Notes under the pieces: generated by a model
Database searches by the model: none
The model's input: only the letters and a program-made list of their open reading frames with translations
Told to the model about the DNA's origin: nothing
Part shown: positions 1 through 21,412 of the stretch, piece by piece
How positions within the stretch are numbered: position 1 is the stretch's first letter
Layout of the letters: each line of letters opens with the position of its first letter
Program-made: the position numbers and the translations under genes
DNA from: a virus
Strand: one strand, 5' to 3'
IMG/VR virus record: IMGVR_UViG_3300015202_000003
Span: 1-21,412 of that record
Length of the DNA stretch: 21,412 bases

Positions 1-99
1 AGGGACACTGCGTAGCTCGTGGAGAGATTGTCAGACTTTTTTCGGAAAGCATATCTCAGTGAAGCAAGAATCCTGCTGCTTTAGCAGTGGGAGTGTCAA
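1..99 (+). mobile_element. Right end (omega-RNA scaffold plus terminal hairpin, ending TCAA) of a second copy of the tnpB element, cut by the window edge
   Basis: Bases 1-99 are identical to 4891-4989 and identity stops right after GAGTGTCAA. GAAT precedes the hairpin CCTGCTGC-TTTA-GCAGTGG. Confidence 0.92.
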
Positions 100-191
100 G
101 AAACTATAAAAAACATTTAGGGGAATTTGGTGTTAAATAGACGTTCAATAAAAACGAGGTTAAATTCAAACAGAATTTTTAAATACGAGAA

Positions 192-250
192 AAAAGACCT
201 ATTAAAAAAAGAATAGGAACGAACAGTCTTCTTTTTTTAATAGGTCTTTT
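192..250. terminator. Perfect 22-bp inverted repeat: bidirectional terminator or degenerate copy of the dispersed hairpin motif
   Basis: AAAAGACCTATTAAAAAAAGAA (192-213) pairs with 229-250. The loop contains GAACGAAC. Confidence 0.55.
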
Positions 251-299
251 ACGAAAAACTCCCTTGTTTCTTCTTCGTTGAGGAGTTAAATTATTATCT

Positions 300-1214
300 A
301 TGGTTAATTCACCTATTCAGTCCATTCAGTCCGAGCAGGTTGTTAGAGTTTTTATTACACCTGCCTTTGCAAAACGTTTATTGCAATTTAACACAGAAAA
401 CCGTCCTTTCAAAAAAAATCATGGAAGCCAAATCAAAGACTGTTTGGAAAACGACGAGTATTTTTTTAATGGTCAGACTATACAGCTTGGTCATGCAACT
501 ATTCCCGGTTTACAAAAGGGTCAAATTTTAGATGAAAACACAGAGATTGTTTGTGTTGATTCTATAAGAGTTCCTATTTTAATCGATGGTCAGCATCGTT
601 TAATAGCCTGTGTAGAAGCCGGGGTAGCTTTGGAAACTCTTCTTTTTTGCAACCCTTACCCTGATAAAAGAGCTTTAGCAACTATTGACAATACACGTCA
701 GAGAGGGGGAGCCGATCATTTGGCTATGATGAGAGAGAAAAATTACACTTTAATTTCGGCGTCTTTACGTGTTGTTTTGAACTTTAACAGTGATTTTATT
801 CTTTCCAGTAAAAATGCGTGGTCAAATAAAGAACTTGAAGAGGGTTTAAAAGCACATCCCGGAATCAGGGATAGTGTGGGATTGGTTGCAGTTATGAGAA
901 TCCCTGTAATGGTTGCTCCTCCGAGTCTTTTAGCAGCTTTTCATTATTTGTTTTCAAAGAAAGACTCTGTTTTAGCGAATAGATTTATATGTCGTTTGAT
1001 AGACGGCGTAGGTCTTCCTCAAGATTCTCCGATTTTGAAATTGAGAATGTCTTTGCTTCAAGGTAGATTGAACTCCAAACACAACATGAAAAGCAACCAT
1101 ATTTCTGCTTTAATAATTAAAGCATGGAATTACGAACGGAGAGGAAAAACGTTAAAAGTTCTTCGTTTTAATGAGACTGGAGATGCACCTGAATCTTTTC
1201 CTGTTATTCGTTAG
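300..1214 (+). CDS. ParB/Srx-like N-terminal domain (DGQHR motif) phage protein
   Basis: 304 aa. ITPAFAKRLL..NTENRP and ILIDGQHRL motifs typical of phage ParB-like proteins. Confidence 0.75.
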   Translation: MVNSPIQSIQSEQVVRVFITPAFAKRLLQFNTENRPFKKNHGSQIKDCLENDEYFFNGQTIQLGHATIPGLQKGQILDENTEIVCVDSIRVPILIDGQHRLIACVEAGVALETLLFCNPYPDKRALATIDNTRQRGGADHLAMMREKNYTLISASLRVVLNFNSDFILSSKNAWSNKELEEGLKAHPGIRDSVGLVAVMRIPVMVAPPSLLAAFHYLFSKKDSVLANRFICRLIDGVGLPQDSPILKLRMSLLQGRLNSKHNMKSNHISALIIKAWNYERRGKTLKVLRFNETGDAPESFPVIR

Positions 1215-1233
1215 TTTTTCTTTTTAAGAAATT

Positions 1234-1272
1234 AAAAGAAGAAGAGGTTTAAAAACCCCTTCTTCTTTTTTT
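1234..1272 (+). terminator. Intrinsic terminator-like hairpin after the ParB-like gene
   Basis: AAAAGAAGAAG-A-GGTTT / AAACC-C-CTTCTTCTTTT followed by a T-run. Confidence 0.6.
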
Positions 1273-1288
1273 AAGGAAATACTAAAAC

Positions 1289-1317
1289 TCATCCCCACTG
1301 CTTATAGGCGGGGATGA
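1289..1317. repeat. GC-rich palindrome resembling an IS200/IS605 end (REP-like relic)
   Basis: TCATCCCC...GGGGATGA. Shares GGGATGAA with the left end at 3071-3078 and CTGCTT with the right-end hairpin. Confidence 0.45.
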
Positions 1318-1412
1318 ATTTTAATTTTGTTAATTTTTCTTATAGTTTTCAAGCGGTTATAGCAAACACGTTAATATTTCAATTATTAGGTTAGAGGAGG
1401 TTTTAAATTAAA

Positions 1413-2072
1413 ATGAATTTAAAAGAATATTTGGACAAAAAAGAGCAGTTAAACAAAAAGGCTGAAAAAGTTAATTCTTTTATTAAACCTCTTGAGGAAA
1501 ACTTAGATTTTTTACATCGTGTGGAGGAACACAATATAGAGAAATTTAAATTGTCTAACATAGAGTTTTTTAATTTTATTTTCTTTCTTCCCGGCGATTT
1601 TTTAGTTTCCGAGGGGGCTAATTTTGTTTGGAGTTGTAATTACGAAGACACTCTTTTAAAGAAACTATCTCTTTTATCATTACAGGAGATAAAAATTTCA
1701 ATTGGTAAAGAAATTGAAATTTTAACTTTTGAATGGATAGACGATTACGACAAAGACTGGTCAGTTCAGTTGTCTCTTCCTTTGAGTTGGTTTGAAGTAG
1801 ACAACCCAATTGACAGTTTAAAAAATAAATTTGATTTGTGGGAAGCGGGAGAAACTAAGAAGAGAGAAAAGTTTTTAGAAAGTAAAATTAAAGTTTTGAG
1901 GGAAGAGTTAACAGGATCAAAAAACAGGTTTAAACCGGACACTACGAAAGAAAAAATTCAAGTAACACAAAAGAATATTGAAAAAGGTTTGAAAAACAAT
2001 TTTTTTAGTTGTCCATTAGTTTTAATTTTAATAGAAATTAAAAATTTAATTCTTGTGTCTCTTCGGATTTAA
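1413..2072 (+). CDS. Hypothetical protein
   Basis: 219-aa ORF with upstream GAGGAGG and genome-typical composition. Confidence 0.75.
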   Translation: MNLKEYLDKKEQLNKKAEKVNSFIKPLEENLDFLHRVEEHNIEKFKLSNIEFFNFIFFLPGDFLVSEGANFVWSCNYEDTLLKKLSLLSLQEIKISIGKEIEILTFEWIDDYDKDWSVQLSLPLSWFEVDNPIDSLKNKFDLWEAGETKKREKFLESKIKVLREELTGSKNRFKPDTTKEKIQVTQKNIEKGLKNNFFSCPLVLILIEIKNLILVSLRI

Positions 2073-2214
2073 TTTACGTTGAAAGAAGTTAATAACTAAG
2101 AATTAAAAAAGAAAGGAGTCTTCGTTCTTCTCTTTTTCAATTTTTCTTTCCGTCCCTCAACCTTTTTTATCTTCTAAACCCAAATAAATTTTTTTAAAAC
2201 TCATAAAGATTTCT

Positions 2215-2724
2215 ATGGGTTTCATTAAACAAGGTTTTTTACAGGTTCAATTAAAACTGCAAGTCAACTCTTCTCGTAAAAAGGGTTTATATCAGTTAAT
2301 TCAAAACTGTTCAAATAAAAATAATTTATCTTTCTCTCTTTTATTAGCGTTAGCTTCAAGAGAAACCGGAATACGAAATATTTACGGAGATCGCAAATTT
2401 GGGCATGGGGCGTTCCAGATAGATTCCCATTCTTTTCCTGAAATTTGTAAACATAGTTTTTTAACGGAGCCAATGTTATTTTTAAATACGGGGGCGAATT
2501 TATTAAAAAATAACATTGAGTGGGCAGAGAAAACATGGCCTAAATTTTCCCCTCAGCAACATTTGAAGTGTGCTTTAGCAGCCTACAATTGTGGTAAGGG
2601 AAACGTTGTTAAAGCCGTAGCTGACGGCAATTGTGATTTATATACCGCTCATTCAAATTACGGTGTAGACATTTTAAATCGCAAGCAAACAATTGAGAAT
2701 ATGAGTTTGGATAAATTAAAATAG
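2215..2724 (+). CDS. Goose-type lysozyme / lytic transglycosylase (SLT, GH23-like), candidate endolysin
   Basis: Catalytic ASRET, then GHGAFQID, AAYNCG and YGVDIL motifs in the expected order. Confidence 0.8.
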   Translation: MGFIKQGFLQVQLKLQVNSSRKKGLYQLIQNCSNKNNLSFSLLLALASRETGIRNIYGDRKFGHGAFQIDSHSFPEICKHSFLTEPMLFLNTGANLLKNNIEWAEKTWPKFSPQQHLKCALAAYNCGKGNVVKAVADGNCDLYTAHSNYGVDILNRKQTIENMSLDKLK

Positions 2725-2775
2725 CAGTTATTAAAAAAACTTAGAATCTTCGTCTTTTTTGTTTCGTATGAATAA
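2725..2775 (+). promoter_or_regulatory. Putative promoter upstream of the tRNA-Leu locus
   Basis: The CAGTTATTAAA...AGAA.CTT...CGTATGAATAA arrangement recurs at 9553-9604, upstream of tRNA-Arg. Confidence 0.5.
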
Positions 2776-2840
2776 GGGTAAGAATCTTCCGCTTCTTACA
2801 GCTAAAGTGACGTTTAGGGGAATCGTCTAAAAAACCTTTT

Positions 2841-2876
2841 GCAGGTGTGGTGAAATGGCAAACACAGAGAGTTTAG
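2841..2876 (+). pseudogene. 5' half of tRNA-Leu (anticodon TAG, or TAA interrupted by an intron); 3' half not found in window
   Basis: GCAGGTG acceptor arm, TG, Leu-type D arm GTG-AAATGGCAAA-CAC, then GAGAG and TTTAG. I found no downstream CTCTC...TTCGA...CACCTGC. Confidence 0.7.
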
Positions 2877-2935
2877 TTTACGGTAGGAAAGTAAAATTTC
2901 GATTTTGATATTTTTATTTGGGGTATACTCTTTGT

Positions 2936-3034
2936 ATGAAAAGAACCACATCCAAAAGAACATAAAAATGGGGTGAAGAATGATAATAGGTTAGAGAATT
3001 TAGAACTTCTTTGTCCTAATTGCCATTCTTTTAC
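2936..3034 (+). pseudogene. Internally deleted HNH endonuclease remnant interrupted by the tnpB element (frame resumes at 4990-5044)
   Basis: ATG start MKRTTSKR, then in another frame 2961-3034 reads HKNGVKNDNRLENLELLCPNCHSFT. Removing 3035-4989 gives in-frame CHSFT-RQW. Confidence 0.8.
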
Positions 3035-3197
3035 ACTAAATTGTATTTGAAAGCCCGTTCCTTTAGGGACGGGATGAAAAATTTATCGTTGCGAAGCAGC
3101 GAAACTAATTAAAATTTGAAACTTATTTCTCCCATGTCCGTTTATAATAAGAAAGAAGTTGTTATAAAATGTTAATTGCCTCAATAACTTTAAAGTG

Positions 3198-3815
3198 ATG
3201 ATTACTACAACAAAAAAGCGGGAGATGGCTGATTATTATTTGAAAGGTTTCTCCCTTACAGAAACAGCTAAGGAATTTGGAATTAATTCAGCAACTGTTC
3301 ACAATATTCTCAAAAAGTTAGGGATACCCCGAAGAACTGTGTCAGAGGGAAATTCTCTAAAATGGTTGAATTCTGATTTTCGTGATAATCAGGTAGATAA
3401 GAGGGTTGGAGTTTCATCAGGGGCTAAAGGTAAAAGTTGGAAATTAAAACATAGGAAATACTCCCCAAAAATGATAGGTGCAGGTAATCCTCAATGGAAA
3501 GGTGGGGTTACTAAACTAAGTTCTTTAATTAGATCTTTACCAGAATATATATTGTGGAGAGAAAAAATATTTAAGAGGGATAATTGGACTTGTCAAATCT
3601 GTTCTGATAGAACTTGCGTAGGTAATAAAGTTATTCTTCATGCTGATCATATTTACCCACTTCATAAATTAATTGAGGAGAACCAGATTAAATCCGTTCT
3701 AGAAGCTATTTTATGTGAACATCTATGGGAAATAGATAACGGAAGATGTCTTTGTATAGATTGCCATAAAAAGACAGATACTTTTGGGAAAAATGCTAAA
3801 AAGCTTTCGATATAG
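3198..3815 (+). CDS. HNH endonuclease with N-terminal HTH and NUMOD3-like motif
   Basis: HTH (SLTETAKEFGINSATVHNIL), GNPQWKGG, CQIC, HADHI, NGRCLCIDCH. Alternative GTG start at 3195. Confidence 0.88.
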   Translation: MITTTKKREMADYYLKGFSLTETAKEFGINSATVHNILKKLGIPRRTVSEGNSLKWLNSDFRDNQVDKRVGVSSGAKGKSWKLKHRKYSPKMIGAGNPQWKGGVTKLSSLIRSLPEYILWREKIFKRDNWTCQICSDRTCVGNKVILHADHIYPLHKLIEENQIKSVLEAILCEHLWEIDNGRCLCIDCHKKTDTFGKNAKKLSI

Positions 3816-4905
3816 GATATACCCAAATAAAATACAACAAGATACGCTAAACAAAACGTTTGGGTGTTCTCGTTTCATTTATAACTGGGGCCTATCTCTT
3901 AAAATAAGCAGTTATATGAATACTGGTAAAGGATTGTCACGGTTTGCTCTTGACAAAGACCTTCCTAAATTAAAAGCAGAAAACCCTTGGCTTTCGGAAG
4001 TTCCTTCCCAAGTTTTACAACAAAGTTTGGTTGACCTCGATAAAGCCTTCACTAACTTTTTTAGAAAAACTACCAAATTTCCAAACTTTAAGAAAAAAAG
4101 AACAGATGCGTCTTGTAGATTTCCACAGGGTATCAAGGTTGATTTTGAAACTAACATAATATCTTTACCCAAACTGGGAAAAGTAAAAATTAAACTTAGT
4201 CGTAAATTTGTAGGCACAATTAAATCTTGCACAGTATCAAGAGGTTCTACTGGAAAGTTCTACGTATCAATTTTAGTAGATGATGGGGTCGGAGAAATTC
4301 CGAAACTTCCAATTCACCAAGACAGAGCAATTGGTGTTGATGTGGGACTTATTGATTTTATTACGACCTCTAAGGGAGAGAAAGTTAAAGCTCCTAAGTT
4401 TTATCGCGGTTTAGAAACTAAACTCAAGGAGGCCCAAAGGTTTGAGTCGAGAAAGAAGAAAGGTAGTAACAACAGAAAAAAAGCGAGACAAAGAGTAAAC
4501 CTTATTCACGAAAAGATTAAGAATTTAAGGTCTGATTTCCTTCATAAAACAAGCACTCGATTAGTTAATGAAAACCAAGTTATTTGTATCGAGGATTTAA
4601 ATGTGAAAGGAATGATGAAGAACCGAAAATTGTCTAAGAGTATCGGAGATGTGGGTTGGTCTGAATTTTTTAGGATGTTGGAATACAAATCTGAAAAAGT
4701 TGGAAAAACAGTTTTGAAGATTAATCGTTTTCAACCGAGTTCAAAAATATGTTCTTGTGGGGAAGTTAACAAAATCCTGACTCTTTCTGATAGAAAATGG
4801 ACTTGTTCTAATTGTAATTTGACTCACGATAGAGATGTATTAGCAGCACAAAATATTCTCAAGTTCGCTTTTTTAGAAAATTTAACGCGCAGGGACACTG
4901 CGTAG
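3793..4905 (+). CDS. tnpB: RNA-guided endonuclease TnpB
   Basis: N-terminal FRYRIYPN...FGCSRFIYN, RuvC-I GVDVG, RuvC-II IEDL, zinc finger CSCG/CSNC, RuvC-III DRDVLAAQN. The three acidic catalytic residues are intact. ATG at 3793 overlaps the HNH gene by 23 nt. Confidence 0.96.
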   Translation: MLKSFRYRIYPNKIQQDTLNKTFGCSRFIYNWGLSLKISSYMNTGKGLSRFALDKDLPKLKAENPWLSEVPSQVLQQSLVDLDKAFTNFFRKTTKFPNFKKKRTDASCRFPQGIKVDFETNIISLPKLGKVKIKLSRKFVGTIKSCTVSRGSTGKFYVSILVDDGVGEIPKLPIHQDRAIGVDVGLIDFITTSKGEKVKAPKFYRGLETKLKEAQRFESRKKKGSNNRKKARQRVNLIHEKIKNLRSDFLHKTSTRLVNENQVICIEDLNVKGMMKNRKLSKSIGDVGWSEFFRMLEYKSEKVGKTVLKINRFQPSSKICSCGEVNKILTLSDRKWTCSNCNLTHDRDVLAAQNILKFAFLENLTRRDTA

Positions 4906-5009
4906 CTCGTGGAGAGATTGTCAGACTTTTTTCGGAAAGCATATCTCAGTGAAGCAAGAATCCTGCTGCTTTAGCAGTGGGAGTGTCAAAAGGCAATGGA
5001 CGGCAGTAT
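4870..5009 (+). ncRNA. TnpB omega-RNA (reRNA): scaffold to 4989, guide from 4990 (AAGGCAATGGACGGCAGTAT); 5' end approximate
   Basis: TnpB guide RNAs are known to derive from the right end, overlap the tnpB 3' end and use the flank as guide. Scaffold is identical at 1-99. Confidence 0.75.
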
Positions 5010-5051
5010 TTCTTGGAAAGCAATTTCCAATAAGTTTTTGCTAAAAGAAAA

Positions 5052-5396
5052 ATGATAAATTTCACAAGAGAGCAGTTTTTTGAAAAATATAAAAACGATC
5101 ATGCTTATGCTAAAAACCAATGGAGACAACTTATTAAATTGACCAAAGAAGAAATTGATAAGTTTAGAGAATTAAAAAAGAAAGAAGGAGAGGTGGTAAT
5201 AATCACCAGATGGGAAAAAAATATTCTTTGTGTTCTCACGGCTGTTATTTTAGATGATTTAGAAAATGATTCCGTGGGACGATACTCTTCCTATCCGTTT
5301 GATATTCGTCTTAACCCATTAGATAAAAACAAACTTGGTTTTTGGACAAGAAAAATAAATAATATAGAACTATATCAAATTATAACAACGAGTTAG
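5052..5396 (+). CDS. Hypothetical protein
   Basis: 114-aa ORF, co-oriented, typical composition. Confidence 0.65.
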   Translation: MINFTREQFFEKYKNDHAYAKNQWRQLIKLTKEEIDKFRELKKKEGEVVIITRWEKNILCVLTAVILDDLENDSVGRYSSYPFDIRLNPLDKNKLGFWTRKINNIELYQIITTS

Positions 5397-5616
5397 AAGT
5401 TTGTAAAATTATGTTAGATATGTCTGAGGCAATAAAAACACACAATAGACAAATCACTTAAAGACCTTAAAAGCGGGTTAATTTACGTTGAAAGAAAGAA
5501 ATGCAATAGCGAAACAGGGGGCAACTTAAAAATTTGTGTAAGAACAGCGCAAAGGTTCGTTTTTCTCTTTCCTTATTTAGGACAAACTATTTGGAAATTC
5601 TATAAATTATTTTCTT

Positions 5617-6703
5617 CAGCATCCCCTTTAGCGTAACGGAACGCGCTTGAACGGCAAGCGTATGTATCAGGGAGGGCGCCCTGTGCGCCCCTGTTGAAAC
5701 ACCATGCAAAACACACACTCCGAAATCAAGGCCCAAATCAAGATCATCATGGCTCGCCAGACGGCGCTGACGCTTGACCCGCAAAGCCTCGCGCCACGCG
5801 GTTCGTTCTATCTTTTCACCGACGAGGCTCGCTCCCAGATGTGCGCGATTCGAGGCGAGGCCCGCCCGCTTTACGAGCGACTTTCGCGCGGCGATTTTCT
5901 TCGCGCTTAAACCTGACGGAAAACATTGTGACACAAACCAAACTACTCGCCTTTCATGGCGACCCGGCTATCAAAGCCAAATACGTTTCGCGACTGCGCG
6001 CCCATCATGCGCAAGACCAAATTGTTCAGGGCTTTTATTGTGTTGGCGACCCTGAGAAGGGCACGTTTCGCGGATGTGCAGTCGGCTGCACTCTTAACGG
6101 TAGTGATCACAGTGCCTATCCTGACGAAATTGGCTATCCCACCGTGCTGGCTCACTTGGAGGACTCAATTTTTGAGGGATTGCCCGCGTCCGAGGCGCCG
6201 CAGTTTGCGGTAGATTTTCTTGACGTGGTGGCACCGCGCGCCGACCTGTCTCTCGTGTGGCCTCACTTCGCGCTGTGGATGCTATCTGACAAAAAACACG
6301 GCGTGCTACGCTTGGCAAATGAGGGCACCCGCCCCTCTATTGAAGGAGTGATTGCGCTTTTTCGTCGCGTTGTGGAGGGGGAGGTTGTTCACGGGTATGA
6401 GTGGCAAAATGCTGCTTCCTTCGCCTCTGCCACCGCCTACGCCACCGCCCGACGCGAAGACACCGCCGCCAACCTTGCCTTCACCGCTCACGCCACTGCC
6501 TTTTCCTCTGTCTACGCCTACGCCGATTTCGCCGCTCCCGCCTCCGCTCACGCTGCCACCGCCGACGCTGCTTTCGCCGCCTACGCCACCGCCCACTTCG
6601 CCGAAGACACCGCCGCTGCCGTTGCCCGCGCTCGCTCCGCCTACGCCCGCTCCCGTCAGAGACAAGCGTCGCAGCTGCTGCAATTTCTAAGGACGGCTCC
6701 TGT
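5617..6703. other. GC-rich horizontally acquired island (boundaries approximate)
   Basis: Abrupt shift from AT-rich sequence to roughly 55-60% GC by eye and back, with C/G-ending codons. Confidence 0.85.
5704..5910 (+). CDS. Small hypothetical protein in the GC island
   Basis: 68 aa, GC-type codon usage, ends 17 nt before the next start. Confidence 0.55.
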   Translation: MQNTHSEIKAQIKIIMARQTALTLDPQSLAPRGSFYLFTDEARSQMCAIRGEARPLYERLSRGDFLRA

Positions 6704-6719
6704 GTGTTTAGAATTTTAA
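5928..6719 (+). CDS. Phage hypothetical protein with Ala-rich low-complexity C-terminal region
   Basis: Likely GTG start at 5928 after GGA. AFHGDPAIK, GCAVGC, LEDSIFEGLP and ADLSLVW resemble a recurrent phage family; Ala/Thr/Tyr repeats at ~6411-6655. Confidence 0.8.
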   Translation: MTQTKLLAFHGDPAIKAKYVSRLRAHHAQDQIVQGFYCVGDPEKGTFRGCAVGCTLNGSDHSAYPDEIGYPTVLAHLEDSIFEGLPASEAPQFAVDFLDVVAPRADLSLVWPHFALWMLSDKKHGVLRLANEGTRPSIEGVIALFRRVVEGEVVHGYEWQNAASFASATAYATARREDTAANLAFTAHATAFSSVYAYADFAAPASAHAATADAAFAAYATAHFAEDTAAAVARARSAYARSRQRQASQLLQFLRTAPVCLEF

Positions 6720-6753
6720 AGGAAACTTTTTTTAAATTTTAATTTTAGTTATT

Positions 6754-6796
6754 AAAAAAACAAAGAATCTTCGTTCTTAGTTTTTTGTCTCATAAT
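6754..6796 (+). promoter_or_regulatory. TCTTCG-loop hairpin followed 17 nt later by CATAAT (putative promoter)
   Basis: Loop at 6768-6773, CATAAT at 6791-6796, ATG at 6799. Same spacing at 19218-19246 (TATAAA). Confidence 0.5.
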
Positions 6797-6798
6797 TT

Positions 6799-6969
6799 AT
6801 GAAATACAAAGTGAGCGGAACTGTTGAAATTAATTGGGAAAAAGTAGTCACTGCTGATTCTCTCGAAGAAGCGGAAGAGTTGGCAATTAGTTATGTTGAG
6901 GATGGTGATTGTGAATTTTCGGGTTTAGTGGGAAAAGTTGATTTTTCTGGGCTTATTTTGGAGGATTAA
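6799..6969 (+). CDS. Small acidic phage protein (DpnD/PcfM-like), not in the ORF track
   Basis: MKYKVSGTVEINWEKVVTADSLEEAEELA...; 56 aa with the VxAxSxEEA pattern. Confidence 0.75.
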   Translation: MKYKVSGTVEINWEKVVTADSLEEAEELAISYVEDGDCEFSGLVGKVDFSGLILED

Positions 6970-7124
6970 AAAATATGAGGGAAGAAAAGAACATTTACCT
7001 TCAACTTTTTTTGAAGTTTTGGAACCTTCCAAAAAATTAATTTGCAAAAGAGGTTTAAATAGAAGATTTGAAAAAGCAATTGAGGATGAAATTGCACAAG
7101 CAGGAGGTTTTTTTTAATAGATAT

Positions 7125-7643
7125 ATGACAGAGACTTTAAATGAAAAAGAGGATATAAAGTTTGTTTCTTCCGAGGAACACCTTTTAGATTTATTGGCGG
7201 GCTGGGGTAATTTTGTGATGACAAAGGGGCATACTTCTAAAATCGAAGGGGGTCATCAGCCTTTTAATTTTTATCAATTGGCGGGTTCTTTAATGGGGGA
7301 GTGGGAGAATTTAACAAAAGAACAAAGAGATATTAAGGTAAGAGAGTTTTTTGATGAAAATATTTTTCCTTATATTTTTAAAGGGGAAACCCGTGTTCCT
7401 CATAAATTTGTTTTAAATACTTTTTATTCTGATGGTGGCGTTTACGAAAGAAAAACTTTTCACACTGTCGAAGAAGCAGAGTTGTTTTTGGAAACGACAC
7501 ACGGCTATAAAAATTTAGTTAAGAAGGAAGAGGAGGGCACAATTCAATTTTTCGATCCTAATTCCGAGCCTAATCCTTGGGCACAATCTTACGACACAGA
7601 CGAGTTGGGCTGTTTAGTTGGAAAATTAAAGACAAAGTTTTAG
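7125..7643 (+). CDS. Hypothetical protein
   Basis: Frame open from 7068; ATG at 7125 chosen, start uncertain. Confidence 0.75.
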   Translation: MTETLNEKEDIKFVSSEEHLLDLLAGWGNFVMTKGHTSKIEGGHQPFNFYQLAGSLMGEWENLTKEQRDIKVREFFDENIFPYIFKGETRVPHKFVLNTFYSDGGVYERKTFHTVEEAELFLETTHGYKNLVKKEEEGTIQFFDPNSEPNPWAQSYDTDELGCLVGKLKTKF

Positions 7644-7665
7644 GTTTTTAAAAGATTTCTTTTCT

Positions 7666-7935
7666 ATGGTTTCTCCTTTAGTTTTTTGTGTTCCAGAAAT
7701 CTTCACTGAGTTTAGGTGTTCTCCCAGTAATTTTTGGTTGGGGGAACACTGTGCGGTTTTCAATTTCTCCTTTAAAAATCGAAAAGCGGATTTAGAGTTT
7801 TATAAGAGTGGGGAAATATCACTAAAGTTATATGTTTTAAATGACTATAACGAATCCGTTGTAAGGGAAATAGAAGAAAATGAATTTTCAATAAAAGAGG
7901 CAGTTAAAGAAGCAATTTCTTTTCTAAGTTTTTAG
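7666..7935 (+). CDS. Hypothetical protein
   Basis: 89-aa co-oriented ORF. Confidence 0.6.
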   Translation: MVSPLVFCVPEIFTEFRCSPSNFWLGEHCAVFNFSFKNRKADLEFYKSGEISLKLYVLNDYNESVVREIEENEFSIKEAVKEAISFLSF

Positions 7936-7971
7936 ATGTAAATCATTTCTTTTTAAGGCTTCTTTTTTTCT

Positions 7972-8121
7972 ATGTTTTCTTTATACGAATTTAAAAAACT
8001 AACTTGGAAGCAAGCTTTTTGTTTGCATAGATTTTTCGGTATAAAATCGAACGATTATTTTGGAACACAGAGAATCTGTAGCAAGTGCGGTTTAGAGAAA
8101 TACGAGAAGTTTAAATTTTAA
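7972..8121 (+). CDS. Small Zn-binding phage protein (CxH...CxxCG), not in the ORF track
   Basis: 49 aa with FCLHRF...ICSKCG; stop codon abuts the next ATG. Confidence 0.65.
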   Translation: MFSLYEFKKLTWKQAFCLHRFFGIKSNDYFGTQRICSKCGLEKYEKFKF

Positions 8122-8442
8122 ATGAAAAAAACAGCTAAATTTATTAAAAAAATAGAGGGTGGTCAAAGCGACGCGCGTTTATATTTTTTGTCGGAACCCG
8201 TTTTATACGATTCCGACAAGGAAACTTCTTATGTTTATGTTTCTGCCGCAAATGTAGATGATAACCCTGCTCTTGAAATTTTTCCTAAAAGCATAAGGGG
8301 AAGTGGTGATGAAACTTTTATTTTTCCTTGCGATAAAAAAGGAGAGGTTTTAAGTTGGTATGAATTAGAAGGTTCAACAAAGGGGATTTTAAGTCACAAA
8401 ATTTCTTTAAATAAAATGGGTTTTGAAACAGATTTAGATTAG
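8122..8442 (+). CDS. Hypothetical phage protein
   Basis: 106 aa; KTAKFIK, ARLY, ETFIFPCD...SWYELEGS. Confidence 0.8.
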   Translation: MKKTAKFIKKIEGGQSDARLYFLSEPVLYDSDKETSYVYVSAANVDDNPALEIFPKSIRGSGDETFIFPCDKKGEVLSWYELEGSTKGILSHKISLNKMGFETDLD

Positions 8443-8460
8443 CATTTCAATTTTAAAAAT

Positions 8461-9060
8461 ATGACGGAAAATAATAGTTTTTTAAAGGTGATAGGAATAT
8501 TTGGCTTCTGTAATTCTGGTAAAGACGAAAGTTTTTTGCAAATCCAACGCATACTTTACGAAGCTAAAAAAATAAGAGTTCATAGAATCGCTTTAGCGGA
8601 CGAATTAAAAAGAGAGTTTTGTTTAGAGACTGGTTTAGAATTTGAAGAGTTAGAAAAAAACAAAAATTCATACAGAGTTGAACTTCAAAAATTAGCAGAT
8701 TTAAGAAAAAAAGAAAACTCGAATTACTGGGTAGATAAAACCTATGAAAAATTAAATTTTCTTTGTGTTCCCAACCAAGAAAACTATTTTGTGTTTACGG
8801 ATGTTAGATATAAAAACGAATATAATTTTTTAAAATCTGTTTCTCTCAACACAAAATTTGTTAGAATACATAGACCTTCTTCTAAACCTTTTAATTCTCA
8901 TTCAAGTGAAACAGAATGGGCTTATCTCCCTGTAGACTACATATTAGACAATTATAAAGATAAACCTCATCTTTACGGAGAATGGCAAAAAGTTCTTTTT
9001 TATTTCGAGTGGTTGAGAAACAGTTTTTCTATTGTGAAAACAAAGAACGAAGATTCTTAG
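8461..9060 (+). CDS. Deoxynucleoside monophosphate kinase (T4 gp1-like P-loop kinase)
   Basis: IGIFGFCNSGKD P-loop, ALADELK, TDVRYKNE and HSSE motifs. Confidence 0.85.
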   Translation: MTENNSFLKVIGIFGFCNSGKDESFLQIQRILYEAKKIRVHRIALADELKREFCLETGLEFEELEKNKNSYRVELQKLADLRKKENSNYWVDKTYEKLNFLCVPNQENYFVFTDVRYKNEYNFLKSVSLNTKFVRIHRPSSKPFNSHSSETEWAYLPVDYILDNYKDKPHLYGEWQKVLFYFEWLRNSFSIVKTKNEDS

Positions 9061-9144
9061 TTTTTTAATTAAAATGAAAAAAGCAATTTTTTGGTTTGTG
9101 AAAGGTTTGAAAATTTAGGTGTTAAAGAGATTTCTAAACGGGCT

Positions 9145-9238
9145 GTAGGTGTTTAATTACATGACGTTGAATACCTCGTTGCGGGAATCCCCGCCACGGA
9201 TTAGCGCAGTAGGTGTTTAATTACATGACGTTGAATAG
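9145..9238 (+). CRISPR. CRISPR mini-array: two 30-bp repeats and one 34-bp spacer, no cas genes in window
   Basis: GTAGGTGTTTAATTACATGACGTTGAATA(C/G) at 9145-9174 and 9209-9238. Spacer 9175-9208 is CTCGTTGCGGGAATCCCCGCCACGGATTAGCGCA. The 3' end resembles the ATTGAAAC/G handle of class 1 repeats. Confidence 0.8.
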
Positions 9239-9342
9239 ACCCACAGATTTTCTTATAACTGAAGTTAAAAAAACTAAGAATCTTCGTTCTTAGTTCTAAG
9301 TCTTTAAATCAACTTCTTAAAAAGAGAGGGGGTTGGTAAAAA

Positions 9343-9537
9343 ACGGAATCAAATTCGGTTTGGGTAGTGATAGCTCAAAGTTATCCTGATAGTTCAAACA
9401 TAAGGGCTGTTTTCAAAGCAGAAGAAGACGCAAAATATTATGTAACAAAACAGCAAAAAGAAGAAGAGGAAAAAAAGGTTAAATATTTTTTGTATCACTC
9501 TTATTCTTTTTATGTTGAGAAGTGGGATGTTGATTAG
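9343..9537 (+). CDS. Small phage protein with a non-canonical or mutated (ACG) start; alternative GTG at 9367
   Basis: Frame reads ESNSVWVVIAQSY...IRAVFKAEEDAK...FYVEKWDVD. GAGGGGG lies about 10 nt upstream of ACG. Confidence 0.6.
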   Translation, partial: TESNSVWVVIAQSYPDSSNIRAVFKAEEDAKYYVTKQQKEEEEKKVKYFLYHSYSFYVEKWDVD

Positions 9538-9552
9538 GGTTAAATTTAATTT

Positions 9553-9604
9553 CAGTTATTAAATAAACCAAGAAACTTTTCCTCTCTTCAAAACGTATGA
9601 ATAA
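9553..9604 (+). promoter_or_regulatory. Putative promoter upstream of tRNA-Arg
   Basis: Matches 2725-2775 at both ends (CAGTTATTAAA and CGTATGAATAA). Confidence 0.5.
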
Positions 9605-9718
9605 TCGGAGGCTTTCCAAGAAGGGTTTAAATTTCATAGGGGGGAGATGCGCCCGATGTCGGACGTTTGTTTCTCCTATTTGACTTATAATTTAAATTTT
9701 CTTTGGACTGCCTATTTT

Positions 9719-9790
9719 GGCCTGTTAGCCTAACGGATAAGGCGACAAACTTCTAATTTGTTGATAGAGGTTCGATTCCTCTACGGGCTA
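9719..9790 (+). tRNA. tRNA-Arg(UCU), CCA not encoded
   Basis: Acceptor GGCCTGT/ACGGGCT, D stem GCCT/AGGC, anticodon arm ACAAA-CTTCTAA-TTTGT, T arm AGAGG-TTCGATT-CCTCT. Confidence 0.95.
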
Positions 9791-9992
9791 TTGAAAAACT
9801 TAGTGGCAAAGAGATGTATTTAGCATCGTCCTATCTTTTCGGGTTTAACCTTCAACTTTTAGTCTGAAACGGAAAAGATAAGTTTTTCTTCTTTTAAAAC
9901 CAAACCTAAATAAAAAATTTGATACTTTATAACAAAGGGATAAAAGACGGGGAAGATTCTATGTTTATCTTTTACTCTTTTTTTCAAACACC

Positions 9993-10514
9993 ATGAAATT
10001 ATCTGAAGCATTAATTCAAAGAAAAGATTTAACTAACAAAATCAACGATTTACAAAACCGTTTAATTTCCAATTCTACGGCTTACGAGGGTCAAGCGCCT
10101 TCAGAAAACCCGTTAGAGTTGTTAACAGAGATGGGAAATTGTGTGGAAGAACTTTCTCTTCTAATTAAAAGAGTGAATCATACGAACAATGTTTCTTTAA
10201 TAGAAGAAACAAAAGAAACTATTTCGGATGCTGTTGTTAGACGGGACATGTTAAAAATGAGAATGGGCCATTTGGAAACGGCTTTACAACATTCTTCTAA
10301 TACAAAGAGAAGTCGTTATAGTGCTTCTTCTGATGAACCTAAGTTAGTTTCTGTAATGGAACCAAAGGATTTAAGAAAAAGTTTGGATTCTTTTTATAAG
10401 TTGTATCGTGAATTAGATTTGCTAATTCAAGCGGCGAATTGGAAATATGACTTATTAGAGTTAAAAGGAGAGGTTAAAATTAAAGAGACAAAGAACTTTG
10501 CACCTTTGTTTTAA
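9993..10514 (+). CDS. DIP1984-family-like coiled-coil protein
   Basis: MKLSEALIQRKDL...EGQAPSENP...IKRVNHTN...ISDAVVRRDML...RELDLLIQAANW matches the family pattern as I recall it; short extra C-terminal tail. Confidence 0.8.
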   Translation: MKLSEALIQRKDLTNKINDLQNRLISNSTAYEGQAPSENPLELLTEMGNCVEELSLLIKRVNHTNNVSLIEETKETISDAVVRRDMLKMRMGHLETALQHSSNTKRSRYSASSDEPKLVSVMEPKDLRKSLDSFYKLYRELDLLIQAANWKYDLLELKGEVKIKETKNFAPLF

Positions 10515-10527
10515 ATTTTAAAAAACT

Positions 10528-10980
10528 ATGTCTTTAGATGTTTATTTAAATAGAAAAGGGGTTCAAAACTTAGAGCCTAAGGAAGCTATTTTCATTAGAG
10601 AAAACGGTTCTACAAAAGAAATTAGCAGAGAAGAGTGGGATTTAAACTATCCTAACAGAGAGCCGATTATGGTAACAATTCCTTCTGATAACGAACAAGT
10701 TTTTCAAAGAAACATAACTCATAATTTGGGAAGAATGGCTTCTCAGGCGGGGATTTACGAGCATCTTTGGCGTCCAGAAGAGTTGAGCATAACAACAGCT
10801 AACGAGTTAATTTCTCCTTTAGAAAAGGGTTTAAGACAGTTGAAAGAAGACCCTGAACACTTCAAAAAAAATAATCCTGAAAACGGTTGGGGCGATTACC
10901 AAGGTTTATTAGATTTTGTTGAGGAATACTTGGAAGCGTGTAAACTTTATCCAGATGCTTCAGTAGAGGTTTCAAGGTAA
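10528..10980 (+). CDS. Conserved phage hypothetical protein
   Basis: MSLDVYL, NITHNLGRMA, LWRPEE and NPENGWGDY motifs. Confidence 0.85.
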   Translation: MSLDVYLNRKGVQNLEPKEAIFIRENGSTKEISREEWDLNYPNREPIMVTIPSDNEQVFQRNITHNLGRMASQAGIYEHLWRPEELSITTANELISPLEKGLRQLKEDPEHFKKNNPENGWGDYQGLLDFVEEYLEACKLYPDASVEVSR

Positions 10981-11045
10981 ATAAAATAAGTTAGAAGTTA
11001 CTTTTTAAAAACCAATCAATTTAAAATTCTGAACTAAAATTCAGA

Positions 11046-11281
11046 GGTAGTTTTCTTTTTTGTTCGAGAATATTCTTCTTGTTTAGGAGAAGTTAAATCT
11101 TAAACCGTTTGAATGAAGCGTTATTTATTCACCCGATTAGGAACGAAAGTTTCTTTATCATCAAATACATCTGCTTTTATTGCACTATTGATTGTGTAAA
11201 ATTTAAAATGTAAAGAGTAACTTCGGGTAAAATTTAATAAGTAAAAGGTAAAACCTTGATATTAAAACAAAAAAGAAGATG
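11046..11281 (+). ncRNA. Candidate structured ncRNA with 7-nt periodic repeats
   Basis: Terminal stem 11050-11064/11266-11280; hairpins at 11074-11092, 11110-11131, 11139-11154 (GAAA loop) and 11180-11199; cUUCGg at 11221-11226; eight NNTAAAN-like heptamers at 11195-11253. Confidence 0.65.
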
Positions 11282-11332
11282 AGGGTGAGGCAAGGGGCAA
11301 ATTTTAAATTGAATTGTTTGAAAAAACAAATT

Positions 11333-11593
11333 ATGAAAAACACAGAAAATACTGAAAACACAGAAAATACTGAAACAGAAGATTACACTCACTATTTTGA
11401 AATTGGTGATGTGGTTACGTTGAAATCGGGCGGTCCAAATATGACGGTTTTAAAATTGAACGCTTCAACGGATTCAAGATGTTTAAATCCTAACAGTAAA
11501 AATTACCTTTATTGTATTTGGTTTGACAAAGAAAACACTTTCATTGGAGAGTATTCTTTCCATTACGAAACTGTGGAAAGAGTTAGAAATTAA
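11333..11593 (+). CDS. DUF2158/YodC-like small protein
   Basis: FEIGDVVTLKSGGPNMTV...CIWFD. ATG at 11333 preferred over 11279. Confidence 0.8.
   Translation: MKNTENTENTENTETEDYTHYFEIGDVVTLKSGGPNMTVLKLNASTDSRCLNPNSKNYLYCIWFDKENTFIGEYSFHYETVERVRN
11339..11374 (+). repeat. 18-bp tandem duplication encoding (NTE)x4
   Basis: AACACAGAAAATACTGAA twice. Confidence 0.9.
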
Positions 11594-11604
11594 AAAACAT
11601 TAAG

Positions 11605-11958
11605 ATGCAACAAATTAAAATTCCATCGGAGACTCTTTTAGAGAAGTTAAAAGAGAACAGACATAAACACGAAACAGATTATTTGAAAGCTGTTGAGGGT
11701 TTTCAAGAAGATTTGCTTCAGACTTTATCGGCTTTGTTAAAGAAGGCTAAGACTAAAGTAGAAGATGTTCCGTTATTTATTCCTTTAGAAAAACCAGTTT
11801 CTTATTTGAAAGAATATGATAAAGTAATTCAAATGTTAGAATTAACAGAAGAAACCCATGTTGTTTTAAGTTCAATCGAGTTTTCTCATTTCGTATTAGA
11901 TGATTGGCATTGGAAACAGCAATTTGCAATATCTACTGCTAAATATTTAGGTAAATAA
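11605..11958 (+). CDS. Conserved large-phage hypothetical protein
   Basis: LLEKLKENRHKH...PVSYLKEYDKVIQMLE...FVLDDWHWK. Confidence 0.85.
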   Translation: MQQIKIPSETLLEKLKENRHKHETDYLKAVEGFQEDLLQTLSALLKKAKTKVEDVPLFIPLEKPVSYLKEYDKVIQMLELTEETHVVLSSIEFSHFVLDDWHWKQQFAISTAKYLGK

Positions 11959-11982
11959 AACCTCATAAATTAAAAAAATACC

Positions 11983-12615
11983 ATGGAAAACATACGTTCA
12001 AAATTTGATACTTTGTTAGATTTTAATTCTGAAAATCTAACGCAAGAAAAACTGAAAGAACTAAAGTTGCTTTTAGAAAAAAGAGATGAGAAAGAAATTG
12101 TTTTCGTTCATTTTTCTATTGGCGATGGTGGGGTTTCTTTTTCTATGACAGATTCTTACGGCCCGACTTTAACAATTTCTTCTTCTCATTTTGGAAATAA
12201 CAGTCGAAAACAGGTTTTACATTTAAGCAGAGAATCTTTGTCTCAATTAAGACAGTTTTTTGAAGTTGCCGACAAAGCTGACTATTCTGAAGAGTATGTT
12301 TATCCTTTAAGATGCTCTGAGATGAAGACACCAGAACAAAAAAGAGAGGGGGATATTTATTCTGCTGTTTCTTCAATAAACTGTTGCGAAAAGTTTTTAA
12401 AAGCACTCCAAGACGGTGATTTTAGTTTATATCCTCTTCTTCAATCAAACCCAGAAATGCTTTCTTCTATGTTAGAAGAACAAAAAGATGATTTGGCCAA
12501 GAAGCAGTTTAATTTACTGTTTCTAAATCCTTCAAACGAAGAGTTGGAAAAATCCAGTTTAAAATTAAAAGAAGACTCTGAAAATCCATCCCGTATAAGA
12601 CACATCTTTGGGTAG
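11983..12615 (+). CDS. Hypothetical protein
   Basis: 210-aa ORF. Confidence 0.8.
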   Translation: MENIRSKFDTLLDFNSENLTQEKLKELKLLLEKRDEKEIVFVHFSIGDGGVSFSMTDSYGPTLTISSSHFGNNSRKQVLHLSRESLSQLRQFFEVADKADYSEEYVYPLRCSEMKTPEQKREGDIYSAVSSINCCEKFLKALQDGDFSLYPLLQSNPEMLSSMLEEQKDDLAKKQFNLLFLNPSNEELEKSSLKLKEDSENPSRIRHIFG

Positions 12616-12703
12616 AGGTAGAGAATTAAATGGGAATTTAAAAGTTAAGCAAAAAATGAAGGTTATTTGCTTAACTTTTTTTTAAAAGACCTTAAATTAT
12701 CCT

Positions 12704-12943
12704 ATGAAATTAAAAACAAAAATATACGCTTTTATCTATCCTATTTTAAAAATTCTTCCTAATAGCGATAAATGGGGAAGAAAGGTTTCTTTTATGTTTT
12801 TATCAAGGGAAAAAAGAAAGTTAGGATTTGATATTTTTTGTCACTTCATGGAGGATGTAGAAAAAAAAGAAAGGCACAGTAGCGTTACATCTTGCACTAA
12901 GGGGAGTTTCAACGAAGAAGGGGTAGGAGACAATTTAAATTAG
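12704..12943 (+). CDS. Hypothetical protein
   Basis: 79-aa co-oriented ORF. Confidence 0.55.
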   Translation: MKLKTKIYAFIYPILKILPNSDKWGRKVSFMFLSREKRKLGFDIFCHFMEDVEKKERHSSVTSCTKGSFNEEGVGDNLN

Positions 12944-12978
12944 TTTTACGAGAGATTAAAAAAAGCCTTAAAACTTTA

Positions 12979-13024
12979 AATTAAAAAGACCTTAATCTTT
13001 CTAAAGACTAAGGTCTTTTTAATT
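12979..13024. terminator. 16-bp perfect inverted repeat (bidirectional terminator-like)
   Basis: AATTAAAAAGACCTTA / TAAGGTCTTTTTAATT. The arm shares AAAAAGACCT with the 192-250 hairpin. Confidence 0.6.
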
Positions 13025-13135
13025 ATCAGATAAAGATTAAATAGTAAAGAGTTAAGTTTTAAATGTTGTTTTATTTTCGCAAGCTATTAGATTTTTTTAA
13101 AAGTAAAACTTCAGCAAACTTTTTTTACAAAAACT

Positions 13136-13507
13136 ATGACAACAGCAGAAGCCTCCGTAATTTTAGTAAATTTGGACAAGTTTTTTTCTTCTAATCAAAC
13201 TTTTATTAAATCTAAAAAGCCTTATGAATGGTATTTATATTTATGTCCTTTCATTCACAATTTAATTCCTCAAGCCATTCAAACTTATGATTTATGCCCT
13301 TGTGAATGTGGTTGTGGTTTTACATTTGATCCTGATGAATGTATTGCTCCTTTATATAGTTTTAAAGGGGGTTTAGAGCAGGTTTACGGCGTTCAAATTA
13401 GGGTTGTTTCTGAGTGGAAAGGTTTAACTGAGGGCAGAATGGTTTTATTGCCTAAAAATCAAAACTTAAACTTATTTCTACGGAAACATTTTGCTTATTT
13501 AAATTAA
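13136..13507 (+). CDS. Hypothetical protein with CPCECGCG motif
   Basis: 123-aa ORF. Confidence 0.7.
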   Translation: MTTAEASVILVNLDKFFSSNQTFIKSKKPYEWYLYLCPFIHNLIPQAIQTYDLCPCECGCGFTFDPDECIAPLYSFKGGLEQVYGVQIRVVSEWKGLTEGRMVLLPKNQNLNLFLRKHFAYLN

Positions 13508-13885
13508 AAAAATATTTCTTCTTTTATAATTTTAGGTAGGGGTGAGAGATCACAGGGTTCGGTTACGGAAGCCTATGGAGAGGCGGGAAGAGGGGTTTAT
13601 TGTTGGATAGAACCTAACTCTTAATGAAAAAATACTGTGCTTCTCAAGGACAGAGAGTTGTTTATTTTACTCTGAATTTTCTGTTTACGTTGTTCTACAT
13701 AGCGGTGCGGGAATCCCGGCTTCAAAGCAGGCTATTATTAGAGGTTTAGATGGGGTTCAAGATATAACAGCAATCGAAATATAAATTAAATTAGAATCTT
13801 TGTTTTTTGTTTCAATTTATTTTTATATCTCTGTTATTTTTTTTAGTTGCTTTTTAAGATTTCCAATTTTTGTAAACTGTTTTAA

Positions 13886-14239
13886 ATGGAAAATACAAGT
13901 GTTTCGGAAGAAGAGTTAAATCTTCTTTTATGTGATTGGCTAAATGGTAAAATTAAGGATAACTACGGTTATAAATATTACATTGTTCAAGATATTAAAT
14001 CACGCAGTTGTTTAATTTATTCTAAAGAACTTCGTTATCCTTATGAAAACGAGCAAGAAACCATTTTTACAGAATCTTCAAATAGTTTAGGAACAGTTTT
14101 ATATTATATGGCCGAAGAAGAGAAAAATAAATTTTTAAATTCTATGTTAGAATTTTTTAAACAGAGTTTTTTCAGGGTATTTTTTTCTTCTGTTGAAGAC
14201 AAGGCTTATTTCTGTGCTAAGTCTTTAAATTTGTTTTAG
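13886..14239 (+). CDS. Hypothetical protein
   Basis: 117-aa ORF. Confidence 0.7.
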   Translation: MENTSVSEEELNLLLCDWLNGKIKDNYGYKYYIVQDIKSRSCLIYSKELRYPYENEQETIFTESSNSLGTVLYYMAEEEKNKFLNSMLEFFKQSFFRVFFSSVEDKAYFCAKSLNLF

Positions 14240-14266
14240 TTTTTTTAATTAACCTTTAAATCATAA

Positions 14267-14596
14267 ATATTAAAAATAAGCAAAGGAATAGAAGTTTATT
14301 TTATTGTTTGTGGCTCTTCTCCCCGCTCGCCCGTTGAATCCCACTCCGTTATATATTTTGATGGTAAACTAATCTATGACCTCCATTTTTCCAAGGGTGG
14401 TTTAGTAGTTCCTAAATATGTTTTTATTGAAAGGGGCGTAAAACCTCCATGCTTGTCAGATGGGCAATTCACTGCGGAGAAGATATTTATTTTGTCGGTT
14501 AAAACTGCACAAGCTCTTGTTTTCTTTTTGGAGAAATTGATAAGAAACATAGAAAAAACTAATAGTCAAAAAAACAACAGTTATGAAAAAATTTAA
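14267..14596 (+). CDS. 109-codon open frame without a canonical start (ATA at 14267); contains an IS-end-like repeat in frame
   Basis: Stop-free from 14267 to TAA at 14594-14596; fills the gap between neighbouring genes. Confidence 0.45.
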   Translation: MLKISKGIEVYFIVCGSSPRSPVESHSVIYFDGKLIYDLHFSKGGLVVPKYVFIERGVKPPCLSDGQFTAEKIFILSVKTAQALVFFLEKLIRNIEKTNSQKNNSYEKI

Positions 14597-14753
14597 TTTT
14601 AATTACGTCGCTCTTTTCTTAGGTGTGTGGGCTTTAACTCGCTTTTTAAGTGAGTTTTATTATCACACAGAAGACAAACACACTTTAGTTTTGTGCATTT
14701 ACATAAGCTATTTTTGTGTTAGATGTTTTAGAGATATTTTAGAATCTAAATAA
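14583..14753 (+). CDS. Small hydrophobic, possibly membrane protein, not in the ORF track
   Basis: 56 aa, MKKFNFNYVALFLGVWAL..., two hydrophobic segments. Confidence 0.5.
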   Translation: MKKFNFNYVALFLGVWALTRFLSEFYYHTEDKHTLVLCIYISYFCVRCFRDILESK

Positions 14754-14779
14754 GAAGATTCCTAATAAAAACATAAATC

Positions 14780-15001
14780 ATGCCCTTATTTGAAATTACT
14801 GAAAAAGAATACGAATTTATTTTAAATGAAAGAGAGGAAAACTCTTTTTATGAAAAAGAACATAAAATTAAAAAGTCTTCAGGTCGCACCATAGTAAATT
14901 ATTTGACAGGAGAAGAGTGTCCTATTAAATGTCCTGAGTGTGGTAAAGATGCTATGCAAGCTAACCGTTGCGATTTTAAATGTGGTAATTGCGACTGTTA
15001 A
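14780..15001 (+). CDS. Small zinc-ribbon protein
   Basis: CPECG...CGNC at the C-terminus. Confidence 0.7.
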   Translation: MPLFEITEKEYEFILNEREENSFYEKEHKIKKSSGRTIVNYLTGEECPIKCPECGKDAMQANRCDFKCGNCDC

Positions 15002-15025
15002 AATTATGATTCAACCAGATTTTAC

Positions 15026-15074
15026 AGAGGAGGTTTAATTTGAAAGCCTCCTGCTTTAGCGGAGGGAGTGTCAA
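15026..15074 (+). mobile_element. 49-bp single-hairpin mini-element derived from the tnpB IS (left-end/right-end hybrid)
   Basis: TTAC (15022-15025), 17 nt, AAAG, hairpin CCTCCTGC-TTTA-GCGGAGG, then GAGTGTCAA. Confidence 0.8.
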
Positions 15075-15231
15075 TTAAAATAGAAAAGAGTTTAAAAAAT
15101 ATGAATTTTCTTCGGGTTTTAAAACAATCTATACTCAAACCTCTAAACACGCAATTCTCTTCTCTTACGCTTCTCCTAAAGCAGGTTTTAGAGTCTTTAG
15201 AGAAAGCAAATGAATTGGGGTAATTCGCTTC

Positions 15232-15305
15232 CGAGGAGGAGCCATTTGGTTAAGGGCAAAAAGCTTATAACTTTTCATAAACTGATTCGATTTCAGTCTC
15301 CTCGA
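15232..15305 (+). tRNA. tRNA-Ile(UAU), atypical
   Basis: Acceptor CGAGGAG/CTCCTCG, D stem GCC/GGC, anticodon arm AAAAG-CTTATAA-CTTTT, T arm ACTGA-TTCGATT-TCAGT. G at position 8 and an A-T pair closing the T loop are non-canonical. Confidence 0.8.
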
Positions 15306-15338
15306 TTTTATTTTTCTTATAGTATGTTTAACGAAACA

Positions 15339-15378
15339 CTAAAATAATTTTCTTCTGCTTGTCAGAGGGGTAATTCAC
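15339..15378 (+). repeat. 40-bp dispersed repeat ending TTCAC (second IS200/IS605 end-like family)
   Basis: Identical to 21320-21359; 21/23 match at 14450-14472. Confidence 0.85.
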
Positions 15379-15472
15379 TTTCTCATCTTTACTACAATTG
15401 CCTCGGAAAATTTTATTTTCTAAAATAAAAAAATAAAGAGCGAAGACTCTTTATAAAATTAATTAAATTACT

Positions 15473-17566
15473 ATGTTAGAACAAGAAGAAAATTTTCCTG
15501 AAATTCCTTTAGCAATAGAGATAGAAGATAAAATAGAAGAGACTAAAGCAGAGACAGAAACTCCAAAACCTAAATTGCACGAAAAAGATAATTTTAATTT
15601 AATTCCTGAAATTACGCTCACTGAATTGCAAGAAAAAGGTATTCGTTTTTTATTAAGTAGAAAGGGTGGTATTTTAAATCTCTCAACTGGGTCAGGGAAA
15701 TGTCTCGGTTTTAATACTCCTGTTTTAATGTTTGACGGGACAGTTAAAATGTCCCAAAACATCGAGGTTGGTGATTTATTGATGGGGCCGGACTCTAAGA
15801 AAAGAACTGTTGTTTCTTTGGGTAGAGGTAGAGAAATAATGTATGAAGTAAGACCTTTTGATAAGGGTATAATTTGGAGTTGCAACGAATCTCACATTTT
15901 ATCTTTAATAAGGCCCTTGACGGGGGAAGTATCTAATGTTTCAATTGTGGATTTAAAAAAAGAGTGCGATGAAATAGAGGATCAAGTTTTTACAGGGTGG
16001 CGCTCTCCTGTTTTTGTTGAAGGACAAGAAAGAGTTTTAGGAGAAAAGAGATTTTTCAATTTTAGTTTGGTTTCTTTAGGAGAAGGGGATTATTACGGTT
16101 GGACATTAAAAGAAGACCCTTTATTCCTTTTAGGCGATTTTACTGTTACACACAACACGTTTTTGGCCGCTCATGCAGGGATTCATTTTATGGATTCTTA
16201 TGAAAATACGAGGTTCGTTTGTTTTGTTCCCGCAGAAGCCAATAAAGTATGGAGAAAAACATTTAGAGCATTAAAAGAACCTTACGTTTTATTTGAAGCT
16301 AAAGGGGTTGAAAAATTCGATTGTTCTTTTATAGAAGACGCGAGAGTTTTCATTTTTAATTTCAGCAGCATGGAAAAATTTGAAGCTGAAATAATAGAAA
16401 GACTAAAAAATTACGAGTGTATTTTTCTGGTAGATGAAGCGCACGCTTTGAGCAATTCGACTTCGAGGCAATCTCGTTCTCTGAAGTATTATAGAAAATA
16501 TGCACGTTTAACATGGCTTCTTACGGCAACAAGTGTTCGTTCTTTACCTGCTATTAGAGGTTTATTTAATTTAGTTGATTTTGTTTTACCGGGTTATTTA
16601 GGTTCTTGGTCTAAATTTAAAGACGATTTCTTAATCTGGCGCTGGAATATCATTAGAAGTTCTAATGGAAAAACAATAAAAACAGAGGAAATAATTGCTC
16701 TCAAAAACGAGAGTGTTTTAAAAGAAAAATTATCTCTTTTAATGTTTGTAGGAACTGTTAATTACAACGTAGATTTTCATTATCACACATGCTCTTTGTC
16801 GGAGGAGGAATTTTCTTATTACAGGGAAGCGGGGGCGGGACTGTTGAAAAATTTCGAGCGCAAAGAATTTGCGAGCCGCTTGCACGATTTACAAAGAGTA
16901 GTAGATAATTCGATGGATGGTTTGCCCGAATCTTTACAAAAGAAAATTTCATCTAAAGAGCGATTATTATTAAAAGTTATAGAAGAAAAGATTTTAAGTA
17001 AAAATGAAAGCGTTATACTTTTTGCGGAACATATATCTACTCTTCAAAGATTGGAGTTTATTTTAAATATTGCTAAAAATAGAGGCTTAATAAACTTTTC
17101 TCAGATTTTAAAAATTACGGGTTTAGAGAATAAGAAAGACAGGGATAAAGCGGAAGACAGTATTATTCCCGGCACAATATTGTTGGCTTCACGCGCCAGT
17201 TCTCAGTCTCGAAATCTGCAAGCAGCGTCTCATGTAGTTTTTTACGACTTGCCTTTCTCTCTTTCGGTTTTTCTTCAATCTTGTGGCAGGATCACGAGAA
17301 TAGATTCAAAACATGAAAGACAATCAATTCACATTTTTACTGCATTAGAAACAGTAGATTTTTACAAGTTGCTTTTAGTCAAAGAGAACGCCCATGTTTT
17401 TACTCAAATAATCGAGGGAAATTCAAACCTCCCCGAAGTTGCTCAGATTGACAGGACATTCATAGGAGATTTAAGAAAGCGCCTTCTTTGGGGTTTTAAA
17501 CATAAAAAAATTCTCTCTTTAAAAGAATTGAGTGAACAAGCCGCACAAAAAGATTTAAAAGATTAG
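15473..17566 (+). CDS. SNF2-family (SF2) helicase/ATPase with intein
   Basis: LTELQEKG Q-motif, STGSGK|T Walker A split by the intein, LVDEAH, LLTAT, SRNLQAASHVVFYD, QSCGRITRI. Confidence 0.9.
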   Translation: MLEQEENFPEIPLAIEIEDKIEETKAETETPKPKLHEKDNFNLIPEITLTELQEKGIRFLLSRKGGILNLSTGSGKCLGFNTPVLMFDGTVKMSQNIEVGDLLMGPDSKKRTVVSLGRGREIMYEVRPFDKGIIWSCNESHILSLIRPLTGEVSNVSIVDLKKECDEIEDQVFTGWRSPVFVEGQERVLGEKRFFNFSLVSLGEGDYYGWTLKEDPLFLLGDFTVTHNTFLAAHAGIHFMDSYENTRFVCFVPAEANKVWRKTFRALKEPYVLFEAKGVEKFDCSFIEDARVFIFNFSSMEKFEAEIIERLKNYECIFLVDEAHALSNSTSRQSRSLKYYRKYARLTWLLTATSVRSLPAIRGLFNLVDFVLPGYLGSWSKFKDDFLIWRWNIIRSSNGKTIKTEEIIALKNESVLKEKLSLLMFVGTVNYNVDFHYHTCSLSEEEFSYYREAGAGLLKNFERKEFASRLHDLQRVVDNSMDGLPESLQKKISSKERLLLKVIEEKILSKNESVILFAEHISTLQRLEFILNIAKNRGLINFSQILKITGLENKKDRDKAEDSIIPGTILLASRASSQSRNLQAASHVVFYDLPFSLSVFLQSCGRITRIDSKHERQSIHIFTALETVDFYKLLLVKENAHVFTQIIEGNSNLPEVAQIDRTFIGDLRKRLLWGFKHKKILSLKELSEQAAQKDLKD
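15701..16156 (+). other. 152-aa mini-intein (no homing endonuclease) in Walker A
   Basis: Starts CLGFNTPVLMFDG, block B CNESH, ends VTHN with +1 Thr; residues 77-228. Confidence 0.92.
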
Positions 17567-17680
17567 TTTAAATAGGACGTTTTAAAAACAACTCAATTAA
17601 AAGTTAAAGACTTTATAAAATCCCACACTTAAAAAACATCAGAAAACATAAAACCTCTTATAGTTATTAAAAACATTAAA

Positions 17681-17923
17681 ATGAATACAAAACACAATCG
17701 ATTAAAAATAGAGTTGTTAAATTACGTTAAAAATCAAGAGGGTGTATTAAAAACCAAAGAGTTGCCTGATTATTTTCTTTTAATTCAAACGAGAGATAGA
17801 CTTTATGACGTTGACATTAATTATTACGTTGTAAACGGTTATGTTGACTACGCTGAAATTTTGGGTGCTTCTGTTGTTTATTCTCACAGTTCAATGTCGG
17901 ATTATTTAGAGCATTTAAATTAG
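17681..17923 (+). CDS. Hypothetical protein
   Basis: 80-aa ORF. Confidence 0.65.
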   Translation: MNTKHNRLKIELLNYVKNQEGVLKTKELPDYFLLIQTRDRLYDVDINYYVVNGYVDYAEILGASVVYSHSSMSDYLEHLN

Positions 17924-18017
17924 AGATTAAAAAGAGCATTTTTAATCTCCAATTTTCTCATTATTATAATAAATAAAATCAAGTAAATCTTTGATATACC
18001 TCAGCGTCTTTTTCAAT

Positions 18018-18455
18018 ATGACACGAAAAGAAAAAGAGAATCCTGAACGTCCTACTCTCCAAGATTTCACAAGGGGGGATAAGATTACGTGGGAAGAGTA
18101 TCTTAACACTCTCTGTAATTTTATTAAGGAGGAGAACGGAGTTAAAGCTTATACTCTTTGTAACATCCATTACACGGTTTATAACAACCTTGTTTACATA
18201 GGATATGGCTATGGCGGAATGTCTTTAGCTTCTAAATTTATTGATAATCCTCCAGAGATGAAGAATAAAATTAAAAAGCAAGACGATGAAATTAAACGTG
18301 TTTTGAGAGAAGACATTTTTAAAAAATTTGGTTTTAAATATCGTTCTGTCAATCTTCTTTCCTACTTAAAAGAAATGAAAGAAAGCAAGTTTTCTTTAGA
18401 TTTAAGGTCTGCGAATATGCGTTCTTTGATTAAAAAAAGAACTTTAAATTTTTAG
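18018..18455 (+). CDS. Hypothetical protein
   Basis: ATG at 18018 within a frame open from 17991; TATAAT upstream. Confidence 0.75.
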   Translation: MTRKEKENPERPTLQDFTRGDKITWEEYLNTLCNFIKEENGVKAYTLCNIHYTVYNNLVYIGYGYGGMSLASKFIDNPPEMKNKIKKQDDEIKRVLREDIFKKFGFKYRSVNLLSYLKEMKESKFSLDLRSANMRSLIKKRTLNF

Positions 18456-18477
18456 TTTAAACCTTAAACATTTTAAC

Positions 18478-18816
18478 ATGGAAGAAAAACACCTTTATCT
18501 CTCTCGTTTTTATTCTGAGAAATTTATTTCTTCTTTAAATATTAGTAAAAGAAAGAAGAGATTGCTTTCTATTCGTTTTGATTCTCTTCCTCAAACTTCT
18601 ATTGTTTTTAGAGAAGACACTCAAGAACTATTAGAAAACGTAGAGTGGAGAAAAGGACAGAGAAAAATAGCTTTCAAACATTTTAAGAGTGGCGATTGTT
18701 TTTTTGCAACTTCTTCTGCATTAGCTTTAGAAGGCAGAGATTTTACGATAGGTTTTCCTTATAAAATAGTGGGGTTTATTTTCTCTCAAAAATTATATGT
18801 TTTGAGGAAAATTTAA
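18478..18816 (+). CDS. Hypothetical protein, paralog A
   Basis: Shares VxWRxGQxKI, CFF, EGxD and GFPYxxVGFI with 18899-19183. Confidence 0.8.
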   Translation: MEEKHLYLSRFYSEKFISSLNISKRKKRLLSIRFDSLPQTSIVFREDTQELLENVEWRKGQRKIAFKHFKSGDCFFATSSALALEGRDFTIGFPYKIVGFIFSQKLYVLRKI

Positions 18817-18898
18817 TTCACAAAACTGACAGTCTTTTTTACACTTCCTCTTTGTGGTTTTTTTTATAAAATTTAAAGTGGATTAAATAAAGAAAGAA

Positions 18899-19183
18899 GT
18901 GAAGCGATTTCAAACCAGACTAAGTTCTCTTCCGGTTTTACAGATTAGTTTTTCTGAAGACGATGATTTACGAGATTTGCTAAAAGAGGTTCGTTGGCGT
19001 GAGGGACAGAAAAAAATAAGGCAGAGAGATTTTTTGGAGGGCATTTGTTTTTTTTGTTCCAACTATGTTTTTTCCAAAGAGGGAATAGATCACAGTTTTG
19101 GTTTTCCTTATCGTGTTGTGGGTTTTATTCCTGAGAGAGAAATCTTTGTTTTACAAAGAATTTTCAATCGAAGTTTTATTTAG
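18899..19183 (+). CDS. Hypothetical protein, paralog B
   Basis: Colinear similarity to 18478-18816. Confidence 0.8.
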   Translation: MKRFQTRLSSLPVLQISFSEDDDLRDLLKEVRWREGQKKIRQRDFLEGICFFCSNYVFSKEGIDHSFGFPYRVVGFIPEREIFVLQRIFNRSFI

Positions 19184-19288
19184 AAATTTTTATAATTTAA
19201 ATTATAAAAGAGAGGAATCTTCGTTCTTCTCTTTTTCGTTTATAAATATGAGGTGCTTCACTTTAGTTTAAAATTTCAAGGTTTTACA

Positions 19289-19444
19289 ATGCAAGAACAA
19301 ATCAAAGAGAATGGGAGAAATAATCCCTATAAGGGTAACTCAAAAGCTATTAAAAAAATAACAAGTAAACAATTTAGACTTCAACAAAGAAGATTGTTAG
19401 AAGATGCTTATACGAAAATAAAATTTAAGGGTTGGTCTTTGTAA
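19289..19444 (+). CDS. Small basic protein
   Basis: ATG at 19289, Lys/Arg-rich, 51 aa, between two hairpin-motif copies. Confidence 0.6.
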   Translation: MQEQIKENGRNNPYKGNSKAIKKITSKQFRLQQRRLLEDAYTKIKFKGWSL

Positions 19445-19486
19445 TTTTTAAATTTACAATTTAGGTTAAATTTACAGCCGTCGTAA

Positions 19487-19520
19487 ATGAAAGGTTTTTT
19501 GTGAACAACAAACCTTTCAT
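19487..19520. terminator. Hairpin after the small basic gene
   Basis: ATGAAAGGTTT / AAACCTTTCAT. Confidence 0.45.
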
Positions 19521-19522
19521 AG

Positions 19523-19556
19523 AAAAAAGAAAAGAACGAAGATTCTTTTCTTTTTT
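19523..19556 (-). promoter_or_regulatory. CGAAGA-loop hairpin motif, perfect 14-bp stem
   Basis: AAAAAAGAAAAGAA-CGAAGA-TTCTTTTCTTTTTT. Confidence 0.6.
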
Positions 19557-19615
19557 AATTTCTCTTATAAGTCAAACCCGTCAAATTTCTTTCTTTCTCA
19601 AGCGTCTTTTAAAGC

Positions 19616-19822
19616 ATGATTAAAAATATTCAAGTTACAAAAGAGCAGTTGAAGTTGGTTTCTATTGAAGTTGGCTCTTTGATTTCCACTGAAGATGTTT
19701 TTTTTGGGATGACGGAACAAGAGGAATCTGAATGGATTCTTGAAAACGCCCCTAACTGTGAGTTTGAGTTTGGGTCTTTAGCTTTCAAGTCTGATGTTTT
19801 AGAGGGGGGGTTTAATTTGTGA
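19616..19822 (+). CDS. Small acidic hypothetical protein
   Basis: 68-aa ORF. Confidence 0.65.
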   Translation: MIKNIQVTKEQLKLVSIEVGSLISTEDVFFGMTEQEESEWILENAPNCEFEFGSLAFKSDVLEGGFNL

Positions 19823-20021
19823 ATTATTTCGTGGTTTTTTCTATAATTTGTGGGTTTTCATTTCTGGTAAACTTTTTTATAGTTGTATATAAAATTTGGA
19901 ATGAATTTGAATCTTCCAAAGCAAAAAAGAAAAGGTAGAAGAACTCCACTAAGTGAGATAAGCAAGCGTTTGATTTTTTTTAAATTTCCAAGTGTTTTGT
20001 TTAAATTTTTTTAATAGAACT

Positions 20022-20264
20022 ATGTCAAAAATAATTTTTTGGGATTCAAAAGAACTGCATCCATTAGAGGTAAAAAGACCGTGTGAGTGCGGCTGTGATT
20101 TTAGAGATGGGGATATGGGAGTTGGTTATTTAATAGGTTCTTTAGTGGTAGGAAAAGGTTTTACGGTTTGGTTGGGAACGGAAGAGCAGTATCAAAAAAT
20201 ATGTGGTTGTTTGGGGCAAGAAGTAGAACCTTCAAATAATTACGAAGATTGGGTAATTGAGTGA
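20022..20264 (+). CDS. Hypothetical protein with PCECGC motif
   Basis: ATG at 20022 in a frame open from 19992. Confidence 0.7.
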   Translation: MSKIIFWDSKELHPLEVKRPCECGCDFRDGDMGVGYLIGSLVVGKGFTVWLGTEEQYQKICGCLGQEVEPSNNYEDWVIE

Positions 20265-20476
20265 GGAGAAAGAGATAGAAATTCACTTAGAAAAAAAGAG
20301 AAAAACGAAACATTATGACACCTCCTAACATTAGGTTTAAATCAATCAATGTTAGAAGATTTAAGTTTTATTTCAGATTTTTGTGTTCCTTTAAACACTC
20401 TCATTTGGTCTTGTGATGTTCAGAGTGTTGGTTTTAACCGTCAGTGTGGTTATTACGATTTCGGAAAAATTGCTAA

Positions 20477-20821
20477 ATGAATATCAACCAAAAGAGTGTT
20501 AATATGCTTAACAACAAATATAAACTTTTTTATTCGGATAGAGGTTTTCCTTTAATTTTTACAGGCTCCTGTGTTAAAGGGAAAATAGTTTTAACAGTAG
20601 AAAACTATTTGAAGTGGTATTCTATCTATGGGGTTACAGAATCGGGAGAAGTTATAAAAATTAATGTAGAGCTGTGGGATCATAGAATCCCTCCCGATGA
20701 AGTTTCTCGTTTATCAAAAATAAACGGTTATATTTTTGATGAATGTTCTTTGGAAGTAATTATTGGTAGGTGGCATTTAGAGTCTTACGAGGAAGAGAGC
20801 GAAAAGTGGGGTTTAAATTAA
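20477..20821 (+). CDS. Hypothetical protein; the frame continues past TAA to 21301
   Basis: 114-aa ORF; 20822-21298 is stop-free in the same frame. Confidence 0.7.
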   Translation: MNINQKSVNMLNNKYKLFYSDRGFPLIFTGSCVKGKIVLTVENYLKWYSIYGVTESGEVIKINVELWDHRIPPDEVSRLSKINGYIFDECSLEVIIGRWHLESYEEESEKWGLN

Positions 20822-21301
20822 GAGGAAAGATGTGTCTTTGAAAAACGTTTCTCTCATTTAGAAAGTTACGAACAAAAAGTAGAGTCTTACGAGTTAGAGA
20901 GAAGGGAACAATTAAAAACAATTACAAATTTCATAGAAATTTGCAAATTACATCCGTATTTATTAGGTAGAGTCACAACTTCTGTTGTTGAGAATTTATT
21001 ACAAGAAACTGAAAGAGAGAAAAAGAAAATTTATAATTTAACAAATTTAGTTTCTTCATTGGTAGAGAAAATAGATTTCAACAAATTTAAAACGTCCAAA
21101 AACAAAGCGTGGCTTTATTATCTTATAGCTCAGGAAATGGGTAGAGTCATAGACTGTTTCTCTGATTTTTTTAAAGAAGCAGAAAAGAAAATGAGAGACT
21201 TAATAGAAGAAGCAAAATTGTATAAAGACGGAGATTTAGAGTCTCACATAAAATCTGAGATTTTAAAGAGTGAGAGCGTCAAGGAAGCTCTGGAAATTTA
21301 A
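20822..21301 (+). CDS. Open frame of 159 codons with no in-frame canonical start until 21059 (interrupted gene or frameshift-accessed ORF)
   Basis: EERCVFEKRFSHLESYEQK... reads directly into the 21059-21301 ORF. Confidence 0.55.
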   Translation, partial: EERCVFEKRFSHLESYEQKVESYELERREQLKTITNFIEICKLHPYLLGRVTTSVVENLLQETEREKKKIYNLTNLVSSLVEKIDFNKFKTSKNKAWLYYLIAQEMGRVIDCFSDFFKEAEKKMRDLIEEAKLYKDGDLESHIKSEILKSESVKEALEI

Positions 21302-21319
21302 TTTCTTTTATAGAAAATG

Positions 21320-21359
21320 CTAAAATAATTTTCTTCTGCTTGTCAGAGGGGTAATTCAC
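21320..21359 (+). repeat. 40-bp dispersed repeat ending TTCAC
   Basis: Identical to 15339-15378. Confidence 0.85.
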
Positions 21360-21368
21360 AAGATTTAC

Positions 21369-21412
21369 AAAAGAATTTGATTTGAAAGACTTCTGCTTTA
21401 GCAGTGGGAGTT
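21369..21412 (+). mobile_element. Second single-hairpin mini-element of the tnpB IS (reaches the window edge)
   Basis: TTAC (21365-21368), 16 nt, AAAG, then ACTTCTGC-TTTA-GCAGTGGGAGT, matching the right-end hairpin. Confidence 0.75.

Follow-up and report, generated by a model that had tools for sequence, protein, structure and literature searches.

A probable HNH homing gene at the 5′ end of tnpB within a tnpA-less IS605-type element of a large glacier-ice phage

A 21,412-nt stretch of viral DNA (hereafter the window; positions 1 to 21,412 of IMG/VR virus record IMGVR_UViG_3300015202_000003) carries at 3035-4989 an IS200/IS605-type element, which reads as IS608-like at both ends and which contains, upstream of an intact tnpB, a gene for an HTH-HNH endonuclease (Table 1). 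The arrangement quite probably represents three nested selfish layers, that is, a phage, a tnpA-less IS605 element within the phage, and an HTH-HNH homing gene at the 5′ end of tnpB within the element. The evidence consists of the anatomy of the element, the intact catalytic residues of both nucleases, the recurrence of the gene pair, the presence or absence of the HNH cassette at one site in relatives, and the independent transfer of the cassette.

Table 1. Positions of the features of the element and of its further copies in the virus record.
Feature	Position	Strand	Description
Right end of a further copy, truncated at the contig start	1..99	+	100% identical to the right-end block
TTAC target tetranucleotide, left junction	3031..3034	+	Flank, outside the element; the element begins at 3035
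Left end	3035..3078	+	15 nt, guide-like AAAG 3050-3053, imperfect hairpin 3054-3073 (CCCGTTCC/TTTA/GGGACGGG), then ATGAA
Possible degenerate relic of a tnpB start	3141..3162	+	ATG TCC GTT TAT AAT AAG..; weak resemblance, putative
HTH-HNH endonuclease gene	3198..3815	+	205 aa from ATG 3198; GTG 3195 alternative start; TAG 3815
Overlap of HNH 3′ end and tnpB 5′ end	3793..3815	+	23 nt, different frames
tnpB, RNA-guided RuvC nuclease gene	3793..4905	+	370 aa, ATG 3793, TAG 4905, intact
Right-end block, 108 nt	4882..4989	+	Final 8 codons of tnpB, putative omega-RNA scaffold, GAAT 4958-4961, hairpin 4962-4981 (CCTGCTGC/TTTA/GCAGTGGG), TCAA 4986-4989
Right flank, would-be omega-RNA guide	4990..5005	+	AAGGCAATGGACGGCA; putative, from the known TnpB mechanism
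Micro copy, 49 bp	15026..15074	+	TTAC before it, 20 nt of the left end, one hairpin, GTGTCAA at its end
Micro copy, 48 bp	90446-90493		Same TTAC left and TCAA right end, unrelated flanks
Mini copy, 221 bp	197973-198085 plus the 108-nt right-end block		TTAC before it at 197969-197972

At the left side of the element TTAC is followed by 15 nt, AAAG and a hairpin, and at the right side GAAT is followed by a hairpin and the terminal TCAA. AAAG and GAAT are reportedly the tetranucleotides located 5′ of the hairpin feet in IS608. Subterminal imperfect hairpins at both ends, insertion at a fixed tetranucleotide without target duplication, and a precise right end are all present, as in the IS200/IS605 family. 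These ends are beyond chance, because the order of TTAC, hairpin and TCAA recurs amid unrelated flanks in four more copies elsewhere in this genome. The IS608-like geometry recognised at both ends in the original prediction was confirmed. The hairpin stems covary between the copies, with G-C/T-A/C-G pairs in LE1 and C-G/C-G/G-C pairs in the others. The motif AAAG-hairpin-GATGAA was found also in the relatives L116, L118, L127, L128 and L132, and sequence related to the right-end block was seen at the right ends of L127, L128 and L132 (homology). The block matched no Rfam family and its fold was not better than that of shuffled sequences (z-score 0.2); the Rfam scan of the window matched neither omega-RNA nor intron families, and promoter and terminator scans remained at chance level. 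Since the guide of TnpB is the DNA immediately 3′ of the right end, the right flank would provide the guide of the omega-RNA.

The host of the element is a large glacier-ice phage, represented by a contig of 198 kb (about 88% complete). The further copies of the element, a mini copy of 221 bp and micro copies of 48-49 bp, are all gene-less, and their shared left end at TTAC fixes the left end of the element upstream of HNH. The HNH gene is thus located inside the element, as originally proposed, and the alternative of a true left end downstream of HNH did not hold. The left end shows, over 3039-3127, 76% identity to the one located where the contig ends, the changes in the stem being compensated. 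The copy at 1-99 interrupts the 3′ end of a gene for an IS607-type serine recombinase, of which 100-140 encodes ..NYKKHLGEFGVK and the stop; an uninterrupted variant, ..GGTTTAC/GAAACT.., in which ..TTAC is joined straight to position 100, was detected in the same metagenome run. The right-end block is a repeat node with a depth of 62 against 26 elsewhere, and a Logan contig spanning 70-145 has a depth of 13. A third exit (CTGACCCGTTATATCC..) was noticed in the ice metagenome, in the sample of run X1; runs X2 and X3 contained almost none of the sequence. Exact search of viral contigs with the contig-end sequence gave no match. A circular form of the contig, closed via the 108-nt repeat, was weighed and rejected as unsafe; the IS607 tnpA gene continues from the flank at position 100 only, unlike the left flank at the contig end, which does not continue this gene. 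No match to PF01797 (Y1 tnpA) was detected anywhere in the 198-kb contig at its completeness of about 88%, in agreement with the original description of the element as tnpA-less, and without Y1 TnpA in the contig the window copy should be non-autonomous.

The product of the HNH gene matches PHROG 8446 ('HNH endonuclease') with an E value of 3.6e-20. The residues C133, C136, H152, N182, C187, C190 and H191 are present and invariant in 27 relatives, giving the family motif CxxC..H..N..CxxCH in the 27-member alignment, and D151 is present and nearly invariant. Residues 6-41 match Pfam HTH_23 and HTH_28 just under the cut-offs (E about 4e-5), the profile of this N-terminal HTH module matches the PAI subdomain of Sleeping Beauty, and the protein model (pLDDT 82) has helices at 5-70. 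The best solved fold, both by sequence and by fold, is the HNH endonuclease of phage GVE2 (5h0m), which was the best among Foldseek matches against PDB, all of them sub-threshold HNH proteins. The catalytic and zinc-binding residues and the separate DNA-binding module (the N-terminal HTH) are those of the free-standing type of HNH (beta-beta-alpha-metal) homing endonuclease. From the domain order HTH-NUMOD3-HNH of the original prediction, the HTH and HNH parts were retained; NUMOD3 was not, as it gave no Pfam match in the window protein and PF07460 was found only in distant relatives. Further HNH remnants were observed in the phage at 2930-3034.

TnpB carries PF12323 (HTH_OrfB_IS605), PF01385 (OrfB_IS605) and PF07282 (Cas12f1-like_TNB) and matches PHROG 506 (E 6e-130). 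The RuvC residues D183, E267 and D348 and the zinc-finger residues C322, C338 and C341 are present and invariant in 41 relatives (alignment A3), and C320 is present and nearly invariant in the same alignment. Both nucleases thus keep their catalytic residues and the end of HNH overlaps the start of an intact tnpB, as had been noted at the outset. Because of this overlap, the gene caller had cut TnpB to 329 aa, which is a warning for the annotation of such genes. In the relatives the two genes overlap by 23 nt (L127 and L132), 17 nt (L137) or 4 nt (L124), or are separated by a gap of 3-4 nt (L116 and L140). HNH and RuvC are encoded by separate ORFs in different frames, and not within one polypeptide as in IscB and Cas9; prediction of a complex between TnpB (A3) and HNH (A2) gave a score of 0.01, which speaks neither for nor against an interaction.

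As its recurrence in other contigs shows, HNH in a tnpB element is no isolated case. Of nine full-length relatives of HNH that were looked up (47-57% identity), six are located directly 5′ of tnpB (L116, L124-126, L127-131, L132-135, L137-138, and L140), two of these six elements also carrying a divergent Y1 tnpA; one of the nine is followed by a 5′ stub of tnpB, and another by a tnpB with an in-frame deletion and by the right end. Y1 tnpA is present in L127-135 and L177-179. The pair is also found in a Nostoc MAG (L142), and HNH-only derivatives with IS ends or tnpB stubs are L118-123, L136 and L141; a right-end remnant in L180 is less certain. Pairs of HNH and tnpB surfaced solely via the large protein collection, and the IMG/VR scans yielded 27 HNH and 80 TnpB matches with no pair among them. 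When 39 ORFs preceding the IMG/VR TnpBs were scanned with Pfam, most were unrelated neighbours; five were IS607 recombinases, one was a Y1 TnpA, and one a weak HNH. L037, in which TnpB likewise follows an SLT gene, turned out to be an unrelated phage. For the window's own element, no allele lacking HNH was found. The original view that HNH stands in place of the transposase was not upheld, because the relatives hold Y1 tnpA, HNH and tnpB together, nor does HNH occupy the tnpA position, being inserted in the relatives within the first codons of tnpB instead.

This site of insertion is seen by comparison of L127 with HNH-less L177, which are 99.2% and 99.8% identical outside 3450-4297, and thus presence and absence at one site in near-identical alleles, as is typical of homing, was observed in the relatives. 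In L127 a TATAAATT repeat borders the insert on both sides, within tnpB codons 8-10. In these relatives, the best resolved of all, the cassette of about 0.85 kb follows codon 9 of tnpB; it takes over the former start codon and provides tnpB with a new one. Correspondingly, the 263-aa HNH proteins start with MKVxNxTYK, which is the old tnpB start. Among the 120 closest TnpBs of one HNH-linked TnpB, 115 start with MK(V/L)(V/I)NKTY(K/R)F and were counted as lacking HNH because these N-termini are native, and five start with M(D/G)(R/Q)INIHKVYKF. A relic start, M..[KR]A[YF]KY[RKM], was found 39-89 nt upstream of HNH in L116, L118, L124, L137 and L142; for this duplicated tnpB start the DNA-level search was noisy and the protein-level motif search worked. 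The same regular expression found none upstream of the window HNH, where the stretch listed in Table 1 as a possible degenerate relic lies 54 nt upstream of the HNH start and is common to the left end of the mini copy.

The cassette also moves by itself. L127 and L128 differ by 1 mismatch in 878 nt (3451-4328), with tnpA and tnpB 84-93% identical; between L127 and L132 TnpB is 91% and HNH 66% identical, and between L116 and L132 HNH is 72% and TnpB 50% identical. The shared tract and these discordant identities indicate horizontal transfer with co-conversion of the flank among the relatives, again as in homing. In the TnpB tree, a quick search with SH-aLRT support only, the HNH-linked TnpBs are scattered and at least two changes are forced. 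HNH is kept in derivatives from which tnpB has been deleted.

HNH is most likely a homing endonuclease gene targeting the 5′ end of tnpB, because the cassette is inserted after codon 9 and is shared between diverged elements. On balance, the HNH family appears to be specialised on IS605 tnpB, entering the coding gene free of intron or intein at about codon 9, taking over its start and bringing a spare; as part of the same reading and with the same moderate confidence, the family would represent a drive inside a drive, spreading among transposon copies in phages and bacteria. In a bolder variant of this reading, HNH and TnpB may act jointly on one target, in analogy to the two nuclease domains of IscB and Cas9. 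The first layer would then be the large phage and the second the tnpA-less IS200/IS605 element with its IS608-type ends (TTAC...TCAA), in which TnpB, guided by RNA of the right end and flank, would cut element-free TTAC-flanked sites, and repair would copy the element back; transposition itself would need Y1 TnpA in trans. The third layer would be the HTH-HNH homing endonuclease gene at the 5′ end of tnpB. As judged from the relatives, the cassette of about 0.85 kb would enter after about tnpB codon 9 (..TYK/FRIYP..) and would draw on the former promoter of tnpB together with its start codon, or leave both as a relic, and the replacement start at its 3′ end would keep tnpB intact on one transcript, with its start next to or within the end of the HNH gene. 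The conserved 5′ end of tnpB in copies lacking HNH is the most likely site of recognition and cutting by HNH, and repair of the break would copy the cassette in with short co-conversion tracts, which would explain the hops between diverged IS copies. The cleavage activity and target of HNH and its co-transcription with tnpB are predicted. The window copy presumably arose in the same manner as those of the relatives; its insertion history is read from other lineages because it has no close relative, the closest being 56% identical in TnpB and 57% in HNH.

The close and repeated linkage to tnpB, in which the two ORFs overlap or abut, the active site of HNH invariant in 27 relatives, and the presence of HNH in elements with and without tnpA are as well what would be expected if HNH were a working accessory of the transposon, a second nuclease or DNA-binding factor that cooperates with TnpB (e.g. 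in cutting a single strand or in end processing) or partly replaces TnpA, and helps the element to spread. This role is, however, unlikely, since the cassette moves independently of both tnpA and tnpB, the 99%-identical counterpart of L127 is a plain tnpA-tnpB element, HNH is conserved where tnpB is deleted, and among the 120 TnpBs closest to an HNH-linked one, 115 have native N-termini, which speak for the absence of HNH from these. For the same reasons, namely the separate history of HNH, its persistence without tnpB and its absence from most of these close relatives, the cooperating dual-nuclease cassette of the original prediction was not supported, and its second option, an HNH gene riding on the TnpB element, came close to the pattern in the relatives.

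It is very improbable that a free-standing phage HNH gene landed once between the left end and tnpB of a single copy with no relation to tnpB, even though the remnants at 2930-3034, the lack of HNH in the other copies of the genome, and the lack of a recognisable relic tnpB start in the window are in line with such an event: the same family occupies the same position in no fewer than seven further elements, which are diverged and come from different samples, and also in the Nostoc MAG, and the closest HNH genes in GenBank phages are at most 36% identical, most of them aligning to the C-terminal half only. The other copies in this genome do lack HNH, as the original prediction had considered; they are gene-less mini and micro copies, so a one-off insertion does not follow from them, and the recurrence in other contigs rules it out. 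Still more remote is a location of HNH outside the mobile unit, with the true left end shortly before tnpB and a separate decayed mini element as the source of the hairpin at 3054-3073. The left hairpin is indeed about 100 nt upstream of tnpB in typical tnpB-only elements (e.g. L037), and the genome does contain mini elements, but no hairpin of the element's type exists between 3195 and 3793. A regular expression (TTGAAAG, 18-24 nt, ATGAA) found this hairpin type at 3047 and 197985 only, two more matches (169470 and 47804) having unrelated inner sequence. Moreover, the 2.5 kb common to L127 and L128 spans tnpA, HNH and tnpB between different flanks, and L118 is a single unit composed of left end, HNH, tnpB stub and right end.

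The element resembles IS608, ISDra2 and the tnpA-less IS1341-type elements in its imperfect hairpins close to the termini, in being inserted 3′ of TTAC with no duplication, and in its TCAA right end, AAAG and GAAT 5′ of the hairpin feet, TnpB with RuvC D-E-D and zinc finger, and gene-less mini derivatives (cf. palindrome-associated elements). It differs from all of these in the third gene, HTH-HNH, between the left end and tnpB, and in the distance of about 720 nt, instead of about 100 nt, from the left hairpin to the tnpB start, and from IS608 and ISDra2 in the lack of tnpA in the contig. With phage homing genes (T4 Seg and Mob, I-HmuI-like HNH with NUMOD or HTH), HNH shares the small nuclease with a separate DNA-binding module, the fixed-site presence or absence in near-identical alleles, the short co-conversion tracts and the patchy distribution, and also the association with another selfish element as in 'collaborative homing' (Bonocora and Shub 2009; Zeng et al. 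2009, as cited in PMC13565253). Unlike these, it resides in a gene that itself encodes a transposon nuclease, and it is inserted within the coding sequence without intron or intein, the host gene being rescued by a re-supplied start. In section 6.3 of the review PMC13565253, protein-guided homing enzymes are not expected in transposon restoration and none is named in IS605. IStrons, in which a group I intron is fused to an IS605 or IS607 element with TnpB (10.1101/2023.11.20.567912), likewise have a second selfish element joined 5′ to the tnpB element, the layers being in conflict or cooperating; the passenger here is a protein-coding HNH gene and not a ribozyme, group I introns being absent in the Rfam scan of the window. 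Arc of IS605 elements (bioRxiv 10.64898/2026.09.24.754181) is also an extra small DNA-binding protein encoded beside tnpA and tnpB, but belongs to the ribbon-helix-helix repressors and has no nuclease domain, whereas HTH-HNH is a nuclease with its own horizontal history. No published description was found in the library searched.

If this reading is true, the IS605/TnpB elements, which are studied as the ancestors of Cas12, host a dedicated protein-guided homing gene, a combination that a recent review regards as not yet reported, and replacement of the first codons would be a simple route for a selfish gene to enter a coding gene without splicing. Some of the tnpB-less 'shells' with nuclease genes could be the end stage of HNH invasion, and the two genes together would provide a natural compact pair of nucleases, one RNA-guided and one protein-guided, with predictable targets.

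The window covers the opening 21.4 kb of an IMG/VR virus contig of 198,095 bp with an estimated completeness of 88%, and the phage sequence occurs in one run only, an ice metagenome. The IS608-like geometry noted for both ends of the element at 3035-4989 was borne out by the sequence. Inside these ends, the HNH and tnpB ORFs share 23 nt, each read in its own frame. The N-terminus of the HNH protein is a helix-turn-helix (Pfam HTH_23/HTH_28, just below the cut-off) with a profile relationship to the Sleeping Beauty PAI subdomain, and the nearest match of the zinc-bound HNH domain is the phage GVE2 HNH endonuclease 5h0m. The catalytic motifs of both nucleases are retained, as had been proposed: HNH carries C133, C136, D151, H152, N182, C187, C190 and H191, all invariant in 27 relatives except the nearly invariant D151, and TnpB carries D183, E267, D348 and the zinc-finger residues C322, C338 and C341, invariant in 41 relatives, together with the nearly invariant C320. 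A search for tnpA elsewhere in the genome yielded no Y1 TnpA in the whole contig. On its left (2930-3034), the element is flanked by the C-terminal remains of another HNH endonuclease gene (..HKNGVKNDNRLENLELLCPNCHSFT), which has only about 30 open codons and contains the TTAC used for element insertion.

Features of the phage contig and of related loci (L, contigs with related elements or genes; P, HNH relatives)
Feature	Position or contig	Description	Basis
Left end	TTAC 3031-3034; AAAG 3050-3053	15 nt between	sequence reading
Left imperfect hairpin	3054-3073	CCCGTTCC-TTTA-GGGACGGG	sequence reading
HNH ORF	3195/3198 to 3815	'HNH endonuclease'	PHROG 8446, E 3.6e-20
tnpB, complete	3793 to 4905	PF12323, PF01385, PF07282	PHROG 506, E 6e-130
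Right end	GAAT 4958-4961; TCAA 4986-4989		sequence reading
Right hairpin	4962-4981	CCTGCTGC-TTTA-GCAGTGGG	sequence reading
tRNA gene	9719-9790		Rfam RF00005, 66.6 bits
Micro copies, 48-49 bp	15026-15074 (in window); 90446-90493	after TTAC, a single hairpin between about 20 nt of left end and GTGTCAA	
Decayed right end	195264-195326		
Mini copy, left end (contig end)	TTAC 197969-197972	then AACGAATTTGATTTGAAAG, hairpin, ATGAA	76% identity to 3039-3127
P0006	L116/117	HNH then tnpB, 3-nt gap	
P0004	L124-126	HNH/tnpB overlap 4 nt	
P0010	L137/138	HNH/tnpB overlap 17 nt	
P0030	L140	HNH then tnpB, 4-nt gap	
P0015	L127-131	HNH/tnpB overlap 23 nt; divergent Y1 tnpA	
P0021	L132-135	HNH/tnpB overlap 23 nt; divergent Y1 tnpA	
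P0018	L136	HNH then first 33 codons of a tnpB	
P0008	L118-123, 16 contigs	HNH then tnpB with in-frame internal deletion (M joined to THKRDELAANN..)	
TAnnTTTG-like boxes	L116 3900-4000; L118 1590-1690; L137 2000-2115		

The flanks of the further copies of the ends in this genome are unrelated to one another, so that the element boundaries are set immediately after TTAC and after TCAA and the left end precedes the HNH gene; a true left end downstream of this gene is thereby contradicted. The left end at the contig end has diverged from the full copy, with compensated hairpin changes, and because it joins position 4882 directly in Logan contigs of the single phage-holding run (loose end ..TTCTAACA preceding TTAACGCGCA), this copy is a 221-bp mini element composed of 113 nt of left end and the last 108 nt of right end. 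The depth of the 108-nt right-end node in Logan is 62, and since a single Logan contig spans 141 to 4911 at the depth of single-copy flanks (26.2), there is no second identical HNH-tnpB copy. The micro copies look like products of recombination between the left and right hairpins, with everything between them lost. In the region 194818-195326, a 160-aa ORF without PHROG match closes with the tail of the window TnpB, FLENLTRRNTA and a stop, and is followed by the decayed right end, which has an internal deletion; here, too, a gene may have displaced a tnpB. The region 107048-109030 contains a third TnpB, standing alone (107870-108931; 45% identity) and with its own hairpin ends; the sequence before it (about 107050-107740) is strikingly rich in G+C for this A+T-rich phage.

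The copy ending at window position 99 interrupts an IS607-type serine-recombinase gene, the second in the contig, in its 3' end: window 100-140 reads ..NYKKHLGEFGVK and a stop, as compared with ..LYGLRNYKKSLVKHLGESDVK and a stop at 192423-192506. A complete IS607-type element, with MerR-HTH/resolvase tnpA and a TnpB of 38% identity to that of the window, occupies 191877-193680. A variant in the same run, in which ..GGTTTAC is joined straight to position 100, looks like the uninterrupted target site, and the insertion looks polymorphic because the junction contig has a depth of 13, about half that of the phage. The last 10 nt of the contig (198086-198095) and its first 99 nt, with 1 nt shared, equal the 108-nt repeat 4882-4989, through which the apparent circularity probably arose. 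Circular closure through this repeat was distrusted, because the left flank at the contig end differs from the IS607 gene at position 100; the flanks point instead to a missing part of the genome. A third exit from the repeat, TCAA followed by CTGACCCGTTATATCC, is present in the same run.

No second HNH-TnpB pair was found in IMG/VR scans, but the pairing recurs in a large protein collection, in which full-length HNH relatives of about 205-263 aa share 47-57% identity. Among nine of these with genomic context examined, tnpB directly follows HNH in six, which counters a one-off insertion. The P0008 loci retain an L116-type right end after the deleted tnpB and an L116-type left end upstream, P0013 is located at a contig end, and P0025 (L180), the nearest relative of the window HNH, has lost tnpB and appears to retain a right-end remnant. 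Among more distant relatives, one from a Nostoc MAG (L142) is paired with tnpB, and one from an Aquabacterium MAG (L141) with a tnpB tail only. Since Y1 tnpA stands beside HNH and tnpB in the P0015 and P0021 elements, HNH is a third gene and no transposase substitute; thus, of the original prediction, the tnpA-less element with HNH inside its ends stands, and replacement of the transposase by HNH does not. L127 and L128 have 2.5 kb in common (tnpA, HNH, tnpB; 93% identity) between different flanks, indicating that the three genes move as one IS. The next-but-one gene after the L127-type element (L127 6945-7775, L129 3663-4493) combines Hint/intein domains with helicase motifs and represents a further selfish insertion in this phage neighbourhood.

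The insertion site was located by comparison with L177, an ordinary tnpA-tnpB element without HNH, which is identical to L127 by 99.8% in tnpA and by 99.2% in tnpB from codon 8 onward. Between these matches, L127 contains an additional 0.85 kb or so, bounded by a TATAAATT repeat within codons 8-10. Among the best 120 of hundreds of close L127 TnpB relatives, 115 start MK(V/L)(V/I)NKTY(K/R)F.. or a near variant (most 391 aa) and five start M(D/G)(R/Q)INIHKVYKF.. (393 aa), while the 263-aa HNH proteins start MKVxNxTYK, the first nine residues of ordinary TnpB. The HNH cassette therefore lies inside tnpB, where it has taken over both promoter and start codon of the old gene; at its end it supplies a new tnpB start, encoded within the HNH 3' end in a second frame. 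In L116, L118, L124, L137 and L142, which belong to other lineages, the old tnpB start persists as a relic, M..[KR]A[YF]KY[RKM], 39-89 nt upstream of the HNH start. The window shows only a weak candidate (ATG 3141, MSVYNKK, 54 nt upstream), so that insertion into the old tnpB start is inferred for this copy. TAnnTTTG-like boxes, which we take to be the Bacteroidota-type -7 promoter motif, lie a few bases upstream of the ATG at each of the two starts, relic tnpB and HNH, and hint at the host phylum of the L116, L118 and L137 elements.

The cassette also moves independently of the IS. Over L127 3451-4328, which extends from 50 nt before HNH to 36 nt past its stop codon, a single mismatch in 878 nt separates L127 from L128, whereas identity between them in tnpA and tnpB is only 84-93%. 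L127 and L132 are 91% identical in TnpB and 66% in HNH; L116 and L132 are 72% identical in HNH and 50% in TnpB. In a quick TnpB tree, HNH-linked genes are dispersed among HNH-less ones; five changes are required, of which well-supported branches force at least two, and the HNH-less L050 is the sister of L116 with 99% support. Single-site presence or absence, short co-conversion tracts and patchy spread make up the pattern of a homing endonuclease gene, and the protein architecture (HTH plus zinc-bound HNH) fits this reading.

What is established is the anatomy, together with intact catalytic residues, recurrence, and transfer of the cassette on its own; in the mechanism proposed, HNH would cut an HNH-less tnpB near codons 7-12, within the conserved YKYRIYP-coding sequence, and repair of the break from an HNH-carrying copy would install the cassette. 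The tnpB gene would survive because the cassette brings a new start, both genes being presumably read from one transcript. By analogy with ISDra2 and with elements of Geobacillus (10.1101/2023.03.14.532601), TnpB in complex with its RNA would cut TTAC-flanked sites without the element, and the whole IS would thus be restored or spread; transposition of the window element would need TnpA in trans. The main rival, in which HNH is an accessory serving the transposon, is weakened because most near-identical ISs are without HNH and because HNH persists where tnpB is absent.

The IS layer of the window is an ordinary non-autonomous member of IS200/IS605 with IS608-type ends, and its HNH layer behaves as free-standing phage homing genes do. 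A full-text literature search found no description of a homing HNH gene combined with an IS605/tnpB element, and section 6.3 of a 2026 review (PMC13565253) does not expect protein-guided homing enzymes to act for such transposons and mentions none within IS605. The additional gene known from IS605, arc, encodes a repressor without nuclease domain, unlike the window HNH, and in IStrons it is an intron, instead of a nuclease gene, that is joined to tnpB. The HNH family contributes a stage in which tnpB is intact and the insertion site is defined.

Follow-up and report, generated by a model that had tools for sequence, protein, structure and literature searches.

A CRISPR-like repeat-spacer-repeat unit between two opposed copies of a genome-wide hairpin in a singleton AT-rich phage

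Introduction

Among the elements found in phage genomes are mini-arrays that lack cas genes, solitary repeats and crRNA-like RNAs, all of which exploit the Cas proteins of the host (PMC10651486; bioRxiv 10.1101/2024.10.29.618823) and are the subject of a review (PMC11656645). Specifically, the solitary repeats known as Racr act as RNA anti-CRISPRs (PMC10651486), and crRNA-like RNAs have been described from viruses (bioRxiv 10.1101/2024.10.29.618823). The marks by which these elements are recognized are similarity to a host CRISPR repeat in both sequence and structure, a promoter within ~250 bp and, often, an acr gene nearby or a match to the promoter of a cas or toxin gene or to a rival element (PMC10651486; 10.1101/2024.10.29.618823).

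The locus analysed here lies within the window, a stretch of 21,412 nt with which a 198,095-bp IMG/VR virus record begins, and had been described in the original prediction as a cas-less CRISPR mini-array bracketed by inverted repeats. It resembles the known elements in being phage-borne, cas-less and non-coding and in combining an insert of spacer length with one or two repeats of CRISPR size in a small independent intergenic unit. By contrast, none of the related repeat, the promoter, the acr-like neighbour and the target was found in the searches run: no repeat related to a known CRISPR repeat was recovered, no sigma-70-like promoter is present in the leader-like stretch (9060-9145 scanned), and the genes neighbouring the unit, annotated by Pfam and PHROGs, include no acr-like family. 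Where neither a known repeat nor cas genes accompany them, two-repeat candidates proposed by array finders are generally deemed unreliable, and the typical false positives of these programs are coding tandem repeats. The unit shares with such low-evidence candidates its two repeats, its one spacer and the lack of cas genes and of a known repeat family, but differs from them in that the repeats are exact, of canonical length, intergenic and non-coding, and in that the spacer departs sharply in composition.

A repeat-spacer-repeat unit in a singleton phage

The record is estimated to be 88% complete, has a GC content of 32.8% and carries almost all of its genes on the + strand. The major capsid protein belongs to the T4 gp23 type (PF07068). 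The nearest cultured relatives, large Listeria and Bacillus phages, reach only 39-42% identity, and the best relative anywhere, which sits on a 4.1-kb contig, is 69% identical, so that the phage is a singleton. No close relatives were recovered through the dNMP-kinase-like protein, the DUF6847 protein or the major capsid protein, and searches with the proteins flanking the unit return only those proteins themselves. The unit lies 480 nt upstream of a tRNA-Arg gene (9718-9791), in an RNA-rich intergenic stretch to the right of the kinase-like gene (Table 1).

Table 1. Positions of the unit, its flanks and related features, counted from the first letter of the window unless stated otherwise
Feature	Position	Strand	Description
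dNMP-kinase-like gene, left of the unit	8461..9060	+	PF04275/PF21448; phrog_139 deoxynucleoside monophosphate kinase, 1.5e-25; context only
Left arm	9039..9066	+	Hairpin-family copy F9045, apex GAACGAAGATTC, then T6; folds alone at -6.0 kcal/mol
Leader-like AT-rich stretch	9067..9144	+	78 nt; contains a 14-codon ORF (9075-9118) and a partial repeat (9116-9126)
Repeat 1 (R1)	9145..9174	+	30 nt; contains TAA, AGGTG and ATG
Spacer	9175..9208	+	34 nt, 22/34 G+C (65%), internal GC hairpin
Repeat 2 (R2)	9209..9238	+	30 nt; last base G, where R1 has C
Trailer	9239..9267	+	29 nt; ACCC able to pair with GGG 9140-9142, closing a four-way junction
Right arm	9268..9295	-	Hairpin-family copy R9278; + strand reads A7 then hairpin, apex GAATCTTCGTTC; - strand reads hairpin then T7
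TnpB/Cas12f-like paralogs (three, diverged)	3784-4905; 107870-109030; 192496-193680 (genome positions)		PADLOC hits

The two 30-nt repeats of the original prediction are present and identical over 29 nt, and no comparable repeat pair arose in 100 shuffles of the window. Their similarity reaches 3 nt further upstream with one mismatch (32 nt at 97%), allowing an alternative reading of the unit lengths as 32/32/32. The pair is found nowhere else in the record. Furthermore, the unit is the sole intergenic non-tandem local direct repeat of at least 18 nt in the record, the remaining local exact repeats of at least that length being coding-domain repeats or tandem arrays, and all six frames are closed across it, making it non-coding. 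The repeat has a composition typical of the phage itself. The GC-rich spacer, likewise predicted, stands as described against the AT-rich genome, and the GCGGG/CCCGC hairpin proposed within it is present (-13.7 kcal/mol, z -1.9), with a stability that 12 of 200 shuffles equalled. Self-targeting was considered and rejected: even allowing up to 10 mismatches, no further copy of the spacer exists in the phage, and the GC-rich 11-12-mers that it shares with positions 13706, 41215 and 52001 are isolated. A tRNA, a tRNA-like remnant and a known RNA family were rejected as identities of the unit, ARAGORN and Rfam being empty over 9030-9300.

The leader-like stretch contains the predicted partial repeat, TAGGTGTTAAA at 9116-9126, with marginal significance: among random 78-nt windows drawn from the phage genome, ~5% share an 8-mer with the repeat (P about 0.05). 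The ATG at 9075 has a start context that scores like those of true gene starts and opens an ORF of only 14 codons. A shared promoter motif in the leader was also rejected, as k-mer enrichment over intergenic regions yields only the apex of the hairpin family described below and TATAATA, both absent from the leader. A 25-nt similarity between 9107-9131 and 9791-9815 belongs to no family.

The inverted flanks are members of a genome-wide hairpin family

Dispersed intergenic stem-loop families are known in large lytic phages, where they include intrinsic terminators and T4-type promoter-stem-loop cassettes. The flanks of the unit resemble these families in that they form part of an almost always intergenic set of 35 copies with an invariant apex, covarying stems and A- and T-runs; the likeness covers the arms, which may terminate, stabilise or start transcripts, and does not extend to the repeat-spacer-repeat core. 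Specifically, the exact 24-nt inverted repeat that had been predicted (9043-9066 and 9268-9291) is present and extends to 28 nt at 96% when the entire arms are compared, and the 12-nt apex GAATCTTCGTTC or its complement occurs in 35 copies in the genome (at most 1 mismatch), 33 of which are intergenic. When these copies are aligned, the apex is invariant, while the outer stem varies in sequence yet remains paired: 81% of cells in the stems are paired, compared with 46-56% with slid partners, and double-sided changes number 64 versus 25.5 in shuffles, a value that 0 of 500 shuffles reached. Most copies have an A-run 5' and a T-run 3' of the stem, and the stem variant of the arms recurs at 6759. 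The right arm, too, folds on its own, at -9.4 kcal/mol on the - strand and -8.9 kcal/mol on the + strand.

The inverted arms are therefore two oppositely oriented members of this family and no part of the machinery of the unit. Their near-perfect inverted repetition arises because two copies of a palindromic hairpin share a stem, with asymmetric loops in opposite orientation. The suggestion that the inverted flanks delimit an exchangeable or invertible cassette consequently finds no support: the arms are 2 of the 35 family copies and each folds independently. A cassette bounded by terminal inverted repeats was rejected on these grounds, as the arms are not element-specific, no recombinase or transposase gene adjoins the unit (neighbouring genes annotated by Pfam and PHROGs) and no target-site duplication is present, the bases just outside the arms not being duplicated. 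Generally, striking 'perfect inverted repeats' around a locus call for caution, in that they may be two opposed copies of a genome-wide palindromic hairpin.

Their covarying stems, T-runs and positions at gene boundaries place the arms among intrinsic-terminator-like hairpins. A scan for the terminator consensus misses the family, the arms included, because its stems are AU-rich. The T-runs of both arms point toward the unit (T6 on the + strand for the left arm, T7 on the - strand for the right arm). The left arm, within which the final codons and TAG stop of the kinase gene fall, reads as terminator-like for rightward transcription leaving that gene, and the right arm reads as terminator-like for leftward transcription entering from the right. 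If the family indeed consists of intrinsic terminators, the arms likely stop kinase read-through on the left and antisense transcription on the right. The orientation of the hairpins was rejected as a guide to the strand of the unit, since the rarer orientation also occurs between + strand genes.

Searches for related repeats, targets and Cas partners

The proposal of a CRISPR mini-array draws its support from geometry and spacer composition. Its geometry, 30/34/30, is that of an array (at least two direct repeats of 23-47 nt around unique spacers of similar length) at the minimum copy number of two, and no repeat family, protospacer or acr-like neighbour was found to accompany it in the collections searched. 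In searches that demand near-identity, and that a diverged repeat family would escape, Rfam returned no CRISPR-DR family for the repeat, even with the threshold for the short stretch relaxed to E<=10; a 20-mer had one chance match among 185,579 GTDB species genomes, within a Cytobacillus gene region devoid of any array; a pattern in which both stem halves were fixed (21 specified bases) gave 0 matches among 241 million records of JGI metagenomes; neither a 22-mer nor a 19-mer of the repeat occurred in IMG/VR; blastn against INPHARED and PLSDB returned only single chance-level matches inside genes; and a pattern with 3 mismatches was found in 0 of 401 genomes of Bacillota, the candidate phylum of the host, where a control pattern gave 8 chance matches. 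A literature search for the repeat sequence found no paper. Within the reach of exact-word and 3-mismatch searches, the repeat matches no CRISPR array, an outcome that the original prediction had itself named as telling against it. The spacer, which had been expected to lead to its targets, yielded 0 protospacers: exact 19-28-mers, searched as words at scale, gave 0 matches in IMG/VR and the JGI metagenomes, and blastn against cultured phages gave only matches with E>=4. Because these negative searches need near-identity and the host is possibly unsampled, their effect is to lower the CRISPR reading.

The description of the phage as cas-less holds for the 195 ORFs of at least 100 aa examined with PADLOC, apart from three TnpB/Cas12f-like paralogs (Table 1); the PADLOC 'Csx1' match is TnpB itself, and a six-frame search of the phage found no Cas6. 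The presence of TnpB/Cas12f-like proteins recalls TnpB-linked arrays, intermediate between transposons and CRISPR. Here, by contrast, several unrelated genes intervene between the unit and the nearest tnpB, which ends 4.2 kb upstream, the paralogs are diverged and the repeat is unlike their 3' or guide-scaffold regions: local alignments of the repeat to the 3' regions of the three tnpB genes and to a stand-alone scaffold score 14-16, at or below the random-window median of 16. A TnpB- or omega-RNA-linked array, or a Cas12-associated (type V-U) one, was rejected on the basis of this distance and of the unlikeness of the repeat to the scaffolds.

A GC-rich island upstream of the unit

A 1.1-kb island of 51-58% GC (~5500-6750) precedes the unit by 2.4 kb and shares its block of small genes. 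Relatives of its 292-aa ORF (5841-6719), at most 81% identical, are found among the early genes of phage contigs of ~60% GC, and no junction repeats flanking the island were found. This AT-rich phage has thus recently taken up DNA from GC-rich phages, which makes a GC-rich source of the spacer, or a remnant of a GC-rich gene in its place, plausible. A GC-rich target of the spacer, as originally proposed, is a plausible conjecture. The island supports both a CRISPR-type origin of the unit and an origin as the scar of a lost gene, and separates them poorly. A derivation of the spacer from the relatives of the island gained no support, the spacer being absent from the two 60% GC phage contigs searched.

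Competing explanations for the unit

In our assessment, the single most likely mechanism is, tentatively, a stand-alone CRISPR-type repeat-spacer-repeat unit; the non-CRISPR alternatives are together more likely than this reading. A single Cas1-Cas2 integration yields an exact duplication of the repeat around a short foreign insert, and we know of no other common mechanism that makes such a duplication so neatly. Under the CRISPR-type reading, one spacer integration into a solitary repeat would have produced the exact 30-nt duplication around a 34-nt insert of foreign composition. The unit would be read from the + strand as a small RNA, which a Cas6-type or effector nuclease of the host may cut within the repeats, and the cut RNA could be loaded into host Cas proteins, where it might either direct them against a GC-rich rival element or play a decoy or regulatory part as a crRNA-like RNA. 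This reading is favoured by the canonical lengths of 30/34/30, with the sole variant base at the end of the distal repeat; by a partly palindromic repeat whose folding is confined to the + strand, on which nearly all genes lie; by the 78-nt AT-rich stretch before R1, directly after a terminator-like hairpin; and by a spacer of 65% GC in a genome of 33% that has no other copy in the phage. Conversely, the repeats number only two, even a genuine phage mini-array from an AT-rich system would not usually have a spacer of 65% GC, and the repeat resembles the gene starts of the phage slightly more than shuffled versions of it do (P about 0.07-0.10). In addition, the hairpin of R1 continues past the repeat into the spacer, and pairing is possible between the outer flanks, neither of which is predicted by a CRISPR origin. 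We estimate that the geometry favours CRISPR over unconstrained duplications by perhaps 5-10 fold, that the negative searches weigh against it by roughly 2-3 fold and that the composition of the spacer, together with the start-like and phage-typical repeat, also weighs against it by roughly 2-3 fold. The CRISPR identity, for which geometry and spacer composition argue, is thus not established, the unit is an unconfirmed candidate, and the original prediction as worded overstates what can be read from this DNA.

A more specific version of the CRISPR-type reading, which we regard as improbable, is that of a genuine one-spacer unit of an undescribed repeat family: the adaptation complex of the host would have placed a spacer from a GC-rich rival phage, drawn from the same pool that donated the unameliorated 58% GC gene, into a solitary repeat of the phage, where it would have been kept as a terminator-insulated gene for a guide or decoy RNA. 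In a bolder variant, the repeat would double as a stop-SD-start junction, each new spacer making a new micro-ORF. Were the unit indeed a crRNA-like gene, it would point to an undescribed CRISPR repeat family, would open a first route to the host and the competitors of this singleton 198-kb phage and would document that a phage genome had captured a spacer from a GC-rich rival. If, conversely, the unit is not CRISPR, it cautions that CRISPR-like geometry together with a foreign-looking spacer is insufficient.

The folding of the region raises the possibility, doubtful but next in rank, of a small structured phage RNA unrelated to CRISPR, a + strand transcript of ~105 nt (~9140-9243) with a closing stem and three hairpins, two formed by the repeats and one by the GC-rich centre, in which the duplicated hairpin would act as a module, present twice, that binds a protein or sequesters AGGUG. 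The + strand of 9136-9246 folds at -38 kcal/mol (z -3.6), with 0 of 200 shuffles as good, compared with z -1.2 for the - strand. The 11-bp hairpin of R1 (-9.8 kcal/mol, z -3.0) contains three G-U pairs, which make it strand-specific, and takes in 2 nt beyond the repeat; a 2-nt bulge in R2 restores the outer GG/CC pairing; and GGG 9140-9142 is able to pair with CCC 9240-9242, these extras, which a CRISPR origin does not predict, each being weak (roughly P 0.01-0.1). A GC-rich stem within an AT-rich genome is typical of structural RNAs, and the terminator-like hairpins on either side and the nearby tRNA-Arg would suit an RNA gene. On the other hand, a palindromic CRISPR repeat would produce similar fold statistics, and such a fold needs no exact identity over 29-32 nt that includes the loops. 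The hairpin of R2 is weak alone (z -0.4), and a structured RNA would here be one with no Rfam family match, no homologue and no promoter found in the leader.

Resemblance to gene starts is the basis of a further explanation, which we consider unlikely, namely that of a duplicated gene junction. Each repeat would be a module of stop, SD and start (TAA, AGGTG, 9 nt, ATG and a further four codons), giving either two tandem micro-ORFs (9161-9220, 19 aa; 9225-9293, 22 aa) or a shuffling scar, left when a foreign gene of high GC entered between copies of the junction and was afterwards deleted almost completely. Each repeat indeed holds stops in three frames (TAG, TAA and TGA), followed at workable spacing by AGGTG, nine bases and ATG. 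Both micro-ORFs open with MTLN, the first stopping on TAA inside R2 and the second on TAG inside the right hairpin, much as the kinase gene stops inside the left one. The repeat aligns better to the 186 gene-start windows of the phage than to random windows (Mann-Whitney P 9e-10), resembling the pattern AGG.. TTTAA.TTA .. ATG, and its ATG lands on an ATG in 9 of 26 good alignments to gene starts, with similar starts at genome positions 46452, 178539, 194818 and 41566. Against shuffled repeats, however, this likeness is marginal (P 0.07-0.10), both ATGs, scored with a fixed-position matrix of phage starts, fall at the 3rd percentile of the true ones, and the AGGTG is buried in the repeat hairpin. 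The GC-rich foreign gene upstream, in the same small-gene block, would fit the scar; the island that contains it is itself free of flanking junction repeats, and the junction leaves the CRISPR-like 30/34 spacing as a coincidence.

The repeats could also act as DNA, as two protein-binding sites (perhaps three, with 9116-9126) of the operator, origin or partition type, 64 bp or about six helical turns apart. Exact identity, the third partial copy TAGGTGTTAAA 30 nt upstream and an intergenic location between transcription units are consistent with this model, which nonetheless appears quite improbable, given that only two full copies are present, that 30 bp is long for an operator, that the third copy is marginal (P about 0.05), that the neighbouring genes include none evidently for a DNA-binding protein and no GC-skew shift occurs within the window, and that the GC-rich centre would go unexplained.

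Least probable of all, in our view, is that the 1.5 copies of a 64-nt tandem unit, formally 1.47 copies of that period, are an RNA mimic of another host repeat system, such as a type III antitoxin-like decoy, or a neutral local duplication devoid of function: phage phiTE reportedly mimics a type III antitoxin by means of 1.5 pseudo-ToxI repeats, but known type III antitoxin repeats measure 34-45 nt and enclose no unrelated spacer, no toxin partner is known here, and the neat bracketing and foreign-composition centre of the unit are not expected of a neutral duplication.

Two minor features complete the description of the unit. The trailer contains a weak TATAAC/TATAAG box on either strand, and the GC hairpin of the spacer recalls a T-arm, if only loosely.

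Dispersed hairpins and the gene-start context of a short ORF

Throughout the genome, 35 copies of a hairpin are dispersed, nearly all in intergenic regions, with an invariant apex GAATCTTCGTTC, outer stems that covary and an A-run and a T-run at the flanks. Nine copies lie in the opposite orientation, four of which are found no more than 320 nt from a copy of normal orientation. The arms of the CRISPR-like unit belong to this family, and immediately after the left one lies a 14-codon ORF, MKKAIFWFVKGLKI, whose start context ranks at the 74th percentile among the true gene starts of the phage and in the top 1.6% against other ATGs. Genome-wide, an unusual start region is common to many genes: an AGG-type motif is followed by TTTAAATTAAAA and then by the ATG, with a spacing of 11–14 nt, which is longer than usual; an SD-like motif of any kind is absent from many genes.

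Features in the window and elsewhere in the genome
Feature	Position	Remarks
Hairpin-family copies in the window	2116, 6765, 9045, 9278, 19215, 19534	9045 and 9278, left and right arms of the CRISPR-like unit
TnpB/Cas12f-like paralogues	3784–4905, 107870–109030, 192496–193680	three, diverged
Ala-rich ORF	5841–6719	292 aa, inside the GC-rich island
14-codon ORF	9075–9118
Self-complementary stretch	9600–9715	GC-elevated; arms 9609–9633 and 9689–9713
tRNA-Arg(TCT)	9718–9791
tRNA-Ile(TAT)	15232–15305	second tRNA
Intergenic tandem array	62079–62198	beyond the window; 28-nt period, ~4.3 copies

TnpB paralogues, a GC-rich island and other repeats

The two TnpB paralogues outside the window match the window copy with phmmer E values of 1e-85 and 1e-69, and PADLOC assigned the labels Cas12f, Cas12u and ‘Csx1’ to the three proteins. 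Two exact repeat runs of 99 nt each, at positions 1–99 and 4891–4989, are among the longest in the genome, and the tnpB element carries the latter at its right end. We read these runs, which the repeat script did not pair, as candidate copies of each other; if they are, the contig would start inside a further copy of the end of the tnpB element. An island of 51–58% GC (5500–6750) stands out in a phage of 33% GC and is followed by a copy of the hairpin family at 6759. Relatives of its Ala-rich ORF (best, 81% identical) are placed among the early genes of phage contigs of ~60% GC, and a search for direct repeats flanking the island found none. The unit of the intergenic tandem array begins GAAATAGAGATTTAAAATTT. 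The self-complementary stretch lies directly upstream of tRNA-Arg(TCT).

Follow-up and report, generated by a model that had tools for sequence, protein, structure and literature searches.

Ro60 (Rsr) is found with the bacterial Y RNAs Yrn1 and YrlA, and Salmonella carries an rsr-yrlBA-rtcBA operon (PMC4201824; PMC7790460). The pair described here, a gene of the DIP1984 (DUF6847) family and an RNA encoded behind it, resembles this system in that a protein gene has an adjacent dedicated non-coding RNA whose ends are closed in a long stem. Many of the RNAs contain a tRNA-like T-arm module (GGTTCGAnTCC), and at one locus (L089) the pair stands beside the RtcB/RtcA repair genes, a link to tRNA damage. 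The parts are different: the DIP1984 partner is a four-helix protein of 150-170 aa and not a TROVE/vWA ring, and the RNA has a GGTAG motif, an H-type pseudoknot and a G-rich 3' tail of its own. No Y RNA match was found with Rfam at E≤10 over positions 10900-11400, and the phage genome contains no TROVE gene. We regard the likeness as an analogy of arrangement, not as membership.

A second parallel is offered by the tRNA L-arrays of cyanobacteria: translational stress induces rtcB and hypothetical genes that are linked to them (matched passages of PMC8421152). The same passages describe unnamed protein genes that are embedded in tRNA arrays and co-induced by such stress; the RNA and the DIP1984 family do not appear in them. 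A DIP1984 gene with its RNA is found inside such arrays at many loci from cyanobacteria, metagenomes and viruses, whereas the phage module lies beside a single tRNA gene.

Short RNA units at fixed spacing are known from Bacillus subtilis, in the trp leader bound by TRAP and the hut leader bound by HutP. In the HutP sites four bases separate successive UAG triplets, which gives a 7-nt period, and this equals the period of the heptamers in the phage RNA. The TRAP and HutP targets are cis-regulatory mRNA leaders and the proteins are beta-rich rings, in contrast to the stand-alone knotted RNA and the helical protein found here. No partner with a TRAP or HutP fold was detected, the neighbouring proteins being DUF6847, phrog_4019 and DUF2158. 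Among the large or ornate orphan RNAs of bacteria discovered by comparative genomics (raiA, ROOL, OLE, HEARO), conservation, multiple helices, pseudoknots and definition by covariation are the rule, and some have a fixed protein-gene neighbour. The DIP1984-associated RNA shares these properties, including the fixed neighbour, but is smaller (~200-260 nt), has a strict single protein partner and has no match in Rfam 15.

The window, i.e. the whole stretch of viral DNA that was analysed, is 21,412 nt long. The features relevant to this work are the following.

9718-9791, + strand: tRNA-Arg(TCT) gene (ARAGORN; Rfam tRNA, 66.6 bits)
9993-10514, + strand: protein gene of the DIP1984/DUF6847 family; 173-aa product with four long helices (Pfam, NCBIfam and PDB matches, alignments, AF2)
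10528-10980, + strand: intervening gene, 150 aa, phrog_4019 (PHROGs, 6e-15)
11046-11300, + strand: structured non-coding RNA, assigned to the DIP1984-associated family as a diverged phage member (R2 profile, signature and P1 tests, pairwise z, fold z)
11046-11050, + strand: 5' motif GGTAG, family consensus AGTTGGTAG (located by script; G-TA columns invariant in alignments A2 and A3)
11051-11064, + strand: 5' strand of P1, pairing with 11266-11279 in 14 bp including one G-U (the homologous P1 covaries in the family)
11069-11073, + strand: 5' strand of P3, AATAT, pairing with ATATT at 11259-11263 (placed by manual threading, with L109 and the consensus as guides)
11075-11105, + strand: candidate H-type pseudoknot (topology and position as in the family, where the stems covary)
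11139-11154, + strand: hairpin AGGAAC-GAAA-GTTTCT (sequence and fold)
11195-11253, + strand: two runs of four heptamers (N-K-T-A-A-N-N) with TCG between them, ending at the conserved ACC (11253-11255)
11259-11279, + strand: 3' strands of P3 (11259-11263) and P1 (11266-11279) (sequence, script, fold)
11281-11297, + strand: 3' signature GAGGGTGAGGCAAGGGG, family pattern GAGGGYGRG-N2-4-GGGG (single match in the window)
11334-11593, + strand: DUF2158-family small protein gene (start moved from 11279 to the ATG at 11334)

The product of 9993-10514 exceeded the curated cut-offs of both Pfam DUF6847 (PF20935; E 3.9e-36, 124.5 bits, cut-off 27) and NCBIfam DIP1984_fam (NF038048; E 3.1e-39, 134.5 bits, cut-off 70), and by these homology scores the gene is a true DIP1984/DUF6847 gene. 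It also matched PDB entry 3KDQ at 8.8e-21. The DIP1984 family comprised 1,398 cluster representatives at E≤0.001, and word-based protein searches revealed no relative of more than 48% identity. In the alignment the phage protein had the DIP1984 signature residues (N-terminal MKLxEAL, RxNxTN and C-terminal QAANW; the invariant columns are M1 K2 L3 E5 A6 L7, N62 T64 N65 and Q146 A147 A148 N149 W150) and an extra C-terminal tail of 17 residues, absent from its relatives. The AF2 model (pLDDT 78) showed four long helices; the DUF6847 model was all-helical, with 3KDQ as its sole structural match. The crystal chain of 3KDQ and the compact model of the monomer were very different (TM 0.41, rmsd ~17 Å). 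The entry contains four chains, and the mismatch between chain and model suggests that the DIP1984 oligomer may be extended or intertwined. Pfam searches and structure comparison detected no nuclease signature or domain in the protein. A HEPN-like R-x4-6-H reading was considered and dropped because the His of RxNHTN varies among relatives.

The earlier note, made from the letters of this DNA, had tentatively placed similar repeat-rich tracts directly downstream of DIP1984 genes. This proved to be correct and general: the RNA follows nearly every gene examined. As defined by alignments A2, A3 and A7, the DIP1984-associated RNA is by sequence comparison a widespread family absent from Rfam 15. 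Its members are non-coding elements of ~200-235 nt with covarying helices and an H-type pseudoknot, located directly behind the DIP1984 gene. With nhmmer profiles, an element on the same strand and directly 3' of the gene was found at 73 of the 80 bacterial genome loci, and it was also present at most metagenome loci with enough flank and at several phage loci. All 48 sources searched with covariance model R1, including four viral ones, contained a full-length match. In each of five whole genomes (2.4-11.3 Mb) there was a single RNA and a single DUF6847 gene, side by side; extra copies of the RNA were seen in L090, L113 and L053. Strains of Acinetobacter, Paenibacillus and Leptolyngbya are among the carriers of the pair, and a control search pointed to a DUF6847 gene in Deinococcus radiodurans. 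The RNA normally starts 5-130 nt past the DIP1984 stop codon. The signature GAGGGYGRG-N2-4-GGGG occurred in 121 DIP1984 loci, every time on the + strand, and in the loci checked it was positioned ~180-230 nt after the stop codon. Taken as a matter of gene neighbourhood, the RNA family is a one-to-one genomic companion of DIP1984/DUF6847 genes, in agreement with the note's choice of the DIP1984-like gene as the partner of the phage RNA.

Covariation of the terminal stem, which the note had named as a check, was observed for the homologous P1 in the family alignments. Compensatory changes were found in 15 of 16 outer pairs in one alignment and in 21 of 35 pairs in another, and both stems of the family pseudoknot covary. 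A long-range GGGC/GCCC pairing (CGAA/TTCG in the phage) is compatible with the alignments, and because it is nearly invariant it is only putative. At one locus (L021) no + strand ORF of at least 30 aa starts in the first 58 nt of the element, and the only + frame further in (3018-3275) continues into the next tRNA. Rfam 15 gave no match besides tRNA over the element in family loci (L021, L045 and L077 at E≤1). RAGATH-27 (RF03100) was not matched at E≤1 in these three loci, nor at E≤10 over 10900-11400 of the window. A literature search found no paper on a DIP1984-associated RNA.

In the phage, 11046-11300 of the + strand encodes, by sequence and fold comparison, a folded non-coding RNA of ~255 bases. 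The gap had been described as free of ORFs, and indeed no + strand ORF of at least 40 aa lies between 10980 and 11279. Two minus-strand ORFs of 52 aa that overlap 11203-11392 look spurious. Of the ends proposed earlier (11046-11281) the start stands, whereas the end had to be moved to ~11300. The RNA spans ~11046-11300, therefore the ATG at 11279, which is overlapped by the 3' signature, lies inside the RNA. Since 11279-11300 belongs to the RNA, the start of the DUF2158 gene was revised to 11334; in the 104-aa frame the Pfam DUF2158 match starts at residue 42 and the PHROG match at residue 34.

The predicted closing stem was present where claimed, with 12 perfect bp at 11053-11064/11266-11277. 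The full P1 consists of 14 contiguous pairs (11051-11064 with 11266-11279) including one G-U, and a further G-U is possible at 11050/11280. The AGGAAC-GAAA-GTTTCT hairpin with its GNRA loop was likewise in place (6 bp, one G-U). The cUUCGg loop survived in part: CTTCGG is present at 11221-11226 and can close with its own C-G pair, but no stem lies behind that pair, and we count it as a motif rather than an established hairpin. The candidate pseudoknot is formed by S1 (11075-11079/11088-11092, CTTCT/AGAAG, 5 bp) and S2 (11081-11087/11099-11105, GTTTAGG/CTTAAAC, 7 bp), and S2 is present in the MFE and the centroid structures. It is read from a single sequence, and the covariation is that of family members, not of the phage helices. 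Folding of 11046-11281 gave -52.1 kcal/mol on the + strand (z -3.17; 1 of 200 shuffles as good) and z -1.9 on the minus strand. The fold energy alone is unexceptional for a gap, because z values of -2 to -3 are common in other intergenic gaps of the same genome. Enforcing P1 and P3 together cost just 1.9 kcal/mol over the MFE. A terminator/promoter scan of 9000-12500 found no terminator.

Several comparisons assign the phage RNA, as a diverged AT-rich member, to the DIP1984-associated family. The 3' signature had one match in the window, none in 100 shuffles, and was unique on both strands of the 198-kb phage genome, which has 33% G+C. The 14-bp P1 lies flush against GGTAG and GAGGG; at least 10 pairs were obtained with 0.3% of random anchors. 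The distance from GGTAG to the signature is 235 nt, vs a family median of 184. Profile R2, built from AT-rich members and sequence-only (a MAFFT alignment without consensus pairs), matched 11132-11304 with 21.3 bits (E 3.8e-6, model positions 43-211; next best 0.37). Pairwise z-scores of the phage RNA were 6.0 against L166 and 3.6 against L109. R1 and R3, structure-aware covariance models from GC-richer bacteria, gave no full-length match on the phage and weak local ones (6.6-9.4 bits) at 11237-11308; with bias-corrected nhmmer 11274-11303 ranked first in the genome, at E 7.6. Rfam 15 had no match in the gap at the gathering score or at E≤10. The family hallmarks, the profile match, the pairwise z-scores and the fold z thus bear out the proposal that the gap encodes a structured RNA. 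Blastn against GenBank phages, run for close relatives, matched tRNA only, and an exact search of IMG/VR with 20 nt of the gap found nothing.

The phage RNA is on the same strand as the DUF6847 gene and starts 532 nt after its stop codon; a comparable spacer (~520 nt) was found only in the phage locus L090. A gene between the DIP1984 gene and the RNA is unusual for the family. The distance agrees with the later insertion of 10528-10980 that the note had suggested, and this gene was probably inserted between the protein gene and the RNA. It was also considered as a component of the module and rejected because its relatives (L002-L008) lack synteny and have neither a DIP1984 gene nor the RNA signature.

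Among the relatives the pair is often found near tRNA genes. Genes for tRNA flank the module at 20 of 80 genome loci, 27 of 80 metagenome loci and 5 of 10 viral loci; arrays of at least five tRNAs were found at 10 of 80 loci and RtcB within 2.5 kb at 8 of 80. At two viral loci (L091 and L092) the module is inside clusters of 7 and 14 tRNAs. The RNA-repair neighbours are RtcB, RtcA, Tpt1, RNA ligase and RlaP (flanking ORFs include RtcB three times, Tpt1 and RNA_ligase twice each and RlaP once), and the L089 operon reads rbn-rtcB-x-DIP1984-gap-rtcA. The module is also frequent on mobile elements and phages. By these counts the pair is, in relatives, very often embedded in tRNA arrays or located beside RNA-repair genes. 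Because most bacterial loci have unrelated neighbours, the RNA-repair link is an enrichment, not a rule. The phage genome itself has three tRNAs, tRNA-Arg(TCT) lying ~200 nt upstream of the DIP1984-like gene, and one distant ORF with an RNA_ligase domain; no RtcB, RlaP, Tpt1 or TROVE gene was found in it.

Our preferred explanation, which we hold with moderate confidence, is that a member of this RNA family and its one-to-one DIP1984 companion form an RNP particle. Because the RNA follows nearly every DIP1984 gene, often among tRNA or RNA-repair genes, the protein and the RNA probably form an as yet undescribed particle. Enzymes of tRNA processing would be likely to cut the RNA out of a tRNA-operon transcript, since its 3' end abuts the next tRNA in the arrays. 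The helical DIP1984-like protein would bind the RNA to give a stable particle, in which the knotted core (P1-P3 and the pseudoknot) may serve as scaffold and the repeat-bearing 3' domain would be the likeliest binding surface for several copies of the protein. More speculatively, the particle would act on the axis of damaged tRNA and translational stress, roughly like Ro60-Y RNA beside RtcB, and in a tRNA-carrying phage it might help translation to continue when the host cuts or depletes tRNAs.

How the protein would hold the RNA had been suggested by the heptamers. In a TRAP/HutP-like manner, the RNA would wrap a ring- or rod-shaped DIP1984 homo-oligomer through single-stranded heptamers, with each 7-nt unit binding one protomer. 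This model falls within the RNP explanation and does not compete with it, and we consider it possible but doubtful. The two runs were found in exact register as described (TGTAAAA/TTTAAAA/TGTAAAG/AGTAACT at 11195-11222 and GGTAAAA/TTTAATA/AGTAAAA/GGTAAAA at 11226-11253, with a 3-nt step, TCG, between them). Autocorrelation of the gap gave an identity of 0.50 at lag 7, 0.46 at lag 14 and 0.39 at lag 21, vs ~0.3 at other lags; mononucleotide shuffles produced a run of four TA at period 7 in 5% of cases. The second run aligns to the family region GUuACAu-GuGUAca-aUuUAuu-aaUuAaU-uUUAcuA-CC, whose K-U-A units are ~7 nt apart and which is unpaired in the RNAalifold family consensus. A similar K-T-A series, although with slips in phase, is seen in the nearest AT-rich relative (L109), and the four chains of 3KDQ, together with the poor fit of its chain to the monomer model, would suit wrapping. 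However, the register was not detected across the family: by a crudely anchored autocorrelation there was no lag-7 peak (0.281 vs 0.28 at lags 5 and 6), and runs of at least four TA at period 7 were present in 2% of members. In the thermodynamic ensemble the heptamer runs were 0.45-0.51 unpaired vs 0.43 for the rest of the phage RNA, i.e. they are not predicted to be more single-stranded than the remainder. Moreover, the DIP1984 protein, a bundle of helices, has no relation to TRAP or HutP.

Alternatively, the RNA could act without binding the DIP1984 protein, either as a 3' operon element, cis-acting or processed (a transcript stabiliser, a platform for tRNA-operon processing or an autoregulatory site), or as a tRNA-mimicking decoy for another enzyme. 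Its constant position immediately behind the gene on the same strand, its contact with the next tRNA in the arrays and the T-arm-like module of many members would all be accounted for. We nevertheless think this unlikely: one-to-one co-occurrence is strict across phyla and in phages, the RNA is kept in the phage and in L090 despite lying ~0.5 kb from the gene, second copies exist in L090, L113 and L053, and its size and pseudoknotted complexity go beyond those of a simple stabiliser.

A small protein gene adjoining a repeat-bearing RNA, on mobile elements and phages, also recalls type III toxin-antitoxin or abortive-infection pairs, in which the RNA would neutralise the protein. In type III systems the antitoxin RNA consists of tandem ~34-36-nt repeats and is encoded upstream of the gene for the toxin, an endoribonuclease. 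The RNA found here is a single knotted, non-tandem unit downstream of its gene, the DIP1984 protein lacks a nuclease signature, and RNA-repair operons of a housekeeping kind contain the pair (L089), all of which makes such a pair very improbable. Finally, a non-functional AT-rich spacer, whose terminator-like U-tract complements the A-rich leader of the next gene by chance, is disfavoured to the point of being negligible: P1 does pair a T-run with an A-run, other gaps of the genome fold comparably and the bacterial models fail on the phage RNA, but the G-rich signature is unique in an AT-rich genome, P1 is flush to both family motifs, the R2 match and the pairwise z-scores point to the family, and the gap lies behind the sole DUF6847 gene of the genome.

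Under the preferred explanation, a DIP1984-RNA particle, a family that has a crystal structure and no assigned function gains a dedicated, covarying, pseudoknotted RNA partner. With the window comes a diverged AT-rich member from a phage, in which the heptamer array is expanded and a gene was probably inserted, and the phage locus shows that the pairing of gene and RNA survives physical separation. The placement of the pair in tRNA arrays and RtcB operons offers a testable entry to the roles of spare-tRNA arrays and bacterial RNA-repair operons, and it also bears on how phages protect translation. As a tentative extension, the pair may be a new and very widespread RNP of bacteria and phages that moves together with spare-tRNA arrays and RtcB-type repair genes and has damaged or depleted tRNA as its target, a functional counterpart of Ro60-Y RNA made from unrelated parts. 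In large phages it might counter tRNA-cutting defences of the host, with the 7-nt units setting the number of protein copies.

Eighty bacterial loci encoding relatives of the DIP1984-like protein were collected, and the DNA behind the genes was compared. All-against-all blastn revealed a stretch of approximately 220 nt that is 70-85% identical across phyla, and in a profile search the element lay on the gene's strand, directly after the stop codon, at 73 of the 80 loci. The repeat-rich tracts that the earlier note placed downstream of genes of this family have a counterpart in an RNA element. The RNA was also present in most of 80 metagenome loci, and a search with R1, a covariance model from GC-richer bacteria, found full-length copies in 48/48 further sources, four viral contigs and some AT-rich contigs from metagenomes among them. 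Five whole genomes (2.4-11.3 Mb) contain exactly one RNA and exactly one DUF6847 gene each, adjoining. Two copies follow a single protein gene in loci L090 (3488-3689 and 4289-4494) and L113 (2970-3181 and 3290-3473), and locus L053 has two RNA signatures behind one gene.

The element is non-coding. In locus L021, no + strand ORF of at least 30 aa begins within the initial 58 nt, and the sole + frame beyond that point (3018-3275) continues into the next tRNA. Conserved single-stranded motifs (AGTTGGTAG, AGCG, GCCCAG, ACTACC and GAGGGTGGG..GGGG) are separated by variable helices. RNAalifold predicted three nested closing helices, with compensatory changes in 15 of 16 pairs of a broad alignment and 21 of 35 pairs of a cyanobacterial one. 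Both stems of a compact H-type pseudoknot, in which CCC/GGG is interleaved with CCAAC/GTTGG, covary. Rfam 15 reported no match over the element; the DIP1984-associated RNA is missing from Rfam. A literature search found no paper on the function of DIP1984 or DUF6847.

The window comes from an IMG/VR virus record of 198 kb (G+C 33%, estimated completeness 88%) with nearly all genes on the + strand, and covers its first 21.4 kb. The following features are relevant.

Features of the phage window
3195-4905: IS605/IS607-type element
3195-3815: HTH protein of this element, 206 aa
following the HTH gene: TnpB, 373 aa, with OrfB_IS605, Cas12f1-like TNB and HTH_OrfB_IS605 domains
200 nt upstream of the DIP1984-like gene: tRNA-Arg(TCT)
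9993-10514, + strand: DIP1984/DUF6847 gene
10528-10980, + strand: intervening gene
about 11046-11300, + strand: RNA, as concluded here
15232-15305: tRNA-Ile(TAT), just upstream of the helicase gene
15473-17566: 697-aa SNF2/DEAD-type helicase, split by a Hint/homing-endonuclease-associated domain (intein)

Family models, structure match and alignment identified the product of 9993-10514 as a firm DIP1984/DUF6847 member whose C-terminal tail is 17 residues longer. Its model is a four-helix bundle with PDB entry 3KDQ as sole structure match; the two superpose poorly (TM 0.41), a hint at an extended or oligomeric form in the crystal.

All the elements that had been read from the gap itself are present. 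Between 10980 and 11279 the + strand is free of ORFs, the GNRA hairpin AGGAAC-GAAA-GTTTCT lies at 11139-11154, and the two runs of four heptamers (11195-11222 and 11226-11253) keep exact register. The proposed UUCG loop is present as a motif (CTTCGG, 11221-11226) but has no stem past its own C-G pair. Folding gave z -3.17 against shuffles for the + strand and -1.9 for the minus strand; because values of -2 to -3 were common among 33 other gaps of the genome, fold energy alone proves little.

Several lines of evidence indicate that the gap is a family member. The signature GAGGGYGRG-N2-4-GGGG, found on the + strand in all 121 DIP1984 loci having it and approximately 180-230 nt past the stop codon in those checked, occurs once in the window (0/100 shuffles) and once in the 198-kb genome, at 11281. 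GGTAG starts at 11046, and the next 14 bases (11051-11064) pair contiguously with 11266-11279, ending one base before GAGGG as in the family closing helix P1; this is the closing stem claimed earlier, and only 0.3% of random anchors gave at least 10 pairs. Helix P3 (AATAT/ATATT) can form, enforcing P1 and P3 costs 1.9 kcal/mol, and this single sequence can form a pseudoknot of family topology at the family position. The phage was left out of R2, a sequence-only profile of 18 members chosen as AT-rich or diverse, whose single significant match in the window covered 11132-11304 at 21.3 bits and E 3.8e-6 (next best 0.37). Global alignment z-scores of 6.0 (locus L166) and 3.6 (L109) exceeded 200/200 dinucleotide shuffles and all other phage intergenic regions, and the AGTAAC-to-GATATTA stretch is nearly collinear with L109. 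Against membership, the structure models R1 and R3, both from GC-richer bacteria, skipped almost their whole length on the gap, and bias-corrected nhmmer gave E 7.6, although this nhmmer match was the genome's best. An identity with RAGATH-27 found no support in the window. We conclude from these sequence comparisons that the gap probably encodes a diverged member of the DIP1984-associated family. It starts at about 11046 as claimed, but ends at about 11300, past the 11281 proposed earlier. A small AT-rich hairpin, TTGTTT-GAAA-AAACAA, lies at 11305-11333, between the RNA 3' end and ATG 11334.

The periodic array in the phage is real (lag-7 identity 0.50). Its second run can be aligned to a part of the family RNA where K-U-A units stand about 7 nt apart, and L109 carries a similar series with phase slips. 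Three results weaken the case: exact TA runs at period 7 are rare in other members, family-wide autocorrelation, with crude anchoring, was flat without a lag-7 peak, and structure prediction did not single out the runs as particularly unpaired. The array has probably expanded in the phage relative to the bacterial members. We infer that it could be a track loading the DIP1984 protein.

The RNA of family members normally begins 5-130 nt past the stop codon, whereas in the phage 10528-10980 intervenes. This gene belongs to phrog_4019 (unknown function), whose relatives elsewhere have neither a DIP1984 gene nor the RNA. The simplest reading, already suggested in the earlier note, is that it was inserted between the protein gene and the RNA. 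Phage locus L090 has a comparable 520-nt spacer, but with other small ORFs. Since the RNA spans about 11046-11300, it includes ATG 11279, which makes 11334 the likelier start of the DUF2158 gene.

Elsewhere in the phage, a guide-like RNA of the TnpB element would be expected just beyond 4905. Four gaps of the whole genome (G000:C1) outside the window fold far beyond shuffles: 42609-42855 (z -7.2), 100759-101033 (z -5.0), 29907-30238 (z -4.5) and 85092-85504 (z -4.05); by this folding they may be additional structured RNAs or else strong terminators. A single gene of RNA-repair type was found in the phage: a 441-aa frame carrying an RNA_ligase domain (PF09414, 1.2e-13; G000:C1 95318-95923), at a distance of 85 kb from the module.

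Among known arrangements, Ro60 with Y RNA next to rtcBA (PMC4201824) comes closest, but only as an analogy, because the phage has neither a TROVE gene nor a Y RNA match. In 8/80 loci the module has RtcB within 2.5 kb, immediate neighbours include RtcB, Tpt1, RNA ligase and RlaP, and an Acinetobacter record has the order rbn-rtcB-x-DIP1984-gap-rtcA. tRNAs are near the module in 20 of 80 genome loci, 27 of 80 metagenome loci and 5 of 10 viral loci, and in many cyanobacteria it lies within arrays of 5-21 tRNA genes. In such arrays the DIP1984 gene begins 14-50 nt past one tRNA (L021 2501-3267, L091 2416-3244, L092 2390-3304). The RNA ends 0-16 nt from the next tRNA in these three loci, which suggests maturation by tRNA-processing enzymes; DIP1984 mRNA and RNA in tRNA arrays would both be released through tRNA processing. 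PMC8421152 shows that translational stress induces the tRNA arrays of cyanobacteria together with rtcB and hypothetical genes linked to the arrays, among which Anabaena all4315 may be the DIP1984 homologue. The genomic context points to a function in tRNA and RNA repair.
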